Source: Porticoccaceae bacterium (GTDB lineage: Bacteria > Pseudomonadota > Gammaproteobacteria > Pseudomonadales > Porticoccaceae). From it: DNA of 64,000 nt. The position numbers and the translations under genes were made by a program. Location: NCBI GenBank assembly GCA_029268475.1, contig JAQWNR010000022.1, forward strand, positions 29,882 to 93,881. Direction: 5' to 3'. Under the pieces are notes generated by a model. That model was not told where the DNA came from. It saw only the letters and a list, made by a program, of their open reading frames with translations, and made no database searches. Of the stretch, positions 1 to 64,000 are shown piece after piece (the stretch's first letter is position 1; each line of letters starts with the position of its first letter).

Positions 1-1389
1 AAGCTCCTTATCTTCATCAGTATAACGAAGAGAGCCATTTATATTGACGCTATCCGAGATATCGTATCCAGCCTGACCATAAACAGCCCAAGTAGTTGTT
101 TCTTGTGAATAACTGTTGGTGACTAGATCGAATGGGACATATTCAATTTGATAAAGCGTGGTTATATCAGCACTTGTCATTGTATCGTTGGTATCTTTTG
201 CATAGGTCGCACCGGCGAGCCACGACAGAGGACCGTCATTGTTCGATATTAGACGAAATTCCTGAGACCACTGCTCGATGGTTGCGTCGTGATCTTTATA
301 CCCTTCTTTACTCTGCACAAGTGCAAGGGGCGTACCGTCATAATCGAAGCTCTGGATGTAATCAAAATCTAAAAAAGAGGAGATCGATACCAGACTGGCA
401 TAACCCAGGTCTTTATCTACACTCAACGTAATACCGGTCCATTCATTATCCAGCTCATTGATCGGATTTGATAAAACTACCGAACCATTTTCAGTTTGGT
501 CTGATGGCAATCTAGGATCTCCTAGCAGATTGTGCATACCAACGCAGGTCGTCTCGTCTCTCCGACCGGCCATAATCGCATCGCAGGGATTAAAAGAACC
601 GTCAGGGTTATAGAAGCCATTGCCACGGCCCAGCATTGTTTCAGATTTATCTCGACCTATATCGGCTTTAAATAAAATCTCTAAGTCATCCGATGGTGAA
701 TATAACAACTGCCCACGAAAGGCTAGAGAATCACGATCGCCGTGATCATCATCCTCTGCCGTTGCCAGAGAATCTTGCCAACCGCCGCCATGATCTCGCT
801 GCATAGCGATACGAACCGCGACATCTTCTGATAACGGTGCATTATAGGCAGCCTCGACTAAGGTGCCGCCATAACGCCCTTCATGGCCAATACTCACGTA
901 GCCTTCAGATTCTGCTAAGTTGGGTCGATTAGAAACTATTCTTACAGCACCACCAGTGGTGTTACGTCCATACAGACCACCTTGGGGGCCTTTAAGAACC
1001 TCGACACGTTCAATATCGTATAAGCCAATACCACCCAATGCATTTGATGTCATATAGGCTTCATCATAATAAATGGCCGCAGTGGGGGTATTGTTGGCAT
1101 TAAAGTCCGCTAGACCAACACCGCGAATAACCCAAGTAGGCTGGCCTGCTCCACGATCATCAAAAAGTGCAACACCAGGAACAAAATTTGTTAGGTTTTC
1201 TAGAGAGTCTGCGCCAATTTCCGCCAGTGCAGCGTTATCGAAAGCGCTTATTGCTATCGGCACATCTTGAATACTTTGCTCACGCTTATTTGCTGTAACA
1301 ATAATTTCTTCGATATCAGCCTGGGCCGTAAACGGTGTGACGACACCCGCTATGGCTATGGCAATTAGATTTTTTTGTATAAATTTCAT
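1..1389 (-). CDS. TonB-dependent outer-membrane receptor, first 463 codons (gene runs off the window start)
   Basis: Own translation of the minus strand from ATG at 1389. It gives signal peptide MKFIQKNLIAIAIAGVVTPFTAQA, then plug-domain motifs IEEIIVTANKREQSIQDVPIAISAF and VEVLKGPQGGLYGRNTTGGAVRIVS. The frame stays open to base 1. It is absent from the ORF track because there is no stop in the window. Confidence 0.85.
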   Translation of the reverse strand, partial: MKFIQKNLIAIAIAGVVTPFTAQADIEEIIVTANKREQSIQDVPIAISAFDNAALAEIGADSLENLTNFVPGVALFDDRGAGQPTWVIRGVGLADFNANNTPTAAIYYDEAYMTSNALGGIGLYDIERVEVLKGPQGGLYGRNTTGGAVRIVSNRPNLAESEGYVSIGHEGRYGGTLVEAAYNAPLSEDVAVRIAMQRDHGGGWQDSLATAEDDDHGDRDSLAFRGQLLYSPSDDLEILFKADIGRDKSETMLGRGNGFYNPDGSFNPCDAIMAGRRDETTCVGMHNLLGDPRLPSDQTENGSVVLSNPINELDNEWTGITLSVDKDLGYASLVSISSFLDFDYIQSFDYDGTPLALVQSKEGYKDHDATIEQWSQEFRLISNNDGPLSWLAGATYAKDTNDTMTSADITTLYQIEYVPFDLVTNSYSQETTTWAVYGQAGYDISDSVNINGSLRYTDEDKEL

Positions 1390-1523
1390 TTTCCACCCCT
1401 TGTATATATTTATAAGCTAGCATTAATTCTTTACAGACCTGTTAAAAATAATGCTTTTATACAGCTCTGTCAATATTATTCATGTTTGGATTAATAACTG
1501 TCAAACGACATGCCCAGACTAAT

Positions 1524-1559
1524 ACCTGTTAAGTCACCTGTCAAATGACCTGTCAAGCT
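1524..1559. repeat. Three tandem 12-bp units ACCTGT(T/C)AANNN in the receptor/xseA intergenic region
   Basis: Read directly as acctgttaagtc / acctgtcaaatg / acctgtcaagct. Two more same-orientation CTGTCAA copies lie at 1467-1473 and 1498-1504. On the receptor-sense strand the core reads TTGACAGGT. Confidence 0.8.
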
Positions 1560-1692
1560 GCACGCCCTCCAACACCTCGCAATACCCAGAATAAACGCCT
1601 AGTTAGTCGCTATAGCTATTAAACTTATCAAAGACCTAAATTTAGCCCCCTAAACAGTGACTTAGGACTATCACTATCTCTACAATAGCGCC

Positions 1693-3042
1693 ATGCACAA
1701 TAATCCTTCCGACAGACAGATCTATAGCGTCAGCCAGCTGAATCGCAGCGTCCGTCATCTGCTAGAAACGCAACTGCCGCTACTTTGGGTCGAAGGCGAG
1801 ATATCCAACTTTGCCCGCCCTGCCTCTGGTCACTGGTATCTCAGTTTGAAGGACGAACAGGCGCAGGTGCGCTGCGCTATGTTTCGCAATGCCAACCAGC
1901 GGGTCAATTTCCAGCCCAGTAATGGCACGCAGATCTTGGTGCGTTGTCGCGCTGGGCTCTATGAGGGGCGCGGTGAATATCAGCTGATTATCGAACATAT
2001 GGAAGAGGCTGGCTTTGGCGCCTTGCAGCGGAAATTTGAGCAACTTAAGCAACAACTGAGCAATGAGGGCCTGTTTGATAACCAGCATAAACGGCCAATG
2101 CCAACCTCAGTAAGCCATATTGGTGTTATCACCTCGGCAACGGGTGCTGCCGTCAAGGATATCCTCTCCGTATTACATCGACGTTTTCCTGCCATCAAAG
2201 TCAGTATTTTTCCTACCGCGGTGCAGGGCGAGCAAGCGGCAGCACAGATTATTGATGCTCTGGCCATGGCCAATCAACAGGGCCAGTGCGATGCCCTAAT
2301 TGTCGGTCGTGGCGGTGGTTCGCTAGAGGATCTCTGGCCATTTAATGAGGAATCTGTTGCTCGCGCGATATTTAACAGTGAAATTTCCATTGTTAGTGCG
2401 GTGGGACACGAGGTGGATTTTACCATCGCTGATTTTGTCGCCGATCTGCGGGCGCCAACACCCTCCGCGGCGGCGGAGCTGCTAAGCCCCGATGGAGAGG
2501 ACTTACTTAATCAGTTTATGGGGTTTGAAGTACTGCTCAGCGAGGCGTTAATACGCATCATTAGACAGCTAGAGCAACGTACAGACTATTTACAAAAACG
2601 CCTGCAGCATCCCGGCAAAAAGTTACAGCAACAGAGCCAGCATATGGCGCACCTGCAGATTAGACTGCAGCGCGCGATCGCAGGTCAGTTACAGCAGCAA
2701 CGCGCGACCATCGATCAATTACAGAATAAGCTGCTCGGTCAAAGTCCTGAGCAAACTATCAGCCATGGTCAACAGCGTATTACACAGTCGGTTAAGCAAT
2801 TGATGCGCTCAATACAACAACAGCTTGCAGCCAAACAGACTAAAACCAATCAAGCCATGCATTTACTGGATACCGTTAGCCCATTGAGCACATTGGGACG
2901 CGGCTACGCCATTATCCGCGATCAACACAACACAGTGATCAAAACGGTCAACGAGGTCAGCGCAGGCGATCAGTTAACCGGTCAACTCGCCGATGGTGAA
3001 ATTGTGGTCTCGGTAAGTGCAACCACTACCAAAACATTATAG
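1693..3042 (+). CDS. xseA: Exodeoxyribonuclease VII large subunit
   Basis: 449 aa. The N-terminal OB-fold region YSVSQLNRSVRHLLE...LWVEGEISNF...SGHWYLSLKD, the catalytic region and the long Q-rich coiled-coil tail are typical of XseA. Confidence 0.9.
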   Translation: MHNNPSDRQIYSVSQLNRSVRHLLETQLPLLWVEGEISNFARPASGHWYLSLKDEQAQVRCAMFRNANQRVNFQPSNGTQILVRCRAGLYEGRGEYQLIIEHMEEAGFGALQRKFEQLKQQLSNEGLFDNQHKRPMPTSVSHIGVITSATGAAVKDILSVLHRRFPAIKVSIFPTAVQGEQAAAQIIDALAMANQQGQCDALIVGRGGGSLEDLWPFNEESVARAIFNSEISIVSAVGHEVDFTIADFVADLRAPTPSAAAELLSPDGEDLLNQFMGFEVLLSEALIRIIRQLEQRTDYLQKRLQHPGKKLQQQSQHMAHLQIRLQRAIAGQLQQQRATIDQLQNKLLGQSPEQTISHGQQRITQSVKQLMRSIQQQLAAKQTKTNQAMHLLDTVSPLSTLGRGYAIIRDQHNTVIKTVNEVSAGDQLTGQLADGEIVVSVSATTTKTL

Positions 3043-3065
3043 AGATCTGTTTTGGTCCAGCCTGT

Positions 3066-4265
3066 TTAGTTGGCCAAGGCCTGGTCTAGGTCGGCAATAA
3101 TATCCTCAACCGCTTCAAGCCCTGCAGAGATACGCACCAACCCTTCGCTAATACCATGCTCAGCGCGCTCTTGCAGAGTATATGTAGAATGGGTCATGCT
3201 GGCTGGATGTTGTACTAAGGTCTCGGCATCACCCAAACTAACCGCCAACTTGGCCAGCTTAAGGTTATTCAACATGCTAACAGCCGCCTCGTAGCCGCCT
3301 TTTAGTTCTAGTGCAATCATGCCGCCAAAACCGTCCATCTGGAGACTGGCAAGTTGATGCCATGGGTCATTTTTTAGCCCCGGATAACATACCTGATCAA
3401 CAGCAGGATGTTGTTCTAGCATTTCAGCGATAGCCTGGGCATTTTGGCAATGACGCTCCATACGTAACTGCAATGTTTTGATGCCACGCAAAATAAGAAA
3501 CACATTTAACGGGGCAATCACTGCACCGGTCATATCCTTTAAACCATAGACCCGTATCTGCTCAATGGTTGCGGCATCAGCGACCACCGCACCCGCAATA
3601 AGATCGCCATGACCACCGAGATACTTGGTCGCTGAATGCACCACAATATCGGCACCCAAAGTTAATGGCCGCTGCAGTGCCGGTGTGCAGTAGGTGTTAT
3701 CCACCATACACTTTATGGCGGGATTATAGCTTTTAGCTAAGGCACTAACGGTGGCAATATCGATCACTCGCATCGTGGGATTGACCGGCGTTTCAAAATA
3801 CAGCAACTTGGTGTGCTCAGTCAGATTAGCCTGTATTTCCTCAGGATCACTAAAATCGGCAAAACAAATATCCACACCAAACTTTTTTAGCCCATGCTGC
3901 ATAAAGGCAAACGTGCAACCATAGACGGTCTTATCCACCAGCAACTGATCACCCGGCGCCAATAATGTCCACAGAGTGGCGGTAATCGCGCCAATGCCAG
4001 ACGCAGTAGCTAGAGCCGCCTCGCCCTCTTCCAAGTCGGCCAGTCTTGCTTCTAAAATGGCCTGCGTCGGGTTGGAAATACGACTGTAGAAATGTCCCGG
4101 CTGCTCCCCTGAAAAACGTCCTGCTCCTTGCGCCACAGTATCAAAAGTAAATGTCGAGGACATAACGATAGGGGGATTGAGTGCACCCTCATGATCACTA
4201 CTGTTATAGCCGGCATGAACAGAGCGAGTAGCAAAGGATAGCTTGGTATTTTTATCTGCAGACAT
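3066..4265 (-). CDS. PLP-dependent Cys/Met-metabolism enzyme, methionine gamma-lyase-like
   Basis: 399 aa. It has FATRSVHAG at the N-terminus and the PLP-lysine motif HSATKYLGGHGD. It lies divergent from an Lrp/AsnC regulator, as in the mdeA/mdeR arrangement of P. putida. Confidence 0.75.
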   Translation of the reverse strand: MSADKNTKLSFATRSVHAGYNSSDHEGALNPPIVMSSTFTFDTVAQGAGRFSGEQPGHFYSRISNPTQAILEARLADLEEGEAALATASGIGAITATLWTLLAPGDQLLVDKTVYGCTFAFMQHGLKKFGVDICFADFSDPEEIQANLTEHTKLLYFETPVNPTMRVIDIATVSALAKSYNPAIKCMVDNTYCTPALQRPLTLGADIVVHSATKYLGGHGDLIAGAVVADAATIEQIRVYGLKDMTGAVIAPLNVFLILRGIKTLQLRMERHCQNAQAIAEMLEQHPAVDQVCYPGLKNDPWHQLASLQMDGFGGMIALELKGGYEAAVSMLNNLKLAKLAVSLGDAETLVQHPASMTHSTYTLQERAEHGISEGLVRISAGLEAVEDIIADLDQALAN

Positions 4266-4391
4266 AACATTTAGTCCGGATTATTTTAGGCTATCGTAAC
4301 CCTATTAAATGGGTTAAATCTCCTTTTTAAATTTGCCGAATGGGCAATAAATAGCTATATTCACTACAATAAATAATTTTTTAGGTGAATT

Positions 4392-4871
4392 ATGCTAACT
4401 ACAAAACTTGACGCTATGGATCGTCGTATTCTTGAACAGATTCAGGCTGACGGCAGCATCAGCAATCTAGAACTAGCCGAACGTGTTGGTCTATCTCCCT
4501 CCCCTTGTGCACGCAGAGTAAAACTACTTCAAGAGAGCGGTATTATCAGCCGCCAAATTACCCTGCTTGATCAGAACAAATTAGGGTTACCCATCAGCAT
4601 CTATATTTCCGTAAGCCTAGATCACCAGAGCCCCGATCGTCTGAGCAATTTTGATAATAAGATCAGTGGCTGGCCAGAGGTTATTGAATGTTCATTGATT
4701 ACCGGCAGCGACACAGACTACCTGCTTAAAGTGGTTATGCCAGATATGGACTATTACCAGCGGTTTTTACTCGATAAGCTTAATCAAGTTGAAGGGGTCA
4801 GTAGCATTAGGACTAGTTTTGTCTTGCGCCGAGTACTACAGAGAACAGAGATGCCGCTACATCATATTTAG
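4392..4871 (+). CDS. Lrp/AsnC-family transcriptional regulator
   Basis: 159 aa. LDAMDRRILEQIQADGSISNLELAERVGLSPSPCARRVKLLQESGII is the canonical HTH_AsnC region, followed by a RAM effector domain. Confidence 0.9.
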   Translation: MLTTKLDAMDRRILEQIQADGSISNLELAERVGLSPSPCARRVKLLQESGIISRQITLLDQNKLGLPISIYISVSLDHQSPDRLSNFDNKISGWPEVIECSLITGSDTDYLLKVVMPDMDYYQRFLLDKLNQVEGVSSIRTSFVLRRVLQRTEMPLHHI

Positions 4872-4894
4872 TCAGCTAGCCAATCGCTAAGTGA

Positions 4895-6304
4895 TTATTT
4901 GCGTTTATTGACTGGATCATTGCGTTTGCTGTACTTCACCACTTTTTTGCGCTTCACCGCCTGCTTATCCTTGGCTTTTATCGCTTTGGTTTTATAGGGG
5001 TTATCACCGGTGCGGTATTCCACCTTAACTGGCGTACCATGTAAGCCCAACTCACGACGGAATATTTTTTCTAGATAGCGAGTGTATTGGGCTGGAACCG
5101 ATTCGGTCTGATTACCATGAATAATAATCACCGGTGGGTTGCGGCCACCGGCATGGGCGAAACGCAATTTAATCCGCCGGCCGTGCACCATCGGTGGCTG
5201 ATGCTCCTCTACCGCACCCTCCAATACCTTGGTTAAGCGCGATGCACTCAATGTATCCGTTGCCGCCGAATAAGCCGCACCGATTGAGTCATAGAGGTTG
5301 CCCACGCCAGTGCCATGCAGTGCCGAAATAAAGTGCACATCAGCGAACTCAGCAAAACGTAGGCGGCGTTTAATATCTGCTTTTATTTTCTCGCGCTGCT
5401 CCGGTGCTAGTCCATCCCACTTATTGATGCCAACCACCAAGCCGCGACCCGCATCGATAACCGATCCCATCAGGTGCAAATCCTGCTCTACCAATCCCTC
5501 TTGAGCATCTACAAGCAATATCACAACATTGGCATCATCAATGGCCTGCAGCGTTTTAACAATGGAGAATTTCTCTACCGCTAATTTAATATTTTTGCGC
5601 TTACGAATGCCGGCGGTATCAATTAATGTGTACTCTTGACCATGGCGCTCGTAGTCAATATAGACACTGTCCCTTGTAGTGCCGGCCTCATCATAGACGA
5701 CCACGCGATCTTCACCCAGCAGACGGTTAACCAGTGTCGACTTACCCACATTGGGGCGACCCACTACACCGATCTTAATACTGTTTAAACCGCTATTATC
5801 TGGCTCAACATATTCTGGGAATGGCTCGAGGAGCTCCTCCATCATTGAGCGCACACCACGACCGTGGGTTGCGGTAGTCGGAAACATGCCGGAGAAGCCT
5901 AACTGATAAAAATCAGCCAGTGCTTCCGCCGGATCCAAGCCATCGATTTTATTGGCGACCAAATAAACTTTGCGGTTTTTCTGCCGCAGTTTCTCAGCGA
6001 TCATATAGTCCGCCGCTATAATCCCGGAACGGCAGTCGACAATAAACAGGACAATATCGGCCTCATCCATCGCCAGTAACGACTGTTCGGCCATTCCCGC
6101 ATCAATACCCTGCTCCTCGCCACTAATACCACCAGTATCGATAACCATAAAACGCCGGTTATACATTTCTCCATCACCGTACTTACGGTCGCGGGTCAAA
6201 CCGGAATAATTGGCCACCAATGCATCTCGACTGCGTGTGAGCCGATTAAACAAAGTCGATTTACCAACATTGGGGCGCCCCACTAGGGCGATAACAGGGA
6301 TCAT
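4895..6304 (-). CDS. der: Ribosome-associated GTPase Der (EngA), tandem GTPase domains
   Basis: Two G domains are present: [19 protein letters not shown] and [19 protein letters not shown]. There is a basic KH-like C-terminal tail. I prefer the start at MIPVIALVG (6304); the longest ORF starts at 6367. Confidence 0.9.
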
Positions 6305-6469
6305 AAAATAAGGCGATGCCGCAGGATTTAGTTGCGGCATTTTACTGTAGTTTGCTGTGCTTAACACCCTAGAATATTGGGTTTAATTAACATGCAATAT
6401 CAATAGCTTCATTAACCCATCATAGCTTTTGCGCGTCATTGCCATAGTTAGCATCTGAGTGCGGACAGA

Positions 6470-7411
6470 TCACCAGGGCAAGGCATCCAAATCAACATTA
6501 CCGCCAGTAAGAATTATCGCCACGCGCTTACCCTGAAACTGCTCTGGTTGATCCATGATGGCAGCTAACGGCACAGCACAGGATGGCTCTACGATAACCT
6601 TAAGCCGCGTCCAAATCAGCCGCATTGCTTCAATAATCCGCGCTTCAGAGCAGAGCAAAATATCATCTACCGACTCACGGATAACATCAAAGTTACGCAC
6701 CCCCACAGTGGCCCGCAAACCATCGGCAATGGTGTTGGGAGTAAACTCAGCTAGCCTACTACCGCGATTAAAGCCCAACCAAGCATCATTGGCTTGCTCT
6801 GGTTCCGCGCCGATCACCTGCGCACTGGACAGCGCTTTAACACAGATACCTGTGCCACCTAGCAGACCCCCTCCACCAATGGGTGCCATAACAATATCCA
6901 CCGGCTGTTCAATCTGTTCAAGTAGCTCCAACGCTGCCGTGCCCTGCCCAGCAATAATTACATCACTATCATAGGGGTGGACCAGATTTAAGCTGTGCTC
7001 TGCGATCAGTTGAGTTACGGTATCTTCCCGCGCCGCCATGGTCGGCTGACAAATTTCAATCGTCGCGCCATAGCCGGCCACCGCGGCTTTTTTAACCTCA
7101 GGGGCATTGCTGGGCATAACCACTGTGCATGGGCTATTTTTAAGTGCCGCGGCCCACGCCAGTGCAGCACCATGGTTACCCGACGAATGGGTGATGACGC
7201 CTTGCTGCATAATCGCATTATCCATTGAAACAACGGCATTACAGGCACCACGGGCTTTAAAGGCACCAATTTTCTGTAAATTTTCGGCTTTAAAAAATAA
7301 CTCACAACCAATGATTTTATTGAGTGCACGACTCTGCAGAACGGGCGTGCAGTGGATATATGGCTGTATGCGTTTATGCGCCTGTTGAATATCGTCAATG
7401 GTTATGTTCAT
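6470..7411 (-). CDS. PLP-dependent serine/threonine dehydratase family enzyme (serine racemase / hydroxyaspartate ammonia-lyase-like)
   Basis: 313 aa. It has the PLP lysine motif KIGAFKARGA, HSSGNHG and a G-rich loop PIGGGGLLGG. Confidence 0.75.
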   Translation of the reverse strand: MNITIDDIQQAHKRIQPYIHCTPVLQSRALNKIIGCELFFKAENLQKIGAFKARGACNAVVSMDNAIMQQGVITHSSGNHGAALAWAAALKNSPCTVVMPSNAPEVKKAAVAGYGATIEICQPTMAAREDTVTQLIAEHSLNLVHPYDSDVIIAGQGTAALELLEQIEQPVDIVMAPIGGGGLLGGTGICVKALSSAQVIGAEPEQANDAWLGFNRGSRLAEFTPNTIADGLRATVGVRNFDVIRESVDDILLCSEARIIEAMRLIWTRLKVIVEPSCAVPLAAIMDQPEQFQGKRVAIILTGGNVDLDALPW

Positions 7412-7500
7412 TGCGCCAGTTTAGTCGAAACAGGCACTATCTGGCGACTAAAACTATTGCCTAACGATCTAACCAGTAAGATCAAAACAGGCTGAGTAGT

Positions 7501-7536
7501 TTATCTCCGCAAATACCCGAGCATCTGCGGAGATAA
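7501..7536 (-). terminator. Perfect 11-bp stem hairpin 30 nt downstream of argG
   Basis: ttatctccgca-N14-tgcggagataa read directly. There is no clear U-run, so its role as a terminator is uncertain. Confidence 0.35.
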
Positions 7537-7566
7537 GTGTTGGAGAGAATGGGTTTGAGGATAGAT

Positions 7567-8781
7567 TTACAGCTTGCGACCTCTATTGGCAGCAATCCTT
7601 AAGCGCAAGGCATTAAGCTTAATAAAGCCCTCGGCATCTGCCTGATCATAGGCACCGCCATCATCGTCAAAGGTAGCGATATTGGCATCGAACAAACTAT
7701 CGTCTGATCTGCGCCCGACAACAGTCACATTGCCTTTATACAGTTTAATCCGCACCTCGCCATTGACCACATCCTGACTTTGGTCGATAGCGCTTTGCAA
7801 CATCAAACGCTCGGGTGCCCACCAGTAGCCGTTGTAGATAAGCTTGGCATAACGCGGCATTAGCTCATCCTTCATATGCGCCACTTCGCGATCCAGCGTC
7901 AATGACTCTATAGCGCGGTGTGCTTTCATCATCACAGTGCCGGCGGGCGTTTCATAACAGCCACGCGACTTCATGCCCACATAACGATTTTCAACAATAT
8001 CCAAACGTCCAACGCCATTGGCACCGGCCACCTTATTTAAATATTCAATCACCGTTGCCGCGGACATTGCCTCACCATCAATAGCGACAATATCTCCCTT
8101 GTGGTAAGTCAGCGTTAGATAGGTCGCCTGATCTGGCGCCTGTTCCGGAGAGACTGTCCAGCGCCACATTTCATCCTCGGCTTCTGACCATGGGTCTTCG
8201 AGATTGCCGCCCTCATAAGAGATATGCAATAAGTTGGCGTCCATGGAGAAAGGAGACTTTTTGCCACGCTTCATTTCCACAGGAATTTTATGCTGCGCAC
8301 AGTAGTCCATCAGCTTATCGCGAGAATTTAAGTCCCATTCACGCCATGGCGCAATCACTTTAATGCCGGGCTTTAATGCATAGGCGCCCAGTTCAAAACG
8401 CACCTGATCATTACCTTTACCGGTGGCGCCATGAGAAATAGCATCAGCGCCAGTTTGATTGGCAATTTCAATCAGTCGTTTAGCGATTAAAGGGCGCGCA
8501 ATGGAAGTGCCGAGTAAATACTCACCCTCATAAATGGTATTGGCGCGAAACATAGGAAACACATAGTCGCGGGCATACTCTTCGCGCAGATCATCGATAT
8601 AAATTTCTTTAACCCCCAGAGCCTCGGCTTTGGCGCGCGCAGGCTCTACCTCCTCGCCCTGACCGATATCGGCGGTGAAGGTAACCACCTCACATTGATA
8701 CTCTTCCTGCAGCCATTTCACAATTACTGAGGTATCTAGGCCGCCCGAATAGGCGAGTACGACTTTATTAACCGATGACAC
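7567..8781 (-). CDS. argG: Argininosuccinate synthase
   Basis: 404 aa. It has the N-terminal ATP-binding motif [13 protein letters not shown] and [15 protein letters not shown]. Confidence 0.95.
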
Positions 8782-8850
8782 GTTGCATAATCCTGTACTG
8801 GGAAATTTAAGGCGGCAATTTTACATTAATTTATCCGGCTTGTGTGTCGT

Positions 8851-9618
8851 TTAGCGTTGTAACTGCTTGATGATACCAAGTTCGCCATTATCAAATAATT
8901 GATAACCCTGATCGGCAAAGCTTTTCAACAGAGGCGCGTCGGGAAAACTGTAATAACCCGCCTCACCTAACTGCGCACGGGCACTTAGCGCTTTACCCTC
9001 CTGTAATGTCGTTACTGCTGAGACGATCTGCTGACAACCAGCAGAATATAGTTGCAATGTATTAAGTAAATAAGACTGCTGAAGATTAAGCGGCCGTTTG
9101 GCAATCGAAATAATATCACCATTATCGATACCGCTATTTTGAATAAAATGCAGTGTCGAACCAATTTCAGCCCGTTGATCAAGCATCGCTCTAAAGGTTG
9201 CCATAACACCGCGGTAGTCGGGTAACAGACCAGAGTGCAAATTGATGACACCGTATTTCGCTAGGTTAATCACTTGATCACCGATAATCAGGCCAAAGCG
9301 AATCGATACAATCAACTCTGGCTCTGTCGCCTTGATACGTGCCAGCCCCTCAACACTGTTAACGCGGTTAGCGATATCAGTAAATCCTTGCAAATAACAA
9401 CCTGCCTGCGCGGCCAAGTCATCAAAACTGTGGTCACTAGATGCCATAATATCTTGTTCAAACTTTGCCAGTGCCAGTAGTGGTGACGCAAGATACTCAT
9501 CTTTACCGACTTTTTCCGAGATAAAGATCGACAGCTTATGATCACTGAGTTGGCTGATAAGCCGACTTAACGCTAGGTGGCTGGCAAGATCTCGATTGGT
9601 CAGTAGGGTAATTTTCAT
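8851..9618 (-). CDS. Stand-alone formyltransferase-family protein (Formyl_trans_N-like), substrate unknown
   Basis: The motif [15 protein letters not shown] matches the catalytic HxSLLPxxRG signature of Fmt/PurN-type formyltransferases. The start is taken at MKITLLT (9618); the longest ORF starts at 9669. Confidence 0.6.
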
Positions 9619-9697
9619 GGGCTTACTTTTCCATAAATACTCGTATGACGCCAGCATTTCCGGTAGCATTCAACTGTCAACAACGGACCCTCTTTCC

Positions 9698-10732
9698 ATG
9701 GATCAAATCAGCCTTATTTTGCCGGACGACTGGCACCTCCATCTGCGTGATGACCGCGCACTAGAAACTTCTGTGCCGGCGGCGGCCCGCGGTTTTGGGC
9801 GCGGTATTATTATGCCTAACCTAACCCCGCCGGTAACCACCGTTGCCCAAGCGGCGGCATACAAAGAGCGCATACTGGCGCAACGCCCCGAAGGGTCGGA
9901 TTGGGAACCACTTATGGTGCTCTACCTGACCGACAATACTGACCCCGCGGAAATTCGCGCAGCTAAAGACTGCGGCTTTATTCAGGGGTGCAAATACTAC
10001 CCTGCCGGTGCCACCACCAACTCAGATTCCGGTGTCACCGATCTCGCCAATATCAGCGCTGTACTAGAGACCATGCAAGAAGTCGGAATGATCTTGCAAT
10101 TGCATGGAGAGGTGACAACCAATGAAATTGATATCTTTGATCGCGAGGCAGAATTTATCGATCGTCATCTGCGTGGTCTCGTGGCTCAGTATCCCGATCT
10201 AAAAATAATCTTCGAACATATCACCACAGCGCAGGCGGCCCAATTTGTCGCCGATGCCGGTGATAATGTTGCCGCCACTATCACGCCGCAACATTTATTA
10301 TTTAATCGCAATGATATGTTGGTCGGTGGTATTCGCCCGCACTTGTTTTGCTTACCTATTTTAAAACGTGATATTCATCAGCAGGCACTGATAGAAGCCG
10401 CCACCAGTGGCGATCCGTCATTTTTTCTCGGTACCGATTCTGCACCGCATATTCAGGGTCGCAAAGAAAGCGCTTGTGGTTGTGCCGGCTGTTTTAGTCA
10501 TCATGCAGCGATTGAACTCTATGCAGAGGTATTCGACCAAGCCGGTGCACTGGATAAGCTAGAGAGCTTTGCCAGCGTCTATGGTGCTGACTTTTATAAT
10601 CTGCCACGTAACAGCCGTAAAATCACCTTACGGCGTCAATCTTGGCAACTGCCCGAGGCTATACCTTTTGATGGCTCGCAGTTAATACCACTCGGTGCTG
10701 GCACGCACCTAAACTGGCAGTTGAGTCTGTAA
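9698..10732 (+). CDS. pyrC: Dihydroorotase (class II, E. coli type)
   Basis: The N-terminus is [18 protein letters not shown], matching the DWHLHLRD metal-binding motif. The start is trimmed to ATG 9698, giving 344 aa (E. coli PyrC is of similar length). Confidence 0.9.
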
Positions 10733-11373
10733 TGGATATGCCTGATGCACTACTGCAGCCCTCGCTGATGGCAAAACGCTTTCGCGGGTTTTTGCCTGTC
10801 GTAGTGGATGTTGAAACCGGCGGCTTTAATGCTGACACCAATGCGTTATTGGAGATTGCCGCGGTTATTTTAGAGATGGATGAGCAGGGTAATCTGCAAA
10901 TCAAAGAGAGTTACAGTAAAAATATAGAGCCCTTTCCCGGCGCGGTGGTTGAGCAAGCAGCACTGGAATTTACTGGTATTGATATTTATGACCCTGAACG
11001 GGAGCCCGAGGAGGAGAGCGAAGCACTGCGCGAAATATTTAGGCCGATTCGCAAAGAGGTCAGTGATACCGGCTGCACCAGAGCTATTATGGTGGCCCAT
11101 AATGCCCACTTTGATCTAGGTTTTGTCAATGCAGCAATTAACCGCAATCAGATTAAACGCAGCCCTTTCCACCCCTTTTCTTGTTTTGATACTTCCAGTT
11201 TGGCTGGATTGGCCTATGGTCAGACAGTACTGGCGAAAGCTTGCCAAGCGGCAGATATTGAATTTAATAACCGCGATGCCCACAGTGCCCTTTACGATAC
11301 GATAAAAACAGCCGAACTATTTTGCAAAATAGTTAATCGCTGGAAAGCGTTAGGCGGCTGGCCCATCGCCTAA
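10732..11373 (+). CDS. rnt: Ribonuclease T
   Basis: 213 aa. It has the DEDDh exonuclease motifs [16 protein letters not shown] and [10 protein letters not shown] and HSALYD. The TAATG junction overlaps the pyrC stop. Confidence 0.9.
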
Positions 11374-11383
11374 ATTAGGCAGC

Positions 11384-12814
11384 TTATTTTTTTAGCCAGA
11401 AATCGGCTTTTTCAATACCAACTTTTTGCGGGTCAAACACTGGATCCAAGCCTTGCTGCAGTTGCTGTTCATAATCGCTTAACGCCAACATCGCCGGCTT
11501 CTGCAGAATAAGAATTGCGATAATATTTAACCAAGCCATAAGACCGACACCAATATCACCCAATGCCCAAGCAATATTGGCACTCTTTAAGCCGCCATAC
11601 ATCACCGAAGTAAGTACCAGAGCCTTGAGAAATAACACCAACCAAGGGCGATGAACCTTGCGATTAATAAACATAACATTGGTTTCAGCAATGTAGTAGT
11701 AGGCAATCACTGTAGTGAAAGCAAAAAACAACAATGAAATAGCTAAAATACCACTGCCAAAGCCCGGTAGCACCGTATCAAAGGCACTCTGTACATAGGC
11801 GGGACCCGCTTCATAACCTGATAGACCCTCATACAACATAACTCCCTCTGCACCCTGCACATTGTACAGACCAGTCATTAAGATCATAAAGGCGGTTGCC
11901 GTACAGATTAATAGCGTATCAACATAAACAGAAAAGGACTGCACCAAGCCCTGCTTGGCGGGATGCGATACCTCAGCCGCTGCCGCAGCATGCGGCGCAG
12001 TACCCTGACCTGCTTCATTAGAGTAAACGCCGCGCTTAACTCCCCATTGCACCGCCATGCCAATAATGGCACCGAAGCCTGCATCCAGACCAAATGCGCT
12101 ATTAATAATTAGCGTCACCACTGCTGGGAACTGCCCTATATTGGCGGCCATTACCATAAAAGCAATGACGATATAGCCGAGCGCCATAAATGGCACCACC
12201 ACTTGGGTAAAGTGGGCAATTCGCTTCACACCACCAAAGATAATTAAGGCAACGCCGAGGGCAATAAATGATGCGGTGGCTAATGGCGGCACCGACCAGG
12301 CATTATCCATCGCTGCAACAATACTATTAGCCTGAATACCCGGAAGGCAGAAACCCACGGCAATAATGGTAGACGCCGCAAATAGCCAAGCGTACCAGTT
12401 CTGCCCCATGGCTTTTTCAATATAGTAGGCGGGGCCACCACGGTATTCGCCATTATCGTCTTTTTCTTTATAGATCTGGGCCAGGGTGGCCTCTACATAA
12501 GCGGTCGATGCCCCCAAAAACGCCACCATCCACATCCAGAACACAGCACCGGGGCCACCCATGGCAATGGCCGTGGCGACACCGGCAATATTCCCTGTGC
12601 CCACGCGACCGGACAGTGACATGGCCAGTGCTTGAAAAGAGGAGACACCGGAGTCAGAACTGCGCCCTTGGAACATCAATGTGAGCATATGGCGGAAGTG
12701 CCGTACCTGCAGAAATCGGGTGCGCAGGGAAAAATACAGTCCCGTGCCCAGACATAAATAGATAAGTGCTGAACTCCAGATAATACTATTGAGTTGACCT
12801 AGCAACGCTTCCAA
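11384..12814 (-). CDS. Alanine/glycine:cation symporter (AGCS family), copy 1
   Basis: 476 aa polytopic protein with SFQALAMSLSGRVGTGNIAGVATAI and GGPGAVFWMW signatures. It uses a TTG start preceded by AGGGGA, 18 nt after the FHA gene stop. Confidence 0.85.
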   Translation of the reverse strand: MEALLGQLNSIIWSSALIYLCLGTGLYFSLRTRFLQVRHFRHMLTLMFQGRSSDSGVSSFQALAMSLSGRVGTGNIAGVATAIAMGGPGAVFWMWMVAFLGASTAYVEATLAQIYKEKDDNGEYRGGPAYYIEKAMGQNWYAWLFAASTIIAVGFCLPGIQANSIVAAMDNAWSVPPLATASFIALGVALIIFGGVKRIAHFTQVVVPFMALGYIVIAFMVMAANIGQFPAVVTLIINSAFGLDAGFGAIIGMAVQWGVKRGVYSNEAGQGTAPHAAAAAEVSHPAKQGLVQSFSVYVDTLLICTATAFMILMTGLYNVQGAEGVMLYEGLSGYEAGPAYVQSAFDTVLPGFGSGILAISLLFFAFTTVIAYYYIAETNVMFINRKVHRPWLVLFLKALVLTSVMYGGLKSANIAWALGDIGVGLMAWLNIIAILILQKPAMLALSDYEQQLQQGLDPVFDPQKVGIEKADFWLKK

Positions 12815-12832
12815 GATGATTCCCCTGTGTCA

Positions 12833-13783
12833 TTATTCTATGCTTTTATCTGCTCTGGCGAACAGATCATCGGCACTGTTTAAAAACGCATCACCAGAGC
12901 GGCCGCTGGCAAAAAGTAATGCGGGCGGCTGTAGTGTACTCGAATACTCTGGGAATGGGGAAAACTCTCCCCAACGTCTCATTTCTACCACCAATCCGAT
13001 AGTCACCAGCAAGCCGACACAGCATGCGCTGGTTATCCAGCGGGAGCGCACACTGAGATTGGTGGCCAAGGCTAAATTAGCACTGAACAGCACAAAGACG
13101 ATAGCCAATGACGTCAACCGTTGTATATGCTCGCCAAACAGTAGCAGGTTAACATTGTAATTGAGCGTCACCAGCAGCCAGTCAGTTGCCGAGAATAATA
13201 GGGTCGCCAGCAATAACAAGCTGTACTGCCCTAGCAGGTGCGATTCATGCCGAATCAACCGTCCAACCAGCGCCCAAAACAATGCACCGGCCAAAATAAC
13301 CAGCTGGGCACCCAACAGCATGGGAATAACATTTTTCCACTCCCATGCCACCGCGGTGGTGACATAAATAGCGAGTAACTCGGTGATAAATACCGCAATA
13401 AATAATGGCAACCAGATTGCCAGACGATTGAGTCGACTGGACTCTAACTCTAATCGATGTAGCAGTTTGGTCTGTTCCACCGCATGATCAGTAGCGACAA
13501 TGCGCAACCGAGTGCGGCCAATTTTTATCTCAGAACCAGAGGCAAAGACCCCGTCAATATCTCCCCGCTTGCAGACCACCTGCACACCATTGAGGCTGTT
13601 TAAATCCTCAATGGCCCAACCCTGGGCCGCGGCAGTCAGTCGCAGATGCTGTGGCGAAATATGGGGATCGGACAGTACAATATCGTTTGTGTAACCACGG
13701 CCTACAGTAACCTCATCAGACTCAACATGAAATCGCTTGCGGCTTTTCCCCGCCCAGCCAAGTATCTCTATCACTACCGCCAT
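12833..13783 (-). CDS. FHA-domain protein with C-terminal polytopic membrane region
   Basis: The N-terminal 100 aa carry FHA signature residues (VTVGRG...SDPHISPQHLRL...NSLNGVQV). About 5-6 hydrophobic helices follow. The start overlaps the upstream protease gene by 10 nt. Confidence 0.75.
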   Translation of the reverse strand: MAVVIEILGWAGKSRKRFHVESDEVTVGRGYTNDIVLSDPHISPQHLRLTAAAQGWAIEDLNSLNGVQVVCKRGDIDGVFASGSEIKIGRTRLRIVATDHAVEQTKLLHRLELESSRLNRLAIWLPLFIAVFITELLAIYVTTAVAWEWKNVIPMLLGAQLVILAGALFWALVGRLIRHESHLLGQYSLLLLATLLFSATDWLLVTLNYNVNLLLFGEHIQRLTSLAIVFVLFSANLALATNLSVRSRWITSACCVGLLVTIGLVVEMRRWGEFSPFPEYSSTLQPPALLFASGRSGDAFLNSADDLFARADKSIE

Positions 13784-15060
13784 TGAGAGACCTCCATAAA
13801 CCTGCGTGCGAACCGGAGACTGTTTTCTCTACTCACGCCAGCCAGTGTAAAGTGACTTATAAAGGCTTTATCACTGTTATCCACGCTACCCTGAAGAAAC
13901 ACAGTGTCATAGAGCCCCGGGTAGTCTTTGTAGGCACGGGTGCACAACACGGTTTTGCTCTGACGTTGGCTGGCACTAGAGATAAAATCATGATCACAGT
14001 GAAACTCACTGACATCATCCTCAGTGGCGCGATTGCCCGGAGCAAAATCACCAAATAGATTTTCATAGACAGCGTAAAACTGCCAGCTGTTGAGCTTATC
14101 GGCCTCGAGCCAGAAAAACTGATACTCCAATATTCCGGTTTCAAATCCTGCATTGAGATAGATATTGTCTTCACTGCGACAACTGCGTTCAGCACTGAGG
14201 AACTGTGCCTTGCTATTGGTATTATTAGAGCCTCCCCAACACTTTACAAATGGGGGTAGTTCCTGCAATACCTGCGCTTGACCCAGTGCGATAGACTGCC
14301 AGTCGGCGGCGAGTAACTGAGTTATTTTTTGCTGTTGATCAGCCTGCAGTTGACTGCCGATATAGTCAGCCAATTCGGTAACCGCGCTACCCCGTTGCTG
14401 ATAATCAACAACCAGTTGTTGCAACCTCGCGGTCGGCACCAGAAAGCTAATTTGATTTCCCGCAGTAGCGACGTTAATGCCAATAACCTGCCCCTGCTGG
14501 TTCAATGTCGGCCCGCCACTCATACCGGAGTTTAACGACCCAGTAAAATGCACTCTAGGGTAGTAAGAGGTGGTATTAATGCCATTGTAGGTGCCCGGAA
14601 CTACAGTTAAACCCAAATCCAATGGGTTACCCAATGCAAAAACCGGTACACCAACTTCAGGTTCAATGCTGGCTAGGGCAATCGGCTGACTGACCATTTG
14701 CTCAGCCTTAACCAGGGCTAAATCATTAATCACATCGACATCAACCAGTGTCAGCACACCCGCCTGATTAGTTTCCGTAAGATATTCAATACGGTACTGA
14801 TCGGGCTCGCTGGCAGCTAATTCAATAACATGGTAATTGGTCGCTATCAGGCCGTTATGATCAATGGCAAACCCCGAACCTATAGCGCTTTTGCTACCCG
14901 AGGTCAGATCAATCAGTCGAATCTGTAATATGGCGGAGCGGTTTTCAGCAAATAATTGACGAGCGACTTCCACATCTGCAGCAGCAGTAATGGTATTGAA
15001 CAGCAATAGAAAAAAACAGCAGAGCGACAAAGATTGTCTTGTAAGGGTTGGCAAGGACAT
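13774..15060 (-). CDS. Secreted trypsin-like (S1C/DegP-like) serine protease without PDZ, with unknown Cys-containing C-terminal domain
   Basis: The signal peptide is MSLPTLTRQSLSLCCFFLLLFNTITAAA. The triad contexts are ATNYHVI (His), NDLALVK (Asp) and GMSGGPT (Ser). The last roughly 210 aa have no motif I recognise. The longest ORF starts at 15096. Confidence 0.75.
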   Translation of the reverse strand: MSLPTLTRQSLSLCCFFLLLFNTITAAADVEVARQLFAENRSAILQIRLIDLTSGSKSAIGSGFAIDHNGLIATNYHVIELAASEPDQYRIEYLTETNQAGVLTLVDVDVINDLALVKAEQMVSQPIALASIEPEVGVPVFALGNPLDLGLTVVPGTYNGINTTSYYPRVHFTGSLNSGMSGGPTLNQQGQVIGINVATAGNQISFLVPTARLQQLVVDYQQRGSAVTELADYIGSQLQADQQQKITQLLAADWQSIALGQAQVLQELPPFVKCWGGSNNTNSKAQFLSAERSCRSEDNIYLNAGFETGILEYQFFWLEADKLNSWQFYAVYENLFGDFAPGNRATEDDVSEFHCDHDFISSASQRQSKTVLCTRAYKDYPGLYDTVFLQGSVDNSDKAFISHFTLAGVSRENSLRFARRFMEVSQWR

Positions 15061-15144
15061 ACTCCAGTAACAGGTAAAACAACAGCCTATGAGCAATTTT
15101 GGTCGATTTGTGTACGAAACGCTAACAATTACAAGATCATTTAT

Positions 15145-15993
15145 CTATTTGTCCTGCAAACTAAGCCCGATTTGATACAGTTGCTTTTTATCACCGCCTG
15201 TTATTTTGGCGGTGACAGAGGCCGCTTTGGCCAATGGCAGTTCCTTGAGCAATAAACTCAGTATCTTTTCAGCATCGACAGAGACAGTATCCATTGCATC
15301 TTCATAACCACCGATTGCCAACACAATCTCGCCACGCTGCTGATTGCTATCTGCCTGCACTTGATCGAGTACCTCAGCGACAGTGCCGTGCAGATAGGTT
15401 TCAAATGTCTTAGTGATTTCACGCGCCATAAAAGCGGGTCGCTCAGGACCCAATACCGCCACCATATCGACCAGAGTATCAGTGATACGATGTGGTGCCT
15501 CATAACAAACTAGCGTTTCAGTGGTCGTTTTTAAGTCTTTCAGTGCGCTTAGACGCTGACTATTTTTCGCCGGCAAAAAGCCGATAAATTTAAATTTGTC
15601 GGTGGGCAATCCAGCGACACTGAGCGCAGCGATAACCGCACTGGCACCAGGAATGGGTATCACGCTAATACCTTGAGAGCGCGCCTCAGCCACTAACCTG
15701 TAACCAGGATCGGAAATCAATGGCGTGCCGGCATCTGAAATCAACGCAACATCGTCACCAGCAGCCAGTCTTTTGATCAGGTTACCACTGGATCTTTTGT
15801 CCGTGTGATCATGATAGGCGACACAGGGTTTATCGATATTAAAGTGGTCGAGTAGTTTTTTGCTATGGCGAGTATCCTCGCAGGCGATTACACTGACTTC
15901 ATTGAGTGTCGCTATGGCTCGGGGTACCATATCACCCAGATTGCCTATGGGTGTGGCGACTATATACAACGTACCGGATTGAAGAGAATTCAT
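15145..15993 (-). CDS. rsmI: 16S rRNA (cytidine1402-2'-O)-methyltransferase
   Basis: 282 aa. The N-terminus GTLYIVATPIGNLGDM and the tetrapyrrole-methylase fold are as in E. coli RsmI. It is divergent from lpoA, as in the E. coli yraL-yraM arrangement. Confidence 0.9.
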   Translation of the reverse strand: MNSLQSGTLYIVATPIGNLGDMVPRAIATLNEVSVIACEDTRHSKKLLDHFNIDKPCVAYHDHTDKRSSGNLIKRLAAGDDVALISDAGTPLISDPGYRLVAEARSQGISVIPIPGASAVIAALSVAGLPTDKFKFIGFLPAKNSQRLSALKDLKTTTETLVCYEAPHRITDTLVDMVAVLGPERPAFMAREITKTFETYLHGTVAEVLDQVQADSNQQRGEIVLAIGGYEDAMDTVSVDAEKILSLLLKELPLAKAASVTAKITGGDKKQLYQIGLSLQDK

Positions 15994-17836
15994 GAATAAA
16001 CGCTTTTTGCTATTAGTTGCTTACGCTGGGTGCATCTTAGCCTTTATTAGTGGCTGTGCGCCAACCACAACAGTGGAAACTGTGTCTGCGCCGGTCAGTC
16101 AAATTGAATCAACTGACAGCTCAACACTCAGCCGGGCACAGAATCTTTTGCAACAGGCGCAAACTGACCAACAGCCCGATGGCCTATTACTCGACGCTGC
16201 CACGCTGTTTTTAGCTGCTGGCGATGCCCAAGCCAGCCAAGAAGCTCTACTAACCGTTGATGCGCAGCAACTCAGTAATCTCGACTATAGCCGGTACATT
16301 ATATTACAGGCCCGCTGTAGTCTGGCGCTTAACAATGCCGCTGACGCCTTCGATTATATACAGCAGCAACGGTTTCTTGATATCAGCGCGGCCTTTGATG
16401 CAGAACGGCAACGACAAACCATTCAGCTGCAAGCTGAAATTGATCGAGCTCTGGGTAACGTAGAACAGTCGCTGCAACAGTATATTCGCTTGGCCGCGCT
16501 TAGCAGAGGGCAAAAAAATACCCGGGCTGTGCACGACCAATTATGGTTCCAGTTGAATATGCAGCCATTTAGCTATTTACAACAGGGGCAAAATCACAGT
16601 GACAATGCACTGGCCGGTTGGCTGCAACTGGCAGAACTACACCGGCGCTATCAGCTCAATCACAGTGCCCATCAACTGGCTTACAATGACTGGCGGCAAC
16701 GCTGGAGAACCCACCCTGCCGCAAAGGTGCCGCCATCGGCGATCATAAACTATCACAAATCCGCGTCGACACCTCAACAGATAGGTCTGCTACTGCCACT
16801 GCAGGGCCAGTATGAGACGCCCAGTTATACCTTGCTCGATGGTTTTATGAGCGCCTACTATCATTTATTGGCGCAGGATCAGCAAACTGATGAAACCATG
16901 CCTGAAATACGCCTCTATGACAGTAGCGCTGAATCTATGGCGAAAGCATATAATGATGCCATAGAGGATGGTGCGGATATTATTATTGGGCCCATGCGCC
17001 GCTCTGAAGTCGAGAGTCTGCTACCTCTTGAAGCCCTGCCTGTACCCACGATTAGTCTCAATCGTATCGACAGTGATAATCAATCACAGCCGCAAAATCT
17101 CTATCAATTTGGTTTATCTCCATTAGATGAAGTACGCCACATTGCCGATCGCGCCTGGCTGAAGAATCAACGCAATGTCTTGGTCGTGGCCCCTGATAAT
17201 GGTTGGGGCAATAGAGCCACGGCCTTTTTCAATAAATACTGGCATCGCAAAGGGGGCACTGTTTTAAGTCAGGTCAGCTACCCAGCAGCGATAAAAGACT
17301 TCACACCCCTATTAAAGCCGCCGTTGCAAATTGATCTCAGTGAAGAGCGTGGACGCCAGCTTAAACGCTTTATTAACAGCCGCATTCAATTTGATGTCCG
17401 GCGTCGTCAAGATATCGACTTAGTCATCGTTTTGGGCTATCCAGTGGTGGCGCGGCAGATTAAACCGGCATTGGATTTTCTCTATGCCTCAGATCTTCCG
17501 GTCGTCGCTACTTCGCATATTTATAATGGCAGCCAACAAGTCAGTCTTGATCGAGATTTATCCCGCGTAGAGTTCAGTGCCATGCCCTGGACTCTGCAGG
17601 GGCAATTGGTCAATAGCCTACAACCTGATGAGCGACTACATACTGCTTACCGACATCTTTATGCCGTAGGTCACGATGCTTTTTTACTGCATAAAAATAT
17701 TAATCATCTGCAATCTGACAATGCCCTGCCATTGTTTGGCGCTACCGGAATGCTGAGTCTCCAGAGTGGCATGGTTGTGCGTCAGCCAAAATGGGCTGTA
17801 TTTCAACGGGGAAAAGTAAGGGAAATTCAACCATAG
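15992..17836 (+). CDS. lpoA: Penicillin-binding protein activator LpoA (lipoprotein)
   Basis: 614 aa with lipobox LAFISGC, an N-terminal TPR-like region and a C-terminal periplasmic-binding-protein-like domain. It shows conserved synteny with rsmI/yraN/diaA/dolP. Confidence 0.85.
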   Translation: MNKRFLLLVAYAGCILAFISGCAPTTTVETVSAPVSQIESTDSSTLSRAQNLLQQAQTDQQPDGLLLDAATLFLAAGDAQASQEALLTVDAQQLSNLDYSRYIILQARCSLALNNAADAFDYIQQQRFLDISAAFDAERQRQTIQLQAEIDRALGNVEQSLQQYIRLAALSRGQKNTRAVHDQLWFQLNMQPFSYLQQGQNHSDNALAGWLQLAELHRRYQLNHSAHQLAYNDWRQRWRTHPAAKVPPSAIINYHKSASTPQQIGLLLPLQGQYETPSYTLLDGFMSAYYHLLAQDQQTDETMPEIRLYDSSAESMAKAYNDAIEDGADIIIGPMRRSEVESLLPLEALPVPTISLNRIDSDNQSQPQNLYQFGLSPLDEVRHIADRAWLKNQRNVLVVAPDNGWGNRATAFFNKYWHRKGGTVLSQVSYPAAIKDFTPLLKPPLQIDLSEERGRQLKRFINSRIQFDVRRRQDIDLVIVLGYPVVARQIKPALDFLYASDLPVVATSHIYNGSQQVSLDRDLSRVEFSAMPWTLQGQLVNSLQPDERLHTAYRHLYAVGHDAFLLHKNINHLQSDNALPLFGATGMLSLQSGMVVRQPKWAVFQRGKVREIQP

Positions 17837-17862
17837 AGCGCAATTGGCAAGGGATGGCTTGA

Positions 17863-18261
17863 TTGAAGAGAAAAACAACTGGGATTAATCGAACCGCGAC
17901 ATCAACGCTGTCTGGCACTGAGGCAGAAACGCTAGCCTGCAAGCATCTGCAAAAGCACGGGCTAAAACTGTTAGAGCGAAACTTCGCTACCCGCCGCGGA
18001 GAAATCGACGTAATAATGCAGGATAGATCCTGTCTTGTGTTTGTCGAAGTGAGATTCCGTCACTCGGCAAGCTATGGCAGTGCAGAGGAATCCATTACCC
18101 AGCGTAAATGCCAACGCCTTAAGGCCGCCGCGTTAGCCTACCTGCAACAAGGAACTCAGGGAATCAATGTTGAAACGCGGTTTGACGCGGTAGCAATAAG
18201 TCCAGATTGTACACATAGGGGGAACTTTGCTATCAACTGGGTGCAAAATATTTTAATCTAG
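17863..18261 (+). CDS. yraN: YraN-family (UPF0102) endonuclease-like protein
   Basis: 132 aa with GTEAETLACKHLQKHGLKLLERNFATRRGEIDVIMQD and VFVEVRFR motifs. It uses a TTG start. Confidence 0.85.
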   Translation: MKRKTTGINRTATSTLSGTEAETLACKHLQKHGLKLLERNFATRRGEIDVIMQDRSCLVFVEVRFRHSASYGSAEESITQRKCQRLKAAALAYLQQGTQGINVETRFDAVAISPDCTHRGNFAINWVQNILI

Positions 18262-18273
18262 TACAGCGCATTA

Positions 18274-18307
18274 TACAGTCCGGTGCAATATACAGCTCGG
18301 TGCAATA
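18274..18307. repeat. Two tandem 17-bp units TACAG(T/C)(C/T)CGGTGCAATA between yraN and diaA
   Basis: Read directly as tacagtccggtgcaata / tacagctcggtgcaata. A degenerate partial copy tacagcgcatta lies just upstream (18262-18273). Confidence 0.8.
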
Positions 18308-18328
18308 CAAGAGACAGTAGCAGTCATT

Positions 18329-18892
18329 ATGGATCAAAAGATTTTTAACCACTTCCAGCAACTTATCGAAACCACCATGGTGGTCGGCGATAGCTTTGCT
18401 GCACCTATGGCTGCTGCCGCAGAAAAAATTAGCGCCGCCCTGCTGGCGGGCAACCGTATATTTAGTTGCGGCGAACAGGCCACCGTGCCGTTAGCCCAAC
18501 TATTTACCGATTACTTGACCACAGGTTATGAGATTGAGCGTCCGGGCTTTCCCGCACTGAATATCAATCAAATTATGGCAACCGGTTTTGGCGCTGAGCG
18601 TTACGCCCATTGCCTGCAAACACAGGGACAAAGTGCCGATCTATTGTTGGTGGTGAGTGCAGGGGGTAATAGCTTGGCACTGATTAGCGCCGTTGAAGTC
18701 GCAATTAGCAAAGGCATGACCATCATTTTACTGTCAGCGCACAATGACGATTTACTATCTGCCACAGTTGGCTACAATGACGTGGAAATTAATATGGCAC
18801 AGTTTTACGGGCAACTGGCAAACGCAGCACAGTTTCAAATTATTCAGTGCCTCTGTGCACTGGTAGATCATCAGATATTTGGAGGAGAATAA
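18329..18892 (+). CDS. diaA: SIS-domain protein, DiaA/GmhA-like
   Basis: 187 aa. Its architecture matches E. coli DiaA, and it holds the conserved position between yraN and the BON-domain gene. Confidence 0.75.
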   Translation: MDQKIFNHFQQLIETTMVVGDSFAAPMAAAAEKISAALLAGNRIFSCGEQATVPLAQLFTDYLTTGYEIERPGFPALNINQIMATGFGAERYAHCLQTQGQSADLLLVVSAGGNSLALISAVEVAISKGMTIILLSAHNDDLLSATVGYNDVEINMAQFYGQLANAAQFQIIQCLCALVDHQIFGGE

Positions 18893-19459
18893 ATGCGGCA
18901 ATTAATCGTGCTTTGTATGGGCATTTTGGTACTTGGCGGTTGCACTTCGGTCGTCGATTCCGTGACTAATGAACCCATTGTGGCCGATCCGGCTAGTACC
19001 AGTGCGGGTACCTATTACAATGATAGGAAAATGGACACCTTTATTGGCGTCAATATTAAAAAAGCCCATCCTGATCTCGATGCATCGCATATTAATGTTA
19101 ACGTTGCCAAAGCGGTAGTATTGCTCACAGGTGAGGTACCAAGCCGCGAAATGAAAATATTGGCGGGCGATACAGCAAGGGACTTTACTGGTGTGCGTCT
19201 GGTCCACAATGAATTACAGGTGAGGGGCAAAACCTCGATAGTCTCGCGTACCAATGATTCTATGATCACCGCTAAAATAAAAACCAAACTAGCCTTTGAA
19301 GAACAGGTTAAAGCACTTAATATCGATGTAATCACTGAGGACAGTGTGGTTTACCTTATGGGTACTATCGATAGGGTCAGTGGTGATTTGGCCGCTGATA
19401 TTGCCAGCGCCAGTGGTGGTGTGCGAAAAGTGGTTAAAGTGTTTGAATATATTGACTAA
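18893..19459 (+). CDS. dolP: Dual BON-domain outer-membrane lipoprotein (DolP/YraP)
   Basis: 188 aa with lipobox LVLGGC and two BON domains (VNVAKAVVLLTGEV and VITEDSVVYLMGTI). Confidence 0.85.
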   Translation: MRQLIVLCMGILVLGGCTSVVDSVTNEPIVADPASTSAGTYYNDRKMDTFIGVNIKKAHPDLDASHINVNVAKAVVLLTGEVPSREMKILAGDTARDFTGVRLVHNELQVRGKTSIVSRTNDSMITAKIKTKLAFEEQVKALNIDVITEDSVVYLMGTIDRVSGDLAADIASASGGVRKVVKVFEYID

Positions 19460-19474
19460 GGTATTAACAATAAT

Positions 19475-19508
19475 AAAAAAGCCCTGTTTTTGACAACAGG
19501 GCTTTTTT
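19475..19508. terminator. Bidirectional intrinsic terminator between convergent dolP and the thiolase gene
   Basis: AAAAAA-gccctgtt-tttgac-aacagggc-TTTTTT read directly. It is an 8-bp GC-rich stem flanked by an A-run and a T-run. Confidence 0.85.
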
Positions 19509-19527
19509 ATTCGCTAACAGCTTATTG

Positions 19528-20706
19528 TCAGACGATTTCTATCGCCATAGCAGTGGCCTCCCCACCGCCAATACACAAACTGGCAATACCTCTTTTACCG
19601 CCGCGCTGCTGCAATGCATGAATCAATGTCACTATAATTCGCGAACCACTGGCACCAATTGGATGACCCAAGGCACAGGCGCCACCATTAACATTTAACC
19701 GCTCATGGGGCATGCCAATTTCCTCTAACGCTGCCATCGCCACCACAGCAAAAGCTTCATTGACCTCCCATAAGTCAACATCCTCGACAGACCAACCAAT
19801 ACGTTGCAAGGTGTTATTCATTGCAGTGACGGGCGCGGTAGTAAACCACTCGGGCTCCTGTGCCACCTGATCATAACCATGGATTAACGCAATTGGCTTG
19901 AGACCTTGAGCCTCAGCTTTATCCGCCATCATCAATGTCAGTGCCGCAGCACCGTCGGAAATAGAGCTAGCATTGGCAGCAGTAACCGTACCTTCTTTAA
20001 CAAAGGCTGGGCGCAACTGAGGGATTTTATCTGGCCGCGCATTGCCCGGTTGCTCATCCGTATCGATAATAATATCGCCTTTGCGCGAGGCAATGGTGAC
20101 CGGTGCAATTTCACTGGTAAATAAGCCCTGCTCTATGGCCGCATTGGCACGGCGCAGTGACTCAATAGCGTAGGCATCTTGGTCTTCACGGCTAAACTGG
20201 TATTTATTAGCACAACTTTCGGCAAAGTTGCCCATCGCAAGCCCCTGATAGGCGTCCTGCAGACCATCATATTGCATATGATCCAGCATCTCAGCGCTGC
20301 CAAACCGATAGCCCTGACGGCCTTGCGGTATTAAATAAGGCGCTCGACTCATACTTTCCATGCCCCCAGCAACCACCAGCGATGACTGTGCTGAGCGCAG
20401 TGCATTGCCGGCCATCATCACTGACATCATGGCAGAGCCGCAAACTTTGTTTAGCGTGGTGCAGGGCGTGGCTTTCCCAAGACCTGCCGCAAGCGCTGCC
20501 TGTCGCGCCGGCGCTTGACCAACGGCGGCAGTGAGCACAGAGCCCATAATCACTTCATCAATATTGGCTTTATCCAGTCCAGCCCGTTCGATGGCTGCTC
20601 GAATGGCCACCGCACCTAACTCTGGCGAAGATACTGAGGAAAGACTGCCCATCATGCCACCCATTGGTGTGCGTGCTGCGGAAAGAATAGCAATAGGTTT
20701 AGACAT
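19528..20706 (-). CDS. Acetyl-CoA C-acetyltransferase (thiolase II)
   Basis: 392 aa with active-site contexts LNKVCGSAM, NVNGGACALGHPIGASG and CIGGGEA. Confidence 0.9.
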   Translation of the reverse strand: MSKPIAILSAARTPMGGMMGSLSSVSSPELGAVAIRAAIERAGLDKANIDEVIMGSVLTAAVGQAPARQAALAAGLGKATPCTTLNKVCGSAMMSVMMAGNALRSAQSSLVVAGGMESMSRAPYLIPQGRQGYRFGSAEMLDHMQYDGLQDAYQGLAMGNFAESCANKYQFSREDQDAYAIESLRRANAAIEQGLFTSEIAPVTIASRKGDIIIDTDEQPGNARPDKIPQLRPAFVKEGTVTAANASSISDGAAALTLMMADKAEAQGLKPIALIHGYDQVAQEPEWFTTAPVTAMNNTLQRIGWSVEDVDLWEVNEAFAVVAMAALEEIGMPHERLNVNGGACALGHPIGASGSRIIVTLIHALQQRGGKRGIASLCIGGGEATAMAIEIV

Positions 20707-20735
20707 AACAGGCTCCTTATCTTCGGTAAGCTTCC

Positions 20736-21191
20736 TTATTTAACCACTCGCAAGGACGGTTTAGCCTTACCTTTTGAGGGTTTCGTTGATGACTTCTTCG
20801 ACTTTTTTTGTCGATCGGCTGATATAGCCTGAGGCCCTTTCGGGGGCTCTGGCGGCTCGTCCTCGGGATCCTCAGGCTCAAACACCATGCCCTGACCATT
20901 TTCCTGTGTGTAAATGCCCATCACGGCACCAACAGGAAGGTAGATATCGATAGGCATACCGCTAAAACGCGTAGACAACTGCAGGTGGTCATTGTTCATC
21001 TCGAAACTACTGACCGCACGTGGCGCAATATTGAGTACTATCTGACCGTCGGTAACAAAATCCTGAGGGACTTCCACACCAGGGTAATGGGCATTGACTA
21101 CGATGTAAGGGGTGCAATCGTTATCCACTATCCAGTCATAGAATGCTCTGAGTAGGTAGGGTCGATTGGACCTCATCTTCATCTCTATCAA
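20736..21191 (-). CDS. sspB: ClpXP adaptor / stringent starvation protein B
   Basis: The N-terminus RPYLLRAFYDWIVDNDCTPYIVV matches SspB. The tail is disordered, with a C-terminal ClpX-binding-like LRVVK. Confidence 0.9.
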   Translation of the reverse strand: MIEMKMRSNRPYLLRAFYDWIVDNDCTPYIVVNAHYPGVEVPQDFVTDGQIVLNIAPRAVSSFEMNNDHLQLSTRFSGMPIDIYLPVGAVMGIYTQENGQGMVFEPEDPEDEPPEPPKGPQAISADRQKKSKKSSTKPSKGKAKPSLRVVK

Positions 21192-21812
21192 CTAGGCGCG
21201 GATTTCGCGCTCAAGATCGGTCAGGCTCTCTTGAAATGAGGGGCGCTCAAATAAACGATCCATATAATCCAATAGAGGTTTAACCTGACGGTTATTCGGC
21301 AATTTGATACCCAACTGGGGCAGCCGCCACAGCATCGGCGCGAGACAGCAGTCCACCAGCGTAAATTCTTCACTCATAAAGTAAGGCATCTCGGTAAAAA
21401 TACTGGCGATAGTCACCAGTGATTCTTGAAATTCTTTACGCGCAGACTCTGCTTTCTTGCTTTCTGGATTAGCGACAATAGCATCAATTAACTTACACCA
21501 ATCGCGCTCGATACGGTAAATCCACAATCGACTCTGCGCACGGGCAACTGGGTATACGGGCAATAATGGGGGATGGGGGAAACGCTCATCCAGATACTCC
21601 ATTACCACTTTAGACTCATAGAGAGCCAAGTCGCGATCGACTAGCGTCGGCAGTGTGCCGTAAGGATTGGCCTCGAGAATTTCTGCTGTCACCGCATTGG
21701 CTTCGACATCTTCAATATCAACAGTTACGCCCTTTTCAGCAAGTACAATACGCACTCGGTGACTGTACTGGCAAGTAGGATCAGAAAATAGCGTCATCGA
21801 TGATCGTCGCAC
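21192..21812 (-). CDS. sspA: Stringent starvation protein A (GST-like)
   Basis: 206 aa with a GST fold and [24 protein letters not shown]. It lies immediately upstream of sspB. Confidence 0.9.
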
Positions 21813-21897
21813 AACAACCTCTCATAGTTTTTTAGTTAAAGGAGCAGAGCTATTCTACCCCCCGATAGCAATCCTAGCGGACCCCTTCTAAGGGTCC

Positions 21898-23934
21898 TTA
21901 GTGAATGCCCTTCCAGTACTCGCGATTCAATAGAACCGTCGGCACCAGTAGAAATAGCAAGAATAAAATAACCAGTTTGCCAATATGCTTGCGCTGTTCA
22001 GCCATAGGTTCCGCTATATAGGTCAAAAAGTTTACCAAATCGTAAATCGCAACATCATATTCCTCTGCTGTCATCGTACCAGCTTTTGTAATGTTGTAGT
22101 TACCACAGGGGTTATCCAAGATATCTTGACCGGTTAAAAGATCGCGTTTAATACCACCATTAGCCGCCATCACGGGACCTGGCGCACATTCTGCCAGTCC
22201 CTGCAGGTCTAACAAGGCATGGGGCATACCGACATCTTTATACACTTTATTGTTCACACCTAGTGGGCGGCTAGGATCGGCATAAAAATTACGCAGGTAA
22301 GTGTACAGCCAATCGGGCTTGCGTGATCGCGCAACCAACGTCAGATCTGGTGGAGTGGCGCCAAACCAGCTTTTCGCTGCATCGGCGGGCATAGCGATAT
22401 CCATCAACTCACCAATTTTTTGCCCTGTAAATACCATATTGTCGAGCATCAACTGATTGGGAATACCAATATCAGTGGCGACACGCTCCCAGCGCGAGTA
22501 TTTGAACGAATGGCAACCCATGCAGTAGTTAACCGCGAGCATTGCGCCGTTTTGCAAGGAGGCTTCATTGGTAAGATCAGCCTCAAAGCTATCGCAGGGG
22601 ATAGTACCGCACTTATAAGCTGACTCAGCACCCACCGCTTTAATCGGTATGATCACCAATAGCGCAACAATTGCTACGGCGCCCATAGATCTGAGGAAAC
22701 CAATACCCCCATCCATAGTAATACGCTCTGGTTCAGGCTTTGTAGTCTCTATTCTGGTCCAGAAGTAGATACCAATAAAGTAAGCAAAATACAGTACCGT
22801 ACAGACCTGTGCCAGAATCGTGCGGGCTGGGGTCGGGGCTTTAACACCCAAGTAACCAAGGATAATAAATACTGCTGCCAACATGAGCAGCGCGACGCGG
22901 CTAAAGGTTCCTTTATAGCGAATCGAACGAACTGGGCTTCTATCCAACCATGGTAGGACAAACAGAATAGCAATGGCCGCCGCCATGATGATAAAGCCAC
23001 CCAACTTATCAGGGACCGCACGCAACATCGAGTAGTAAGGGGTAAAGTACCAAACAGGCGCAATATGCTCCGGCGTTTTCAGTGAATTAGCAATTTCAAA
23101 ATTGGCATATTCAAGGAAAAAGCCACCCATCTCCGGCATAAAGAATAATATGGCGCAAAACACAATTAAGAACACCACAATCGGCACCAGATCATGAATC
23201 ACGAAGTAGGGGTAGAATGGGATACCATCAACAGGGTTGCCATTCTTGTCCTTGTGATTCTTGATGCTAACACCGTCTGGGTTGTTTGAGCCTACATCGT
23301 GTAGTGCAATAATATGCATCACCACTAGCGCAATCAGAATAATCGGCAACGCCACCACGTGGAGCGACATAAAGCGATTGAGGGTAATACCAGAGATAAG
23401 GTAGTCACCGCGAATCCACTGCACAATATCTTCACCGACTACCGGAATAGCACCAAATAGGCTGATAATCACCTGAGCGCCCCAATAGGACATCTGCCCC
23501 CAGGGCAGCACATAGCCAAGAAAGGCCTCGGCCATCAGTGCGACATAAATAGTCATACCAAAAATCCACACCAGTTCGCGAGGCGCTTTATACGAGCCAT
23601 ACATCAATCCGCGGAACATATGCAGATACACCACAATAAAGAACGCAGACGCACCGGTACTGTGGGCGTAGCGTATTATCCAGCCGAGATCAACATCGCG
23701 CATAATGTACTCGACAGAGGCAAAGGCCTGTTCTGCTGAACCTTGATAGCTCATCAACAACCAAATACCAGTAATCAGCTGGATTACTAGAACCACCATC
23801 GACAACACGCCGAAGTAGTACCAGAAGTTAAAGTTTTTAGGCGCGTAGTACTCGGCCATATGTCGGTTCCACTCACGCTTGAGTGTCGGCATACGCGAAT
23901 CTAACCATGCGGCAAAGCCAGTTTCATTGCTCAT
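21898..23934 (-). CDS. Ubiquinol-cytochrome c reductase cytochrome b fused in frame to cytochrome c1
   Basis: A single 678-aa ORF. Residues 1-406 are cytochrome b (PWGQMSYWGA, heme-ligand His contexts). Residues 407-678 begin at an internal Met (22716) with a signal-like helix and carry the heme-c motif CMGCH plus a C-terminal TM anchor. There is no stop at the junction CGT ATT ACT ATG. Confidence 0.85.
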   Translation of the reverse strand: MSNETGFAAWLDSRMPTLKREWNRHMAEYYAPKNFNFWYYFGVLSMVVLVIQLITGIWLLMSYQGSAEQAFASVEYIMRDVDLGWIIRYAHSTGASAFFIVVYLHMFRGLMYGSYKAPRELVWIFGMTIYVALMAEAFLGYVLPWGQMSYWGAQVIISLFGAIPVVGEDIVQWIRGDYLISGITLNRFMSLHVVALPIILIALVVMHIIALHDVGSNNPDGVSIKNHKDKNGNPVDGIPFYPYFVIHDLVPIVVFLIVFCAILFFMPEMGGFFLEYANFEIANSLKTPEHIAPVWYFTPYYSMLRAVPDKLGGFIIMAAAIAILFVLPWLDRSPVRSIRYKGTFSRVALLMLAAVFIILGYLGVKAPTPARTILAQVCTVLYFAYFIGIYFWTRIETTKPEPERITMDGGIGFLRSMGAVAIVALLVIIPIKAVGAESAYKCGTIPCDSFEADLTNEASLQNGAMLAVNYCMGCHSFKYSRWERVATDIGIPNQLMLDNMVFTGQKIGELMDIAMPADAAKSWFGATPPDLTLVARSRKPDWLYTYLRNFYADPSRPLGVNNKVYKDVGMPHALLDLQGLAECAPGPVMAANGGIKRDLLTGQDILDNPCGNYNITKAGTMTAEEYDVAIYDLVNFLTYIAEPMAEQRKHIGKLVILFLLFLLVPTVLLNREYWKGIH

Positions 23935-24539
23935 TAAGCAACCTCCGAATCTATACCAATAATAACCACATCGTCCGACTCGTATGAATGAGGCGGCACT
24001 TCGAGATTGCTCGGGGCGGGGACACCTGCATACACGCGACCGGACAGATCAAACTTGGAGCCATGACAGGGGCAGAAAAACCCACCTAACCAAGCGTCAC
24101 CACCCAGATCCTGAGCGCCGACATCGGGGCGATACATGGGCGCACAACCAAGATGCGTGCACAGCCCGACCAAGACTAAGAATTCCTCTTTACCCGCTAG
24201 CGTACGAGCTGAACCGGCAACATAGTCAGGCTGAGCTGCTTCTTTAGACTCTGCATCCCGTAATATGCTGGTATCCATCGCATTAATTGCTGCAAGGGAC
24301 TCTGCCGTGCGACGCACGATATACACGGGCTTACCGCGCCACTCCACGACCAGACGGCCGCCGGATTCTAGCTTTGAAATATTGACTTTAACTGGGGCTC
24401 CAGCAGCTTTAGCTTTAGCGCTTGGCTGCCAAGATGAAACAAATGGTATTGCTGCACCAACGACACCTGCACCACCCACTACCGAAGTAGCACCCAACAG
24501 GAAATTGCGGCGGCTTTGGTTGACACCGTCATTGCTCAT
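23934..24539 (-). CDS. petA: Ubiquinol-cytochrome c reductase Rieske iron-sulfur subunit
   Basis: 201 aa with Tat signal SRRNFLLGA and Rieske boxes CTHLGC and CPCHGS. Confidence 0.95.
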   Translation of the reverse strand: MSNDGVNQSRRNFLLGATSVVGGAGVVGAAIPFVSSWQPSAKAKAAGAPVKVNISKLESGGRLVVEWRGKPVYIVRRTAESLAAINAMDTSILRDAESKEAAQPDYVAGSARTLAGKEEFLVLVGLCTHLGCAPMYRPDVGAQDLGGDAWLGGFFCPCHGSKFDLSGRVYAGVPAPSNLEVPPHSYESDDVVIIGIDSEVA

Positions 24540-24683
24540 GACGCTCTCCCTCTAAACACAAAATTGGATTTAAAACACGCGGATTCGCGCGCAAATAAAA
24601 AAGGCGGTGCATAGTAACGGAAAGCCACTTTTTAAGCAATATTAAGTTGCGTAAACACTGGCTAAGCTACTGATTTTTTTGGC

Positions 24684-24712
24684 AAAAAAAAGCCCGACCA
24701 ATGGGTCGGGCT
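24684..24712 (-). terminator. Intrinsic terminator downstream of rpsI
   Basis: On the minus strand it reads AGCCCGACC-CATT-GGTCGGGCT followed by eight U. It lies 19 nt after the rpsI stop. Confidence 0.85.
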
Positions 24713-24730
24713 GATTCGATACGGTAGCGA

Positions 24731-25123
24731 TTATCGCTTGGAGAACTGCGGACGCTTACGCGCTTTGTGCAGACCCACTTTCTTACGTTCAACCTGACGA
24801 GCATCGCGAGTCAAGAAGCCCGCTTTGCGCAACGATGGACGTAGATTTTCATCATACTCGACCAGCGCACGGGCAATGCCGTGGCGAATCGCGCCTGCCT
24901 GACCAAAGTTACCGCCGCCAGCGACGGTAATATTGAGATCAAACTTTTCAACCATATCGACAATCTCGAAAGGTTGACGAACAATCATTCGCGCCACTTC
25001 ACGGCCGAAGTAAACATCGATTGCACGATCATTAATAGTGATATTGCCGCTTCCAGATTTCATGAAAACGCGGGCTGCTGAAGTCTTGCGACGTCCAGTG
25101 CCATAAAATTGAGTTTCTGCCAT
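24731..25123 (-). CDS. rpsI: 30S ribosomal protein S9
   Basis: 130 aa with [14 protein letters not shown] and a C-terminus ending KRPQFSKR. Confidence 0.97.
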
Positions 25124-25135
25124 GGTCGCTTTCCG

Positions 25136-25564
25136 TTACAGTTCTAGTACTTGCGGCTGCTGCGCAGCATGAGGATGATTCACGCCAGCATATACCTTAA
25201 GCTTTCTAAACATTTCTCGGCCCAGAGGACCGCGCGGCAACATTCCTTTAACCGCTGACTGAATGACGCGCTCTGGCGCTTTATCAATCAACTTTTCAAA
25301 GGAGATGTCTTTGATTCCCCCCGGGTAGCCGGTATGGGAATAATAAATTTTGCCTTTCGCCTTGTTGCCAGTCACCGCAACTTTCTCAGCATTGACCACC
25401 ACGATATAGTCTCCGGTATCAACATGAGGGGTAAACTCAGGCTTGTGCTTACCACGTAAGCGTGACGCCACTTCCACCGCCAGACGACCGAGAGTCTTGC
25501 CCTCTGCATCAACGATGTACCAGTCGCGTTCTACTGATTCTGCTTTTGCGCTATATGTTTTCAT
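25136..25564 (-). CDS. rplM: 50S ribosomal protein L13
   Basis: 142 aa. [29 protein letters not shown] matches L13. Confidence 0.97.
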
Positions 25565-25677
25565 CTTATCCTACCTAGCTTCTTGGGGGATCCCAAAAAA
25601 GGGTGCGAATTGTAATGACCCCGGAGGCCTATTACAAGGGCTTGTTGAAGCAAAAACCAACTTTTTTACGGGGTTAT

Positions 25678-26802
25678 TTAGGGTCGATGGGGACGCGCCA
25701 GATATTCACGGCTTTGCATCTCTAATAATCGGCTCTGGGTACGCTGAAACTCAAAGGCCAGTCGACCACCAGAATAGAGCGACGACAGGGGCTCTGCCGC
25801 TGATAGCGCAAGCTTTACACTGCGATCATAAAATTCATCGACCAGATTGATAAAGCGCCGCGCGGCATCATCGTTGGTTGCACCCAGTACCGGCACATTA
25901 CTGATCAAAACAGCATGAAACTCTCTGGCAATATCAATAAAGTCATTTTGACTCCGCGGCCCCTCACAAATCGCCGCGAAATCAAACCATACGATATCTT
26001 CCGCCAACATCAAAACAGGTATCGGCCTACCCACCACCTCTAAATCAACCGCTGTTTTAATTTCACCTTCCACAGGCACCAAGCTATCAAAGGTCGCTTG
26101 CAGTGACACACTGGCCTGACTATCCAGCGGACTGTGATACAACTCAGCCTGTTCCAGCGCGCGCAATCGGTGATCTACACCACCGTCGACATTAACAATC
26201 AGGCAGTGTTTATTGAGTAATGCTATTGCTGGCAGGAAACGCTGACGCTGTAGGCCATTCTCATAGAGCCCGTCGGGAATAATATTGGATGTTGCCACCA
26301 AACAGACACCCCGAGCGAACAGCGCTTGCAACAATAATCCCAAGATCATGGCATCGGTGATATCCGTGACAAAAAACTCATCAAAGCAAATTACACAGGT
26401 TTCACTGGCAATCTTGTCAGCAACTTTGTGCAGTGGGTCTGGCTGACCGGCATAGCGCTTTAGATCCTCATGAATACGCCGCATAAAGCGGTGAAAATGC
26501 ACGCGCATTTTACGATCGAATGGCAAGCTTTCATAAAAACTGTCCATCAGGTAGGTTTTACCGCGGCCAACACCGCCCCAAAGATATAATCCACGTTCTG
26601 GTTGCAGGGCAGATGTTGAGAATTTTTTCAACAGTCCCCCGAGAATCCCCGCTGCCGGACGACTATGTACAGCACAGAGTCGATGATGGAGGTTTTCAAG
26701 GTGCTCGACCGTCTGTTGCTGAGCAGCATCAGCGACAAAGCCGTCACGAGCAAGGTCTCTTTGATAGCGAAGTTTAGGGGTCGGCATACACTGGACAGTC
26801 AA
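25678..26802 (-). CDS. zapE: Cell-division AAA ATPase ZapE (AFG1-like)
   Basis: 374 aa with Walker A LWGGVGRGKTYLMD and Walker B VICFDEFFV. It is divergent from yhcB, as in E. coli. Confidence 0.85.
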   Translation of the reverse strand: MTVQCMPTPKLRYQRDLARDGFVADAAQQQTVEHLENLHHRLCAVHSRPAAGILGGLLKKFSTSALQPERGLYLWGGVGRGKTYLMDSFYESLPFDRKMRVHFHRFMRRIHEDLKRYAGQPDPLHKVADKIASETCVICFDEFFVTDITDAMILGLLLQALFARGVCLVATSNIIPDGLYENGLQRQRFLPAIALLNKHCLIVNVDGGVDHRLRALEQAELYHSPLDSQASVSLQATFDSLVPVEGEIKTAVDLEVVGRPIPVLMLAEDIVWFDFAAICEGPRSQNDFIDIAREFHAVLISNVPVLGATNDDAARRFINLVDEFYDRSVKLALSAAEPLSSLYSGGRLAFEFQRTQSRLLEMQSREYLARPHRP

Positions 26803-26975
26803 TTATCAACAGCGGCAACTGTAACGAGCAAATTAATTGGTTACAACCAAAACTCTGGAGCACCAATAACCCATTTTTGCGTTACAATACTGCTTCGCTC
26901 TGGCAAAACCCTGCTTATACCGCAAGTCAGGGCGCGAATTACAATGACGGGAGTACGACTTTGACAACCTTGACC

Positions 26976-27482
26976 ATGGTACTTATTTCTGCGGCTTTCT
27001 TTTTGATCGGCGCTGGTATTGGCCATCTCTATTCGCGCAAAAGCAGTGGTGGCGACACATCCGTTAGCGAGCTTGAAAAAAAGCTCGAGCACAGCGAACA
27101 ACAACTTAAACGCTATCAGCAGGAAGTCACCGAACACTTTATTACGGTTTCCCATCTGACCACCAACATGGCCCAGAGCTACCGCCAGATTCACGAGCAT
27201 TTGGCCACCAGTGCTATTCGTCTTGCTAGCCCCGAAATAGGACGCCAACTGCTTAAGGCCGGCGGCTCAGATCTGTCGCTTGTTGATGAAGACGGCAACC
27301 CACTTATTAATGCTGACGATATCCAACCACCCAGAGATTACGCACCCAAGGTGCCAGGTGGCATTCTCAGCGAAGAATACGGTCTTGATGAAAATGACCT
27401 GAGCAAAGGTCATCCAGATGCTGCCAACAGCGCGGACAAACAAGATGAAGATGACAGCGACCCAACCCATAATGTGAGTTAG
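26976..27482 (+). CDS. yhcB: YhcB (DUF1043) inner-membrane protein
   Basis: It has an N-terminal TM helix MVLISAAFFLIGAGIGHLY, then a coiled coil and a PRDY motif as in E. coli YhcB. The start is trimmed to ATG 26976. Confidence 0.8.
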   Translation: MVLISAAFFLIGAGIGHLYSRKSSGGDTSVSELEKKLEHSEQQLKRYQQEVTEHFITVSHLTTNMAQSYRQIHEHLATSAIRLASPEIGRQLLKAGGSDLSLVDEDGNPLINADDIQPPRDYAPKVPGGILSEEYGLDENDLSKGHPDAANSADKQDEDDSDPTHNVS

Positions 27483-27514
27483 CGCAGACATCGACAGCAG
27501 ACAAGGAGGTTGCT

Positions 27515-28246
27515 ATCAATAGTAGGGGCTGTAGCAAAGGATTCGCTAAGCTGTGCAATTTCTTACTGCCAAACGTCTGTACACTGTGCAGAGAGTATCT
27601 AGACGGAGATCAGCACTCCATCTGTTCACCATGTACCGCCGAGCTACCTTGGCTAATCAATCAATGCCATTATTGCGCTATACCATTAGTGGACAATATG
27701 ATTTGCTCCGAATGCCAACAGCGACCGCCAGTATTTCGCCGCTGTATTGCGCCACTGCAATATCAAAAACCCATCAATCAACTGATCAAGCCGATAAAGA
27801 CTGATGCCAATGCGCCCGAGTTTATGCAGCTAAGCCACTATCTAGCCAGCGCGGTGAATGATGCCTATTGGCCGAAAAATATACCGCGCACACTGATACC
27901 GATGCCTCTGCACTGGCGAACCCGCGCACAGCGAGGCTACATCATCGCTAGGCAGCTTTGCGCCATACTGGGAAACAACTCGGTTGCCAGCAATATCCTC
28001 TACCGTCGTCGCTACTCTAAGCCCCAGCATCTGCAGGCTAAACAAGATCGATTGCGCAGTATGCTCAATGCCTTTAAGGTTAAAAACAAGCATGCTGTCA
28101 GAGGGCTTAAGCTCGCCCTGATTGATGATGTGGTCACCACCGGCGCTACCGCACAAAGTGCTGCCGCCTGCCTTCTCCGCGCAGGTGCTCAATCAGTCGA
28201 TATTTGGTGTATTGCAAGAACAGGCTGGCATAATAATGCCGCGTAA
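27515..28246 (+). CDS. comF: ComF/GntX-family phosphoribosyltransferase-like protein (start codon uncertain)
   Basis: The C-terminal PRTase motif is LALIDDVVTTGAT. The conserved N-terminal zinc-finger CxxC pairs (LLPNVCTLC...CSPC...CHYC...CSEC) lie upstream of the first ATG (27689), in the same open frame that opens at 27473. Confidence 0.75.
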   Translation: MNSRGCSKGFAKLCNFLLPNVCTLCREYLDGDQHSICSPCTAELPWLINQCHYCAIPLVDNMICSECQQRPPVFRRCIAPLQYQKPINQLIKPIKTDANAPEFMQLSHYLASAVNDAYWPKNIPRTLIPMPLHWRTRAQRGYIIARQLCAILGNNSVASNILYRRRYSKPQHLQAKQDRLRSMLNAFKVKNKHAVRGLKLALIDDVVTTGATAQSAAACLLRAGAQSVDIWCIARTGWHNNAA

Positions 28247-28288
28247 CCCAAAATAGCGCCCCAACAAAACAATTACAGCGCAATAATT

Positions 28289-29083
28289 ATGCAATCAGCA
28301 GTCCAGTTGGCCACGAGTATTTGGCAAAAAATTACCGATGAAGCGACACAAACTGCCGCCGCAGAACCGGTGCTCGCCGAGTATCTAAAAGCGAATATTC
28401 TCGACCATGGCAGTATGGCTGAAGGTCTAGGCTTTTGTCTGGCCAATAAACTGGCTGCAGACACCACGCCCACGAGCCTACTGCGTGAGCCTATGACCAC
28501 GGTCTTTTCTGACCCTGATATTGTTAATGCGGTGGCCAGAGATATCCAAGCTACGATTGATCGAGATTCTGCCTGCGATAACTACAGTTCGCCGTTTTTG
28601 TACTACAAAGGTTTCTTGGCCCTGCAGGCCTATAGGGCGTCGCACCAGCTCTGGAAGCAAGGCAATCGCGCTATGGCCTCGCTGATTCAGTATCGCAGTT
28701 CCCTGCGCTTTGCGGTAGATATACATCCGGCAGCGGTTATTGGCTCTGGACTGATGATCGACCATGCCACAGGATTGGTGATTGGTGAAACAGCTGTGGT
28801 TGAGGACTGCGTGTCAATCATGCAATCCGTCACACTGGGGGGCACAGGAAAAGTGAGCGGTGATCGCCACCCTAAAATCCGCAAGGGCGTGCTATTAGGC
28901 CCTGGGGCTAAAGTATTGGGCAATATTGAAATCGGTGAGGGCGCTATGGTTGCCGCCTCAAGCGTCGTCCTAAAAGATGTAGCTGCCCACAATATCGTTG
29001 CCGGGGTGCCGGCCACTGTTGTTGGCCACACTCAAACTGATGAGCCTTCAAAGGTTATGGATCATTATTTTAAATGTGGTTAA
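28289..29083 (+). CDS. cysE: Serine O-acetyltransferase, copy 1
   Basis: 264 aa with an N-terminal SATase helical domain and hexapeptide-repeat region DIHPAAVIGSGLMIDHATGLVIGETAVVED...GDRHPKI. Confidence 0.9.
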   Translation: MQSAVQLATSIWQKITDEATQTAAAEPVLAEYLKANILDHGSMAEGLGFCLANKLAADTTPTSLLREPMTTVFSDPDIVNAVARDIQATIDRDSACDNYSSPFLYYKGFLALQAYRASHQLWKQGNRAMASLIQYRSSLRFAVDIHPAAVIGSGLMIDHATGLVIGETAVVEDCVSIMQSVTLGGTGKVSGDRHPKIRKGVLLGPGAKVLGNIEIGEGAMVAASSVVLKDVAAHNIVAGVPATVVGHTQTDEPSKVMDHYFKCG

Positions 29084-30042
29084 CAGCGATCCCAACTAAA
29101 CGGCATTACCTCAGTAATAGACTCTGCGCCCTCTAGCTGCATCAATAATCTGTCCACCCCCATGGCAACGCCAGCGCAGTTAGGCAATCCGTGATCTAAC
29201 GCTGCCAGCAAATGGTGGTCAATGGGTGTTTGGGTTTTGCCCGCAGACTCTCGCTGCTCGAGATCATTATTAAAACGCTGTCGCTGCTCGTCGCCGTCAG
29301 TAAGTTCAAAATAGCCATTGGCCAGCTCCATACCATTTAAGAAGGCCTCAAACCGGCGACTTATCGACTGACCCTGAGTATTTTTACCCAACTGCGCCAG
29401 TGCCGACTGGCAGGCAGGATACTGGTGAATAAATAGCAGCCCTTGCGGTAGCTGAGGCTCAACCAGTTGACTAAAAAGCAGATCAAGACAGTTGGCGCGT
29501 GTTTCTCCTGCCCAGCTCTCAGAGGCAGCGGCAACAGCCATTTGCTGAAGCTGCTCTAGCTCAGCACTATGGGGGTCAACGCCAACCGTCGCCATAAAAC
29601 AGTCAGCATAACTGCGTTTGGTAATAACCAACGACTGAGACGACCGCGTCGCATAGAGCTGACTAATCAACTCCGCCATTTCATCCATTAATTGGTACTC
29701 ATCCCAACCACAGCGATACCACTCCAGTAGAGTAAATTCTGGATTGTGGCGAGACCCTAACTCACCCTGTCGAAATGCCTTACCCAGGCAATAGATATCG
29801 CCAATACCAGCAGCCAGTAGACGCTTCATATAATATTCAGGTGACGTTTGTAAGTACCCACTATTTTTATGAGTCATTACAGGCAGGCTTTCTATATTGA
29901 TATCCGTGACCGAAGATCGCCCCAATAATGGTACATCAACCTCCAGAACAGCGCGCTCGAGAAAAAAATGGCGTAGCGCCGACAACAACTCAGCACGTCG
30001 CTGCAATAGCACAGGAGTCGCCCCTGGCTGCCAATTTTTCAT
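29080..30042 (-). CDS. epmA: EF-P lysine34-(R)-beta-lysine ligase
   Basis: 320 aa truncated class II LysRS-like protein (FRQGELGSRHNPEFTLLEWY, GVAMGVDRL). It lies directly downstream of efp. Confidence 0.85.
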   Translation of the reverse strand: MKNWQPGATPVLLQRRAELLSALRHFFLERAVLEVDVPLLGRSSVTDINIESLPVMTHKNSGYLQTSPEYYMKRLLAAGIGDIYCLGKAFRQGELGSRHNPEFTLLEWYRCGWDEYQLMDEMAELISQLYATRSSQSLVITKRSYADCFMATVGVDPHSAELEQLQQMAVAAASESWAGETRANCLDLLFSQLVEPQLPQGLLFIHQYPACQSALAQLGKNTQGQSISRRFEAFLNGMELANGYFELTDGDEQRQRFNNDLEQRESAGKTQTPIDHHLLAALDHGLPNCAGVAMGVDRLLMQLEGAESITEVMPFSWDRC

Positions 30043-30074
30043 TTCTTCAGCGTCTTATCGGCCATGCAGCAGGA

Positions 30075-30647
30075 CTACGACTCTTTGACTCGACCCTGAT
30101 ATTCACCTGTACGAGTATCCACTTTAATCACATCACCCTGATCGAGAAACAGGGGTACTTTAACAGTGGCACCTGTAACCAGCTTGGCCGGCTTGCTACC
30201 GCCCTGTGCCGTATCGCCACGTAATCCTGGATCGGTTTCGACGATTTCCAACTCGACATGATTGGGCGGCACGACGGACAGTGGCGCACCGTTATACAGA
30301 GTGACAACGCAAGTATCTTGTTCGCTAAGCCATTGCAATGCATCGCCGACGGCATTTTCTGTGGCCTGATGCTGCTCAAAACTATCGGGCTCCATAAAAT
30401 ACCAAAAGTCGCCATCGTTATAGAGATACTGCATATCCATATCGATTACATCAGCGCCCTCCAGACTCTCACCGGACTTAAACGTTTTTTCCAGCACACG
30501 ACCGGTTTTTAGATTGCGCAGCTTGACTCGATTAAAGGCTTGACCCTTACCCGGCTTAACAAATTCGTTTTCTAAAATTGAGCAGGGATCACCATCGAGC
30601 ATGAGTTTTAAGCCTGAGCGAAATTCATTGGTGGAGTAGTTAGCCAT
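30075..30647 (-). CDS. efp: Elongation factor P
   Basis: 190 aa with the VKPGKGQAF loop and Lys at position 34. Confidence 0.95.
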
Positions 30648-30818
30648 GATTAAAAGTCTCGAAAAGATTAAAGGCGCACATGATAACCGAAGTGCGCAGA
30701 TTTTTTTAAAATTTCACTTAGCGTTTAGCAGGCGGCTGGCAACATGCTGTGACTAGCTCCCCTATTTTTGTGTGGAGAAGCTAAAAGCGACTTGCTACAC
30801 CAGATCAATCGCTAACCA

Positions 30819-32039
30819 CTAATTTAGCAAGTGGATATCTTTGTCACTGTAACCTAACAAATACAAAATACCATCCAACCCAAGATTAGAGATGGACTGT
30901 TTGGCTGAGGCTTTCACTAATGGCTTGGCTCTAAAGGCAATACCCAAACCAGCAATATTGAGCATTGGCAAATCGTTGGCACCATCGCCCACTGCAATGA
31001 CCTGCTGTAATACCAAGCCCTCCCTATCAGCCAACTCACGGAGAAGATCTGCTTTACGTTGACCATCAATAATATCCCCTTTCACTCTGCCAGTAACCCG
31101 CCCGTCCTCAATATCAAGCTCATTGGCATAGACATAGTCAACCCCAAGGATACGCTGTAAATAATGACCAAAATAAGTAAAACCTCCAGATACAATCGCC
31201 GTTTTAAAGCCCAATCTCTTTAAAGTTTTAAGTAGATGCTCAGCGCCCTCATTGAGCTGCAATCGCTCGGCCACCGACTGCAGAACATTGACATCCAAGC
31301 CCTTTAGTAACGCCATACGCTGGGCAAAGCTCTGCTTAAAATCGAGCTCGCCCTGCATCGCTGCCTCAGTAATGGCAGCGACCTGCTCCCCTACTCCAGC
31401 CTCTTTAGCTAACTCATCAATGACCTCAGCATCAATTAATGTTGAGTCCATATCAAATACCACTAATTGACGGTTGCGGCGGTAAATATTGTCCTCTTGA
31501 TAGGCAATATCAATATCATGCCGACTGGCTAGCTCGAGAAGGGAATTTCTAAACTGCTGCGGATTATCCGCCTCACCGCGCACAGAAAACTCAACGCATG
31601 CGCGACCCAACTTATCACTGTCATCAAGATGCACTCGACCAGATAAACGTACAATTTTGTCTATATTAAGCTGGTAGTCGGCGCACACAGTCGCCACTAG
31701 GGCTATATGAATGGCGTCAATCTTACGTGCTAACAGCGTGACCATATGCCTTGGCTTGCCCTGCTGTTCAACCCAATTCTGGTAGCGCTCTTCACTAATC
31801 GGCAAAAATTTTGCCTTCATCTGCAATGGCGCTAGGCAGCTCTGCAGACCCTCCGTCACCGCAGCGACCTCAACCTTGGTAGGAACGGCCGCCAAAATTG
31901 CCAAATTGAGCTGGTCATGGATAACCGCCTGACCAATATCCAAAACGCTAACATCGAATTGCGATAGCAATTTAGTCAGAGTACTAGTCACACCGGGTTT
32001 ATCTTCCCCGGACACATTTATTAACAGAATATCTTTCAC
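30819..32039 (-). CDS. serB: Phosphoserine phosphatase with N-terminal ACT-like regulatory domains
   Basis: 406 aa with HAD motifs VVFDMDSTLI, the SGGF context and GDGANDL. Confidence 0.9.
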   Translation of the reverse strand: MKDILLINVSGEDKPGVTSTLTKLLSQFDVSVLDIGQAVIHDQLNLAILAAVPTKVEVAAVTEGLQSCLAPLQMKAKFLPISEERYQNWVEQQGKPRHMVTLLARKIDAIHIALVATVCADYQLNIDKIVRLSGRVHLDDSDKLGRACVEFSVRGEADNPQQFRNSLLELASRHDIDIAYQEDNIYRRNRQLVVFDMDSTLIDAEVIDELAKEAGVGEQVAAITEAAMQGELDFKQSFAQRMALLKGLDVNVLQSVAERLQLNEGAEHLLKTLKRLGFKTAIVSGGFTYFGHYLQRILGVDYVYANELDIEDGRVTGRVKGDIIDGQRKADLLRELADREGLVLQQVIAVGDGANDLPMLNIAGLGIAFRAKPLVKASAKQSISNLGLDGILYLLGYSDKDIHLLN

Positions 32040-32124
32040 TGATTGCAGCCATATGATTTTTACCGGTTGCCATTATATAAAAGCTACAGGAATAGGATAG
32101 AATGCGCGGAAAATAAATTTACTT

Positions 32125-33339
32125 ATGGACCAACGCATGCATCGTCGCTATTCCATCGAGAAAAAGTTGCCTGGTGCAGTGCTTTGTCTTTGTCTCTTGT
32201 TAGGTTTGCTTAGCGCTATCATGCTCTCCAATCAAACCAAGCAACTCGCCACGGAGGCGGTTAGAAACAAAAGCCAAGCGACACTGAGTCGACTCGATGA
32301 ACTGATCCGCACGCCATTATTTAGCAATGACAGTATCAGCCTGCAAGTTGCTCTGAGCAGAATCACGGAAGATACCAGCATCTACAGCGCCAGTTTATTT
32401 AGCGTAGACAATAATTTAATCTCTCAAAGTACGCCGAACGGACCAGAACCTCTTAATAGCGAACGTTTTAGCCGCGATATTGAACTACAAGAGACCTTGA
32501 TCGGCACGCTGGTTATCGATATCGACAGCCAACCTATTTACCAGCAGTACCGCAACCTATTAATCAACTGGCTATTACTGTGGTTGCTGTTTACTGCGGC
32601 CAGCACCTATGGCTGTTTTCGCTATTCAGAGCAACTTGCGCGACGACTGCGCATCCTAACCAATCGACTGCCGGGTGAAGGCGAACCCATAATTGATGAA
32701 TTAACTGCCTTGGAAGCCAAAATTCAACCGCTTCTGTCAACGCCCACCCAGGCTGAAGGAGACCATAACAGCGGCTATTACCACTCTGTTGTCACTGCCA
32801 CGATCAAAAACCGTCAGCGCCTCAATAGTCAACTTAATAGCGAAAGCCTTGAACTGCTCTTTGAAAAGATTGATTACTGCACTGCCCGTGCATTAGAGCT
32901 ATACGGCGGTCAACGGATAGAGGGTGCCAGCAGTTCAATCTGCTTCACCATCCGCTCCACGCAGAGCTCCAAACAACATTTACTGGTCTGCCTGATGGCT
33001 GTTTACAGTCTGCAACAGTTGCTTGACCGACTTTCAGTCAAGCTCGGTGTCGATTTGGAGATCAATTGGGCGCTGTGCAGCGGTAATATCAGAACATTAC
33101 CAGTATTCAGCCACCACGAGGATATGGCGGCACTGAAACAGCAGTCGGCACTGTTAGGTGACAAAATGCAAGAGGGCATTATTGGCCTCTACAGTAATGA
33201 CTATGATATCGAGCAACTCTCCTCGATAGCGAGATTTATCCTGTTTGATAGCAACTGTTTTATCTTACAAAGTTTCCCTGAAGAACGGCAAAGGCTGCTG
33301 GAAAAGCAAATCATGCATCTCGCCAATATGTGTCTATAG
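32125..33339 (+). CDS. YtjB/Smp (AhpA)-like membrane protein extended by a roughly 240-aa cytoplasmic domain of unknown function
   Basis: The layout is TM1, a periplasmic segment of about 110 aa and TM2 (LLINWLLLWLLFTAASTYGCF), resembling E. coli YtjB. It is divergent from serB, as ytjB is. The extra C-terminal domain is not present in the 214-aa E. coli protein. Confidence 0.5.
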   Translation: MDQRMHRRYSIEKKLPGAVLCLCLLLGLLSAIMLSNQTKQLATEAVRNKSQATLSRLDELIRTPLFSNDSISLQVALSRITEDTSIYSASLFSVDNNLISQSTPNGPEPLNSERFSRDIELQETLIGTLVIDIDSQPIYQQYRNLLINWLLLWLLFTAASTYGCFRYSEQLARRLRILTNRLPGEGEPIIDELTALEAKIQPLLSTPTQAEGDHNSGYYHSVVTATIKNRQRLNSQLNSESLELLFEKIDYCTARALELYGGQRIEGASSSICFTIRSTQSSKQHLLVCLMAVYSLQQLLDRLSVKLGVDLEINWALCSGNIRTLPVFSHHEDMAALKQQSALLGDKMQEGIIGLYSNDYDIEQLSSIARFILFDSNCFILQSFPEERQRLLEKQIMHLANMCL

Positions 33340-33414
33340 CCCCTAAATTGACAGATTTCACACCGAGTTTGCTAATATCGGACGCTCGTAATAACCCACC
33401 ACTTAGATGCAGCG

Positions 33415-33807
33415 CTACAAGCGCGCCATGTTTTCCATTACGATTATTGCCCAAACCAGAATACACAATAAAAGCGATAGCCCCACCGCCGCAGAACCTG
33501 CATCTTTAGCATGCTTAGATAAATCATGAAACTCAGGACCTACACGATCCACTGTGGCCTCAATGCCTGTATTCAGTAGCTCCACAATTAATACCAGAAA
33601 TAAGCACCCCAGCAGCGCGATCAACTGCAGGTAATCTGCCGCAAGCCAGAAAGCGGTCGGAATCAGAACTAGCGATAACAGCAACTCAACACGGAAAGCT
33701 TCTTCATGCCAGAAGCTATGGTACAGACCACTCCAGGTATTTCTGAGCGTTGCAATAATCCGCCGCGAAAAAAAGGCTTTAACGCCCCCATGGATCTCAG
33801 GTTTCAT
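33415..33807 (-). CDS. dgkA: Diacylglycerol kinase (prokaryotic DgkA type)
   Basis: 130 aa three-TM protein with EAFRVELLL, LNTGIEATVDR and KDAGSAAV motifs. Confidence 0.9.
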   Translation of the reverse strand: MKPEIHGGVKAFFSRRIIATLRNTWSGLYHSFWHEEAFRVELLLSLVLIPTAFWLAADYLQLIALLGCLFLVLIVELLNTGIEATVDRVGPEFHDLSKHAKDAGSAAVGLSLLLCILVWAIIVMENMARL

Positions 33808-33810
33808 TGT

Positions 33811-34620
33811 TCACTCGCCATTCACTCCCAGCTCACTGCCAGTATCAAGGCGTTGATCCATTTCTAGGGCTGGACTAACCTCGCTAGGTGTCCCCACTAT
33901 TTTTGCCGGCACACCAACTACGGTAACATGCGGCGGCACAGGATCGAGAACTAAGCTTCCGGCGCCCACCTTAACACCCTCACCAATATCGATATTGCCA
34001 AGAATTTTAGCGCCAGCAGAGATCATTACACCGTTGCCAATTTTGGGGTGTCGATTCCCCCCCTGACAACCGCTACCCCCTAAAGTAACAGAGTGCAAAA
34101 TAGAGACATTATCGCCAACGACGGCAGTCTCACCGATAACCAGACCAGTGGCATGGTCGATCATAATGCCCGAGCCGATCTGCGCGCCGGGATGAATATC
34201 CACAGCAAAGGTTTGCGAAATTTGATTCTGAAAAAATAACGCCAAGGGTTTACGGCCCTTGAGCCACAGCCAATGAGCTACTCGCTGTAGTTGCAACGCT
34301 TGAAAACCCTTGAAATAGAGTATCGGCGTTAAGTAACGATCACAGGCAGCATCTCTGTCAAAGGCAGCTTCAATATCCAAACGAACACTGCGCCCAATAC
34401 TGTCATCGGTCTGTAGTGCCTGCAAAATCACCCCAGCAATATCTGCAGCCGGCATTGCCGAACTCGCCAATTGCTGGGCAAGGTTAAAACTCAAGGCAGC
34501 ATTGAGATCTGTTTGCGCCAATATGTTGGTGTTAAAAAAATCGGCCATCAGCGGCTCTTCAGCACTAGCCTGTCTCGCCTCCTCAAGAATAACTTCCCAG
34601 ATTGGGTCATTTTTTTGCAT
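33811..34620 (-). CDS. cysE: Serine O-acetyltransferase, copy 2
   Basis: It has DIHPGAQIGSGIMIDHATGLVIGETAVVGD...GNRHPKI. The start is preferred at MQKNDPIWEVI (34620); the longest ORF starts at 34656. There are 3 nt between its stop and the dgkA start. Confidence 0.85.
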   Translation of the reverse strand: MQKNDPIWEVILEEARQASAEEPLMADFFNTNILAQTDLNAALSFNLAQQLASSAMPAADIAGVILQALQTDDSIGRSVRLDIEAAFDRDAACDRYLTPILYFKGFQALQLQRVAHWLWLKGRKPLALFFQNQISQTFAVDIHPGAQIGSGIMIDHATGLVIGETAVVGDNVSILHSVTLGGSGCQGGNRHPKIGNGVMISAGAKILGNIDIGEGVKVGAGSLVLDPVPPHVTVVGVPAKIVGTPSEVSPALEMDQRLDTGSELGVNGE

Positions 34621-34663
34621 GTTCAAATGCTCTCTTAAATCCTGTTTTCTTAGCAAAACCTAG

Positions 34664-35344
34664 CTATGCAACGCGAACATAACGTCGCATTATCTCGTCA
34701 AGGTGCTCCAGCACCTGATCTAACAGCAATATCTCAGTATTCTGTAACCGTTGCCGCAATACCTCAGTGGTGAGCTGCTGGGCATAGTTATCTGCCAGAG
34801 GTCGGTAGCTAATATGCCAGCGCTCTGGCGCGATACCACCGAGGTCAGTTGCATAGGGACGGTAAAACCCAAAATGCTCAAGCTCCTTATCCAGCCAATT
34901 ATGCATGGCTGCGAACATGCCCTGGCCCTCTACTTCCTCTGGAATAAGCTGGATTTGGTAGCCATCCGGCATCGCCTTGGCATCGTAGATATCCATATCA
35001 GTACCCCAATGATGGCGCGAAGCACCGGGTAGTGCAGACCAGCGCAACAATGCTTGAATTTGCTGCCAAGGAGTCAATGAATCGAGGTCAACCACCGCAC
35101 CAGCGGCGTCAAGTACAGGGCGTAACCCAGACAACTTACTGTTCCAAATATGGACCTGTCGCTCAAAACTGCGGAAACCGCTACACAGCTTAAGATCAAA
35201 ACCAGCGTCGGCAGCGCAAGATTGAAGTTCAGTTAAAGGCGCAACGACCTGACTATGCACCATCATAGGCTGCTGGTCAGTAGATGCATTTAAATCAACA
35301 AGATGCCGCTCAGTTGAGCCCGTTAGAAGGTCAAATTCATTCAT
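34664..35344 (-). CDS. Peptidase M15 (VanY/D-Ala-D-Ala carboxypeptidase-like) family protein
   Basis: 226 aa with SGFRSFERQ, HHWGTDMDIYD and ERWHISY, which resemble the zinc-ligand contexts of M15 peptidases. I see no obvious signal peptide. Confidence 0.65.
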   Translation of the reverse strand: MNEFDLLTGSTERHLVDLNASTDQQPMMVHSQVVAPLTELQSCAADAGFDLKLCSGFRSFERQVHIWNSKLSGLRPVLDAAGAVVDLDSLTPWQQIQALLRWSALPGASRHHWGTDMDIYDAKAMPDGYQIQLIPEEVEGQGMFAAMHNWLDKELEHFGFYRPYATDLGGIAPERWHISYRPLADNYAQQLTTEVLRQRLQNTEILLLDQVLEHLDEIMRRYVRVA

Positions 35345-35424
35345 TTTACTATCGGCAGTGACAGGCTAGTAAGTTAAAGGCACAGTTATACCCGCGCGCA
35401 CAACAATAAGCAAAAGTTCAGGCA

Positions 35425-35450
35425 TTGAATTCTGATCTTTTGCCCACATA
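35425..35450 (+). promoter_or_regulatory. Candidate sigma32 (heat-shock) promoter of htpX
   Basis: TTGAA-N13-CCCACATA read directly, against the recalled consensus CTTGAA-N13-17-CCCCATnT. It lies about 30 nt upstream of the htpX ATG. Confidence 0.4.
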
Positions 35451-35481
35451 AAATAGCAACCAGACGTTACAGGACTAAGCC

Positions 35482-36372
35482 ATGTATAGAATCGGACTAT
35501 TTCTTCTCACCAACCTAGCCATCATTGTTGTCGCCAGTATTTCACTGCGATTACTGGGTGTCGATAGCATTCTGGCCAATAATGGTATGGATCTGGATCT
35601 CAGAGCGCTACTGATTTTCTGTGCCGTATTTGGTTTTATCGGTTCATTTGTCTCTCTTTTACTGTCCAAATTTATCGCCAAGCGCACCAGTGGTACGCAA
35701 ATTATCCAGCAACCACAGACAGAACAGGAACGCTGGCTGATGCAAACGGTAGCGGATTTGGCGAAAAAGGCGGACATAGGCATGCCCGACGTCGGTATTT
35801 TCCCCGCCCAACAATCTAATGCCTTTGCCACCGGTTGGAACAGAAATAATGCGCTAGTGGCAGTAAGTGCTGGACTTCTGCAACGCTTTAGCCGTGACGA
35901 GGCGCGCGCCGTGCTCGCGCATGAGATTGGCCATGTCGCCAATGGCGATATGATTACATTGAGTTTGGTGCAAGGCGTGGTTAATACCTTCGTTATGTTT
36001 GCCGCCCGAGTGATTGGTTTTTTTGTTGACCGTGTTGTGCTTAAAAATAATCGTGGCTTAGGTCTGGGGTACTGGATCACTACTGTTGTAGCGGAAATTG
36101 CGCTAGGTATTTTAGCCTCAACCATTGTTATGTGGTTTTCCAGACAACGTGAATTCCGTGCCGATGCAGCCGGTGCGCAGCTCGCTGGGCGCACCGCTAT
36201 GCTAGGTGCCTTGGAGAAACTGCGCAGTGAAACACAGGCCCAGGTCGCGAATGAGATGCCCGACACAATGACTGCTTTTGGTATCTCCAGCGGCTGGAAG
36301 CGTAAAACCAGCAAGTTATTTATGACTCACCCACCTTTAGAAGAGCGTATTAAGGCCCTTAAATATGGCTGA
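35482..36372 (+). CDS. htpX: Membrane zinc metalloprotease HtpX
   Basis: 296 aa with the [10 protein letters not shown] zinc motif and four TM segments. Confidence 0.95.
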
Positions 36373-36775
36373 ATCAAGTATCGTGGACACCGATATATTG
36401 CTCTGTCAAATCGACGATCTAGCAGAAATGCAAACGATCGAATTGGATATTGGCGACAATAAACTGTTTGCTATCCGCAAAGACAATCAAGTTCATGCCT
36501 ACTGGAATAATTGTCCTCATTTGGGTATTCCACTGAACTGGATGCCAGAAAAATTTCTCGATTTAGATGGTTCACTCATACAGTGCTCGTCCCATGGGGC
36601 ATTGTTCCAAATTGATAGTGGCGAATGTATTGCCGGACCATGTATTGGCGACCATCTGAAGCCTGTGGAAGTTAGGGTTGAAGGCAATATGATCTATGTC
36701 GTGGCCAATCAACCAATGCCCCAAGCGCCAATTAATCTGAGAGCGCAGGCGCTGGCAGATCTTGAAGACAGCTAA
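36365..36775 (+). CDS. Small Rieske [2Fe-2S] domain protein
   Basis: 136 aa with Rieske boxes CPHLG and CSSHGALF. Its ATG overlaps the htpX stop (ATGGCTGA). Confidence 0.8.
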
Positions 36776-37466
36776 TGGGGCGATGCAGTCTCGTTTCATT
36801 AGCAGTTAATATCGTGCACCACGCCATTACCTCAACACCGGCGGCTACAGCCTGTGCCATAATGCGAGCATAGGCGGGATCGATATCTGCAGCAACCTCC
36901 ATACGGTCAACGCCTGTGAGTTGTACACAAAAAAATAGAACAGCGCGGCGTCCTGCGGCAACCATCGCCATTAACTCGCGCAAATGTTTGGCCCCGCGAC
37001 TGGTGACAGCATCGGGAAACATGGCCAATCCATCACCTTTATCTAAGGTGACATTTTTCACTTCTACGTAACACAAACCGCGCTCATCATCTTCTAACAG
37101 CAAGTCGATGCGACTTTTCTCCGCGCCATAACGCACCTCGGTGCGAATCTGCTGGTAACCACATAATTCAGGTATCAGGCCTGCCTCAATCGCTTCGCGG
37201 ACCAAATGGTTGGATTTAGCGGTATTCACGCCGGCCAAATTGCCGTGGCTAGTAGTGACTATTTCCAATGTCCCGGGTAACTTTCGTTTTGGATTATCGG
37301 ACAAACTGTACCAACAAGCCGAACCCTCAACCTGGCAATTTTTCATCGATCCAGTATTGGCGCAATGCAATGTAATCAAACGACCCTGCTGATCAAGCAC
37401 ATCGGCAAAGAACCTTTTATACCGCTTAACGAAGGTCGCGCAATGCAATGAGGGAGTATTTTTCAT
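36732..37466 (-). CDS. sfsA: Sugar fermentation stimulation protein A
   Basis: 244 aa. ATFVKRYKRFFADV...HCANTGSM...VEVK are typical SfsA motifs. Its 3' end overlaps the convergent Rieske ORF by 44 nt. Confidence 0.9.
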   Translation of the reverse strand: MKNTPSLHCATFVKRYKRFFADVLDQQGRLITLHCANTGSMKNCQVEGSACWYSLSDNPKRKLPGTLEIVTTSHGNLAGVNTAKSNHLVREAIEAGLIPELCGYQQIRTEVRYGAEKSRIDLLLEDDERGLCYVEVKNVTLDKGDGLAMFPDAVTSRGAKHLRELMAMVAAGRRAVLFFCVQLTGVDRMEVAADIDPAYARIMAQAVAAGVEVMAWCTILTANETRLHRPISCLQDLPAPALSD

Positions 37467-37665
37467 TTTATGTTGTCACAGGACAGGTTATACGTTGTCA
37501 GTAAAGTATGAGTAGCCTGAAATAATTTGCAAGGCTAAGGATAAAACATCAGCATAAATAAGCTAATCTCGGGGGAGGAATACAAATTTCTCTTGATTAA
37601 TTGGTGTAAAATCTCTATAAACGCGAGTTGTTTTTTTAAGCCTAAATTAACACCGGATCTTACTA

Positions 37666-38118
37666 ATGGCAAAAGCAAAGGCAAAACCTGCCGCAAGCGC
37701 GGTCTTTCTTCACGGTTTAGCTCCCTACAAGGAGAAAAAATCTGAAGAATATATGAATGAAAATCAGCTTGAGCATTTCAAACTGATTCTTAAGGCATGG
37801 CGCAGTGAACTAATGGAAGAGGTTGACCGCACCGTAAGTCACATGAAAGATGAGGCGGCTAATTTTCCCGACCCTGCCGATCGCGCAACTCAGGAAGAAG
37901 AGTTCAGCCTTGAGCTTCGCACCCGCGATCGCGAGCGCAAGTTAATTAAAAAAATCGATAAAACCCTTGTTCGTGTCGAAGAAGATGATTACGGGTTTTG
38001 CGACCAATGTGGCGTTGAAATTGGTATCCGTCGACTGGAAGCCCGCCCCACCGCTGATTTATGCGTTGACTGTAAAACGCTTGATGAAATCAAGGAAAAA
38101 CAAATTACTGGAGGCTAA
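37666..38118 (+). CDS. dksA: RNA polymerase-binding transcription factor DksA
   Basis: 150 aa with a coiled coil carrying the DxxDxA tip (DPADRATQEEE) and zinc finger CDQCGVEI...CVDCK. Confidence 0.95.
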   Translation: MAKAKAKPAASAVFLHGLAPYKEKKSEEYMNENQLEHFKLILKAWRSELMEEVDRTVSHMKDEAANFPDPADRATQEEEFSLELRTRDRERKLIKKIDKTLVRVEEDDYGFCDQCGVEIGIRRLEARPTADLCVDCKTLDEIKEKQITGG

Positions 38119-38170
38119 TCTTGGCCTCCGGTGGCCTGTGGTGTATAAAACCATACGCCACAGAGTCTGA

Positions 38171-39112
38171 GTGCTAGCCATGTCTGCACTATCTTCTGAA
38201 CCATCTTCTGCACCATCTTCTGCACCATCTTACGTAGGTCGCTTCGCCCCCTCTCCTACAGGCCCTCTTCACTTTGGCTCACTGACCAGTGCGCTAGCAA
38301 GCTTTATCCATGCCCGCCAAAATAAAGGCAAATGGCTGGTACGAATGGAAGATATAGATCCACCCCGAGAAGTTGCCGGCGCCAGTGATCAAATACTGCA
38401 ACAATTGGATGATCATGGCCTCCACTGGGATGATGCTGTGCTCTATCAGAGCAGCAGACTCGATTCTTATAAACAAGCTCTGGATAACCTATGGAACCAA
38501 GGTCTTGTTTACCACTGTCAGTGTAATCGTCAGCGAATTAATAGTTTGGGCGGTGTGTATGATGGCCAGTGCCGTCATCTTCAATTTTCGGCCTCGGGCA
38601 ACGCCACAAGAGTTATCATTAATAATCCAGACAGAAAAATCAGCTTTGTTGATCAGATTATGGGGACTTACCAGCAACAACTCAGCACCCAGGCAGGCGA
38701 CTTCGTTATACAACGCCGCGATCAATTATTTTCTTATCAATTAGCCGTAGTGGTTGATGACCAATTTCAAGCTATTAGTCATATTGTTCGCGGTGAAGAC
38801 TTGTTGGATTCAACACCACGCCAACTCTACCTCCAACAATGCCTCGGTTATAATCAACCTACCTATAGTCATCTACCTTTAGTGCTCAATAGCCAAGGCC
38901 AGAAACTCAGTAAACAGAATCTCGCCACTGGCCTCAGAGCTGGTAACGAATCGCAAAATCTATGGCAAGCACTCCGCTGGCTACAACAGTCCCCGCCAGA
39001 GCCATTACAATGGCAATCGGTAAGCGATATTTTGACTTGGGCGATTAATCATTGGGACAGCCGTATACTGGCTGAAAATCCTCAAAATGCGCTAGCGCCC
39101 GAAGGGTACTGA
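38171..39112 (+). CDS. gluQ: Glutamyl-Q tRNA(Asp) synthetase
   Basis: It has GRFAPSPTGPLHFGSL (HIGH-like) and KLSKQ (KMSKS-like), and follows dksA as in E. coli and Pseudomonas. The start is GTG 38171 or ATG 38180. Confidence 0.9.
   Translation: MLAMSALSSEPSSAPSSAPSYVGRFAPSPTGPLHFGSLTSALASFIHARQNKGKWLVRMEDIDPPREVAGASDQILQQLDDHGLHWDDAVLYQSSRLDSYKQALDNLWNQGLVYHCQCNRQRINSLGGVYDGQCRHLQFSASGNATRVIINNPDRKISFVDQIMGTYQQQLSTQAGDFVIQRRDQLFSYQLAVVVDDQFQAISHIVRGEDLLDSTPRQLYLQQCLGYNQPTYSHLPLVLNSQGQKLSKQNLATGLRAGNESQNLWQALRWLQQSPPEPLQWQSVSDILTWAINHWDSRILAENPQNALAPEGY
38189..38236 (+). repeat. Four tandem 12-bp units (CCATCTTCTGCA) inside the gluQ 5' end
   Basis: Read directly as ctatcttctgaa / ccatcttctgca / ccatcttctgca / ccatcttacgta. 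They encode SSEP-SSAP-SSAP-S. Confidence 0.9.
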
Positions 39113-39195
39113 TTTGATTTGCCGCGGTTGCGCGCATACCATCGACCACCGGATAATCTATGTTGACCATGCCAGCTAAACCAAGATGCCAATAA

Positions 39196-39372
39196 ATGCT
39201 TAATTACCGCCTAGTCGCAACCCTCCTTCTGCTCAGTATTGTGGTCTTCCCTATGGCCATCCAATGGGCTAAAGAGCCCAGTGGAAGCTGGTTTCGCCCT
39301 TTTGTAGTATGGGCAATGCTGGTATTCGCTGCCTATGTTGCCTATCGACACAGAGGTCGCGATGAATCCTGA
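39196..39372 (+). CDS. 58-codon two-TM small ORF overlapping the cbrA start (cbrX-like)
   Basis: Own translation gives MLNYRLVATLLLLSIVVFPMAIQWAKEPSGSWFRPFVVWAMLVFAAYVAYRHRGRDES. It falls below the size cutoff of the ORF track. The last 11 nt overlap the cbrA ATG at 39362. Confidence 0.5.
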   Translation: MLNYRLVATLLLLSIVVFPMAIQWAKEPSGSWFRPFVVWAMLVFAAYVAYRHRGRDES

Positions 39373-42229
39373 GGTTTTACTGAGTTGTCTGGCAGTAATA
39401 GTGCTCGGTCTATTTGCATCGAAGTGGTTACTAAGACGCGCTCAAGGTAATAGAAAAGATTTGGCGCTTAATCTTGGTCTACTATCGGGCACTGGTGTGC
39501 TGATGGCGATGGGCTCAATAGAAATGGCCGGACGCTATGGCTACAGCATTATTCTTGCTCTGGTAGCATTCAGCCTAGTTTTTGTTATATCACCGCTTAT
39601 CTTTGCCCCCATTCATCGCCTTAACGGCGTGATTCGCTTTGCTACCTCAATTGATTTTTTGACTTTTAGATTTCGCGGAAGAACAGTGGCAATAATCGCC
39701 TGCATAAGCCTTACTGTTGCCACCGTGCCACTTATTCTCGCTCAAATCACGGCCATAGAGTCAGTTGCTGATTATTTATTCGGTAGCCCGTCTAAGCTAC
39801 TCATTCTGTTATTAATAACCGGGCTATTAATCTCACTTAACCTGTTTTCGATCCAACTTAATAGCGAAAATAATCTTGGTTGGATAATGACAACAGCTGG
39901 CTTATTGCTCCTGCCTGCTTTGGCTCTTTCTGCTTGGACATCGATTCAAGCAGTATTCGGCGGTCTAGCGGAAATGAATACTTGGGTCATAGACAGTGGG
40001 CAGCGAAATATTGTGCAACGCATGGATGCCTCATACAGCCTGTTTATTATCTTTCTCGCCGCCAGCTTTGCCTCACCGATCAATTTTAGACTTTTGGTAG
40101 CAGACAATATTTCTGAACGTCAGACTGATATGACCTCTTGGGCCTATCCACTACTTGTTCTGTTGGCCTGCATTCCCGTATTTCCGTTGCTTTGGTCCGG
40201 TATCTCCCTACAGTCTTTGTCGCCACTACAGGAATATCTGTTTAGCCTACCCTTACTGACTAACCAACCACTAATCTCTGGTCTGGGTGCTGCCTGTATC
40301 ACCATGCTAGCCATATCATTTGCCTGTAGCCTTATCGTTATCTCCTCGAAAATACTGATCAATAGCTGCCTGCTACCAACCAAGGACTTGCATCAACAGC
40401 CTCAGTTAACAGTATGGCTAAAACGTCGGCAACTCCTTATTGCTACCGGTATGGTTGTCTTTTGCATGGCCCTGAGCCTGACAGGAAAAGGTCGCAGTAT
40501 TACCGATTACTATCTGGCAGGTTTCGCCGGTCTGGCCCAGTTGACACCGGGGATGCTTGCAGCAACTTACTTACCAGGCGTTAATCGCCGAGGGTTTCTT
40601 GTTGGTCTGACAGCGGGCATGCTGTTGTGGTTGGTCACCATTGCACTGCCCTTATTATTTGGCGATTGGACCTGGCAACTACCCATGTCCGATAAAACCA
40701 TTCAAGTAGGCATGCAAAATTGGAGTATCTGGGCCATTGAAGCGCTATTGGTCAATATCACACTGTGCACTGTATTCAGTGTATTTAGTACGATGGATAG
40801 CGAGCAAAAAACCTTTGCTAGCCTGTGCATGGTTGACAATGTCTATATTCCTGCGCGTATCGAAATTGCACAAAAATCAGTCGATGAAATTACCGCCAAC
40901 TTACGCCTGTCTCTGGGTGACGATGCGGATAACGAGGTGCTACAAGCTCTTGAAACGTTGGGATTACAACACAGCGAAGTCAGGCCTGCTGCGCTGCGCC
41001 AACTTCGGGATACAATTAATGCCTCACTGAATATGCGCTTTGGTGTGTTGGCAGCCAATCGCATCATGGAAAAATCACTCCCTGTCACCATACCCAGTAC
41101 TAATGATCCAGACGACATCTATCTTATTGAATCGATGTTAGCCATTCATGGTGACCGATTAACGGGTATTGCCAGTGAACTTAACAAACTGCGTATGCAT
41201 CATCGAGAAATTATCGATAATTTACCTATCGGTGTGATCTCAGTTGACCCGCACGGGGAAGTGGTCAAATGGAACTCAGCAATAGCCCGTTACACTGACC
41301 TCAACAGCGATGTGATTACTGGCAGTTCGATAAGTGAGTTGCCGCAACCCTGGGGTCCTGCGATCACCGATTTTATTACTAGCGATGCCAGCATAATTGA
41401 TGATTTACAACTTGAAATACAGGGTGAGGTCCGTTGGTTTAGTCTGCAAAAATCTGCACAACAGACGAATCCAGACACAGACATAGTAGTGCTTGTAGAA
41501 GAGCATACCAGCGCGGTCAATCTGATCCAGAAATCCATTGATAATGAACGACTGGCATCGGTTGGTCGATTGGCAGCAGGCGTTGCCCATGAAATAGGCA
41601 ACCCCGTCACCGGCATTGCTTGCCTTGCGCAGAATCTACAACATGAAACTGACAGCAATGAGATAGAGTATACCGCTGAACAGATTTTATCTCAGACTCA
41701 ACGTATTAACCGTATTGTGCAATCACTCCTTAGCTTCTCTCGAGGTGGTAACCCCGTAGCTTCGACAAAGCAAACCATCTATCTGCGACATGCGGCCAAA
41801 GAAGCGATTAACTTGCTCACTATGAGCGCCTCTCAAATCGACGTGACATTTAGTACAGAGATTGACGACGAACTAACTATTACTGGCGACTATCATCACT
41901 TAATTCAAATATTTCTCAACTTACTCAGTAATTCTCGCGATGCCTCCCCTGCCGGTGGTGTTATTAGTATCAAAGCTAACCGCACAGATCATCAGGTTCA
42001 GCTTAAAATCAGCGATGAGGGTTCAGGTATTGATGACAAGGTAAAAGGGCATTTGTTTGAGCCCTTTGTTACCAATAAGGATCCTGGCAGTGGCACGGGA
42101 TTGGGATTATGGGTGGTCATAAATCTAGTTAACAGCATGGGAGGGGACATTTCCATAGTCAGCCCAGCAGAAAATAGCCAACATGGTACTACTGCAACTA
42201 TTAGTTTTCCCCTATCATCCACATCATGA
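39362..42229 (+). CDS. cbrA: CbrA-like sensor histidine kinase with N-terminal SLC5 (sodium:solute symporter-like) domain
   Basis: A polytopic N-terminal half of about 500 aa is followed by a PAS region, the H-box AAGVAHEIGNPVTGI and the HATPase motifs SDEGSGI and GSGTGLGL. Synteny is dksA-gluQ-cbrA-cbrB-pcnB-folK as in Pseudomonas. The start is preferred at MNPEVLL (39362). Confidence 0.8.
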   Translation: MNPEVLLSCLAVIVLGLFASKWLLRRAQGNRKDLALNLGLLSGTGVLMAMGSIEMAGRYGYSIILALVAFSLVFVISPLIFAPIHRLNGVIRFATSIDFLTFRFRGRTVAIIACISLTVATVPLILAQITAIESVADYLFGSPSKLLILLLITGLLISLNLFSIQLNSENNLGWIMTTAGLLLLPALALSAWTSIQAVFGGLAEMNTWVIDSGQRNIVQRMDASYSLFIIFLAASFASPINFRLLVADNISERQTDMTSWAYPLLVLLACIPVFPLLWSGISLQSLSPLQEYLFSLPLLTNQPLISGLGAACITMLAISFACSLIVISSKILINSCLLPTKDLHQQPQLTVWLKRRQLLIATGMVVFCMALSLTGKGRSITDYYLAGFAGLAQLTPGMLAATYLPGVNRRGFLVGLTAGMLLWLVTIALPLLFGDWTWQLPMSDKTIQVGMQNWSIWAIEALLVNITLCTVFSVFSTMDSEQKTFASLCMVDNVYIPARIEIAQKSVDEITANLRLSLGDDADNEVLQALETLGLQHSEVRPAALRQLRDTINASLNMRFGVLAANRIMEKSLPVTIPSTNDPDDIYLIESMLAIHGDRLTGIASELNKLRMHHREIIDNLPIGVISVDPHGEVVKWNSAIARYTDLNSDVITGSSISELPQPWGPAITDFITSDASIIDDLQLEIQGEVRWFSLQKSAQQTNPDTDIVVLVEEHTSAVNLIQKSIDNERLASVGRLAAGVAHEIGNPVTGIACLAQNLQHETDSNEIEYTAEQILSQTQRINRIVQSLLSFSRGGNPVASTKQTIYLRHAAKEAINLLTMSASQIDVTFSTEIDDELTITGDYHHLIQIFLNLLSNSRDASPAGGVISIKANRTDHQVQLKISDEGSGIDDKVKGHLFEPFVTNKDPGSGTGLGLWVVINLVNSMGGDISIVSPAENSQHGTTATISFPLSSTS

Positions 42230-43479
42230 ATAAAACTCAACACCATATCCTTATTGTCGAAGACGAAGAGATTATTCGTACCTCACTGCGCAAACTTCTC
42301 GAGCGCAACGGCTTTTCAGTCTCTGAAGCTATCAGTGTCAAAGCCGCACAGCAGGCATTTAATCTCAATAGCTTTGACCTGGTGATTAGCGATCTCAGGC
42401 TGCCAGGCAGCGCGGGTACTGATCTAATTAAAGGCTCTAACACTGTGCCGGTTATCATTATGACCAGTTATGCCAGCCTGCGATCTGCGGTTGAGACGAT
42501 GCGTCAAGGCGCTGTCGATTATATTTCTAAGCCCTTTGATCATGACGAAATGATCAATGCTGTAAAACGTATTTTCGAAAAACCTATAAAAAGCACCCAA
42601 CAGTTAAACCGTCTGCTTATGGGTGACAACTCGGAAATGTTAAGAATACTACGCACGGTTCATAAAGCTGCACCGACCACCGCACCGGTACTTATTCAAG
42701 GCGAAAACGGTACTGGGCGGCGTACTATTGCAGAAATAATCCATGCTGACAGTGGTTTAGAAGAGCGATCTTTCCGCAATATTAATTGCTCCTCAGCTAC
42801 GGCAACGGAACTATCGGATATATTGGATCGGGGTAATGTTGGCACTCTGTTCCTTAACAATATTTGTGAACTCACCCCCGCTCTGCAACCCTATGTACTG
42901 AAAATCTTGCAGAAAAAAGCATCTCGCATTATTGCCTCAGCAGAGCACAACCTCAAAGCCCTAGTAGAAAAAGGTCACTTCCGCAAAGATTTGTACTACA
43001 GCCTTAATGTAGTCAAGATTCATGTACCCACATTGCGTGAAAGAACTGGGGATATACCAGCCTTGATTAATTATTTTGTCAACTTCTACGGTACCGAGCT
43101 AGGCATGGATATAGTCTTAACTGAAGACGCTATTCGCGCGCTGACCAACCATAGTTGGCCAGGTAATGTGCAAGAATTGCAAAATACCATCTATCAAGCT
43201 GTAATTCTTGCAGAAGCCGGAGAGCCGATAAATGCTCAGATGTTGGGTCTTAGTGATGCGCCCGACAATCATATTAATGAGGTAACTGGCGAAGTAGGTC
43301 ATCCAACCACATCCATAGATGGGCCAGCAGGCCTCTCACTCGAGGACTATTTCACCAGTTTCGTACTGGAAAATCAGGAAAATATGAGTGAAACAGCGCT
43401 AGCACAAAAACTTGGCATTAGCCGCAAATCTCTCTGGGAAAGACGTAATAAACTCGGGATTAGCCGTAAAAAAGCTTAA
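42226..43479 (+). CDS. cbrB: CbrB-like NtrC-family response regulator with degenerate AAA+ core
   Basis: It has a receiver domain (ILIVEDEE...DLVISDLRLPG), a central domain with GENGTGRR and TLFLNNI, and a C-terminal Fis-type HTH (MSETALAQKLGISRKSLWERRNKLGI). An ATGA overlap joins it to the cbrA stop. Confidence 0.8.
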   Translation: MNKTQHHILIVEDEEIIRTSLRKLLERNGFSVSEAISVKAAQQAFNLNSFDLVISDLRLPGSAGTDLIKGSNTVPVIIMTSYASLRSAVETMRQGAVDYISKPFDHDEMINAVKRIFEKPIKSTQQLNRLLMGDNSEMLRILRTVHKAAPTTAPVLIQGENGTGRRTIAEIIHADSGLEERSFRNINCSSATATELSDILDRGNVGTLFLNNICELTPALQPYVLKILQKKASRIIASAEHNLKALVEKGHFRKDLYYSLNVVKIHVPTLRERTGDIPALINYFVNFYGTELGMDIVLTEDAIRALTNHSWPGNVQELQNTIYQAVILAEAGEPINAQMLGLSDAPDNHINEVTGEVGHPTTSIDGPAGLSLEDYFTSFVLENQENMSETALAQKLGISRKSLWERRNKLGISRKKA

Positions 43480-43514
43480 ATATTGAGCTAGAGCAGGTTT
43501 AAACCGACGCTAAC

Positions 43515-43531
43515 TGTTTCTAAAAGTAACA
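43515..43531 (+). promoter_or_regulatory. Imperfect inverted repeat TGTTTC-N5-GTAACA upstream of the candidate sRNA promoter
   Basis: Read directly. The half-sites resemble the TGTTAC/GTAACA half-sites I recall for Pseudomonas CbrB, but the spacing differs. The centre is about 90 nt upstream of the predicted TSS. Confidence 0.3.
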
Positions 43532-43578
43532 TTCAGGACAAATTTGTTTTTTTTACAAGGAAAAATTCAGTAAACCTC

Positions 43579-43606
43579 TTGATGCGATGTGATTTCTGTT
43601 TAGAAT
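43579..43606 (+). promoter_or_regulatory. Sigma70-like promoter TTGATG-N16-TAGAAT
   Basis: Read directly, with the -35 at 43579-43584 and the -10 at 43601-43606. An AT-rich region with a T8 run lies upstream. Confidence 0.5.
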
Positions 43607-43612
43607 GGAGCT

Positions 43613-43738
43613 ACCAAGATTTTATTCTTGAGTAATAACAACAATAAATAATAAAAAACGGATGGATTGCAAAAAGTGTTCCAGAAGCTCAGGCTTTAAG
43701 AACCATTGAGGGGGGATGTCAAACGGCATCCCTTTTTT
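43613..43738 (+). ncRNA. Candidate CrcZ-like Hfq/Crc-sponge sRNA (about 125 nt)
   Basis: It occupies the cbrB-pcnB intergenic region where crcZ lies in Pseudomonas. It has a 5' hairpin CAAGA-UUUUAU-UCUUG (43615-43630), a 25-nt tract AAUAACAACAAUAAAUAAUAAAAAA (43634-43658) and an intrinsic terminator. No ORF is present. Confidence 0.5.
43713..43738 (+). terminator. Intrinsic terminator GGGAUGUC-AAAC-GGCAUCCC-UUUUUU
   Basis: Read directly. It is an 8-bp stem with one G-U pair followed by six U. Confidence 0.85.
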
Positions 43739-43834
43739 ATTGCCTGTGATTTTTACCAATAACAAGGAATACTCCCGCAACCGCTAATCCTCTGGTAAAC
43801 TCTTGCCCAACTATTGCTTACCGACACCCTTTTC

Positions 43835-45184
43835 ATGCTGAAACGTATCAGTCACTTTTTCTCACCTAACTCTCGCAAGCACAATACTAATGAGCATAGA
43901 GTGATTTTCAGTAACGAGCATAAATTGTCACCGAAGATGATCAATAAAGATGCTCTAAAGGTCGTTGAAGTACTTCAGGAGCATGGTTACGACGCCTATG
44001 TGGTGGGAGGCTCCATCCGTGACTTACTGCTAGGCCTCAAACCTAAAGATTTTGACGTTGCCACCAATGCTAGACCCAGTGAAATAAAGCCGCTATTTAG
44101 GCGTTCGCGCATTATCGGCCGGCGTTTTCAAATTGTGCATGTACAACTCGGTCGAGAACTCATTGAGGTGACTACGTTTCGCTCCAATGAAACAAAAGGA
44201 ACTGATAAAAAAGGTGGTAGCCGTCGCCAACAAGCGAATTCAGGCGTGCTCACTAGGGATAACGTGTTTGGCTCAATCAGCGATGATGCCAGCCGCAGAG
44301 ATCTAACCATCAATGCCCTTTACTATAATCCCAGTGACAACAGTATTCATGATTTCGCAGGCGGCCTTGATGATATTGATCAACGCCTGATAAGGATTAT
44401 GGGCGACCCCGCTACCAGGTTCCGAGAGGATCCAGTACGCCTACTCCGTGTTGCCCGCTTTGCCGCTAAACTAGGTTTTACTATTGATCCAATGACAGAG
44501 AAACCAATGCGCAAATTGGCCTCTAATCTGCAACACGTCTCCCCACCCAGGCTATTTGATGAAACCTTGAAGCTATTTATGAGTGGGCAGGGCTTGGCTA
44601 CTTTCTGGCTACTTTATGAATATGGTTTATTTGATTATATAGCGCCTCAAGTCAGCGCCATGATGAAAGACCGAAATAACCTCACCGGTAAACTTATTGA
44701 ACAAGCTTTCACCAATACTGATTTGCGTATTCGTAACAATAAGCGTGTTACACCCGCTTTTATCTATGCGGCATTGCTATGGCCTTCGGTACAACAGTTG
44801 GCAGCAGGTTATCGAGAACGCGGTAATAGTCCAGCCTACGCTCTCAGCAAAGCGGCAGGCGAAGTAATAGCCAAACAAATTCCAATCACGGCTATCCCCA
44901 AAAGATTTACCATGCCAATGCGTGAAATATGGGATTTACAGTTATTGTTACCGCGCCGCGGTGGGCACCGAGCTAAACGTCTCGTAGATCACCCAAGGTT
45001 TCGCGCTGCCTACGACTTTGTCTTATTGCGTGAGCAGGCGGGTGAGGAATTGAGCGGACTGGGCGACTGGTGGACCGCTTACCAAAATGCCGATGAAGAG
45101 AAACGTGAACAGATGGCCAAGGCGCTTGGCGAGCCAAAGCGCAACCGCAAACGCCGCAAACCCAGAAAACCCAAGACAGACTGA
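43835..45184 (+). CDS. pcnB: Poly(A) polymerase I
   Basis: It has VVGGSIRDLLLGLKPKDFDVATNA and RRFQIVHV motifs and a basic C-terminal tail. The start is ATG 43835 or TTG 43814. Confidence 0.9.
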   Translation: MLKRISHFFSPNSRKHNTNEHRVIFSNEHKLSPKMINKDALKVVEVLQEHGYDAYVVGGSIRDLLLGLKPKDFDVATNARPSEIKPLFRRSRIIGRRFQIVHVQLGRELIEVTTFRSNETKGTDKKGGSRRQQANSGVLTRDNVFGSISDDASRRDLTINALYYNPSDNSIHDFAGGLDDIDQRLIRIMGDPATRFREDPVRLLRVARFAAKLGFTIDPMTEKPMRKLASNLQHVSPPRLFDETLKLFMSGQGLATFWLLYEYGLFDYIAPQVSAMMKDRNNLTGKLIEQAFTNTDLRIRNNKRVTPAFIYAALLWPSVQQLAAGYRERGNSPAYALSKAAGEVIAKQIPITAIPKRFTMPMREIWDLQLLLPRRGGHRAKRLVDHPRFRAAYDFVLLREQAGEELSGLGDWWTAYQNADEEKREQMAKALGEPKRNRKRRKPRKPKTD

Positions 45185-45684
45185 TGGCCATTGCTTATAT
45201 AGGGCTCGGCAGTAACCTCTCTGGTAATCATAACGGTCAATTATTTAGTCCTCAGGCACAGCTTGAACAAGCAGTGCTGAGTCTGTGTGCACATCACCGC
45301 ATCGATGTTCTCGAGCAGTCTAGCTTCTATCAGACAACTGCTATCGGGCCAGGGCAACAGCCAGATTACATCAATGCGGTAGTGCAATTACAAACCAGCC
45401 TAAAACCCATTGAGCTGCTCGATTTACTGCAATCTATTGAGAATCAGCAAGGCAGAGAGCGAACAATTCGCTGGGGTGCCAGAACACTGGATCTGGATAT
45501 TCTGCTGTACGATCAGCACACTGAAAACAGCCAACGTCTGATATTGCCCCACCCCCGCATGCATGAGCGCAGCTTTGTTCTAGCACCTTTAGCCGAACTA
45601 GCACCTCAGCTTACCCTAGCAGGTGGCAAAAATATCGCTGAGCTATTGGCAAATTGTTCAATGCAGGGTATTGTCAAACTCTAG
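45184..45684 (+). CDS. folK: 2-amino-4-hydroxy-6-hydroxymethyldihydropteridine pyrophosphokinase
   Basis: 166 aa with AYIGLGSNL, RWGARTLDLDILLY and PHPRMHERSFVLAPL. An ATGA-type overlap joins it to pcnB. Confidence 0.92.
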   Translation: MAIAYIGLGSNLSGNHNGQLFSPQAQLEQAVLSLCAHHRIDVLEQSSFYQTTAIGPGQQPDYINAVVQLQTSLKPIELLDLLQSIENQQGRERTIRWGARTLDLDILLYDQHTENSQRLILPHPRMHERSFVLAPLAELAPQLTLAGGKNIAELLANCSMQGIVKL

Positions 45685-45721
45685 GGTTACTCACTGGCGC
45701 TAGCCTGAGTGAGACATAATT

Positions 45722-46426
45722 ATGGATTTGGAGACTTCTGTGGAACCCACATTGCTCAATGAATTTGATCTCGATTTATCCCTTGCATCTATACCCAGTT
45801 ATATTGCAATAGAAGGGCCTATCGGCATTGGCAAAACCACGCTCGCCAAGCGTCTAGCCAATTCTTTTAATTATGATACGTTGCTTGAAGAGGCTGAAGA
45901 GAATCCCTTTCTAGAACGTTTTTATCAAGATCGGCGCAGCAATGCTCTGCCAACACAGCTTTACTTTCTATTTCAACGCATGCGCAAACTGCAGGATTTG
46001 CGTCAAGGCGACATTTTTCAGCAAGTTCGCGTGTCTGATTTTCTTATCGAAAAAGACCCCTTATTTGCCCGTATCACATTAGACGATGATGAATATCGAC
46101 TCTATCAGACCGTATACGACAATATTATTGAAGATCTGCCAAAACCAGATTTGGTGATCTATCTGCAGGCACCTACAGAAACTCTCTATGAGCGCGTACA
46201 ACGCCGCGGCATCGCCATAGAGCGGCCCATTGAGCAGTCCTATCTACAACAGCTCAATGACGCTTACACCCAATTCTTTTACCATTATGATGACAGCCCG
46301 CTACTGATTGTTAATACCAGCGAAATAAACCTTGCCGATGGCGATCTTGATTATTATAACTTGGTGAAATACATGCTTAAGACCACCACAGGGCGCCATT
46401 ACTACAACCCTCAACCAATTCAATAA
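45722..46426 (+). CDS. Deoxynucleoside kinase family protein
   Basis: 234 aa with P-loop IEGPIGIGKTTLAKRL, an ERF-type motif NPFLERFY and LQAPTETLYERVQRRG (lid). Confidence 0.75.
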   Translation: MDLETSVEPTLLNEFDLDLSLASIPSYIAIEGPIGIGKTTLAKRLANSFNYDTLLEEAEENPFLERFYQDRRSNALPTQLYFLFQRMRKLQDLRQGDIFQQVRVSDFLIEKDPLFARITLDDDEYRLYQTVYDNIIEDLPKPDLVIYLQAPTETLYERVQRRGIAIERPIEQSYLQQLNDAYTQFFYHYDDSPLLIVNTSEINLADGDLDYYNLVKYMLKTTTGRHYYNPQPIQ

Positions 46427-46519
46427 CCTGCTACAGGGCCAACTGGAGTTACAACTTGTTATCAGTTGCGAAACCCAGTAACGTAGCGTTCTTGCCAATT
46501 AATAAGTCTAAATTAAGCA

Positions 46520-47311
46520 ATGAAAACCACAACCATCAGCAATCTGAATGCAATGAAAGCAGCAGGCGAGAAATTTGCTGTCATCACTGCCTATGACTAC
46601 ACATTTTCACGTTTAATTGAAACTGCCGGTATTGAGGTTACGCTGGTGGGCGATTCTCTGGGTAATGTTATCCAGGGTAGAGACAGTACCATTCCAGTCT
46701 CGGTAGATGAAATGGCCTACCATACTGAGATTGTTAAACGCGGTAATAGCCGCACGCTGTTGATGACCGATATGCCATTCATGTCCTATGCGTCAGAAAG
46801 TCAAGCACTGGATAATGCCGCTATATTAATGCAGGCTGGCGCTCAGATGGTCAAGCTTGAGGGCGGTGAATGGTTGGCAGAAACTGTTTTTATGCTTACT
46901 GAGCGCGGTATTCCCGTTTGTGGTCATGTTGGCCTTACACCTCAGTCGGTACATAAACTAGGAGGTTACAAAGTCCAAGGTAAAGAGGAAGATGCCGCTC
47001 AGCGTATGATTCAAGAAGCACAGATACTTGAAGAAGCCGGAGCCGATTTGATGGTCGTGGAATGCGTGCCCTCTTCGTTAGGTAAAAACTTGGCAGATAG
47101 CCTAAACATACCGGTGATTGGTATTGGTGCAGGACCAGATACCGATGCCCAGGTACTGGTGCTTCAAGATATGTTGGGGATATCGCAACGACTGCCAAAG
47201 TTCTCAAAGAACTTTTTAGAGCAATCCTCAACTATTCAGCAAGCCATCATCAACTACGGTAACGAAGTGCGCGCCGGCACGTTCCCAGCCTCAGAACACT
47301 GCTTTAAGTAA
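46520..47311 (+). CDS. panB: 3-methyl-2-oxobutanoate hydroxymethyltransferase
   Basis: 263 aa with ITAYDY, LVGDSLG and VKLEGG motifs. Confidence 0.95.
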   Translation: MKTTTISNLNAMKAAGEKFAVITAYDYTFSRLIETAGIEVTLVGDSLGNVIQGRDSTIPVSVDEMAYHTEIVKRGNSRTLLMTDMPFMSYASESQALDNAAILMQAGAQMVKLEGGEWLAETVFMLTERGIPVCGHVGLTPQSVHKLGGYKVQGKEEDAAQRMIQEAQILEEAGADLMVVECVPSSLGKNLADSLNIPVIGIGAGPDTDAQVLVLQDMLGISQRLPKFSKNFLEQSSTIQQAIINYGNEVRAGTFPASEHCFK

Positions 47312-47331
47312 CAAAAACACAAGGTAACTCA

Positions 47332-47817
47332 ATGTCTCAAACACATAATATTTACGACTTTTCTGTACCCACTAGCACCGGTGATGAACAAGCATTAAGT
47401 GACTATCAGGGTAAGGTTGTACTCATTGTGAATACAGCCAGTAAATGCGGTTTTACGCCACAATATGAGGGTTTGCAAACACTGCACGACACCTATGCCG
47501 AACGCGGCCTAGTCATTATTGCGCTGCCTTGTAATCAGTTCCGCGGACAAGAGCCCGGCACCAATGCCGAAGTACAAGAATTCTGCCAAATGAACTATGG
47601 CTTGAGTTTCCCAGTGATGGGCAAGATAGAGGTCAATGGCAAAGGAAGACATCCGTTATACGATTACCTCACCAAACAGGCCGGCGGACTCTTCAATGAT
47701 AATATCAAATGGAATTTCACTAAGTTTTTGGTTGATCGCAAAGGTCAGGTAGTCGATCGATTTGCCACTATCACCAAACCGGCCGATCTTGCCAAGTCGA
47801 TTGAAAAACTGCTCTAG
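47332..47817 (+). CDS. Glutathione peroxidase (Cys type, BtuE-like)
   Basis: 161 aa with VLIVNTASKCGFTPQY, LPCNQF and WNFTKFLV signatures. Confidence 0.92.
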   Translation: MSQTHNIYDFSVPTSTGDEQALSDYQGKVVLIVNTASKCGFTPQYEGLQTLHDTYAERGLVIIALPCNQFRGQEPGTNAEVQEFCQMNYGLSFPVMGKIEVNGKGRHPLYDYLTKQAGGLFNDNIKWNFTKFLVDRKGQVVDRFATITKPADLAKSIEKLL

Positions 47818-47874
47818 GGAGCAGTGTTGAACTGGCTTAGAGGCGGCGACAGCTCAAGCAGCACTAATAGCACA

Positions 47875-49251
47875 TCAATTGTTCTTTAGCTCAGTAAAGT
47901 AGGCCGCTGCAGCTAGATTTACTTTGGGCGCTAAATATAAAGCAGAAATCATTGTTGGAATCGCCATCGTAGCGTAACTGGCGAGGATCAAACCATTGAC
48001 AATATCCATAGACACCACAGCACCACCAACCAACAAAGCGAGATAAACAGGGGTATACCAATATTGTCGTTTCGCACCAAACAAAAAACCCATCGCTTTA
48101 ACACCATAAAACCACATAGTGACCATGGTGCTAAAACTCAGCAGCCCCACCATCACCAACAATAAATAAATGCCGGTGACAGGAAAAACTTGTTCAATGG
48201 CGCGCGCAGTCAAGGTTACTCCGGCAACACCCACCTCAGTTTGCCACACACCGGTTAGCAGAATAATCAGTGCCGTGCAGGTGCAAACTAAAAGGGTATC
48301 TACTACGGGGCCAACCATGGCAACAATACCCTCTCGGATCGGCTGCGCTGTTTTCGCCGCACCATGTGCCATCGATTCAGTGCCAATACCAGCCTCATTA
48401 GAAAAAGCACCACGACGCACTCCAATAAGAATCACCGCTCCTATCGATCCGCCCGCGGCCGCCTCACCTGTATAAGCGTCGGTGACAATCAGTAGCAGAG
48501 TGGCAGGAATTTGATCGATAAAGTGCAATAACACTGTTGCCGTTATCACCAGATACAGCACCACCATGGAGGGAACCAAACGCACCGTCAGCCGCCCAAT
48601 ACGCTCGATACGGCCAATGACAACCATAGCCACTAGTGACGCCACGATTAGGCTAGCGATCAGATCAAAGTTAAAATGCTGCTCAGTTGTCGCCCAACCG
48701 GCCGGTATGGCAACGACATCACGTAACAACTGAATAAATTGGTTGGCTTGAAAGATAGGTAGGGCACCAAGCAAACAGGCCACCGCAAACAGGGCAGCCA
48801 ATGGATACCAACGCTTACCCATGCCCTCCATAATAACGTACATCGGACCGCCTTGAACCACGCCCTCGGAGTCATAACCGCGATACATTACCGCCAGTGA
48901 AGCGGTATAAAATTTCGTCGCAACACCGACAATAGCGGTGACCCACATCCAAAATACAGCGCCCGGCCCACCAATGCCGATGGCAATGGCAACACCAGCG
49001 ATATTGCCCAGACCCAATGTGCCAGATAGCGCAGTTGCCAGAGCCTGAGAATGGGGGATATGCCCGGGGTCATTGGAGTCGCTAAATCGTCCACTTAGCA
49101 GAGCAATCGCATGACCAAAATATCGATAGGGCCGGAAGCGCGAATAGACTAAAAAAAACAGCCCGCCACCAACAAGTAGCACCACCAAAGGCGTGCTCCA
49201 CATTATATCGGCCCATGCATTAAAAAAATCTTCGAGTTGTTGCAAGCTCAT
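47875..49251 (-). CDS. Alanine/glycine:cation symporter (AGCS family), copy 2
   Basis: 458 aa with SQALATALSGTLGLGNIAGVAIAI and GGPGAVFWMW. It is a paralog of the 11384-12814 gene. Confidence 0.85.
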   Translation of the reverse strand: MSLQQLEDFFNAWADIMWSTPLVVLLVGGGLFFLVYSRFRPYRYFGHAIALLSGRFSDSNDPGHIPHSQALATALSGTLGLGNIAGVAIAIGIGGPGAVFWMWVTAIVGVATKFYTASLAVMYRGYDSEGVVQGGPMYVIMEGMGKRWYPLAALFAVACLLGALPIFQANQFIQLLRDVVAIPAGWATTEQHFNFDLIASLIVASLVAMVVIGRIERIGRLTVRLVPSMVVLYLVITATVLLHFIDQIPATLLLIVTDAYTGEAAAGGSIGAVILIGVRRGAFSNEAGIGTESMAHGAAKTAQPIREGIVAMVGPVVDTLLVCTCTALIILLTGVWQTEVGVAGVTLTARAIEQVFPVTGIYLLLVMVGLLSFSTMVTMWFYGVKAMGFLFGAKRQYWYTPVYLALLVGGAVVSMDIVNGLILASYATMAIPTMISALYLAPKVNLAAAAYFTELKNN

Positions 49252-49288
49252 ATTGGCGTCTTATTATTTTATTTTAATTCCGCAGCCA

Positions 49289-49696
49289 TCAAGCTTTCGG
49301 TTTCACATACAGTACCAAACTATGGCCAACCAATTCGTAGCCTTTCTGATTGACTAAGGTTTCTTGGATTTTCTCAATTTGCTCGTTATGGAACTCAATA
49401 ACTGCCCCGGTCTCAGTACACACCATATGGTCATGATGCTCACCACGATCAAGCTCATACACTGCGGGGCCATTGTCAAAATTATGTCTTTCAATCAGGC
49501 CCGCTACTTCGAACTGAGTGAGGACTCGATATACCGTCGCTATACCGACATCCTCATCAGCATCGCGTAACAGCTGATAGATATCTTCAGCAGTCATATG
49601 GCGGTCAGGACTGTTTTCCAATATCTGCAGTATCTTAACTCGCGGTAACGTAACCTTAAGTCCAACTTTTTTTAGCTCCTGATCTTCTGTAGACAT
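49289..49696 (-). CDS. fur: Ferric uptake regulator
   Basis: It has LKKVGLKVTLPRVKILQIL, HHDHMVC and HSLVLY. The start is preferred at MSTEDQELKK (49696). Confidence 0.93.
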   Translation of the reverse strand: MSTEDQELKKVGLKVTLPRVKILQILENSPDRHMTAEDIYQLLRDADEDVGIATVYRVLTQFEVAGLIERHNFDNGPAVYELDRGEHHDHMVCTETGAVIEFHNEQIEKIQETLVNQKGYELVGHSLVLYVKPKA

Positions 49697-49711
49697 GCTT
49701 ACCCCTTCTTT

Positions 49712-49730
49712 AAATGTCAATCATTCGGTA
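49712..49730. promoter_or_regulatory. Possible Fur box in the fur/bamE divergent promoter region
   Basis: aaatgtcaatcattcggta includes AATGTCAATCATTCGG, about 12 of 16 matches to AATGATAATCATTATC by eye. Confidence 0.3.
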
Positions 49731-49766
49731 TTATCCCCGTTCGCGCAACTAACTGGAAGCCCACTG

Positions 49767-50120
49767 ATGCGATTAACCATTATCTACTTGATCACTTTTA
49801 CCCTAATGTCTGCCGGTTGCAGTTGGCTCAAATTCCCTGGCGTACACAAAGTCGACGTTCAACAGGGTAATATCGTCGATCAAGAAATGATCGATAAGTT
49901 GCGCCCCGGTATGAGTATGGCTCAAGTGCAATTTGTACTCGGCACGCCACTGCTGATCGACACATTTAATCAAAAGCGCTGGGATTATTTTTACAGTCGC
50001 AACTCATCTGCTGGGATCCAAACTGAAGAGCGGGTCACCATTTACTTTGACGCCGAAGGCAATCTGACCCGCATGACTGGCGATTACCTACCGAGCTCAG
50101 CAAATACTGAAGCCCCCTAA
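49767..50120 (+). CDS. bamE: Outer-membrane protein assembly factor BamE (OmlA/SmpA)
   Basis: It has lipobox LMSAGC and VDVQQGNIVDQEMIDKLRPGMSMAQVQFVLGTPL. It is divergent from fur, as omlA-fur is in Pseudomonas. The start is trimmed to ATG 49767. Confidence 0.9.
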   Translation: MRLTIIYLITFTLMSAGCSWLKFPGVHKVDVQQGNIVDQEMIDKLRPGMSMAQVQFVLGTPLLIDTFNQKRWDYFYSRNSSAGIQTEERVTIYFDAEGNLTRMTGDYLPSSANTEAP

Positions 50121-50146
50121 CTCAAGCCCGAATACAGGCATTGCCG

Positions 50147-50470
50147 TTAAGTCTGCGCTCGCTTGGCCTTAGCCTCTGCAGCGCGACGTCGACGCACCTC
50201 TTTTGGGTCGGCAATCAGCGGACGATAGATCTCTACGCGATCCATAGATTGCAGCTGGTACTGCGCTGGCTCACTCAAGCCTTTTGTGCCTAAAACCTGC
50301 GAAAAAACGCCCATGTTGTCGCTATTCGCGTCGATCTCCGGGAAAGACTCTAATATTCCAGACATCTTTACTGCCTCCAAAGCGGTGGTTCCCGGTGCCA
50401 CAGATAAGGTTTTTAGTACCTGTTTTTGCGGTAGCGCATAGGCAACCTCGACAGTTATCAATTCAGTCAT
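50147..50470 (-). CDS. rnfH: RnfH-family ubiquitin-like protein (RatB/YfjF)
   Basis: ITVEVAYALPQKQ...DRVEIYRPLIADPKEVRRRRA matches RnfH. An ATGACTGA overlap joins it to the ratA stop. Confidence 0.85.
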   Translation of the reverse strand: MTELITVEVAYALPQKQVLKTLSVAPGTTALEAVKMSGILESFPEIDANSDNMGVFSQVLGTKGLSEPAQYQLQSMDRVEIYRPLIADPKEVRRRRAAEAKAKRAQT

Positions 50471-50909
50471 TATTTGACTCCAAAAGAATTTTATCGGCCC
50501 GCTGACACAGCGAGTCAACCAAATTATTCGCCACTCCGGCAAACAGTGTCGAACCAGCCAAGCCAAGGCCGGTGCGACTAAACTCAAATTCTAAATGCAA
50601 AGAGACCTTGCAAGCATTATCGGCTAGCGGCTTGAATAACCATAGCCCTTTAAACATTTTAAATGGGCCATCCTGTAGCTGCATCTCAATTTGATGCGGT
50701 GCATCCAAACTGTTACGAGTGACAAAACTAATCTGTACACCGGCCTTCTTTAAGTCCAACCTCGCCAGCATACTGTGATCATTGTGTTCGAAAATCTCCA
50801 CCCCAGCGCAACCATCCATAAACTGTGGATAGCTAGCGACATCGTTAACTAAGTCATACATAGCCTGTGCAGAGTGCATGACCAGCGCTGAGCGAGAAAT
50901 TTCCGCCAT
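50463..50909 (-). CDS. ratA: SRPBCC/COQ10-like protein RatA (YfjG)
   Basis: MAEISRSALVMHSAQAMYDLVNDVASYPQFMDGC aligns by eye with the E. coli RatA N-terminus. Confidence 0.85.
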   Translation of the reverse strand: MAEISRSALVMHSAQAMYDLVNDVASYPQFMDGCAGVEIFEHNDHSMLARLDLKKAGVQISFVTRNSLDAPHQIEMQLQDGPFKMFKGLWLFKPLADNACKVSLHLEFEFSRTGLGLAGSTLFAGVANNLVDSLCQRADKILLESNND

Positions 50910-50921
50910 GACCACTAATAC

Positions 50922-52295
50922 CTAGGACAAGAATTTATCGTAAATACCCATAACAAAAACCGCCGCGATAGCCACTGGCGCTATATAGCGCACAGTGAAA
51001 AACCAAAGTGTGCTAACCGTAGACGATGTACCCTCTAATTGCGCTTCGACCATTTGCTTATTCATCACATAGCCAACAAACAATGCGATCATCAATCCCG
51101 ATATCGGCAACATTATATTGGCCGTCAGAAAATCGAGAAAATCAAAAAAGGTGAAACCTGCTAAACGGTATTCAGACCAGATATTGAATGAGAAAACCGA
51201 TCCCAACCCGAGCAACCAAGCGCAACCCGCAAGCATCAGATTAGCTTTAATTCGACCCAGATTTTTGATCTCAATTAACCAAGCAACACAGGGCTCCAAT
51301 AGCGATATTGCTGAACTCCAAGCCGCAATAGACACCAAAACAAAAAAAATTGAGCCAATTAATACACCACCAGGCATAGCGCCAAAGGCAACTGGCAAAC
51401 TAATAAACATCAGTCCAGGACCAGCACTAGGTTCTATTCCCTGGGTAGCAAATACAAAGGAGAATATGATCAGACCAGAGATAATGGCCACAGCACTATC
51501 AAAGAACGCCACCACTAAAATGGTTTTGCCTATATTAGCCTTCTGAGGCATATAGGCACCGTAAGCCATAATAGCGCCCATACCGATACTCAGTGTAAAG
51601 AATGCTTGCCCCATAGCTTCCAGCACACCGCGCCAACTTAGTGCTGCAATATCAAAATCAAATAAGAAAGACCAAGCCGCAACAAAGTTCCCCTTTAAAA
51701 CAGAGAAGCCAAGCAATACCAGCATCATAACGAACAGTAGCGGCATTAAAATCTCTACCGCAACGCCCAAACCTTTTTTAACGCCACCGACCACTACACC
51801 GACACAGAGCAATATAAAAATGGTTTGCCACAGTATTAGGCGACTCGGGTCAGCGAGTAGACTGTCAAATACCGCTCCCGCGGATGCCCCATTGACGCCA
51901 ATCAGACGTCCCGAAGCCACCTCAAAGATATAGTCCAGTGCCCACCCGGCAATCACCGCGTAAAAGGATAAGATTAGCATGCCCGCAATAACACCTAACC
52001 AACCCAGATAGCCCCAGCGCGAATCAGCACCGCTCTCTTGAACTGCATCGCGCACCGAGTTGATCGGGCTCTTGCGCCCATGACGCCCAATCATGACTTC
52101 CGCCATCATTACCGGTACACCGACTAGCAGGATGCAAATCAGATAGGTTAATACAAAGGCGCCGCCCCCATTACTTCCCGCAACATAGGGAAACTTCCAC
52201 ATATTACCGAGACCCACCGCAGATCCCGTGGCCGCCATAATAAATGTCCAACGACTAGCCCAAGCGCCATGCATACCTTTTTGTTGTAATGCCAT
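50922..52295 (-). CDS. Sodium-dependent transporter, neurotransmitter:sodium symporter (SNF) family
   Basis: It has the WASRWTFIMAATGSAVGLGNMWKFPY signature and about 11-12 TM segments. The start is preferred at MALQQKG (52295), which is preceded by GGAG. Confidence 0.88.
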   Translation of the reverse strand: MALQQKGMHGAWASRWTFIMAATGSAVGLGNMWKFPYVAGSNGGGAFVLTYLICILLVGVPVMMAEVMIGRHGRKSPINSVRDAVQESGADSRWGYLGWLGVIAGMLILSFYAVIAGWALDYIFEVASGRLIGVNGASAGAVFDSLLADPSRLILWQTIFILLCVGVVVGGVKKGLGVAVEILMPLLFVMMLVLLGFSVLKGNFVAAWSFLFDFDIAALSWRGVLEAMGQAFFTLSIGMGAIMAYGAYMPQKANIGKTILVVAFFDSAVAIISGLIIFSFVFATQGIEPSAGPGLMFISLPVAFGAMPGGVLIGSIFFVLVSIAAWSSAISLLEPCVAWLIEIKNLGRIKANLMLAGCAWLLGLGSVFSFNIWSEYRLAGFTFFDFLDFLTANIMLPISGLMIALFVGYVMNKQMVEAQLEGTSSTVSTLWFFTVRYIAPVAIAAVFVMGIYDKFLS

Positions 52296-52396
52296 AATTA
52301 ACTCCATGTTGTTATGATCTAGTAGTAGAATTGTAACCTACATCAGCATAGTAGCGAATAAACTCTCCTAATAAGCGGATTGTTTTTGAATATAAA

Positions 52397-52424
52397 ATGA
52401 CAATGCCAACTGCCCACGTATAAT
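52397..52424 (+). promoter_or_regulatory. Sigma70-like promoter ATGACA-N16-TATAAT ending 6 nt before the smpB ATG
   Basis: Read directly, with the -10 at 52419-52424 and the ATG at 52431. There is no purine-rich SD in between (ccgccc). Confidence 0.4.
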
Positions 52425-52430
52425 CCGCCC

Positions 52431-52904
52431 ATGAGTAAAAAGAAACCCAAGCAACAATCCGGCACAATTGCCCTCAATCGCAAGGTCAAACATGATTATT
52501 TTATCGAAGAGACCTTTGAGGCCGGTGTGGCGCTATTAGGTTGGGAAGTGAAAAGTCTTAGAGAAAGTAGAGTCAATCTAACCGACACCTACGTGTTTAT
52601 AAAAAATGGTGAGGCGTTTTTAATTGGTACCAACATCACACCCCTACCGGCAGCCTCAACGCATTATGTCACCGAGCCTACGCGCACCAGAAAACTACTA
52701 CTCAACAAGCGGGAATTACAAAAACTCGAAGACGGAGTTAATCAAAAAGGTCATACCTGCGTATGCACCGCCCTTTACTGGAAAGGTCATCTAATTAAAT
52801 GTGAGATTGCACTCGCCAAAGGCAAGGTCTCTTATGATAAACGCATGGACGATAAAGAGCGTGACTGGAATCGCCAGAAGCAGCGTTTAATGCGTCATCG
52901 TTAA
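52431..52904 (+). CDS. smpB: SsrA-binding protein
   Basis: 157 aa. [34 protein letters not shown] aligns from residue 1 with E. coli SmpB. Confidence 0.95.
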
Positions 52905-52967
52905 GCAGACTGGCATCATTGCTATGAACACAGATGCTAATTACCCCTCACCAAAAGTCGTAGCCCT

Positions 52968-53729
52968 ATGCCACTGAAACCACCATCATTTGCCGGCAAC
53001 TTGAGCGGACCAGCACTACTTTTTCAGGGTGCACGGCTTCTCTGGCATCCGCGTGTTCGCTGGTTGGTACTGACCCCCTTATTGATTAATATCCTGCTAT
53101 TTTCATCGCTCACATGGCTAGTCGGCCAATGGCTGACAGATTGGCTGCAAACAATGATGACCCATATTCCAGATTGGCTGCACTGGCTAATATGGCTTAT
53201 TTGGCTGCTATTTATGGTATTGGCTCTGGTTATTTACGCCTTCAGCTTTACCCTACTGGCCAATCTTATTGGTTCACCATTTTATGGTTTGCTCGCGGAA
53301 CGAATTTTATCTATGGAGCGCGGTGATACCAACGATCAACCAACCACCGCATTACTGCAAACTGCATGGCAGAGCTTTTTACGCCAACTGCAACTACTCG
53401 GCTATTTTGTACCGCGCACTATTGGTATTGGGCTGCTGACAATAGTGATTAGTTTTATTCCTGCACTCAATCTACTGGCACCACTAATGGCCGCAGCTTG
53501 GGCTGCTTGGTCGCTATCAATTCAATATCTCGACTACGGCGCTGATATTGACCAAGTGGAGTTCAAGCATCTAGTGAAACGTGGTCGCGATAACCGGTGG
53601 CAGGGAATAAGTTTTGGCCTCACTGTGTTAATGGCCTCAGCAATACCGCTGTTAAATATATTAGTACTGCCTGCAGCGGTTATTGGGGGAACGCTGTTAT
53701 GGAACAGAGCATATAAGACTACAGACTAG
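52968..53729 (+). CDS. cysZ: Sulfate transporter CysZ
   Basis: 253 aa four-TM protein with the CysZ-like N-terminus G..LLFQGARLLWHPRVRWLVLTPLLIN and the LDYGAD context. Confidence 0.8.
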   Translation: MPLKPPSFAGNLSGPALLFQGARLLWHPRVRWLVLTPLLINILLFSSLTWLVGQWLTDWLQTMMTHIPDWLHWLIWLIWLLFMVLALVIYAFSFTLLANLIGSPFYGLLAERILSMERGDTNDQPTTALLQTAWQSFLRQLQLLGYFVPRTIGIGLLTIVISFIPALNLLAPLMAAAWAAWSLSIQYLDYGADIDQVEFKHLVKRGRDNRWQGISFGLTVLMASAIPLLNILVLPAAVIGGTLLWNRAYKTTD

Positions 53730-53757
53730 CGTCGTCTATTATCTCGCTAGCTTTGGG

Positions 53758-55230
53758 TTACTGCTCTGTTGGAGGCTCTTCTTTGGCTGAGGGCTCTTCT
53801 TTGGCTGAGGGCTCTTTCTTCGCTGAGGGCTCTTTATTGACTGAGGGCTCTTTCTTCGCTGCCGCTGTTGCCGAGGGAGCTTCCTTTAATAGATGCTCCT
53901 CCGGCATGGTGCACGGTAATTTCATATCAAGTAGTTTTTCGATAGGCTCGAGTAAAAAAGCATCATCTTCACAGGCAAAACTGATTGAGGTGCCGGTCTT
54001 GCCGGCGCGACCTGTACGCCCGATACGGTGAACATAGTCCTCAGGTTCTTCCGGCAAAGTATAATTAATCACATGACTGATACCATCGACATGAATGCCA
54101 CGCCCGGCAACATCCGTGGCCACCATAACTTTTAATGAACCAGACTTAAATGAATCTAGCGCTCGCATACGCTTATTCTGCGGTACATCACCAGATAATA
54201 GACCCACTTTAAAACCCTTCTTTCTAAGCTTCTCATGCAAAGTCCGGCAGATATCTCGGCGGTTGGCAAAGACCATCACGCTATCAACATCGTCATTCAC
54301 CAGAAGGTTATTGAGTAGGGCAAATTTTTCACCAGCAGTGGTGATATAAATCTTCTGATCTACGGTGTCGGTTGCTACTCGTTCGGCGCCAATCTCAACC
54401 GTCACTGGATTATCAGTCCAAGTTTCAGACAGTCTTAAAATTTCCGGTGTAAAGGTCGCTGAAAAAAGTAATGTCTGTCGCTCTTCACGCTTTGGTGTCA
54501 AACGCACAAGGCGACGCACCTGCGGAATAAAGCCCATATCTAACATACGGTCAGCTTCATCGATAACCAATATCTCGACCTGATCTAGATAGATATCGCG
54601 ATTATTAGCAAAGTCCAATAATCTGCCCGGCGTGCCAACCAAAATGTCGCAGTGGTGTTTTTCTACCTTTTGCAGTTGCCTACCATAATCCATGCCACCC
54701 ACCAGACAGTGGACTTTTAGATCAGTGTGCTTAACTAAACGCGTCGCATCATCAGCGATTTGGATCGCCAACTCGCGCGTTGGCGCCATAATTAAGGCGC
54801 GTGCCTCACCCATATAGCGATCGCCATCAATCGGGTGTTTTATCAAGTCGGTAATAGTATTAACCAGAAACGCCGCCGTTTTACCGGTACCGGTTTGTGC
54901 CTTACCGACAATATCGTGGCCGTGCAAGGTATGTGGTAACGAGGATGCTTGAATCGGTGTGCAATATTCAAAACCGGCATCCTGAATACCATGCATTAAG
55001 GACGCAGGTAAATCAAAATCATGAAACCGCGTTTTTCCCTCTACTGGCTCAACCACAAACGTCGAAATATCCCAGTGATTATTGCCTCGACCACCACGAC
55101 CGGCACCTCTTCTACGACGGGGAGATTTCGCTTTCTCACTCGTCGTTTTAGCGGCTTGGCTCTCGGGAGAGGGTGCTATATCAGGTGTAGAATCAGTGTC
55201 AGTCAAAGTAATCGCCACAGTAATTTTCAC
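53758..55230 (-). CDS. DEAD-box ATP-dependent RNA helicase (RhlB-like) with RGG-rich N-terminus and repeat tail
   Basis: It has the Q-motif F..F.L...[19 protein letters not shown] (VIDEADRM), SAT and [10 protein letters not shown]. The tail reads [28 protein letters not shown]. Confidence 0.9.
53771..53860 (-). repeat. Five tandem 18-bp units within the 3' end of the helicase gene
   Basis: Read directly as ggaggctcttctttggct / gagggctcttctttggct / gagggctctttcttcgct / gagggctctttattgact / gagggctctttcttcgct. They encode (K/E)EPSAK hexapeptides. Confidence 0.9.
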
Positions 55231-55526
55231 AATTTAATGGTTTACAGCTCGCAATAGCTAAAGCGCCTTACCACGAAAGGCGCGGAGTGTAGCAGAATTG
55301 CCGGTAAACCGCTCGAAAGTTTAGTAGTACGCAAATGGTGCTATCACTGGACTACAGTCGAAAGAACAGGGGATAGCCTGACTATAAGCTTTGCAGTTAT
55401 ACCCTACAGCTCATAAATGGATTGATTGCCTAGCCCAACACTGCGCGATCATAACGGAGACTAAATTTCTCTTTCTTTGCTGCCAACATTAACCGAAAAT
55501 GGCACGATCTAAATATCGAAGCCATC

Positions 55527-56903
55527 ATGATTTCAACACCCAAGAATGCCTCAACCTTTATAGAGGATGCCAACCATCTCTTGCGCCTCGCCGGACCATT
55601 AATGCTCGGTCAAATTGCTGTGGTTGGAATGACCGTGACCGATATCTATATGGCTGGCCAAGTCAGTGCAAACGACTTAGCGGCTCTGCAGCTAGGGGGC
55701 AGTATTTGGGCGATGATCAGCCTGCTGGTGATTGGCATTATGATTGGTAACAGTCCGATTATTGGTCACTTTTGGGGCGCCAACCAGCTAGATAAAGTGC
55801 GCTTCCAATTTCAGCAGGGACTATGGTTATCGCTGCCCATGGGAGCAGCGGTCTGTGGCGCGATATTATTAGGTGTGGCCCTGCTGGCACAGCTCGATAT
55901 TTCTGCTGAAGTCTACCGCATTGCTCGAGGCTATTTGCTGCCCTACCTTATTACCGGATTTATGTTCCCTGCTTTCTTTTCCTTCCGCGCAACCTATGAG
56001 GGCATGGGGGATATCAGACCGGTCATGGTTTTTAACTGCCTCGCTTTCGTGCTCAATGCTATTCTCGATTACATACTGGTGTTTGGTCATCTAGGCTTTC
56101 CCGCGATGGGAGGTATCGGCGCGGCCTGGGCCACCACCGTTGTGATGTTTTTTCTACTACTGGCCATGGTGCTCTACGGTGTCAAAGCAAAAAATATTAA
56201 GCGACTAAAACTGTACCAACAGTTCTCGGCGCCCAATACTGGCGCTATCGCTGGCATATTGCGACTCGGTATTCCAATATCCCTGACTATCGCGGCAGAA
56301 ATCGGTTTCTTTGCAATTATCCCCATGCTTATCGCCCATTTGGGCGCCAATGTTCTCGGTGCTCATGCCATCACTAATAATCTGGATTCTCTGGCTTATA
56401 TGATTCCCCTAGGTATCGGTCAGGCATTAACCATCAAAGTCTCCCATGCTCAAGGGCGTATGGATCCATTAGCGGCACGACAAATCTGCGTCACTGGATT
56501 TAAGCTGGTATTTTTATTGGCTCTGGTTTTAGGCAGTATAAAAATATTATTGCGTTATGACTTTGCCGCGATTTTCAGTCCTGTCGCCGAAGTGCAGGTG
56601 ATCGCCGCCAGCCTGTTCTTTTTCTCTGCGGCCCTAGGTTGTTTTGATTCATTACAGATGTCCTGCAGTGGCGCGCTTCGCGGTTACAAAGATGCCCGAG
56701 GACCACTGATTATCCAAGTGATCTCATTCTGGGTGATTGCCTTCCCGATTGCCTATAGTTTGGCACTAACCGATTTTTGGGGTGAACCGATGGGCGTCTA
56801 TGGGTTTTGGGCTGGACTGGTTATTGCGTCCTCGATCGCCAGTCTATCAATGCTTTACCGCTGGAATTTGGTGTCCAAAGCCAAGATTGCTGTAGCCGCC
56901 TAA
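55527..56903 (+). CDS. MATE-family multidrug efflux transporter (NorM-like)
   Basis: 458 aa with 12 TM segments. The N-terminus LLRLAGPLMLGQIAVVGMTVTDIYMAG is typical of MATE transporters. Confidence 0.88.
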   Translation: MISTPKNASTFIEDANHLLRLAGPLMLGQIAVVGMTVTDIYMAGQVSANDLAALQLGGSIWAMISLLVIGIMIGNSPIIGHFWGANQLDKVRFQFQQGLWLSLPMGAAVCGAILLGVALLAQLDISAEVYRIARGYLLPYLITGFMFPAFFSFRATYEGMGDIRPVMVFNCLAFVLNAILDYILVFGHLGFPAMGGIGAAWATTVVMFFLLLAMVLYGVKAKNIKRLKLYQQFSAPNTGAIAGILRLGIPISLTIAAEIGFFAIIPMLIAHLGANVLGAHAITNNLDSLAYMIPLGIGQALTIKVSHAQGRMDPLAARQICVTGFKLVFLLALVLGSIKILLRYDFAAIFSPVAEVQVIAASLFFFSAALGCFDSLQMSCSGALRGYKDARGPLIIQVISFWVIAFPIAYSLALTDFWGEPMGVYGFWAGLVIASSIASLSMLYRWNLVSKAKIAVAA

Positions 56904-56912
56904 TCTAGCCGC

Positions 56913-57767
56913 CTAATAAGATGCCAGCAGACAACCCAAGGTAATGCGGTCCAACTGATTGTAATCGGCATAGGTATTCACAGATTGAAAGCCTGCAGCG
57001 ACAAATAGATCTCTTACTAGCGCGCCCTGATTGTAGCCGTGCTCTACCAGCAACCAACCAGCCTGCTGTAAAAAACCACTGCTCTGCCCTATTATCAGCC
57101 TTAAATCATCTAAGCCATCAACACCAGCGACCAATGCCGAAGCGGGTTCGAAGCGCACATCTCCAGCTAATAGATGACTATCTTCAGCCTCAATATAAGG
57201 TGGATTACTAACAATAAGATCGAATTTATGCGCTGGTTGCGCAGAGGCAAGCGCTGAAAACCAATCACTTTGCAATATACTGACGTTGTTCAGTTGGTGT
57301 AACTGTCGATTATGTTCCGCCAATTCAACTGCTTGGGATTGCACATCCACACCGATAATCTGCCAGTCAGGTCGTTCAGTCGCCAGCGCTAATGCAATCG
57401 CACCAGTGCCCGTACCCAAATCCAACACCTGACTCGCCGCTGGCAATGCCAGTTGCAAGGCTTGTTCAACAATAAGCTCGGTTTCTGGTCGAGGGATCAA
57501 TGTATGGGGTGAGACACAGAGGTTTAGAGTCCAAAACCCTTGGCTGCCAACAATAAAGGCCACTGGCTCACCCCGCAGGCGGCGGCTAAATAGCTGATCA
57601 AACTCAGCTATCTCTGCGTCTTGCAGCTGATGATCAGGCCAGGTTTTCAACCAGGTGCGGTCGACATTTAAACAGTGGCAAAGCAGCAGTTCTGTATCTA
57701 ATAGCGCTGAATCACTGGCTGGCTGTAACTCGGCACTGCGTTGCAGAACAGCGGAGACCGTTGCCAT
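56913..57767 (-). CDS. prmC: Release factor glutamine N5-methyltransferase
   Basis: 284 aa with VLDLGTGTGAIALA and the catalytic motif IVSNPPY. It lies directly downstream of prfA. Confidence 0.93.
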   Translation of the reverse strand: MATVSAVLQRSAELQPASDSALLDTELLLCHCLNVDRTWLKTWPDHQLQDAEIAEFDQLFSRRLRGEPVAFIVGSQGFWTLNLCVSPHTLIPRPETELIVEQALQLALPAASQVLDLGTGTGAIALALATERPDWQIIGVDVQSQAVELAEHNRQLHQLNNVSILQSDWFSALASAQPAHKFDLIVSNPPYIEAEDSHLLAGDVRFEPASALVAGVDGLDDLRLIIGQSSGFLQQAGWLLVEHGYNQGALVRDLFVAAGFQSVNTYADYNQLDRITLGCLLASY

Positions 57768-58850
57768 CTAGTCGGCCAGAGAGGCTAACTGCTCAGCCTG
57801 AAATTCATTGACTAACGGCTGTACCACTTCACCGAGCATACCCTCCATCACCTCAGCGAGCTTGTACAATGTGAGGTTAATACGATGATCGGTTACCCGA
57901 CCTTGAGGGAAATTATAGGTGCGGATGCGCTCGGAGCGATCACCACTACCTACCAGACTTTTACGCTGTTCCGACTGCTCTTTTGCCGCTGCATCGTCCT
58001 GCGCTGAATCCAGTCTTGCCTGCAGTACCGCCATCGCCTTGGCGCGATTCTTGTGTTGCGAACGCTCATCCTGACATTCCACCACAATACCGGTGGGTAA
58101 ATGGGTCAAGCGAATGGCGGAATCGGTTTTATTAACATGCTGACCGCCGGAGCCGGACGCACGAAAGGTATCCACGCGCAGATCGGCTTTATTAATTTCG
58201 ATGGCATCTTGCGCATCTGCCTCCGGCATAATGGCAACGGTGCAAGCAGAGGTATGGATTCGACCCTGAGACTCGGTATCGGGTACCCGCTGAACACGAT
58301 GGGCTCCAGACTCAAACTTGAGCTGCGAGTACACGCCCGTGCCCACAATGCGAGCAATGATTTCTTTGTAACCACCGTGATCGCCCGTACTCTCACTCAT
58401 TACTTCGACCTTCCAGCGCTGCGTTTCGGCAAACTTGCTGTACATACGAAATAGGTCGCCAGAAAAGATAGCCGCCTCATCGCCACCGGTTCCAGCGCGG
58501 ATTTCAAGAAAGACATTTTTATGGTCATTGGGGTCTTTGGGTAAGAGTAATTTTTGTAGCTCCAACTCTAATAACGCTAACTGCTTTTCGCCCTCTTTTA
58601 ACTCGTCCTGAGCCATGGCACGCATATCTGGATCTGCATCTTTGGCTAGCGCCTTGGCCTCCTCAATATTACTCACCACAGACTGAAACTCACTGTAGGA
58701 CTTAACCACCGGCTCTAGCTCAGCATACTCTTTCGACAGCTCACGAAATGTATTTTGATCGCCAATAATATCCGGATCACTCATCAGTGCCCCCACTTCC
58801 TCATAGCGTTCGGCGAGGGTGTCCAGTTTAGCCAGTATTGATGCTTTCAT
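57768..58850 (-). CDS. prfA: Peptide chain release factor 1
   Basis: 360 aa with the GGQ motif (SGSGGQHVN) and the RF1-specific PxT tripeptide context. Confidence 0.97.
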
Positions 58851-58853
58851 AGT

Positions 58854-60107
58854 TTATTTTTTCTTAAGGTCAAATAGTTCGTGAGTGGCATCGATAGTGG
58901 TATCTCGCCCTTCTTCACCGGCCTGTTTTAGCTTAGTGGTTGGTTTATGCAGTAGTTTATTGGTTAGATTACGTGCCAGTGTGTTAATCACCTTGGTCGA
59001 ATCCTGCCCACGCTGCAGCGCCTGCAAAGCCTTTTCCACTTCCTGGTCACGAATTGACTCGGCACTGTCGCGAAAGGCTTTAATGGTATCAACAACCGCT
59101 AAAGAGCGCTGCTTGGTGGACCAGTTTTCAACTTCCTGATCGACAATCGATTGGGCCTTATCGGCGGCCGTTTGCCGTGCACGCAAATTATCTTGTATCA
59201 CTTCTTCAAGATCATCCACGGTGTAGAGATAGACGTCGGTCAATTCCTCAACCTCTGGCTCGATATCCCGCGGTACAGCAATATCTACCATAAATAAAGG
59301 TTTATGTAGGCGTTTTTTCAGCGCTGACTCCACTGCGCCTTTACCCAAAACCGGTAACTGGCTGGCGGTAGAGGAAATAACAATATCCGCTTGATGCAAA
59401 AACTCAGGGATATCAGCCAACAAAATAGCCTCCGCAGAAAAGTCCTGCGCCAACTCTTGAGCTCGAGTTAAGGTGCGATTAGCCACCGTAATTTGGCCGA
59501 TATTTTTTTCCTGCAAATGCCGAGCAACCAATTCAATGGTGTCTCCAGCGCCAATTAACAATGCATGAGCGCTGGTCAAATCCGCAAAAATCTGCTCGGC
59601 TAAACTGACCGATGCATAGGCCACGGACACGGGATTCTGACCGATGGCGGTTTCAGAGCGCACGCGCTTAGCGGCGGCAAAAGCCTGTTGAAAGGCCTGA
59701 TTTAATTCCGCTGCGACAGTGCCCGCCTCACGACCGACCGAATAAGCTGATTTAATCTGACCAAAGATTTGCGGCTCACCCAACACCAACGAGTCCAGAC
59801 CACTGGCAACACAGATCATATGGCGGATAGCCTGTTGATCTCGGTAACAGTAATAGCAAGAGCGCAATGCTTCGATATCGAGATTTTTGCTCTCAGCCAA
59901 CCAACTCAGCAATTGCTCATCGGTTATATCGCCACTCAGATATATCTCAGTGCGATTACAGGTCGACAGCAAGGCAACTTCCGCCGCACCCATGGCAGAT
60001 TGCCCGAGTTGCAGTGACTCCACGACTATTTCAGGCGCAAAGGCAATGCGCCCCCGCAAATCGACCGAGGCTGACTTATGGTTTATACCAAATGCTAAGA
60101 TGCCCAT
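58854..60107 (-). CDS. hemA: Glutamyl-tRNA reductase
   Basis: 417 aa with MGILAFGINHKSASVDLRGRIAF, the catalytic Cys context LSTCNRTEIY and the NADPH site LIGAGDT. Confidence 0.95.
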   Translation of the reverse strand: MGILAFGINHKSASVDLRGRIAFAPEIVVESLQLGQSAMGAAEVALLSTCNRTEIYLSGDITDEQLLSWLAESKNLDIEALRSCYYCYRDQQAIRHMICVASGLDSLVLGEPQIFGQIKSAYSVGREAGTVAAELNQAFQQAFAAAKRVRSETAIGQNPVSVAYASVSLAEQIFADLTSAHALLIGAGDTIELVARHLQEKNIGQITVANRTLTRAQELAQDFSAEAILLADIPEFLHQADIVISSTASQLPVLGKGAVESALKKRLHKPLFMVDIAVPRDIEPEVEELTDVYLYTVDDLEEVIQDNLRARQTAADKAQSIVDQEVENWSTKQRSLAVVDTIKAFRDSAESIRDQEVEKALQALQRGQDSTKVINTLARNLTNKLLHKPTTKLKQAGEEGRDTTIDATHELFDLKKK

Positions 60108-60307
60108 AAATATTTCAACAGTGCCCTTGGGTTACAACCGAGTCCTTCATTTAACTCGGCGATTTTACACCAGTCTCGTACGCAAAAGGAGATTGACGGG
60201 AAAATCATTTAGTTGGCCTGGGTAATTCACAGGTATGCTACTGTTACGTACCGTAAATTTTATACTCAGGATTTGTTTTCACTCGCCAGATCCTAGAAAA
60301 TACACCA

Positions 60308-62026
60308 ATGATAAAACCTTCAATGTTTCTGTTTATCGCTTGCCTTGGGCTACTGAGCGGCTGTATTGCGACACCGCAAAAGATCAGTGAACAACCAGCG
60401 CCGGCTATCAGCGTGCCGCTGGAAACCCCTGAGGAACAATCGAAACCCTTTGCCATAGAGACTCTCTACCAGCTATTGGTTGCCGATATCGCCCTAAATC
60501 GCAATCACTATAAAGTGGCGCTCGAGGGGTATTTGCAGCAGGCCAGGGAAACCAAAGATATTGCCATTATTGAACTCGCCTTCAAGGTGGCAGAGTATAG
60601 TCGCGACAACGACGCCAGCACAGAGTTGGCCATATTGTGGCTAGATGCAGCACCGCAGAGCCGCGCTGCTCACAAAGCCGCGCTGCAAACGAAAGCAATG
60701 CAAGGTGACGCTCTCGGTGCACTCAGCCATGCCAGCTGGCTTTTTAGTCAGCATAATGATGTCGATGCGTTTCTTGCGATAACATCTCTACAGCTGAGTA
60801 AGCCTGAAATACAGCAACTTATCGAGGCTTACCAAGCTCTGCCCTTAAGTTCACAACAGAAGCCCTTTGCCCTATTGGCCAGTGCAATGCTCTATCGCAG
60901 TAGCGGTCAGTTGCAGATGGCGGAACAGTCCGCAGTAGCATTTCTTGATAATCAACCTGACAATCAGACGGGACTGCTTTTATTAGCCCGATTAATGCAT
61001 CAACAAGATCGTGTTGAAGAGGCTGCTGCGCTTCTTGGCCGCGCCTTGCAGCGCCAACCCAATGATCGGCAGTTGCGTCTGCAATATGCGCGCTTTTTAA
61101 CCATAACCGATCTACAGCAAGCGATTGTTGAATTTGAAGAGCTGCGTCACGACGACCCAGCCGATCAAGAAGTTAATTTCTTACTCGCCCTGCTACTCCA
61201 CAATCAGGGGCAGAGTGATAGAGCGATGGGGCTATTTGCACAAGCGAGTCAGAGGGCCAGTTTGCGCGCAGACGCGCAATTTCATATGGGCAGTATCTCT
61301 GAGGGCAAGGGCGACACAACCAGTGCCATCAAACATTATGCTCAGGTGCGATTCGGGCGCAATTATCTCTCGGCGATGTCGAGGTTAACCCTATTACTGA
61401 ACCAACAATATGGCCTCAGCGCTGCACGAAAAAATTTGCAGCGCCTGCGAGCAGAGCAACCGCAGCAGTCGGTAACCCTATTCCAAATAGAATCGAATCT
61501 ACTGATCAGCCTGCAAAAACCTGAGTTGGCGCTGTCGATTCTCAGCGATGGGTTAAAGGCCTTTCCCAATGACAGCCAACTGCTCTATGCCAGATCGATG
61601 GTCGCCGAACAGCAAGATGATTTTGCTCTCGCTGAGCAAGACCTGCGCACCCTTATCGCCATGGATAGCAACAATGCCATGGCACTTAATGCATTGGGCT
61701 ACAGCATGATTTTGCATACCGACCGTCACCTAGAAGCCCAGCGGCTGATCAAGCGCGCCTATCTATTAAATCCAGGCGATCCGGCCATTATCGACAGTAT
61801 GGGCTGGGTATTATTTAAACTGGGACAGCTAAGCGAGGCGCTAGAGTATCTGCAAAAGGCCTTTGACCTGCTGCCAGACCCCGAAATAGCCGCGCACTTG
61901 GGAGAAGTGCATTGGACGTTGGGCGACCAACAAACTGCCCTAGATATCTGGCAGCAAGGCTTGCAACAGGCGCCAGATCACCAGAGCATCACTGAAACAA
62001 TGCAACGACTCGGTGCTAAGCTTTGA
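60308..62026 (+). CDS. TPR-repeat lipoprotein upstream of lolB
   Basis: 572 aa with lipobox LLSGC and multiple TPR-like repeats. It holds the position preceding lolB-ispE, as in pseudomonads. Confidence 0.75.
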   Translation: MIKPSMFLFIACLGLLSGCIATPQKISEQPAPAISVPLETPEEQSKPFAIETLYQLLVADIALNRNHYKVALEGYLQQARETKDIAIIELAFKVAEYSRDNDASTELAILWLDAAPQSRAAHKAALQTKAMQGDALGALSHASWLFSQHNDVDAFLAITSLQLSKPEIQQLIEAYQALPLSSQQKPFALLASAMLYRSSGQLQMAEQSAVAFLDNQPDNQTGLLLLARLMHQQDRVEEAAALLGRALQRQPNDRQLRLQYARFLTITDLQQAIVEFEELRHDDPADQEVNFLLALLLHNQGQSDRAMGLFAQASQRASLRADAQFHMGSISEGKGDTTSAIKHYAQVRFGRNYLSAMSRLTLLLNQQYGLSAARKNLQRLRAEQPQQSVTLFQIESNLLISLQKPELALSILSDGLKAFPNDSQLLYARSMVAEQQDDFALAEQDLRTLIAMDSNNAMALNALGYSMILHTDRHLEAQRLIKRAYLLNPGDPAIIDSMGWVLFKLGQLSEALEYLQKAFDLLPDPEIAAHLGEVHWTLGDQQTALDIWQQGLQQAPDHQSITETMQRLGAKL

Positions 62027-62622
62027 AAACGCAATTAATACTGCTGATAACGCTGGTAATGTTAGCTGGCTGCAGCTACCAGCCAACAGTACAGCCACAA
62101 AGTCGCAGCTGGTCTGAACATCAACAACAACTCATGGCCTATGATCAGTGGCAATTGCAGGGCAAGTTAGGGTTTAAAACAGTAGATCGCGGTGGCAGTG
62201 CGACTGTGTATTGGAGCCAAAATCAACAGCAGTATCAGGTGCAACTTAAGGGGCCCCTCGGCGCCGGTAATGTTGTTATCGAAGGCGATCAAAGCAGTGC
62301 CCAAATGCTGAGTGGCGATAAACTCTATAGAGCGGCGCCACCCGCGTTGGCAGCTCGCTTTACCGGCTTACCCATTCCAGTAGATGCACTTGCATGGTGG
62401 GTGCGTGGACTTCCTAATCCCAACTCCAATCCCAATAGCACTGCGCCAACTGGCCTAGTCATCAACCCAGATGGCACAGCCGCACGTTTTGCACAACAGG
62501 GTTGGCAGCTAACATTTTCTCGCTATCAAATGACCAATGCAGGTCTCTTGCCTAAAAAAATTAGCGGTCAACTTGGGGACCAGAGCTTTAAACTGGTAAT
62601 ATCGCGGTGGAATTCACCATAA
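62023..62622 (+). CDS. lolB: Outer-membrane lipoprotein insertion protein LolB
   Basis: 199 aa with lipobox MLAGC and W.L.GK.G....... motifs. Its TTG start overlaps the upstream stop. Synteny is with ispE. Confidence 0.85.
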   Translation: MKTQLILLITLVMLAGCSYQPTVQPQSRSWSEHQQQLMAYDQWQLQGKLGFKTVDRGGSATVYWSQNQQQYQVQLKGPLGAGNVVIEGDQSSAQMLSGDKLYRAAPPALAARFTGLPIPVDALAWWVRGLPNPNSNPNSTAPTGLVINPDGTAARFAQQGWQLTFSRYQMTNAGLLPKKISGQLGDQSFKLVISRWNSP

Positions 62623-62645
62623 TAATCACCAGCGGTTAACAAACC

Positions 62646-63512
62646 ATGTCTGCTGTTACCTTGCCCTCACCGGCAAAGCTCAATCTTTTTCTGCATATCA
62701 ATGGTCGTCGCGACGATGGCTACCACGATCTTCAGACGCTATTTCAGTTACTCGACTACGGTGACAGCCTGACCTTTGAACCCAACTTAAGTGGCAAAAT
62801 CAGCTTGAGCCCATCGATTGATGGCGTTGCTGCCGATGACAATTTAATTATCCGTGCTGCCCGCTTATTAAAGCAAAAGACTGGCTGTAATCAGGGCTGT
62901 GCAATTCGACTCGATAAACGCATTCCTATGGGCGGCGGCCTCGGTGGGGGAAGTAGTAATGCAGCCACGGTATTGGTTGGCCTTAATAGTCTTTGGCAAT
63001 GTGGGTTAACAGTGCAGGAATTAGCTGAAATGGGCCGTGAATTAGGTGCTGATGTACCGATTTTTGTACAGGGAAATAGTGCATTTGCCGAGGGGGTTGG
63101 CGATGTTTTAACAGCGTTTGATATTCCTCAACAATGGTATTTAGTGATTACGCCCAATGTGCAGGTCGCTACCGCTGAAATTTTTTCACATCCTCAATTG
63201 ACAAGGAACTCTCCACCCATCAAAATACGCGCCCTCTCAGGGGAGCAGTATAGGAATGACTGTCAGTATGTAGTCGAAAAACGTTATCCAGCGGTAAAGC
63301 AAGCGTTGGATTGGATGGCGGATTACAACAACCCACTGATGACAGGGACTGGTGCTAGCGTTTTTTGTTGCTTTGCCACCCAGACCGAGGCCCAACGGGC
63401 TCTCGACTTGGTGCCAAAACAATGGTCTGCGTTTATAGCGCGGGGCGAGAATCGCTCCTCACTGCATCAGCAATTGGGAAAGATTTTTACTGGGGCGTCG
63501 CCAAGTGGTTAA
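62646..63512 (+). CDS. ispE: 4-diphosphocytidyl-2-C-methyl-D-erythritol kinase
   Basis: 288 aa with [10 protein letters not shown] and the GHMP kinase motif [14 protein letters not shown]. The last 22 nt overlap tRNA-Gln. Confidence 0.93.
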
Positions 63513-63565
63513 GGCACCGGGTTTTGATCCCGGCATCGGAGGTTCGAATCCTCCCGCCCCAGCCA
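63491..63565 (+). tRNA. tRNA-Gln (anticodon UUG)
   Basis: Cloverleaf folded by eye. The acceptor stem is TGGGGCG/CGCCCCA, the anticodon stem CCGGG/CCCGG with loop TTTTGAT (anticodon TTG), and the T-arm GGAGG-TTCGAAT-CCTCC. The 3' CCA is encoded. Confidence 0.92.
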
Positions 63566-63595
63566 GTACAAATTATGAATACCAGGAAAAATGAC

Positions 63596-64000
63596 GTGTC
63601 TAGATTAATGGTCTTCTCCGGAAATGCAAATCCGGAACTGGCATCTGAAATCGCTCGCACATTGGGCATTCCTCTCGGTGATGCACTGGTATCATTGTTC
63701 TCAGATGGCGAAATTAATATTGAGATTCGCGAAAATGTTCGCGGTCATGATGTATTTGTGGTTCAACCCACCTGTGCACCCACCAATCGCCATTTAATGG
63801 AATTGGTACTGATGATTGATGCGCTGCGTCGCGCCTCTGCCGGACGTATCACCGCAGTAGTGCCCTATTTTGGCTACGCGCGCCAAGATCGCCGTGTACG
63901 CTCTGTACGTGTACCCATCAGCGCTAAAGTAGTCGCCGATATGCTGTCTAACGCGGGCGTTGATCGCGTACTGACTGTTGACTTACATGCTGAGCAGATT
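63596..64000 (+). CDS. prs: Ribose-phosphate pyrophosphokinase, N-terminal part (runs off the window end)
   Basis: Own translation gives (V)[43 protein letters not shown]...[13 protein letters not shown]. The start is GTG 63596 or ATG 63608. Confidence 0.9.

Follow-up and report, generated by a model that had tools for sequence, protein, structure and literature searches.

CbrB and its sRNA promoter have probably moved together from sigma-54 to sigma-70 in SAR92-type Porticoccaceae

In SAR92-type Porticoccaceae, the response regulator CbrB has probably been converted from a sigma-54 ATPase into a sigma-54-independent, non-hydrolysing atypical activator (estimated probability about 0.72). Its sequence and that of the neighbouring sRNA promoter suggest, with the same confidence, that the two were rewired together from sigma-54 to sigma-70. 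In Pseudomonas, carbon catabolite control has the CbrAB-CrcZ system as its master switch. CbrAB has been called exclusive to the Pseudomonadaceae and strictly sigma-54 dependent (PMC6296734, PMC8871633). The module is nevertheless widespread in marine Gammaproteobacteria, with loci found here in Marinobacter, Cellvibrionaceae, Halieaceae, Spongiibacteraceae, Microbulbifer and Porticoccaceae.

The locus lies in a 64-kb stretch of Porticoccaceae DNA, referred to as the window. The cbrB gene (42226..43479, plus strand; 417 aa) is part of the gene order dksA-gluQ-(cbrX)-cbrA-cbrB-sRNA-pcnB-folK-dNK-panB, which matches that of canonical CbrB loci. A small cbrX-like frame (39196..39372, plus strand; 58 aa, with two hydrophobic stretches recognized by eye) overlaps the start of cbrA, as cbrX does in Pseudomonas (PMC8871633), and is kept in loci L092 (1403-1573) and L093 (1365-1541). 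The cbrA gene (39335..42229, plus strand) encodes a sensor kinase with a membrane domain, PAS, HisKA (H-box HEIGNP) and HATPase_c; with other gene callers the start is placed 27 nt further on, which leaves 955 aa, and the membrane domain matches no Pfam family even at E <= 10. Its stop overlaps the start of cbrB (ATGA), and in most loci a 960-1060 aa frame with the same H-box lies directly 5' of cbrB. Downstream lies the poly(A) polymerase gene pcnB (43834..45184, plus strand); the extended -10-like element that goes with it, at ~43787-43802, is conserved.

CbrB consists of a receiver domain (REC, residues 1-118) with the phospho-acceptor D56 within FDLVISDLRLPG, a degenerate AAA+ core (residues 132-270), an AAA lid (residues 271-340), a linker and a Fis-type HTH (residues 368-417). 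The receiver and HTH are near-identical between the window protein and canonical CbrB, and the pattern SLEDYFT.FVLENQENMSET.LA.KLGISRKSLWERRNKLGISRKK is common to the window protein, canonical CbrB P0116 and the long-form loci. Together with the synteny and the single clade that the truncated forms make among CbrB sequences, this likeness bears out the orthology asserted in a preliminary description of this DNA.

That description also listed a set of motif losses in the AAA+ domain, all of which are present in the window where it placed them. Walker A, at the start of the interval it singled out, reads GENGTGRR (42700..42723, plus strand; residues 159-166), with Lys replaced by Arg and three glycines retained. 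Among 119 clusters of truncated CbrB, G159 and G162 are invariant and G164 is kept in 118, while the Lys position holds K in 85 and R in 34. At the L1/GAFTGA deletion site (42808..42846, plus strand), ELSDILDRGNVGT replaces the canonical ELFGHEKGAFTGAxxxRxGLxxxAxGGT. Within NINCSSATATELSDILDRGNVGTLFLNNI, 17 residues (S189-V205) separate the INC motif from G206, where Walker B starts, in line with the earlier count of about 17; the segment that contacts sigma-54 is accordingly missing as a gap of ~19 residues over ESELFGHEKGAFTGA in HMMER alignments to NtrC4 (3dzd), LuxO (5ep0) and NtrC1 (4l4u), or ~19-20 columns when canonical P0116 is compared as well. GAFTGA is found in none of the 119 clusters. 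Walker B reads LFLNNI (42847..42864, plus strand), the Asp-Glu to Asn-Asn change reported before; its Glu position is N in 108 of the 119 clusters, as against FLDEI/V in all 68 canonical loci. At the L2/pre-sensor-I deletion site (42910..42927, plus strand), QKKASR stands in place of ~19 residues such as EGEVRPIGAVVSRKVDVR, so that LQKKASRIIAS is found ahead of sensor I. The shortening ahead of RIIAS amounts to ~13 residues against NtrC4 and 14-15 columns against P0116.

The losses go further than first described. Two additional ones are found at the arginine-finger position (equivalent to PspF R168; 43000..43002, plus strand), which holds Ser259 in FRKDLYYSL, and at the sensor II position (43171..43173, plus strand), which holds Gln316 in WPGNVQEL. 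The arginine finger is R in 10 of the 119 truncated clusters versus 68 of 68 canonical loci, and sensor II is R in 79 of the 119 and invariant in canonical loci. The Pfam family PF00158 matches the window protein as two split stretches only; the shorter PF14532 matches end to end. Where PF00158-class bacterial enhancer-binding proteins (bEBPs) carry their catalytic ATPase set, the window reads GTGRR, FLNNI, YYSL and GNVQE, and alignment with canonical CbrB and solved bEBPs, as proposed earlier, places neither a GAFTGA-like loop nor a catalytic set. Judged from its residues, the window CbrB lacks the protein determinants for sigma-54 use.

The division between truncated and canonical CbrB is all or none, with 11 loci including the window on one side and 68 on the other. 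The truncated form occupies all ten genome loci of the SAR92/HTCC2207 group (11 counting the window), and the survey of orthologs suggested in the preliminary description recovers the same gaps in the 119 cluster representatives, more than 110 of which, at 46-99% identity, have the truncated architecture with an intact reading frame. All 68 canonical loci, drawn from Pseudomonas, Marinobacter, Cellvibrionaceae, Halieaceae, Spongiibacteraceae and Microbulbifer, retain GAFTGA, GxGKE, FLDEI, the arginine finger and sensor II. In the midpoint-rooted tree the truncated clade falls outside all others, a placement read as a long-branch effect; in a neighbour-joining tree minus the AAA core, which carries no support values, it is nested among marine lineages. 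In the syntenic orthologs P0127 and P0129, GAFTGA is gone, and the ATPase motifs and L2 are still there. Distant GAFTGA-less proteins with a CbrB-like HTH were left out of the CbrB set; one of them, P0135, is not syntenic and was not pooled with CbrB. Taken in order, the syntenic orthologs resemble a stepwise series in which GAFTGA is lost first, followed by Walker B, the arginine finger and both loops, and the swap of the sRNA promoter from -24/-12 to -35/-10 looks to have run in parallel.

Sigma-54 independence had been deduced from the protein, and the target DNA, which supplies the strongest new evidence, agrees. When at least 10 of 12 positions had to match in the 600 nt that follow cbrB, a sigma-54 promoter of the form TGGCAC-N5-TGC is found in 60 of the 68 canonical loci versus none of the 11 truncated loci (background 0.0097 matches per 600 nt; Fisher p = 8e-9, a value overstated because the split is essentially one evolutionary event). 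Three further GAFTGA-less syntenic loci (L091, L092 and L095) likewise have no sigma-54 promoter 3' of cbrB, which brings the count of -24/-12 (GG-N10-GC) promoters there to 0 of 14 GAFTGA-less loci, window included. Across the 64-kb window, the sigma-54 consensus occurs 51 times against 47 expected, with no excess over chance. A candidate relic in L002, TGGCAGTTTAAATGCT, agrees at 8 of 11 positions; with only ~12 nt between it and the upstream site, its geometry is non-canonical, and the match is probably due to chance. Pfam scans of 30 further ORFs reveal no rpoN within the window, and a search for literature on SAR92 or HTCC2207 with rpoN or sigma-54 gave no match. It is conceivable, if rather doubtful, that the SAR92 lineage dropped sigma-54 entirely during genome reduction and that CbrB is a retooled survivor.

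A different promoter precedes the sRNA. The element TTGATG-16-TAGAAT (43579..43606, plus strand) appears, by sequence, to be of sigma-70 type. This -35/-10 pair is conserved in nine of the 11 truncated loci and in four fetched later (including L087, L088 and L092, the last with TTGAAG/TAGAAT), whereas in L095 the promoter is ambiguous. In a nine-genome alignment, CTTG and TA..AT are invariant and the spacing is fixed.

The sRNA itself (~130 nt; 43612..43741, plus strand) comprises a 5' hairpin, an A-rich tract, two internal hairpins and an intrinsic terminator. The tract, AAUAACAACAAUAAAUAAUAAAAAA, is single-stranded with repeated AAN triplets, and 10 of the 29 pairs in the structure show compensatory changes. 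Our sRNA model R1 scores 126 bits at the window sRNA and finds the same RNA 3' of cbrB behind sigma-54 promoters in L014, L016, L025 and L043 (E = 9e-5 to 4e-4); the sRNA is homologous across the two promoter types. Like members of the CrcZ family, it follows cbrB immediately, carries A-rich motifs of the AAnAAnAA type and has an intrinsic terminator; by position it corresponds to CrcZ, in a shorter form. Rfam returns neither CrcZ (RF01675) nor any other family in the cbrB-pcnB spacer of the window, even at E <= 10, and RF01675 is detected only in Pseudomonas (P. fragi L023, 330 bits, same position). In HTCC2207-type genomes, cbrA and the truncated cbrB are kept with no sRNA at the locus, so the truncated CbrB must have other targets there. 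CrcZ of P. putida can reportedly also arise by read-through from cbrB, and such read-through could give the sRNA a source besides its own promoter.

Upstream of the promoter lies a putative CbrB site, TGTTTC-N5-GTAACA (43515..43531, plus strand), centred ~88 bp ahead of the predicted sRNA start and the sole perfect match in the window. In P. putida, experiments have defined TGTTAC and GTAACA as the subsites of CbrB (PMC6296734). The putative site always lies at -96..-80 in the window and in L001-L004, and L087 and L088, which are closer relatives, carry it without any change. Six of the 13 loci with the sigma-70 promoter have such a site, the window among them. It is absent ahead of the sRNA in L006, L007, L008, L009 and L092, which keep the sigma-70 promoter and the sRNA, so CbrB control of the sRNA may not hold in all truncated lineages. 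A second candidate in the window (60242-60258, two mismatches, between hemA and a TPR gene) was rejected; 12 such matches against 7.6 expected are in the chance range.

The AlphaFold model of the window CbrB (pLDDT 82) shows a confidently predicted AAA+ domain with its fold intact. In Foldseek, the full-length model matches NtrX of Brucella abortus best (PDB 5m7n/o/p; E = 5e-30, 26% identity), followed by NtrC1, NtrC4, LuxO, VpsR and FleQ. The rmsd to the AAA+ domains of PspF and NtrC1 is 2.3-3.2 Å, and the model thus predicts an AAA+ fold homologous to theirs. With kinase, receiver and overlapping reading frames intact, CbrA would phosphorylate D56. The AAA+ domain, which keeps its fold and glycine-rich P-loop, would act as an oligomerisation module, possibly binding nucleotide without hydrolysing it; such binding is uncertain owing to the Walker A Lys-to-Arg change in the window's own subclade. 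The unchanged HTH would bind TGTTTC-N5-GTAACA, and CbrB bound there would help sigma-70 RNA polymerase, presumably by contacting it, at the conserved -35/-10 promoter, in the sense of activation and not of repression. The A-rich sRNA would then presumably titrate Hfq (and Crc), as Pseudomonas CrcZ does.

An unlikely competitor to this scheme is that activation of the sRNA by the truncated CbrB has ceased, with the sigma-70 promoter constitutive or otherwise controlled, and that the protein survives as a DNA-binding repressor or a regulator of other genes. The five loci in which a CbrB-type site is missing ahead of the sRNA would be explained in this way, as would the HTCC2207-type genomes that keep cbrAB without the sRNA, and NtrX, the best structural match, is a reported repressor at its own promoter (PMC6158489). 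Against this, site sequence and distance are perfect in five genomes of the window subclade across ~35% protein divergence, cbrB and the sRNA stay adjacent, and only CTTG of the -35 consensus TTGACA is invariant, as expected for an activator-dependent promoter. Far less probable is continued use of sigma-54, either through another surface or in a mixed ring with an intact EBP, as in HrpR/HrpS. Nothing in the sequence speaks for such a mode, which would have to operate with L1 and L2 deleted, with Walker B, arginine finger and sensor II lost, with no -24/-12 promoter downstream in any of the 14 GAFTGA-less loci and with sigma-54 consensus matches in the window no commoner than expected by chance; on these grounds it appears close to refuted.

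The faster evolution of the AAA+ core could suggest that cbrB is a relic in decay, an artefact of sequencing or assembly, or a non-CbrB paralog. Conservation of the core is indeed relaxed, at 0.49 in truncated versus 0.76 in canonical CbrB, with the receiver at 0.72 versus 0.74 and the HTH at 0.87 versus 0.86. However, dN/dS in truncated CbrB is 0.06-0.13 for the AAA+ core and ~0 for the HTH, and purifying selection still acts on the protein. The frame is open in over 110 clusters, and an identical protein is encoded on seven contigs from several separate metagenome assemblies, which also settles the possibility of a read error raised in the preliminary description. Together with the predicted fold, the full synteny and the position in one clade within CbrB, these results refute the relic, artefact and paralog readings. 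Conversion of CbrB into a sigma-54-independent activator is the explanation we favour.

Under this explanation, an abundant oligotrophic lineage, SAR92/Porticoccaceae, has moved both a regulator and its sRNA promoter to sigma-70. Since regulator and target are orthologous in the sigma-54 and the sigma-70 state and partly degenerate forms exist, the loci offer an unusually clean natural comparison, which addresses the role left to an AAA+ domain that neither hydrolyses ATP nor contacts sigma-54 and the reuse of an enhancer-type upstream site at a sigma-70 promoter. If the stepwise series is true, it is a preserved natural record of an enhancer-dependent pair migrating to the housekeeping polymerase. 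Public records annotate the truncated genes as 'sigma-54-dependent transcriptional regulator'. This label is almost certainly wrong for them, a practical warning that such annotation can mislead.

The window locus shares with the CbrAB-CrcZ system of Pseudomonas and Azotobacter the order cbrX-cbrA-cbrB-sRNA-pcnB-folK, the receiver and the C-terminal HTH, as well as TGTTAC/GTAACA-type subsites upstream of an A-rich sRNA right after cbrB. The SAR92 sRNA is ~130 nt long with one A-rich tract and no RF01675 match, whereas CrcZ is ~400 nt. CrcZ carries several CA motifs. Pseudomonas CbrB, which contains GESGTGKE, LFLDE and GAFTGA, acts with IHF at a sigma-54 promoter to drive crcZ (PMC8871633, PMC6296734); unlike it, the SAR92 form is without the loops and catalytic residues and faces a -35/-10 promoter.

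Among regulators that have departed from sigma-54, R. capsulatus NtrC and TyrR were aptly named as precedents in the preliminary description, and VpsR of Vibrio cholerae is nearer still, since it has lost both GAFTGA and Walker B residues: it lacks GAFTGA, has Asn-Asp in Walker B and works with sigma-70 polymerase (PMC6158489). VpsR is likewise a REC-AAA+-HTH response regulator and a structural neighbour of the model. Unlike SAR92 CbrB, it is a non-ortholog that needs c-di-GMP and has L1 and L2 of more normal length. For SAR92 CbrB there is no indication of a c-di-GMP role. NtrC of Rhodobacter capsulatus and Caulobacter crescentus is, like SAR92 CbrB, the ortholog of a classical sigma-54 activator in which an L1 deletion removes GAFTGA. 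These proteins regulate sigma-70 promoters, and phosphorylation is still required. In contrast to SAR92 CbrB, both keep Walker A and B; the Rhodobacter protein must bind ATP to function, and the Caulobacter one requires its residues for ATP binding and hydrolysis. SAR92 CbrB goes beyond them in the loss of Walker B, the arginine finger and L2, and in many members of sensor II. NtrX of Brucella abortus is, similarly, an atypical EBP with variation in its GAFTGA motif, but it belongs to a different orthologous group and its crystals contain bound ATP and ADP. TyrR, PhhR, HupR and HsfA are bEBP-derived regulators acting at sigma-70 promoters (PMC6158489); their N-terminal domains and targets differ from those of SAR92 CbrB, and for none of them is a matching change from sigma-54 to sigma-70 at the promoter of an orthologous target documented here. 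Action at sigma-70 promoters has precedent among atypical EBPs that lack GAFTGA (PMC6158489; 10.1101/2023.06.06.543975), and SAR92 CbrB, with its bEBP-homologous AAA+ domain and no functional GAFTGA, fits this group.

The cbrB reading frame (42226..43479, + strand, 417 aa) contains the interval 42700-42945 singled out in the preliminary description. Upstream of it, a 964-aa sensor kinase, to which Pfam assigns PAS, HisKA and HATPase_c domains, ends in a stop codon that overlaps the cbrB start. The regulator itself consists, by Pfam, of a receiver, a sigma-54-interaction AAA+ domain, an AAA lid and a weak Fis-type HTH; across the AAA+ region the PF00158 match is split in two, and PF14532, a shorter model, aligns along its full length. 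The gene order, dksA, gluQ, a 58-aa ORF, the kinase, the regulator, a 354-nt spacer, pcnB, folK, a deoxynucleoside kinase gene and panB, is the cbrX-cbrA-cbrB-crcZ-pcnB-folK arrangement of Pseudomonas (review PMC8871633). A hydrophobic cbrX-like ORF of 56-58 aa overlapping the cbrA start is conserved (window 39196-39372, + strand; 1403-1573 and 1365-1541 in the cbrB loci L092 and L093), and because this overlap matches the Pseudomonas arrangement, it further supports orthology. The corresponding Pseudomonas genes are PA4723-PA4729. Directly upstream of cbrB in most loci lies a cbrA-like ORF of ~960-1060 aa with the H-box HEIGNP. An SLC5-type transporter domain is described for Pseudomonas CbrA; the membrane domain of the window CbrA (residues 1-580, window 39335-41074) has no Pfam family match even at E <= 10.

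The motif strings quoted in the preliminary description are all present in the window at the positions assigned to them, with Walker A reading GENGTGRR and Walker B LFLNNI. Its claims that the GAFTGA loop is absent and the segment before sensor I shortened are borne out by HMMER residue alignments to the solved NtrC4, LuxO and NtrC1, which place a ~19-residue gap over ESELFGHEKGAFTGA and a ~13-residue gap over the L2/pre-sensor-I insertion. Both gaps recur on alignment to the canonical, GAFTGA-containing CbrB P0116. Two changes not described previously are a Ser at the arginine-finger position (FRKDLYYSL) and a Gln at the sensor II position (WPGNVQEL). Taken together, the two gaps and the changes at Walker A, Walker B, the arginine finger and sensor II leave the protein with no AAA+ active site and neither of the two sigma-54-contacting loops. 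Among the 119 truncated protein clusters listed (GAFTGA loop and L2 insertion deleted), the P-loop glycines hardly vary; K occupies the Walker A lysine position in 85 clusters and R in 34, and N replaces the Walker B Glu in 108; the arginine finger is kept in 10 and the sensor II Arg in 79.

Sequence error, the alternative considered for these motif losses, is opposed by the recurrence of the identical protein on 7 contigs belonging to a number of separate metagenome assemblies (ENA, NCBI, Logan and one TARA-derived). The same architecture is found in all but one (P0116) of the 120 clusters listed in a database search, at 46-99% identity, those bearing names being labelled Porticoccaceae. In close relatives (82-92% identical), dN/dS of the AAA core is 0.06-0.13, near the receiver-domain value, with ~0 in the HTH and 0.27-0.53 in the linker. 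The AlphaFold2 model has a mean pLDDT of 82 and a confident AAA+ domain; its best Foldseek matches are NtrX, an atypical enhancer-binding protein (EBP), then NtrC1, NtrC4, LuxO, VpsR and FleQ, and isolated PspF and NtrC1 AAA+ domains superpose on it at 2.3-3.2 Å. The 7-contig recurrence, the shared architecture, the low dN/dS and the predicted fold rule out a sequencing artefact or a pseudogene. Judged from sequence and model, the AAA+ domain is without catalysis yet retained as a folded module under selection.

With one genome scanned per species, 80 CbrB loci are recovered. The deletions, proposed to be sought in related marine gammaproteobacteria, do occur there: 10 loci are truncated (419-436 aa), carried by HTCC2207, SAR92 BACL16, Porticoccaceae UBA1989, UBA4026, ANT-113 and related MAGs. 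GAFTGA, GxGKE, FLDEI, the arginine finger and sensor II are kept without exception in 68 loci, from Pseudomonas, one Porticoccaceae MAG, Marinobacter, Cellvibrionaceae, Microbulbifer, Halieaceae, Spongiibacteraceae and Oceanospirillaceae; in L022 and L037 the motif used recovered no cbrB reading frame. The truncated proteins form one clade in trees. Identity within the truncated and canonical groups is 0.72 versus 0.74 for the receiver and 0.87 versus 0.86 for the HTH, and 0.49 versus 0.76 for the AAA core. CbrAB has been stated to be exclusive to Pseudomonadaceae (PMC6296734, PMC8871633). In the last six groups named, syntenic cbrA-cbrB precedes a sigma-54 promoter and an A-rich sRNA (L013-L080), so the range of CbrAB is far wider, and loci outside that family contradict the published exclusivity. 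Many more distant proteins of uncultured Pseudomonadales MAGs also have a CbrB-like HTH (LGISRKSLWERRQ) and a GAFTGA that is absent or degenerate; the one examined (P0135, locus L090) lies outside the cbr locus, two genes from rpoD, and these proteins may form a separate atypical-EBP family.

The main new result is that the target promoter appears to have changed class, from sigma-54 to sigma-70. A sigma-54 element (TGGCAC-N5-TGC(A/T), with GG and GC obligatory and no fewer than 10 of 12 positions matching; background 0.0097 per 600 nt) follows cbrB within 600 nt in 60/68 canonical versus 0/11 truncated loci, the window included (Fisher p = 8e-9, which overstates independence, as the truncated loci descend from one event). 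The previously proposed sigma-54 independence gains support from the target side. The eight canonical loci scored negative include L024, with a variant -12, and L013, cut off by the contig end. In place of -24/-12, CTTG and TA..AT are invariant at fixed spacing in nine truncated genomes; in the window this sigma-70-type promoter reads TTGATG-16-TAGAAT (43579-43606). No rpoN was found within the 64-kb window. In L002, the stretch from the upstream site to the -35 element contains TGGCAGTTTAAATGCT (~7337-7352; GG-N10-GC, 8 of 11 positions), which is either left over from the ancestral sigma-54 promoter or a chance match.

The RNA gene behind the sigma-70-type promoter measures 128-160 nt in truncated lineages (130 nt in the window) and consists of a 5' hairpin, an invariant single-stranded A-rich tract (AAUAACAACAAUAAAUAAUAAAAAA), internal hairpins and an intrinsic terminator. 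Compensatory changes occur in 10 of 29 predicted pairs, and one more distinguishes the window from an 87%-identical relative. A covariance model built from truncated lineages only matches the canonical Cellvibrionaceae/Porticoccaceae loci L014, L024, L016, L043 and L025 (E = 9e-5 to 4e-4, weaker elsewhere). These matches lie on the same strand and closely follow cbrB; in all but L024, which has only its variant -12, a sigma-54 -12 element stands 47-99 nt upstream of the RNA. Since this model finds matches behind sigma-54 promoters, the sRNA is orthologous across both promoter classes. The Rfam CrcZ model recognises the Pseudomonas version only and gives no match to the window sRNA. The HTCC2207 subclade keeps cbrA and truncated cbrB and has lost the sRNA here, with ~90 nt before pcnB (L005 3283-3380; L010 7272-7362); either the sRNA has been relocated or the regulator must act on other targets in this subclade. 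Upstream of pcnB, ATCCTCTGGTAAACTC (window ~43787-43802; also L001-L011 and L043) is conserved in canonical as well as truncated loci and resembles a promoter of the extended -10 type for that gene.

Further syntenic orthologs emerge from an exhaustive search of 50%-identity representatives. P0121 (L092) combines a truncated CbrB, a sigma-70 promoter and an sRNA at 70.9 bits. P0127 (L091) has GAFTGA deleted, GKE, L2 and the arginine finger kept, and DD at Walker B; its spacer has no sigma-54 promoter, and the sole element, CGGCACTATGATCTCA (3102-3117), a sigma-54 -24 half-element followed by a -10-like TATGAT, is possibly a promoter caught in transition. In P0129 (L093) the L1 loop has its normal length but no GAFTGA motif, and Walker B reads AE. 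In the metagenomic L095 (2487-4874), a 457-aa GAFTGA-less cbrB (P0130) directly follows gluQ with no cbrA and no sigma-54 promoter, an orphan regulator with the sRNA still downstream of it. The partly degenerate forms lie at the base of the GAFTGA-less clade, which suggests a stepwise decay of CbrB, on a neighbour-joining tree with the AAA core omitted and no support values.

A putative CbrB site, TGTTTC-N5-GTAACA, lies at 43515-43531, and the 64-kb window has no other perfect match. In the window and L001-L004 the site occupies exactly -96 to -80 from the predicted sRNA start, and L087 and L088, which are closer relatives, have it without change. Experimentally mapped CbrB subsites are TGTTAC and GTAACA, spaced 3-12 nt apart (PMC6296734, PMC8871633). 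L006, L008, L009, L007 and L092 keep promoter and sRNA with no recognisable site of this type, and given this absence from several truncated lineages, CbrB control can be generalised only so far. In the proposed mechanism, CbrA would phosphorylate D56 and control oligomerisation or DNA binding via the catalytically dead AAA+ module; the HTH would bind the upstream site, and CbrB would assist sigma-70 polymerase at the sRNA promoter, of whose -35 element only CTTG is invariant. The sRNA start is a predicted position, and activation and repression both appear compatible with the data. In Pseudomonas, the Hfq distal face binds AAN triplets, as in CrcZ, and the repeated AAN triplets of the sRNA would fit the same binding here.

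Invariant P-loop glycines together with a conserved Asn in place of the Walker B Glu are reminiscent of ATP-trapping Walker B mutants, and the NtrC1 and PspF E108Q crystal entries of this kind are both among the structural neighbours of the model. The same features are reminiscent of R. capsulatus NtrC, which requires ATP binding and not hydrolysis (10.1101/2023.06.06.543975); nucleotide binding by truncated CbrB is conceivable but uncertain, especially with the Lys->Arg change of the window's subclade. No literature linking CbrB to GAFTGA loss was found in the searchable library, as judged by titles and abstracts. Atypical EBPs comprise TyrR, PhhR, HupR, HsfA, NtrX, VpsR and the Rhodobacter and Caulobacter NtrC (PMC6158489; 10.1101/2023.06.06.543975). 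The window protein appears to be an atypical EBP in kind, with VpsR nearest to it in extent of loss: by orthology a CbrB, yet seemingly without sigma-54 dependence, the described functional hallmark of the family.

What the first reader, a model, noticed from the sequence alone, without database searches (positions are those of the whole stretch)
43500..43740. Compact CrcZ-position sRNA candidate with one long (ARN)n tract and a sigma70-type, not sigma54-type, promoter
In Pseudomonas the cbrB-pcnB spacer encodes CrcZ. CrcZ is a CbrB/sigma54-dependent sRNA of several hundred nt, with multiple A-rich AANAANAA motifs that sequester Hfq/Crc. The 355-bp spacer here has no ORF. It contains these elements.
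- An AT-rich region with a TGTTTC-N5-GTAACA inverted repeat (43515-43531).
- TTGATG-N16-TAGAAT (43579-43606).
- A 5' hairpin CAAGA/UCUUG (43615-43630).
- An unstructured 25-nt tract AAUAACAACAAUAAAUAAUAAAAAA (43634-43658), which holds about five overlapping AANAANAA/ARN-type Hfq distal-face motifs.
- A strong intrinsic terminator (43713-43738).

I could not find any TGGCAC-N5-TTGC-like element. This fits the degenerate CbrB next door. The result would be a miniaturised, differently wired functional analogue of CrcZ of about 125 nt.
Basis: partly seen in the sequence, partly recalled or inferred. Interest (0 to 1): 0.65.

Follow-up and report, generated by a model that had tools for sequence, protein, structure and literature searches.

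The report
Compact CrcZ-position small RNA in SAR92
Marine SAR92 (Porticoccaceae) bacteria carry a conserved small RNA of about 128 nt, abundant in at least one metatranscriptome, where Pseudomonas has its carbon-control RNA CrcZ; it has one long Hfq-type A-rich tract and an ordinary sigma-70 promoter, and its function is inferred, not tested.

Summary

**It is a real gene.**
- 20 genome loci and 30 metagenome loci carry it, always between cbrB and pcnB.
- Its core is more conserved than the flanking coding DNA.
- The helices show compensatory changes.
- In one metatranscriptome an orthologue reaches depth 740, against 2.5 for cbrB.

**The locus matches the Pseudomonas cbr locus.**
- The gene order is dksA-gluQ-cbrX-cbrA-cbrB-sRNA-pcnB-folK, as in Pseudomonas.
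- CbrB is 42% identical to Pseudomonas CbrB, and its DNA-binding helix is nearly the same.
- The AAA+ core has lost GAFTGA, the Walker B acidic pair and the arginine finger.
- The promoter is sigma-70 type, with no GG-N10-GC.
- The upstream dyad TGTTTC-N5-GTAACA reuses the CbrB half-sites TGTTAC/GTAACA.

**It is not a CrcZ family member.**
- Rfam CrcZ does not match it, although the same scan finds Pseudomonas CrcZ at 355 bits.
- It has (ARN)6 plus (ARN)4-5 in one tract; CrcZ has six dispersed blocks.

**Function is inferred.** The best reading is an sRNA under CbrAB control that binds the distal face of Hfq. It would act as a CrcZ-like antagonist, as a ChiX-like base-pairing RNA, or as both. 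Hfq binding, CbrB dependence and any role for Crc are untested.

The parts
39196..39372 (+). cbrX-like mini-ORF: 58 aa with two hydrophobic helices, overlapping the cbrA start in another frame
   Evidence: P. putida cbrX is also 58 aa, has two helices and overlaps cbrA (PMC8871633).
39335..42229 (+). cbrA-like sensor kinase: about 11 hydrophobic segments in the first 490 aa, then PAS, HisKA and HATPase domains
   Evidence: It is 37% identical to Pseudomonas CbrA over residues 203-953.
42226..43479 (+). cbrB-like response regulator with intact receiver and HTH domains. The AAA+ core is degenerate: Walker A reads GENGTGRR, Walker B reads LFLNN, GAFTGA and the L2 insertion are deleted, and the finger motif reads YYSLN.
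   Evidence: It is 42% identical to Pseudomonas CbrB, and the HTH segment is nearly identical.
43515..43531 (+). Upstream dyad TGTTTC-N5-GTAACA, the putative CbrB dimer site, centred near -90
   Evidence: It is kept in 18 of the 21 lineages inspected for it. The Pseudomonas CbrB subsites are TGTTAC and GTAACA (PMC6296734; seen in L244).
43532..43578 (+). AT-rich region with A- and T-tracts between the dyad and the -35 hexamer (UP-element-like or bendable)
   Evidence: Orthologues are also AT-rich here. A role is inferred only.
43579..43606 (+). Sigma-70-type promoter TTGATG-N16-TAGAAT
   Evidence: CTTG and TAGAAT/TACAAT/TAAGAT are conserved in all 20 orthologues. There is no GG-N10-GC.
43613..43741 (+). 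The sRNA transcript, about 126-129 nt. The start at A43613 is inferred by alignment to the 5' ends seen in orthologue L006.
43615..43630 (+). P1, the 5' hairpin
   Evidence: 4 of 5 pairs show compensatory changes and 100% of cells are paired.
43631..43658 (+). A-rich tract: (ARN)6 AGU AAU AAC AAC AAU AAA, then (ARN)4 AAU AAU AAA AAA in a +1 frame
   Evidence: Invariant columns fall on triplet positions 1 and 2, variable columns fall on N, and the one indel is 3 nt and in phase.
43660..43709 (+). Structured 3' domain. P2 pairs GAUGG with CCAUU, P3 pairs UUC with GAA, the bulge AUUGCAAAAAGUG is conserved, and a variable hairpin lies at 43684-43697.
   Evidence: P2 shows wobble-compatible changes only. 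P3 has one compensatory change.
43708..43741 (+). Intrinsic terminator: a GC-rich stem followed by a U6 tail
   Evidence: Two pairs show compensatory changes.
43772..43801 (+). pcnB's own promoter-like element, CTCCCG...CCTCTGGTAAACT
   Evidence: It is conserved in all Porticoccaceae loci, including those without the sRNA.
43835..45184 (+). pcnB, poly(A) polymerase I
   Evidence: It is 51% identical to Pseudomonas PcnB.

Best explanation
Positions 43613 to about 43741 (+ strand) encode an independently transcribed, terminated small RNA of about 128 nt. It is the Porticoccaceae counterpart, by position and wiring, of Pseudomonas CrcZ.

**Proposed mechanism:**
1. The CbrA-like kinase phosphorylates the CbrB-like regulator.
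2. That regulator can no longer contact sigma-54 or hydrolyse ATP. It binds as a dimer to TGTTTC-N5-GTAACA at about -90.
3. It then activates sigma-70 RNA polymerase at TTGATG-N16-TAGAAT.
4. The RNA presents an unstructured (ARN)6+(ARN)4 tract between a 5' hairpin and a structured 3' domain that ends in a U-tailed terminator.
5. The tract fills the six distal-face pockets of an Hfq hexamer, and the U tail can hold the proximal face.
6. When abundant, the RNA therefore competes with mRNAs that carry ARN motifs and relieves Hfq-mediated repression, as CrcZ does.

**Shown here:** the gene, its conservation, its structure, abundance of an orthologue, the promoter type, the degenerate CbrB and the orthology of the locus.

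**Inferred:** CbrB dependence, Hfq binding and the sponge effect.
For: **Locus orthology**
- The order sfsA-dksA-gluQ-cbrX-cbrA-cbrB-sRNA-pcnB-folK-panB matches cbrA-cbrB-crcZ-pcnB-folK-panB in a Pseudomonas locus fetched here.
- CbrB is 42% identical overall. Its HTH reads LGISRKSLWERR against LGISRKCLWERR in Pseudomonas.

**A real gene**
- 20 genome loci and 30 metagenome loci carry it, always between cbrB and pcnB.
- The core is 84-88% identical where the cbrB and pcnB DNA is 61-74% identical.
- 99.6% of pair cells are paired, and 7 pairs show compensatory change.

**Expression**
- In run X34, a 133-nt contig that lies wholly within the L006 orthologue has depth 740. The cbrB 3' end has depth 2.5.
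- Contig 5' ends at L006 3902-3906 lie 5-9 nt after the -10 hexamer.

**Wiring**
- The -35 and -10 hexamers are conserved and no GG-N10-GC is present.
- GAFTGA and the Walker B DE pair are lost in all Porticoccaceae CbrB proteins but kept in outgroups.
- The dyad uses the CbrB half-sites. Its centre lies 76-78 bp upstream of the -10 hexamer in most lineages, 67 bp in L020 and about 81 bp in L234.

**Hfq**
- ARN periodicity is under selection.
- Six ARN triplets fill one Hfq hexamer, and CrcZ uses the same face (PMC4063720).
Against: - There is no direct evidence for Hfq binding, for CbrB binding or for any carbon-source response.
- No hfq or crc gene lies in the window. This is uninformative about the genome, so Crc involvement is open.
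- The window's own organism gave only low-depth contigs that look like DNA. Several runs for L006 and L015 show flat, low depth across the promoter.
- The X40 and X41 contigs are chimeric, and contig ends may reflect assembly-graph branch points.
- One tract can hold roughly one Hfq hexamer per RNA, which makes a weaker sponge than CrcZ with its six blocks.
- The 3' domain (GGAUGGAUUGCRAAAGUGUUC...GAACCAUUGA) is nearly invariant, and a pure sponge would not need that.
- L007, L009 and L021 lack the dyad.
- About ten Porticoccaceae lineages keep the degenerate CbrB but lack the sRNA.
Confidence: 0.55

Rival explanations
1. It is a class II (ChiX-like) Hfq-dependent base-pairing sRNA. The ARN tract and U tail only anchor it on Hfq. 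Regulation is exerted by pairing of the conserved 3'-domain bulge or loops with specific mRNAs. Any Hfq titration is a side effect.
For: - The layout of 5' hairpin, ARN tract, conserved segment and terminator is that of ChiX (own knowledge).
- GGAUGGAUUGCRAAAGUGUUC and GAACCAUUGA are nearly invariant across lineages whose CbrB proteins are only about 50% identical.
- There is only one tract that can bind an Hfq hexamer.
Against: - No target could be identified. Duplex scans over the 64-kb window were uninformative.
- Much of the invariant segment is predicted to be paired (P2 and P3), and the few changes in it are wobble or compensatory changes. This fits structure better than a free seed.
Confidence: 0.3
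2. It binds a different protein. The tandem GGA motifs in UGGAUGGAU would act as a CsrA/RsmA-type site, or the 3' domain would bind another regulator.
For: GGAUG resembles the core of the CsrA SELEX consensus (own knowledge). The motif is invariant in all 50 copies.
Against: - There are only two overlapping GGA motifs, whereas Csr/Rsm sponges carry many.
- The motif is predicted to lie in helix P2, not in a loop.
- No Csr/Rsm family in Rfam matches.
Confidence: 0.06
3. It is a cis-acting element rather than a gene of its own: either a terminated leader or attenuator controlling pcnB, or a by-product of the cbrB 3' UTR.
For: - It lies directly upstream of pcnB.
- Some low-depth contigs run from cbrB through the promoter into the RNA.
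- P. putida makes part of its CrcZ by processing a cbrB read-through transcript (PMC5113210).
Against: - It has its own conserved -35 and -10 hexamers.
- A pcnB promoter-like element lies downstream of the terminator and is conserved even in lineages that lack the RNA.
- Depth is about 300-fold higher on the RNA than on cbrB in X34.
Confidence: 0.06

Closest known systems
CrcZ (Rfam RF01675) of Pseudomonas and Azotobacter
   Same: - It sits in the same genomic slot, cbrB-sRNA-pcnB, within the same larger synteny.
- The upstream half-sites are those of CbrB.
- It carries A-rich AANAANAA/ARN motifs. An 11-nt string, AACAACAAUAA, is shared with the first CrcZ motif.
- It ends in a GC-rich intrinsic terminator.
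   Different: - It is about 128 nt, against about 405 nt for CrcZ.
- It has one composite tract, (ARN)6+(ARN)4-5, against six dispersed (ARN)4-5 blocks.
- Its promoter is sigma-70 type, against TGGCAC-N5-TGCT.
- Its dyad spacing is N5, against N14 to N16.
- Covariance models do not cross-match in either direction.
- It has a conserved 3' domain that CrcZ lacks.
ChiX and other class II Hfq sRNAs of enterobacteria
   Same: The layout is shared: 5' hairpin, (AAU)n ARN tract, conserved segment and U-tailed terminator. Such RNAs hold both faces of Hfq and are strong competitors for it (own knowledge).
   Different: There is no sequence or Rfam match. No target or seed was identified. The regulator and genomic context differ.
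bEBP-like activators that lack GAFTGA and work with sigma-70 (V. cholerae VpsR, Caulobacter and Rhodobacter NtrC, HupR)
   Same: The CbrB here keeps the NtrC-family architecture, lacks the sigma-54 contact loop and sits next to a sigma-70 promoter. The precedents were found (PMC6158489; bioRxiv 10.1101/2023.06.06.543975).
   Different: It is an orthologue of CbrB, which is sigma-54-dependent in Pseudomonas. It has also lost the Walker B DE pair and the arginine finger. Its activity was not tested.

Membership tests
CrcZ (RF01675) | Match to the family covariance model | tested here: not met
   No hit at the gathering score or at E<=10 in the spacer, and none in 16 orthologous loci. As a positive control, the same kind of scan finds CrcZ at 355.5 bits in a Pseudomonas locus. 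The model of this RNA scores 4.6 bits on CrcZ.
CrcZ (RF01675) | Lies downstream of cbrB and upstream of pcnB | tested here: met
   The Pseudomonas order was confirmed. 'In all Pseudomonas genomes crcZ maps downstream from cbrB' (PMC5113210).
CrcZ (RF01675) | Sigma-54 promoter (GG-N10-GC) activated by CbrB | tested here: not met
   There is no GG-N10-GC on either strand. A conserved sigma-70 -35/-10 pair is present instead. Pseudomonas has TGGCAC-N5-TGCT.
CrcZ (RF01675) | CbrB subsites TGTTAC / GTAACA upstream | tested here: inconclusive
   The half-sites are present as TGTTTC-N5-GTAACA in 18 of the 21 lineages inspected for the dyad. The spacing differs (N5 against N14-16), and binding was not tested.
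CrcZ (RF01675) | Several A-rich AANAANAA / (ARN)n motifs | tested here: met
   There are five overlapping AANAANAA matches, read as (ARN)6+(ARN)4. They form one tract rather than six blocks.
CrcZ (RF01675) | Binds and sequesters Hfq (with Crc) and relieves catabolite repression | not testable with these tools
   This needs EMSA, co-IP and genetics. The presence of crc in these genomes was not established (one search covers the window only).
Hfq-dependent sRNA, class II | ARN motif plus an intrinsic terminator with a U tail | tested here: met
Hfq-dependent sRNA, class II | Seed that pairs with target mRNAs | not testable with these tools
   Only 64 kb of the genome is held, and the duplex scan was uninformative.
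CbrB / NtrC-family bEBP (the neighbouring regulator) | Architecture of receiver, AAA+ and Fis-type HTH domains; orthology to Pseudomonas CbrB | tested here: met
   Pfam domains. 42% identity over the full length with a near-identical HTH. Synteny includes a cbrX-like ORF.
CbrB / NtrC-family bEBP (the neighbouring regulator) | GAFTGA loop, Walker B DE pair and arginine finger (sigma-54 coupling and ATPase) | tested here: not met
   All are absent in the window and in every Porticoccaceae homologue. They are present in the Cellvibrionaceae and Endozoicomonas homologues and in Pseudomonas.

The most novel reading that the evidence does not exclude
The cbrX-cbrA-cbrB plus A-rich sRNA module is older than the Pseudomonadaceae. 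In the SAR92 lineage the whole output arm was rewired. The enhancer-binding protein lost sigma-54 coupling and became a classical sigma-70 activator that uses the same DNA half-sites. The sponge was compacted into a single RNA filling one Hfq hexamer, and it gained a second, conserved functional domain (a seed or a protein site). The result would be a dual-function sponge and riboregulator that controls carbon use in an abundant marine heterotroph.
Probability: 0.3. Interest if true: 0.75.

Novelty: new variant of a known kind. Interest (0 to 1): 0.6.

Why it matters
- **It challenges a textbook statement.** Reviews state that the CbrAB-CrcZ system and its synteny are unique to the Pseudomonadaceae (PMC8871633, PMC6296734). 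This locus shows an orthologous system in the marine SAR92/Porticoccaceae clade.
- **It is a natural experiment.** The sigma-54 activator has degenerated and the target promoter has switched to sigma-70, yet the DNA half-sites and the A-rich RNA output are kept.
- **It is a compact test substrate.** The RNA asks how much ARN sequence an Hfq antagonist needs.
- **It points to a regulator in the sea.** The RNA is a candidate post-transcriptional regulator of carbon use in an abundant group of marine heterotrophs. It is missing from Rfam, and its regulator is mis-named 'sigma-54-dependent' in public annotation.

Tried and rejected
- **First collection pattern too loose.** A tighter pattern replaced it.
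- **Runs holding the window's own sequence.** They gave only low-depth contigs, some crossing the promoter or the terminator. These cannot be told apart from DNA.
- **Runs for the L015 lineage.** Depth was flat over the genes and the spacer, so they were uninformative.
- **tblastn for hfq and crc.** I used Hfq and Crc sequences recalled from memory against the window and found nothing. This says nothing about the rest of the genome.
- **Duplex search for targets.** Pairing the conserved 3' domain against 71 start regions in the window gave only long, discontinuous duplexes with no outlier.
- **Search for ARN motifs at start sites.** The other (ARN)>=5 runs in the window lie antisense to coding genes, apart from one in a 3' UTR.
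- **Protein search with CbrB.** It returned only Porticoccaceae-type proteins with generic names and did not reach Pseudomonas. I obtained the Pseudomonas locus instead from a published CrcZ oligonucleotide.
- **Coding reading rejected.** The minus-strand 52-aa ORF and an ATG within the terminator are not conserved.
- **pcnB leader reading rejected.** See the rival explanations.

Full report
**1. Observation**

- The dyad TGTTTCTAAAAGTAACA (43515-43531) is the only exact match to TGTTTC-N5-GTAACA in the window.
- TTGATG-N16-TAGAAT lies at 43579-43606.
- The CAAGA/UCUUG hairpin lies at 43615-43630.
- The 25-nt A-rich tract lies at 43634-43658.
- A 13-pair terminator with a U6 tail ends near 43738-43741. 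Position 43612-43740 folds at -33.1 kcal/mol with z = -3.95. The simple terminator scanner missed it.
- No GG-N10-GC lies on either strand of 43480-43640.
- The spacer is 355 bp if pcnB starts at ATG 43835.

Taken alone, the promoter match and the (ARN)>=5 runs are not far above chance. The weight of the case comes from comparison with other genomes.

**2. The locus**

The window comes from a bacterium of the SAR92 clade, family Porticoccaceae. Its CbrB-like protein is 93% identical to that of a Porticoccaceae genome assembled from a metagenome.

The gene order is sfsA, dksA, gluQ, a 58-aa two-helix mini-ORF overlapping the next start, a large kinase, a response regulator, the spacer, pcnB, folK, one extra ORF and panB. 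The kinase has about 11 hydrophobic segments followed by PAS, HisKA and HATPase domains.

I fetched a Pseudomonas locus using a published CrcZ oligonucleotide (PMC4063720 Table S3). It has cbrA-cbrB-crcZ-pcnB-folK-panB in the same order. Its proteins are 37% (CbrA), 42% (CbrB), 51% (PcnB), 46% (FolK) and 53% (PanB) identical to those of the window. The mini-ORF matches the description of P. putida cbrX, which is 58 aa, has two helices and overlaps cbrA (PMC8871633).

This is therefore an orthologous cbr locus. Reviews describe this system and its synteny as unique to the Pseudomonadaceae.

**3. The RNA is a conserved, structured gene**

Thirty Porticoccaceae loci were compared.
- Twenty carry the element in the cbrB-pcnB spacer.
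- Ten have a spacer of only about 100-185 bp and lack it.

A specific pattern scan of 185,579 species genomes found the element only in Porticoccaceae, on the same contigs, with about six chance hits elsewhere and no second copy. A metagenome scan added 30 copies. Each has cbrB upstream and pcnB downstream wherever the flanks exist. One divergent copy (L234) keeps the dyad, the promoter, a hairpin of different sequence, the ARN blocks and the 3' domain.

A covariance model scores the members at 87-148 bits. It finds nothing in the loci that lack the sRNA or elsewhere in the window.

Conservation of the RNA exceeds that of its neighbours. The core is 84-88% identical in lineages where the cbrB and pcnB DNA is 61-74% identical.

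The structure has four helices (control shuffles and slid partners score far lower).

| Helix | Pairs | Evidence |
|---|---|---|
| P1, 5' hairpin | 5 | 4 pairs with compensatory change |
| P2, GAUGG/CCAUU | 5 | the only three substitutions are wobble-compatible |
| P3, UUC/GAA | 3 | one compensatory change |
| Terminator | 12 | 2 pairs with compensatory change |

Overall, 99.6% of pair cells are paired. Indels of 1 nt among close relatives exclude coding on either strand.

**4. Expression**

Only assembled contigs of public metatranscriptomes could be examined.
- For the window's own sequence, the contigs are of low depth and some cross the promoter or terminator. They are uninformative.
- For the L006 orthologue, run X34 holds a 133-nt contig lying entirely within the RNA at depth 740. 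The cbrB 3' end in that run has depth 2.5.
- Runs X41 and X40 give depths of 226 and 57, but on chimeric contigs.
- Contig 5' ends fall at L006 3902-3906. That is 5-9 nt after the -10 hexamer, and 3904 aligns with A43613 of the window.
- Other runs show flat, low depth.

I read this as good evidence that the RNA accumulates far above its neighbours in at least one sample. It is only suggestive for the exact ends. The recurrent break at the G6|U position of the terminator arm, and a circular joint in the X34 contig, remain unexplained.

**5. Wiring**

The promoter is conserved. CTTG at -35 and TAGAAT at -10 (TAAGAT, TACAAT or TAGACT in a few) are present with a 16-17 nt spacer in every member.

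The CbrB-like protein has an intact receiver domain (VISDLRLPG, YISKPFD). Its C-terminal HTH is almost identical to that of Pseudomonas CbrB. The AAA+ core is degenerate:
- Walker A reads GENGTGRR.
- Walker B reads LFLNN instead of LFLDE.
- The ESELFGHEKGAFTGA segment and the L2 insertion are deleted.
- YYRL has become YYSL.

All Porticoccaceae homologues share these losses. Homologues from Cellvibrionaceae, from Endozoicomonas and from a metagenome contig labelled Polaribacter keep the canonical motifs.

The dyad has the half-sites that mutagenesis and EMSA define for Pseudomonas CbrB, TGTTAC and GTAACA (PMC6296734). These are visible as TGTTAC-N14-GTAACA-N16-GTAACG upstream of TGGCAC-N5-TGCT in the Pseudomonas locus. 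Here the two halves are only 5 bp apart, which is the usual geometry for an NtrC-family dimer (own knowledge).

The dyad centre lies 76-78 bp upstream of the -10 hexamer in most lineages, 67 bp in L020 and about 81 bp in L234. The dyad is absent in L007, L009 and L021.

Activators of this family that lack GAFTGA and work with sigma-70 are known, for example VpsR and Caulobacter NtrC. That CbrB binds here and activates sigma-70 RNA polymerase is an inference.

**6. The A-rich tract**

Every member has a first block of 4-7 ARN triplets. In the window this is AGU AAU AAC AAC AAU AAA. A second block of 3-6 triplets follows in a frame shifted by one.

In the alignment, the invariant columns fall on triplet positions 1 and 2. 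The variable columns fall on every third position. The only indel in the tract is 3 nt long and in phase. That is the signature of selection for ARN periodicity, which is the motif read by the distal face of Hfq. Six triplets fill one hexamer (PMC4063720).

Pseudomonas CrcZ (405 nt here) has six separate (ARN)4-5 blocks. The two RNAs share only the string AACAACAAUAA.

Rfam's CrcZ model does not match this RNA or any orthologue, yet it finds true CrcZ at 355.5 bits. The reciprocal model gives noise. Homology is therefore undetectable. The RNA is an analogue by position, by regulator and by motif, and not a family member.

**7. Mechanism and rivals**

The best-supported reading is an sRNA under CbrAB control that binds the distal face of Hfq through its ARN tract and the proximal face through its U tail. 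When abundant, it would antagonise Hfq-dependent repression, as CrcZ does.

My confidence in the separate steps is as follows:
- Real sRNA gene: about 0.9.
- CbrB control: about 0.6.
- Binding to the Hfq distal face: about 0.65.
- A sponge as the main function: about 0.4-0.5.

The main rival is a ChiX-like class II base-pairing sRNA. It is favoured by the near-invariant 3' domain and by the single-hexamer capacity of the tract. The two readings are not exclusive.

Binding of CsrA-type proteins to UGGAUGGAU, and a cis role for pcnB or cbrB, are minor rivals. pcnB keeps its own conserved promoter-like element even where the RNA is absent.

Whether Crc exists in these genomes could not be tested.

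**8. Novelty**

I found no Rfam family for this RNA and no paper on SAR92 small RNAs. It is a new variant of a known kind. It extends the Cbr/CrcZ paradigm beyond the Pseudomonadaceae, with a rewired promoter and regulator and a compacted RNA that has an extra conserved domain.

Noticed in passing
window 39196-39372 (+): A 58-aa ORF with two hydrophobic helices overlaps the cbrA start in another frame. It matches the published description of cbrX in P. putida (58 aa, two helices, overlapping cbrA).
   Followed up: partly
window 19466-19480 (+): An (AAN)5 tract, AACAATAATAAAAAA, sits directly after the stop of ORF 18893-19459 and directly before an intrinsic terminator (GCCCTGTT...AACAGGGCTTTTTT). 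It may be an Hfq-binding 3' UTR or an sRNA derived from a 3' UTR.
   Followed up: no
window 43772-43801; same element in L001-L027, L031, L041: A promoter-like element for pcnB, CTCCCG-N~12-CCTCTGKTAAACT, is conserved in all Porticoccaceae loci, including those without the sRNA.
   Followed up: partly
window 42226-43479 and homologues P0001-P0120: Public sources name these proteins 'sigma-54-dependent transcriptional regulator', although GAFTGA, the Walker B DE pair, the L2 insertion and the arginine finger are missing. The annotation is probably wrong for the whole family.
   Followed up: yes
L018, L019, L022-L027, L031, L041: About ten Porticoccaceae lineages, including true HTCC2207, keep the degenerate cbrB next to pcnB but have a spacer of only 100-185 bp and no sRNA. 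CbrB must have other targets there, or the RNA was lost.
   Followed up: partly
L007, L009, L021: These members keep the sRNA and its sigma-70 promoter but lack the TGTTTC-N5-GTAACA dyad, so their regulation may differ.
   Followed up: no
L006 3904-4006 (runs X34, X40, X41): Three metatranscriptome contigs break at exactly 4006, the G6|U position in the 5' arm of the terminator. The X34 contig joins 4006 back to 3904 as a circle. This may be an assembly-graph branch point, concatemer cDNA or a real processed end; it is unexplained.
   Followed up: no
L244 4119-4179 (-), Pseudomonas paraeruginosa: The Rfam family P36 (RF01679) matches the stretch between cbrB and crcZ. That stretch holds the CbrB subsites R1 and R2 and a terminator-like hairpin, so 'P36' may be the cbrB terminator and enhancer region rather than an sRNA.
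   Followed up: no
L012-L017, L020, L021 (alignment A3 columns 86-120): The central hairpin of the 3' domain is expanded by about 13 nt in one clade and by 25-30 nt in L020 and L021, while the flanking P2 and P3 helices stay fixed.
   Followed up: partly
window 39335-40800: The N-terminal membrane domain of the CbrA-like kinase (about 11 hydrophobic segments) gets no Pfam hit even at E<=5. It does align with Pseudomonas CbrA from residue 203 onward.
   Followed up: partly
window 45722-46426 (+): A 234-aa ORF resembling a P-loop kinase (weak dTMP-kinase match) lies between folK and panB.
   Followed up: no
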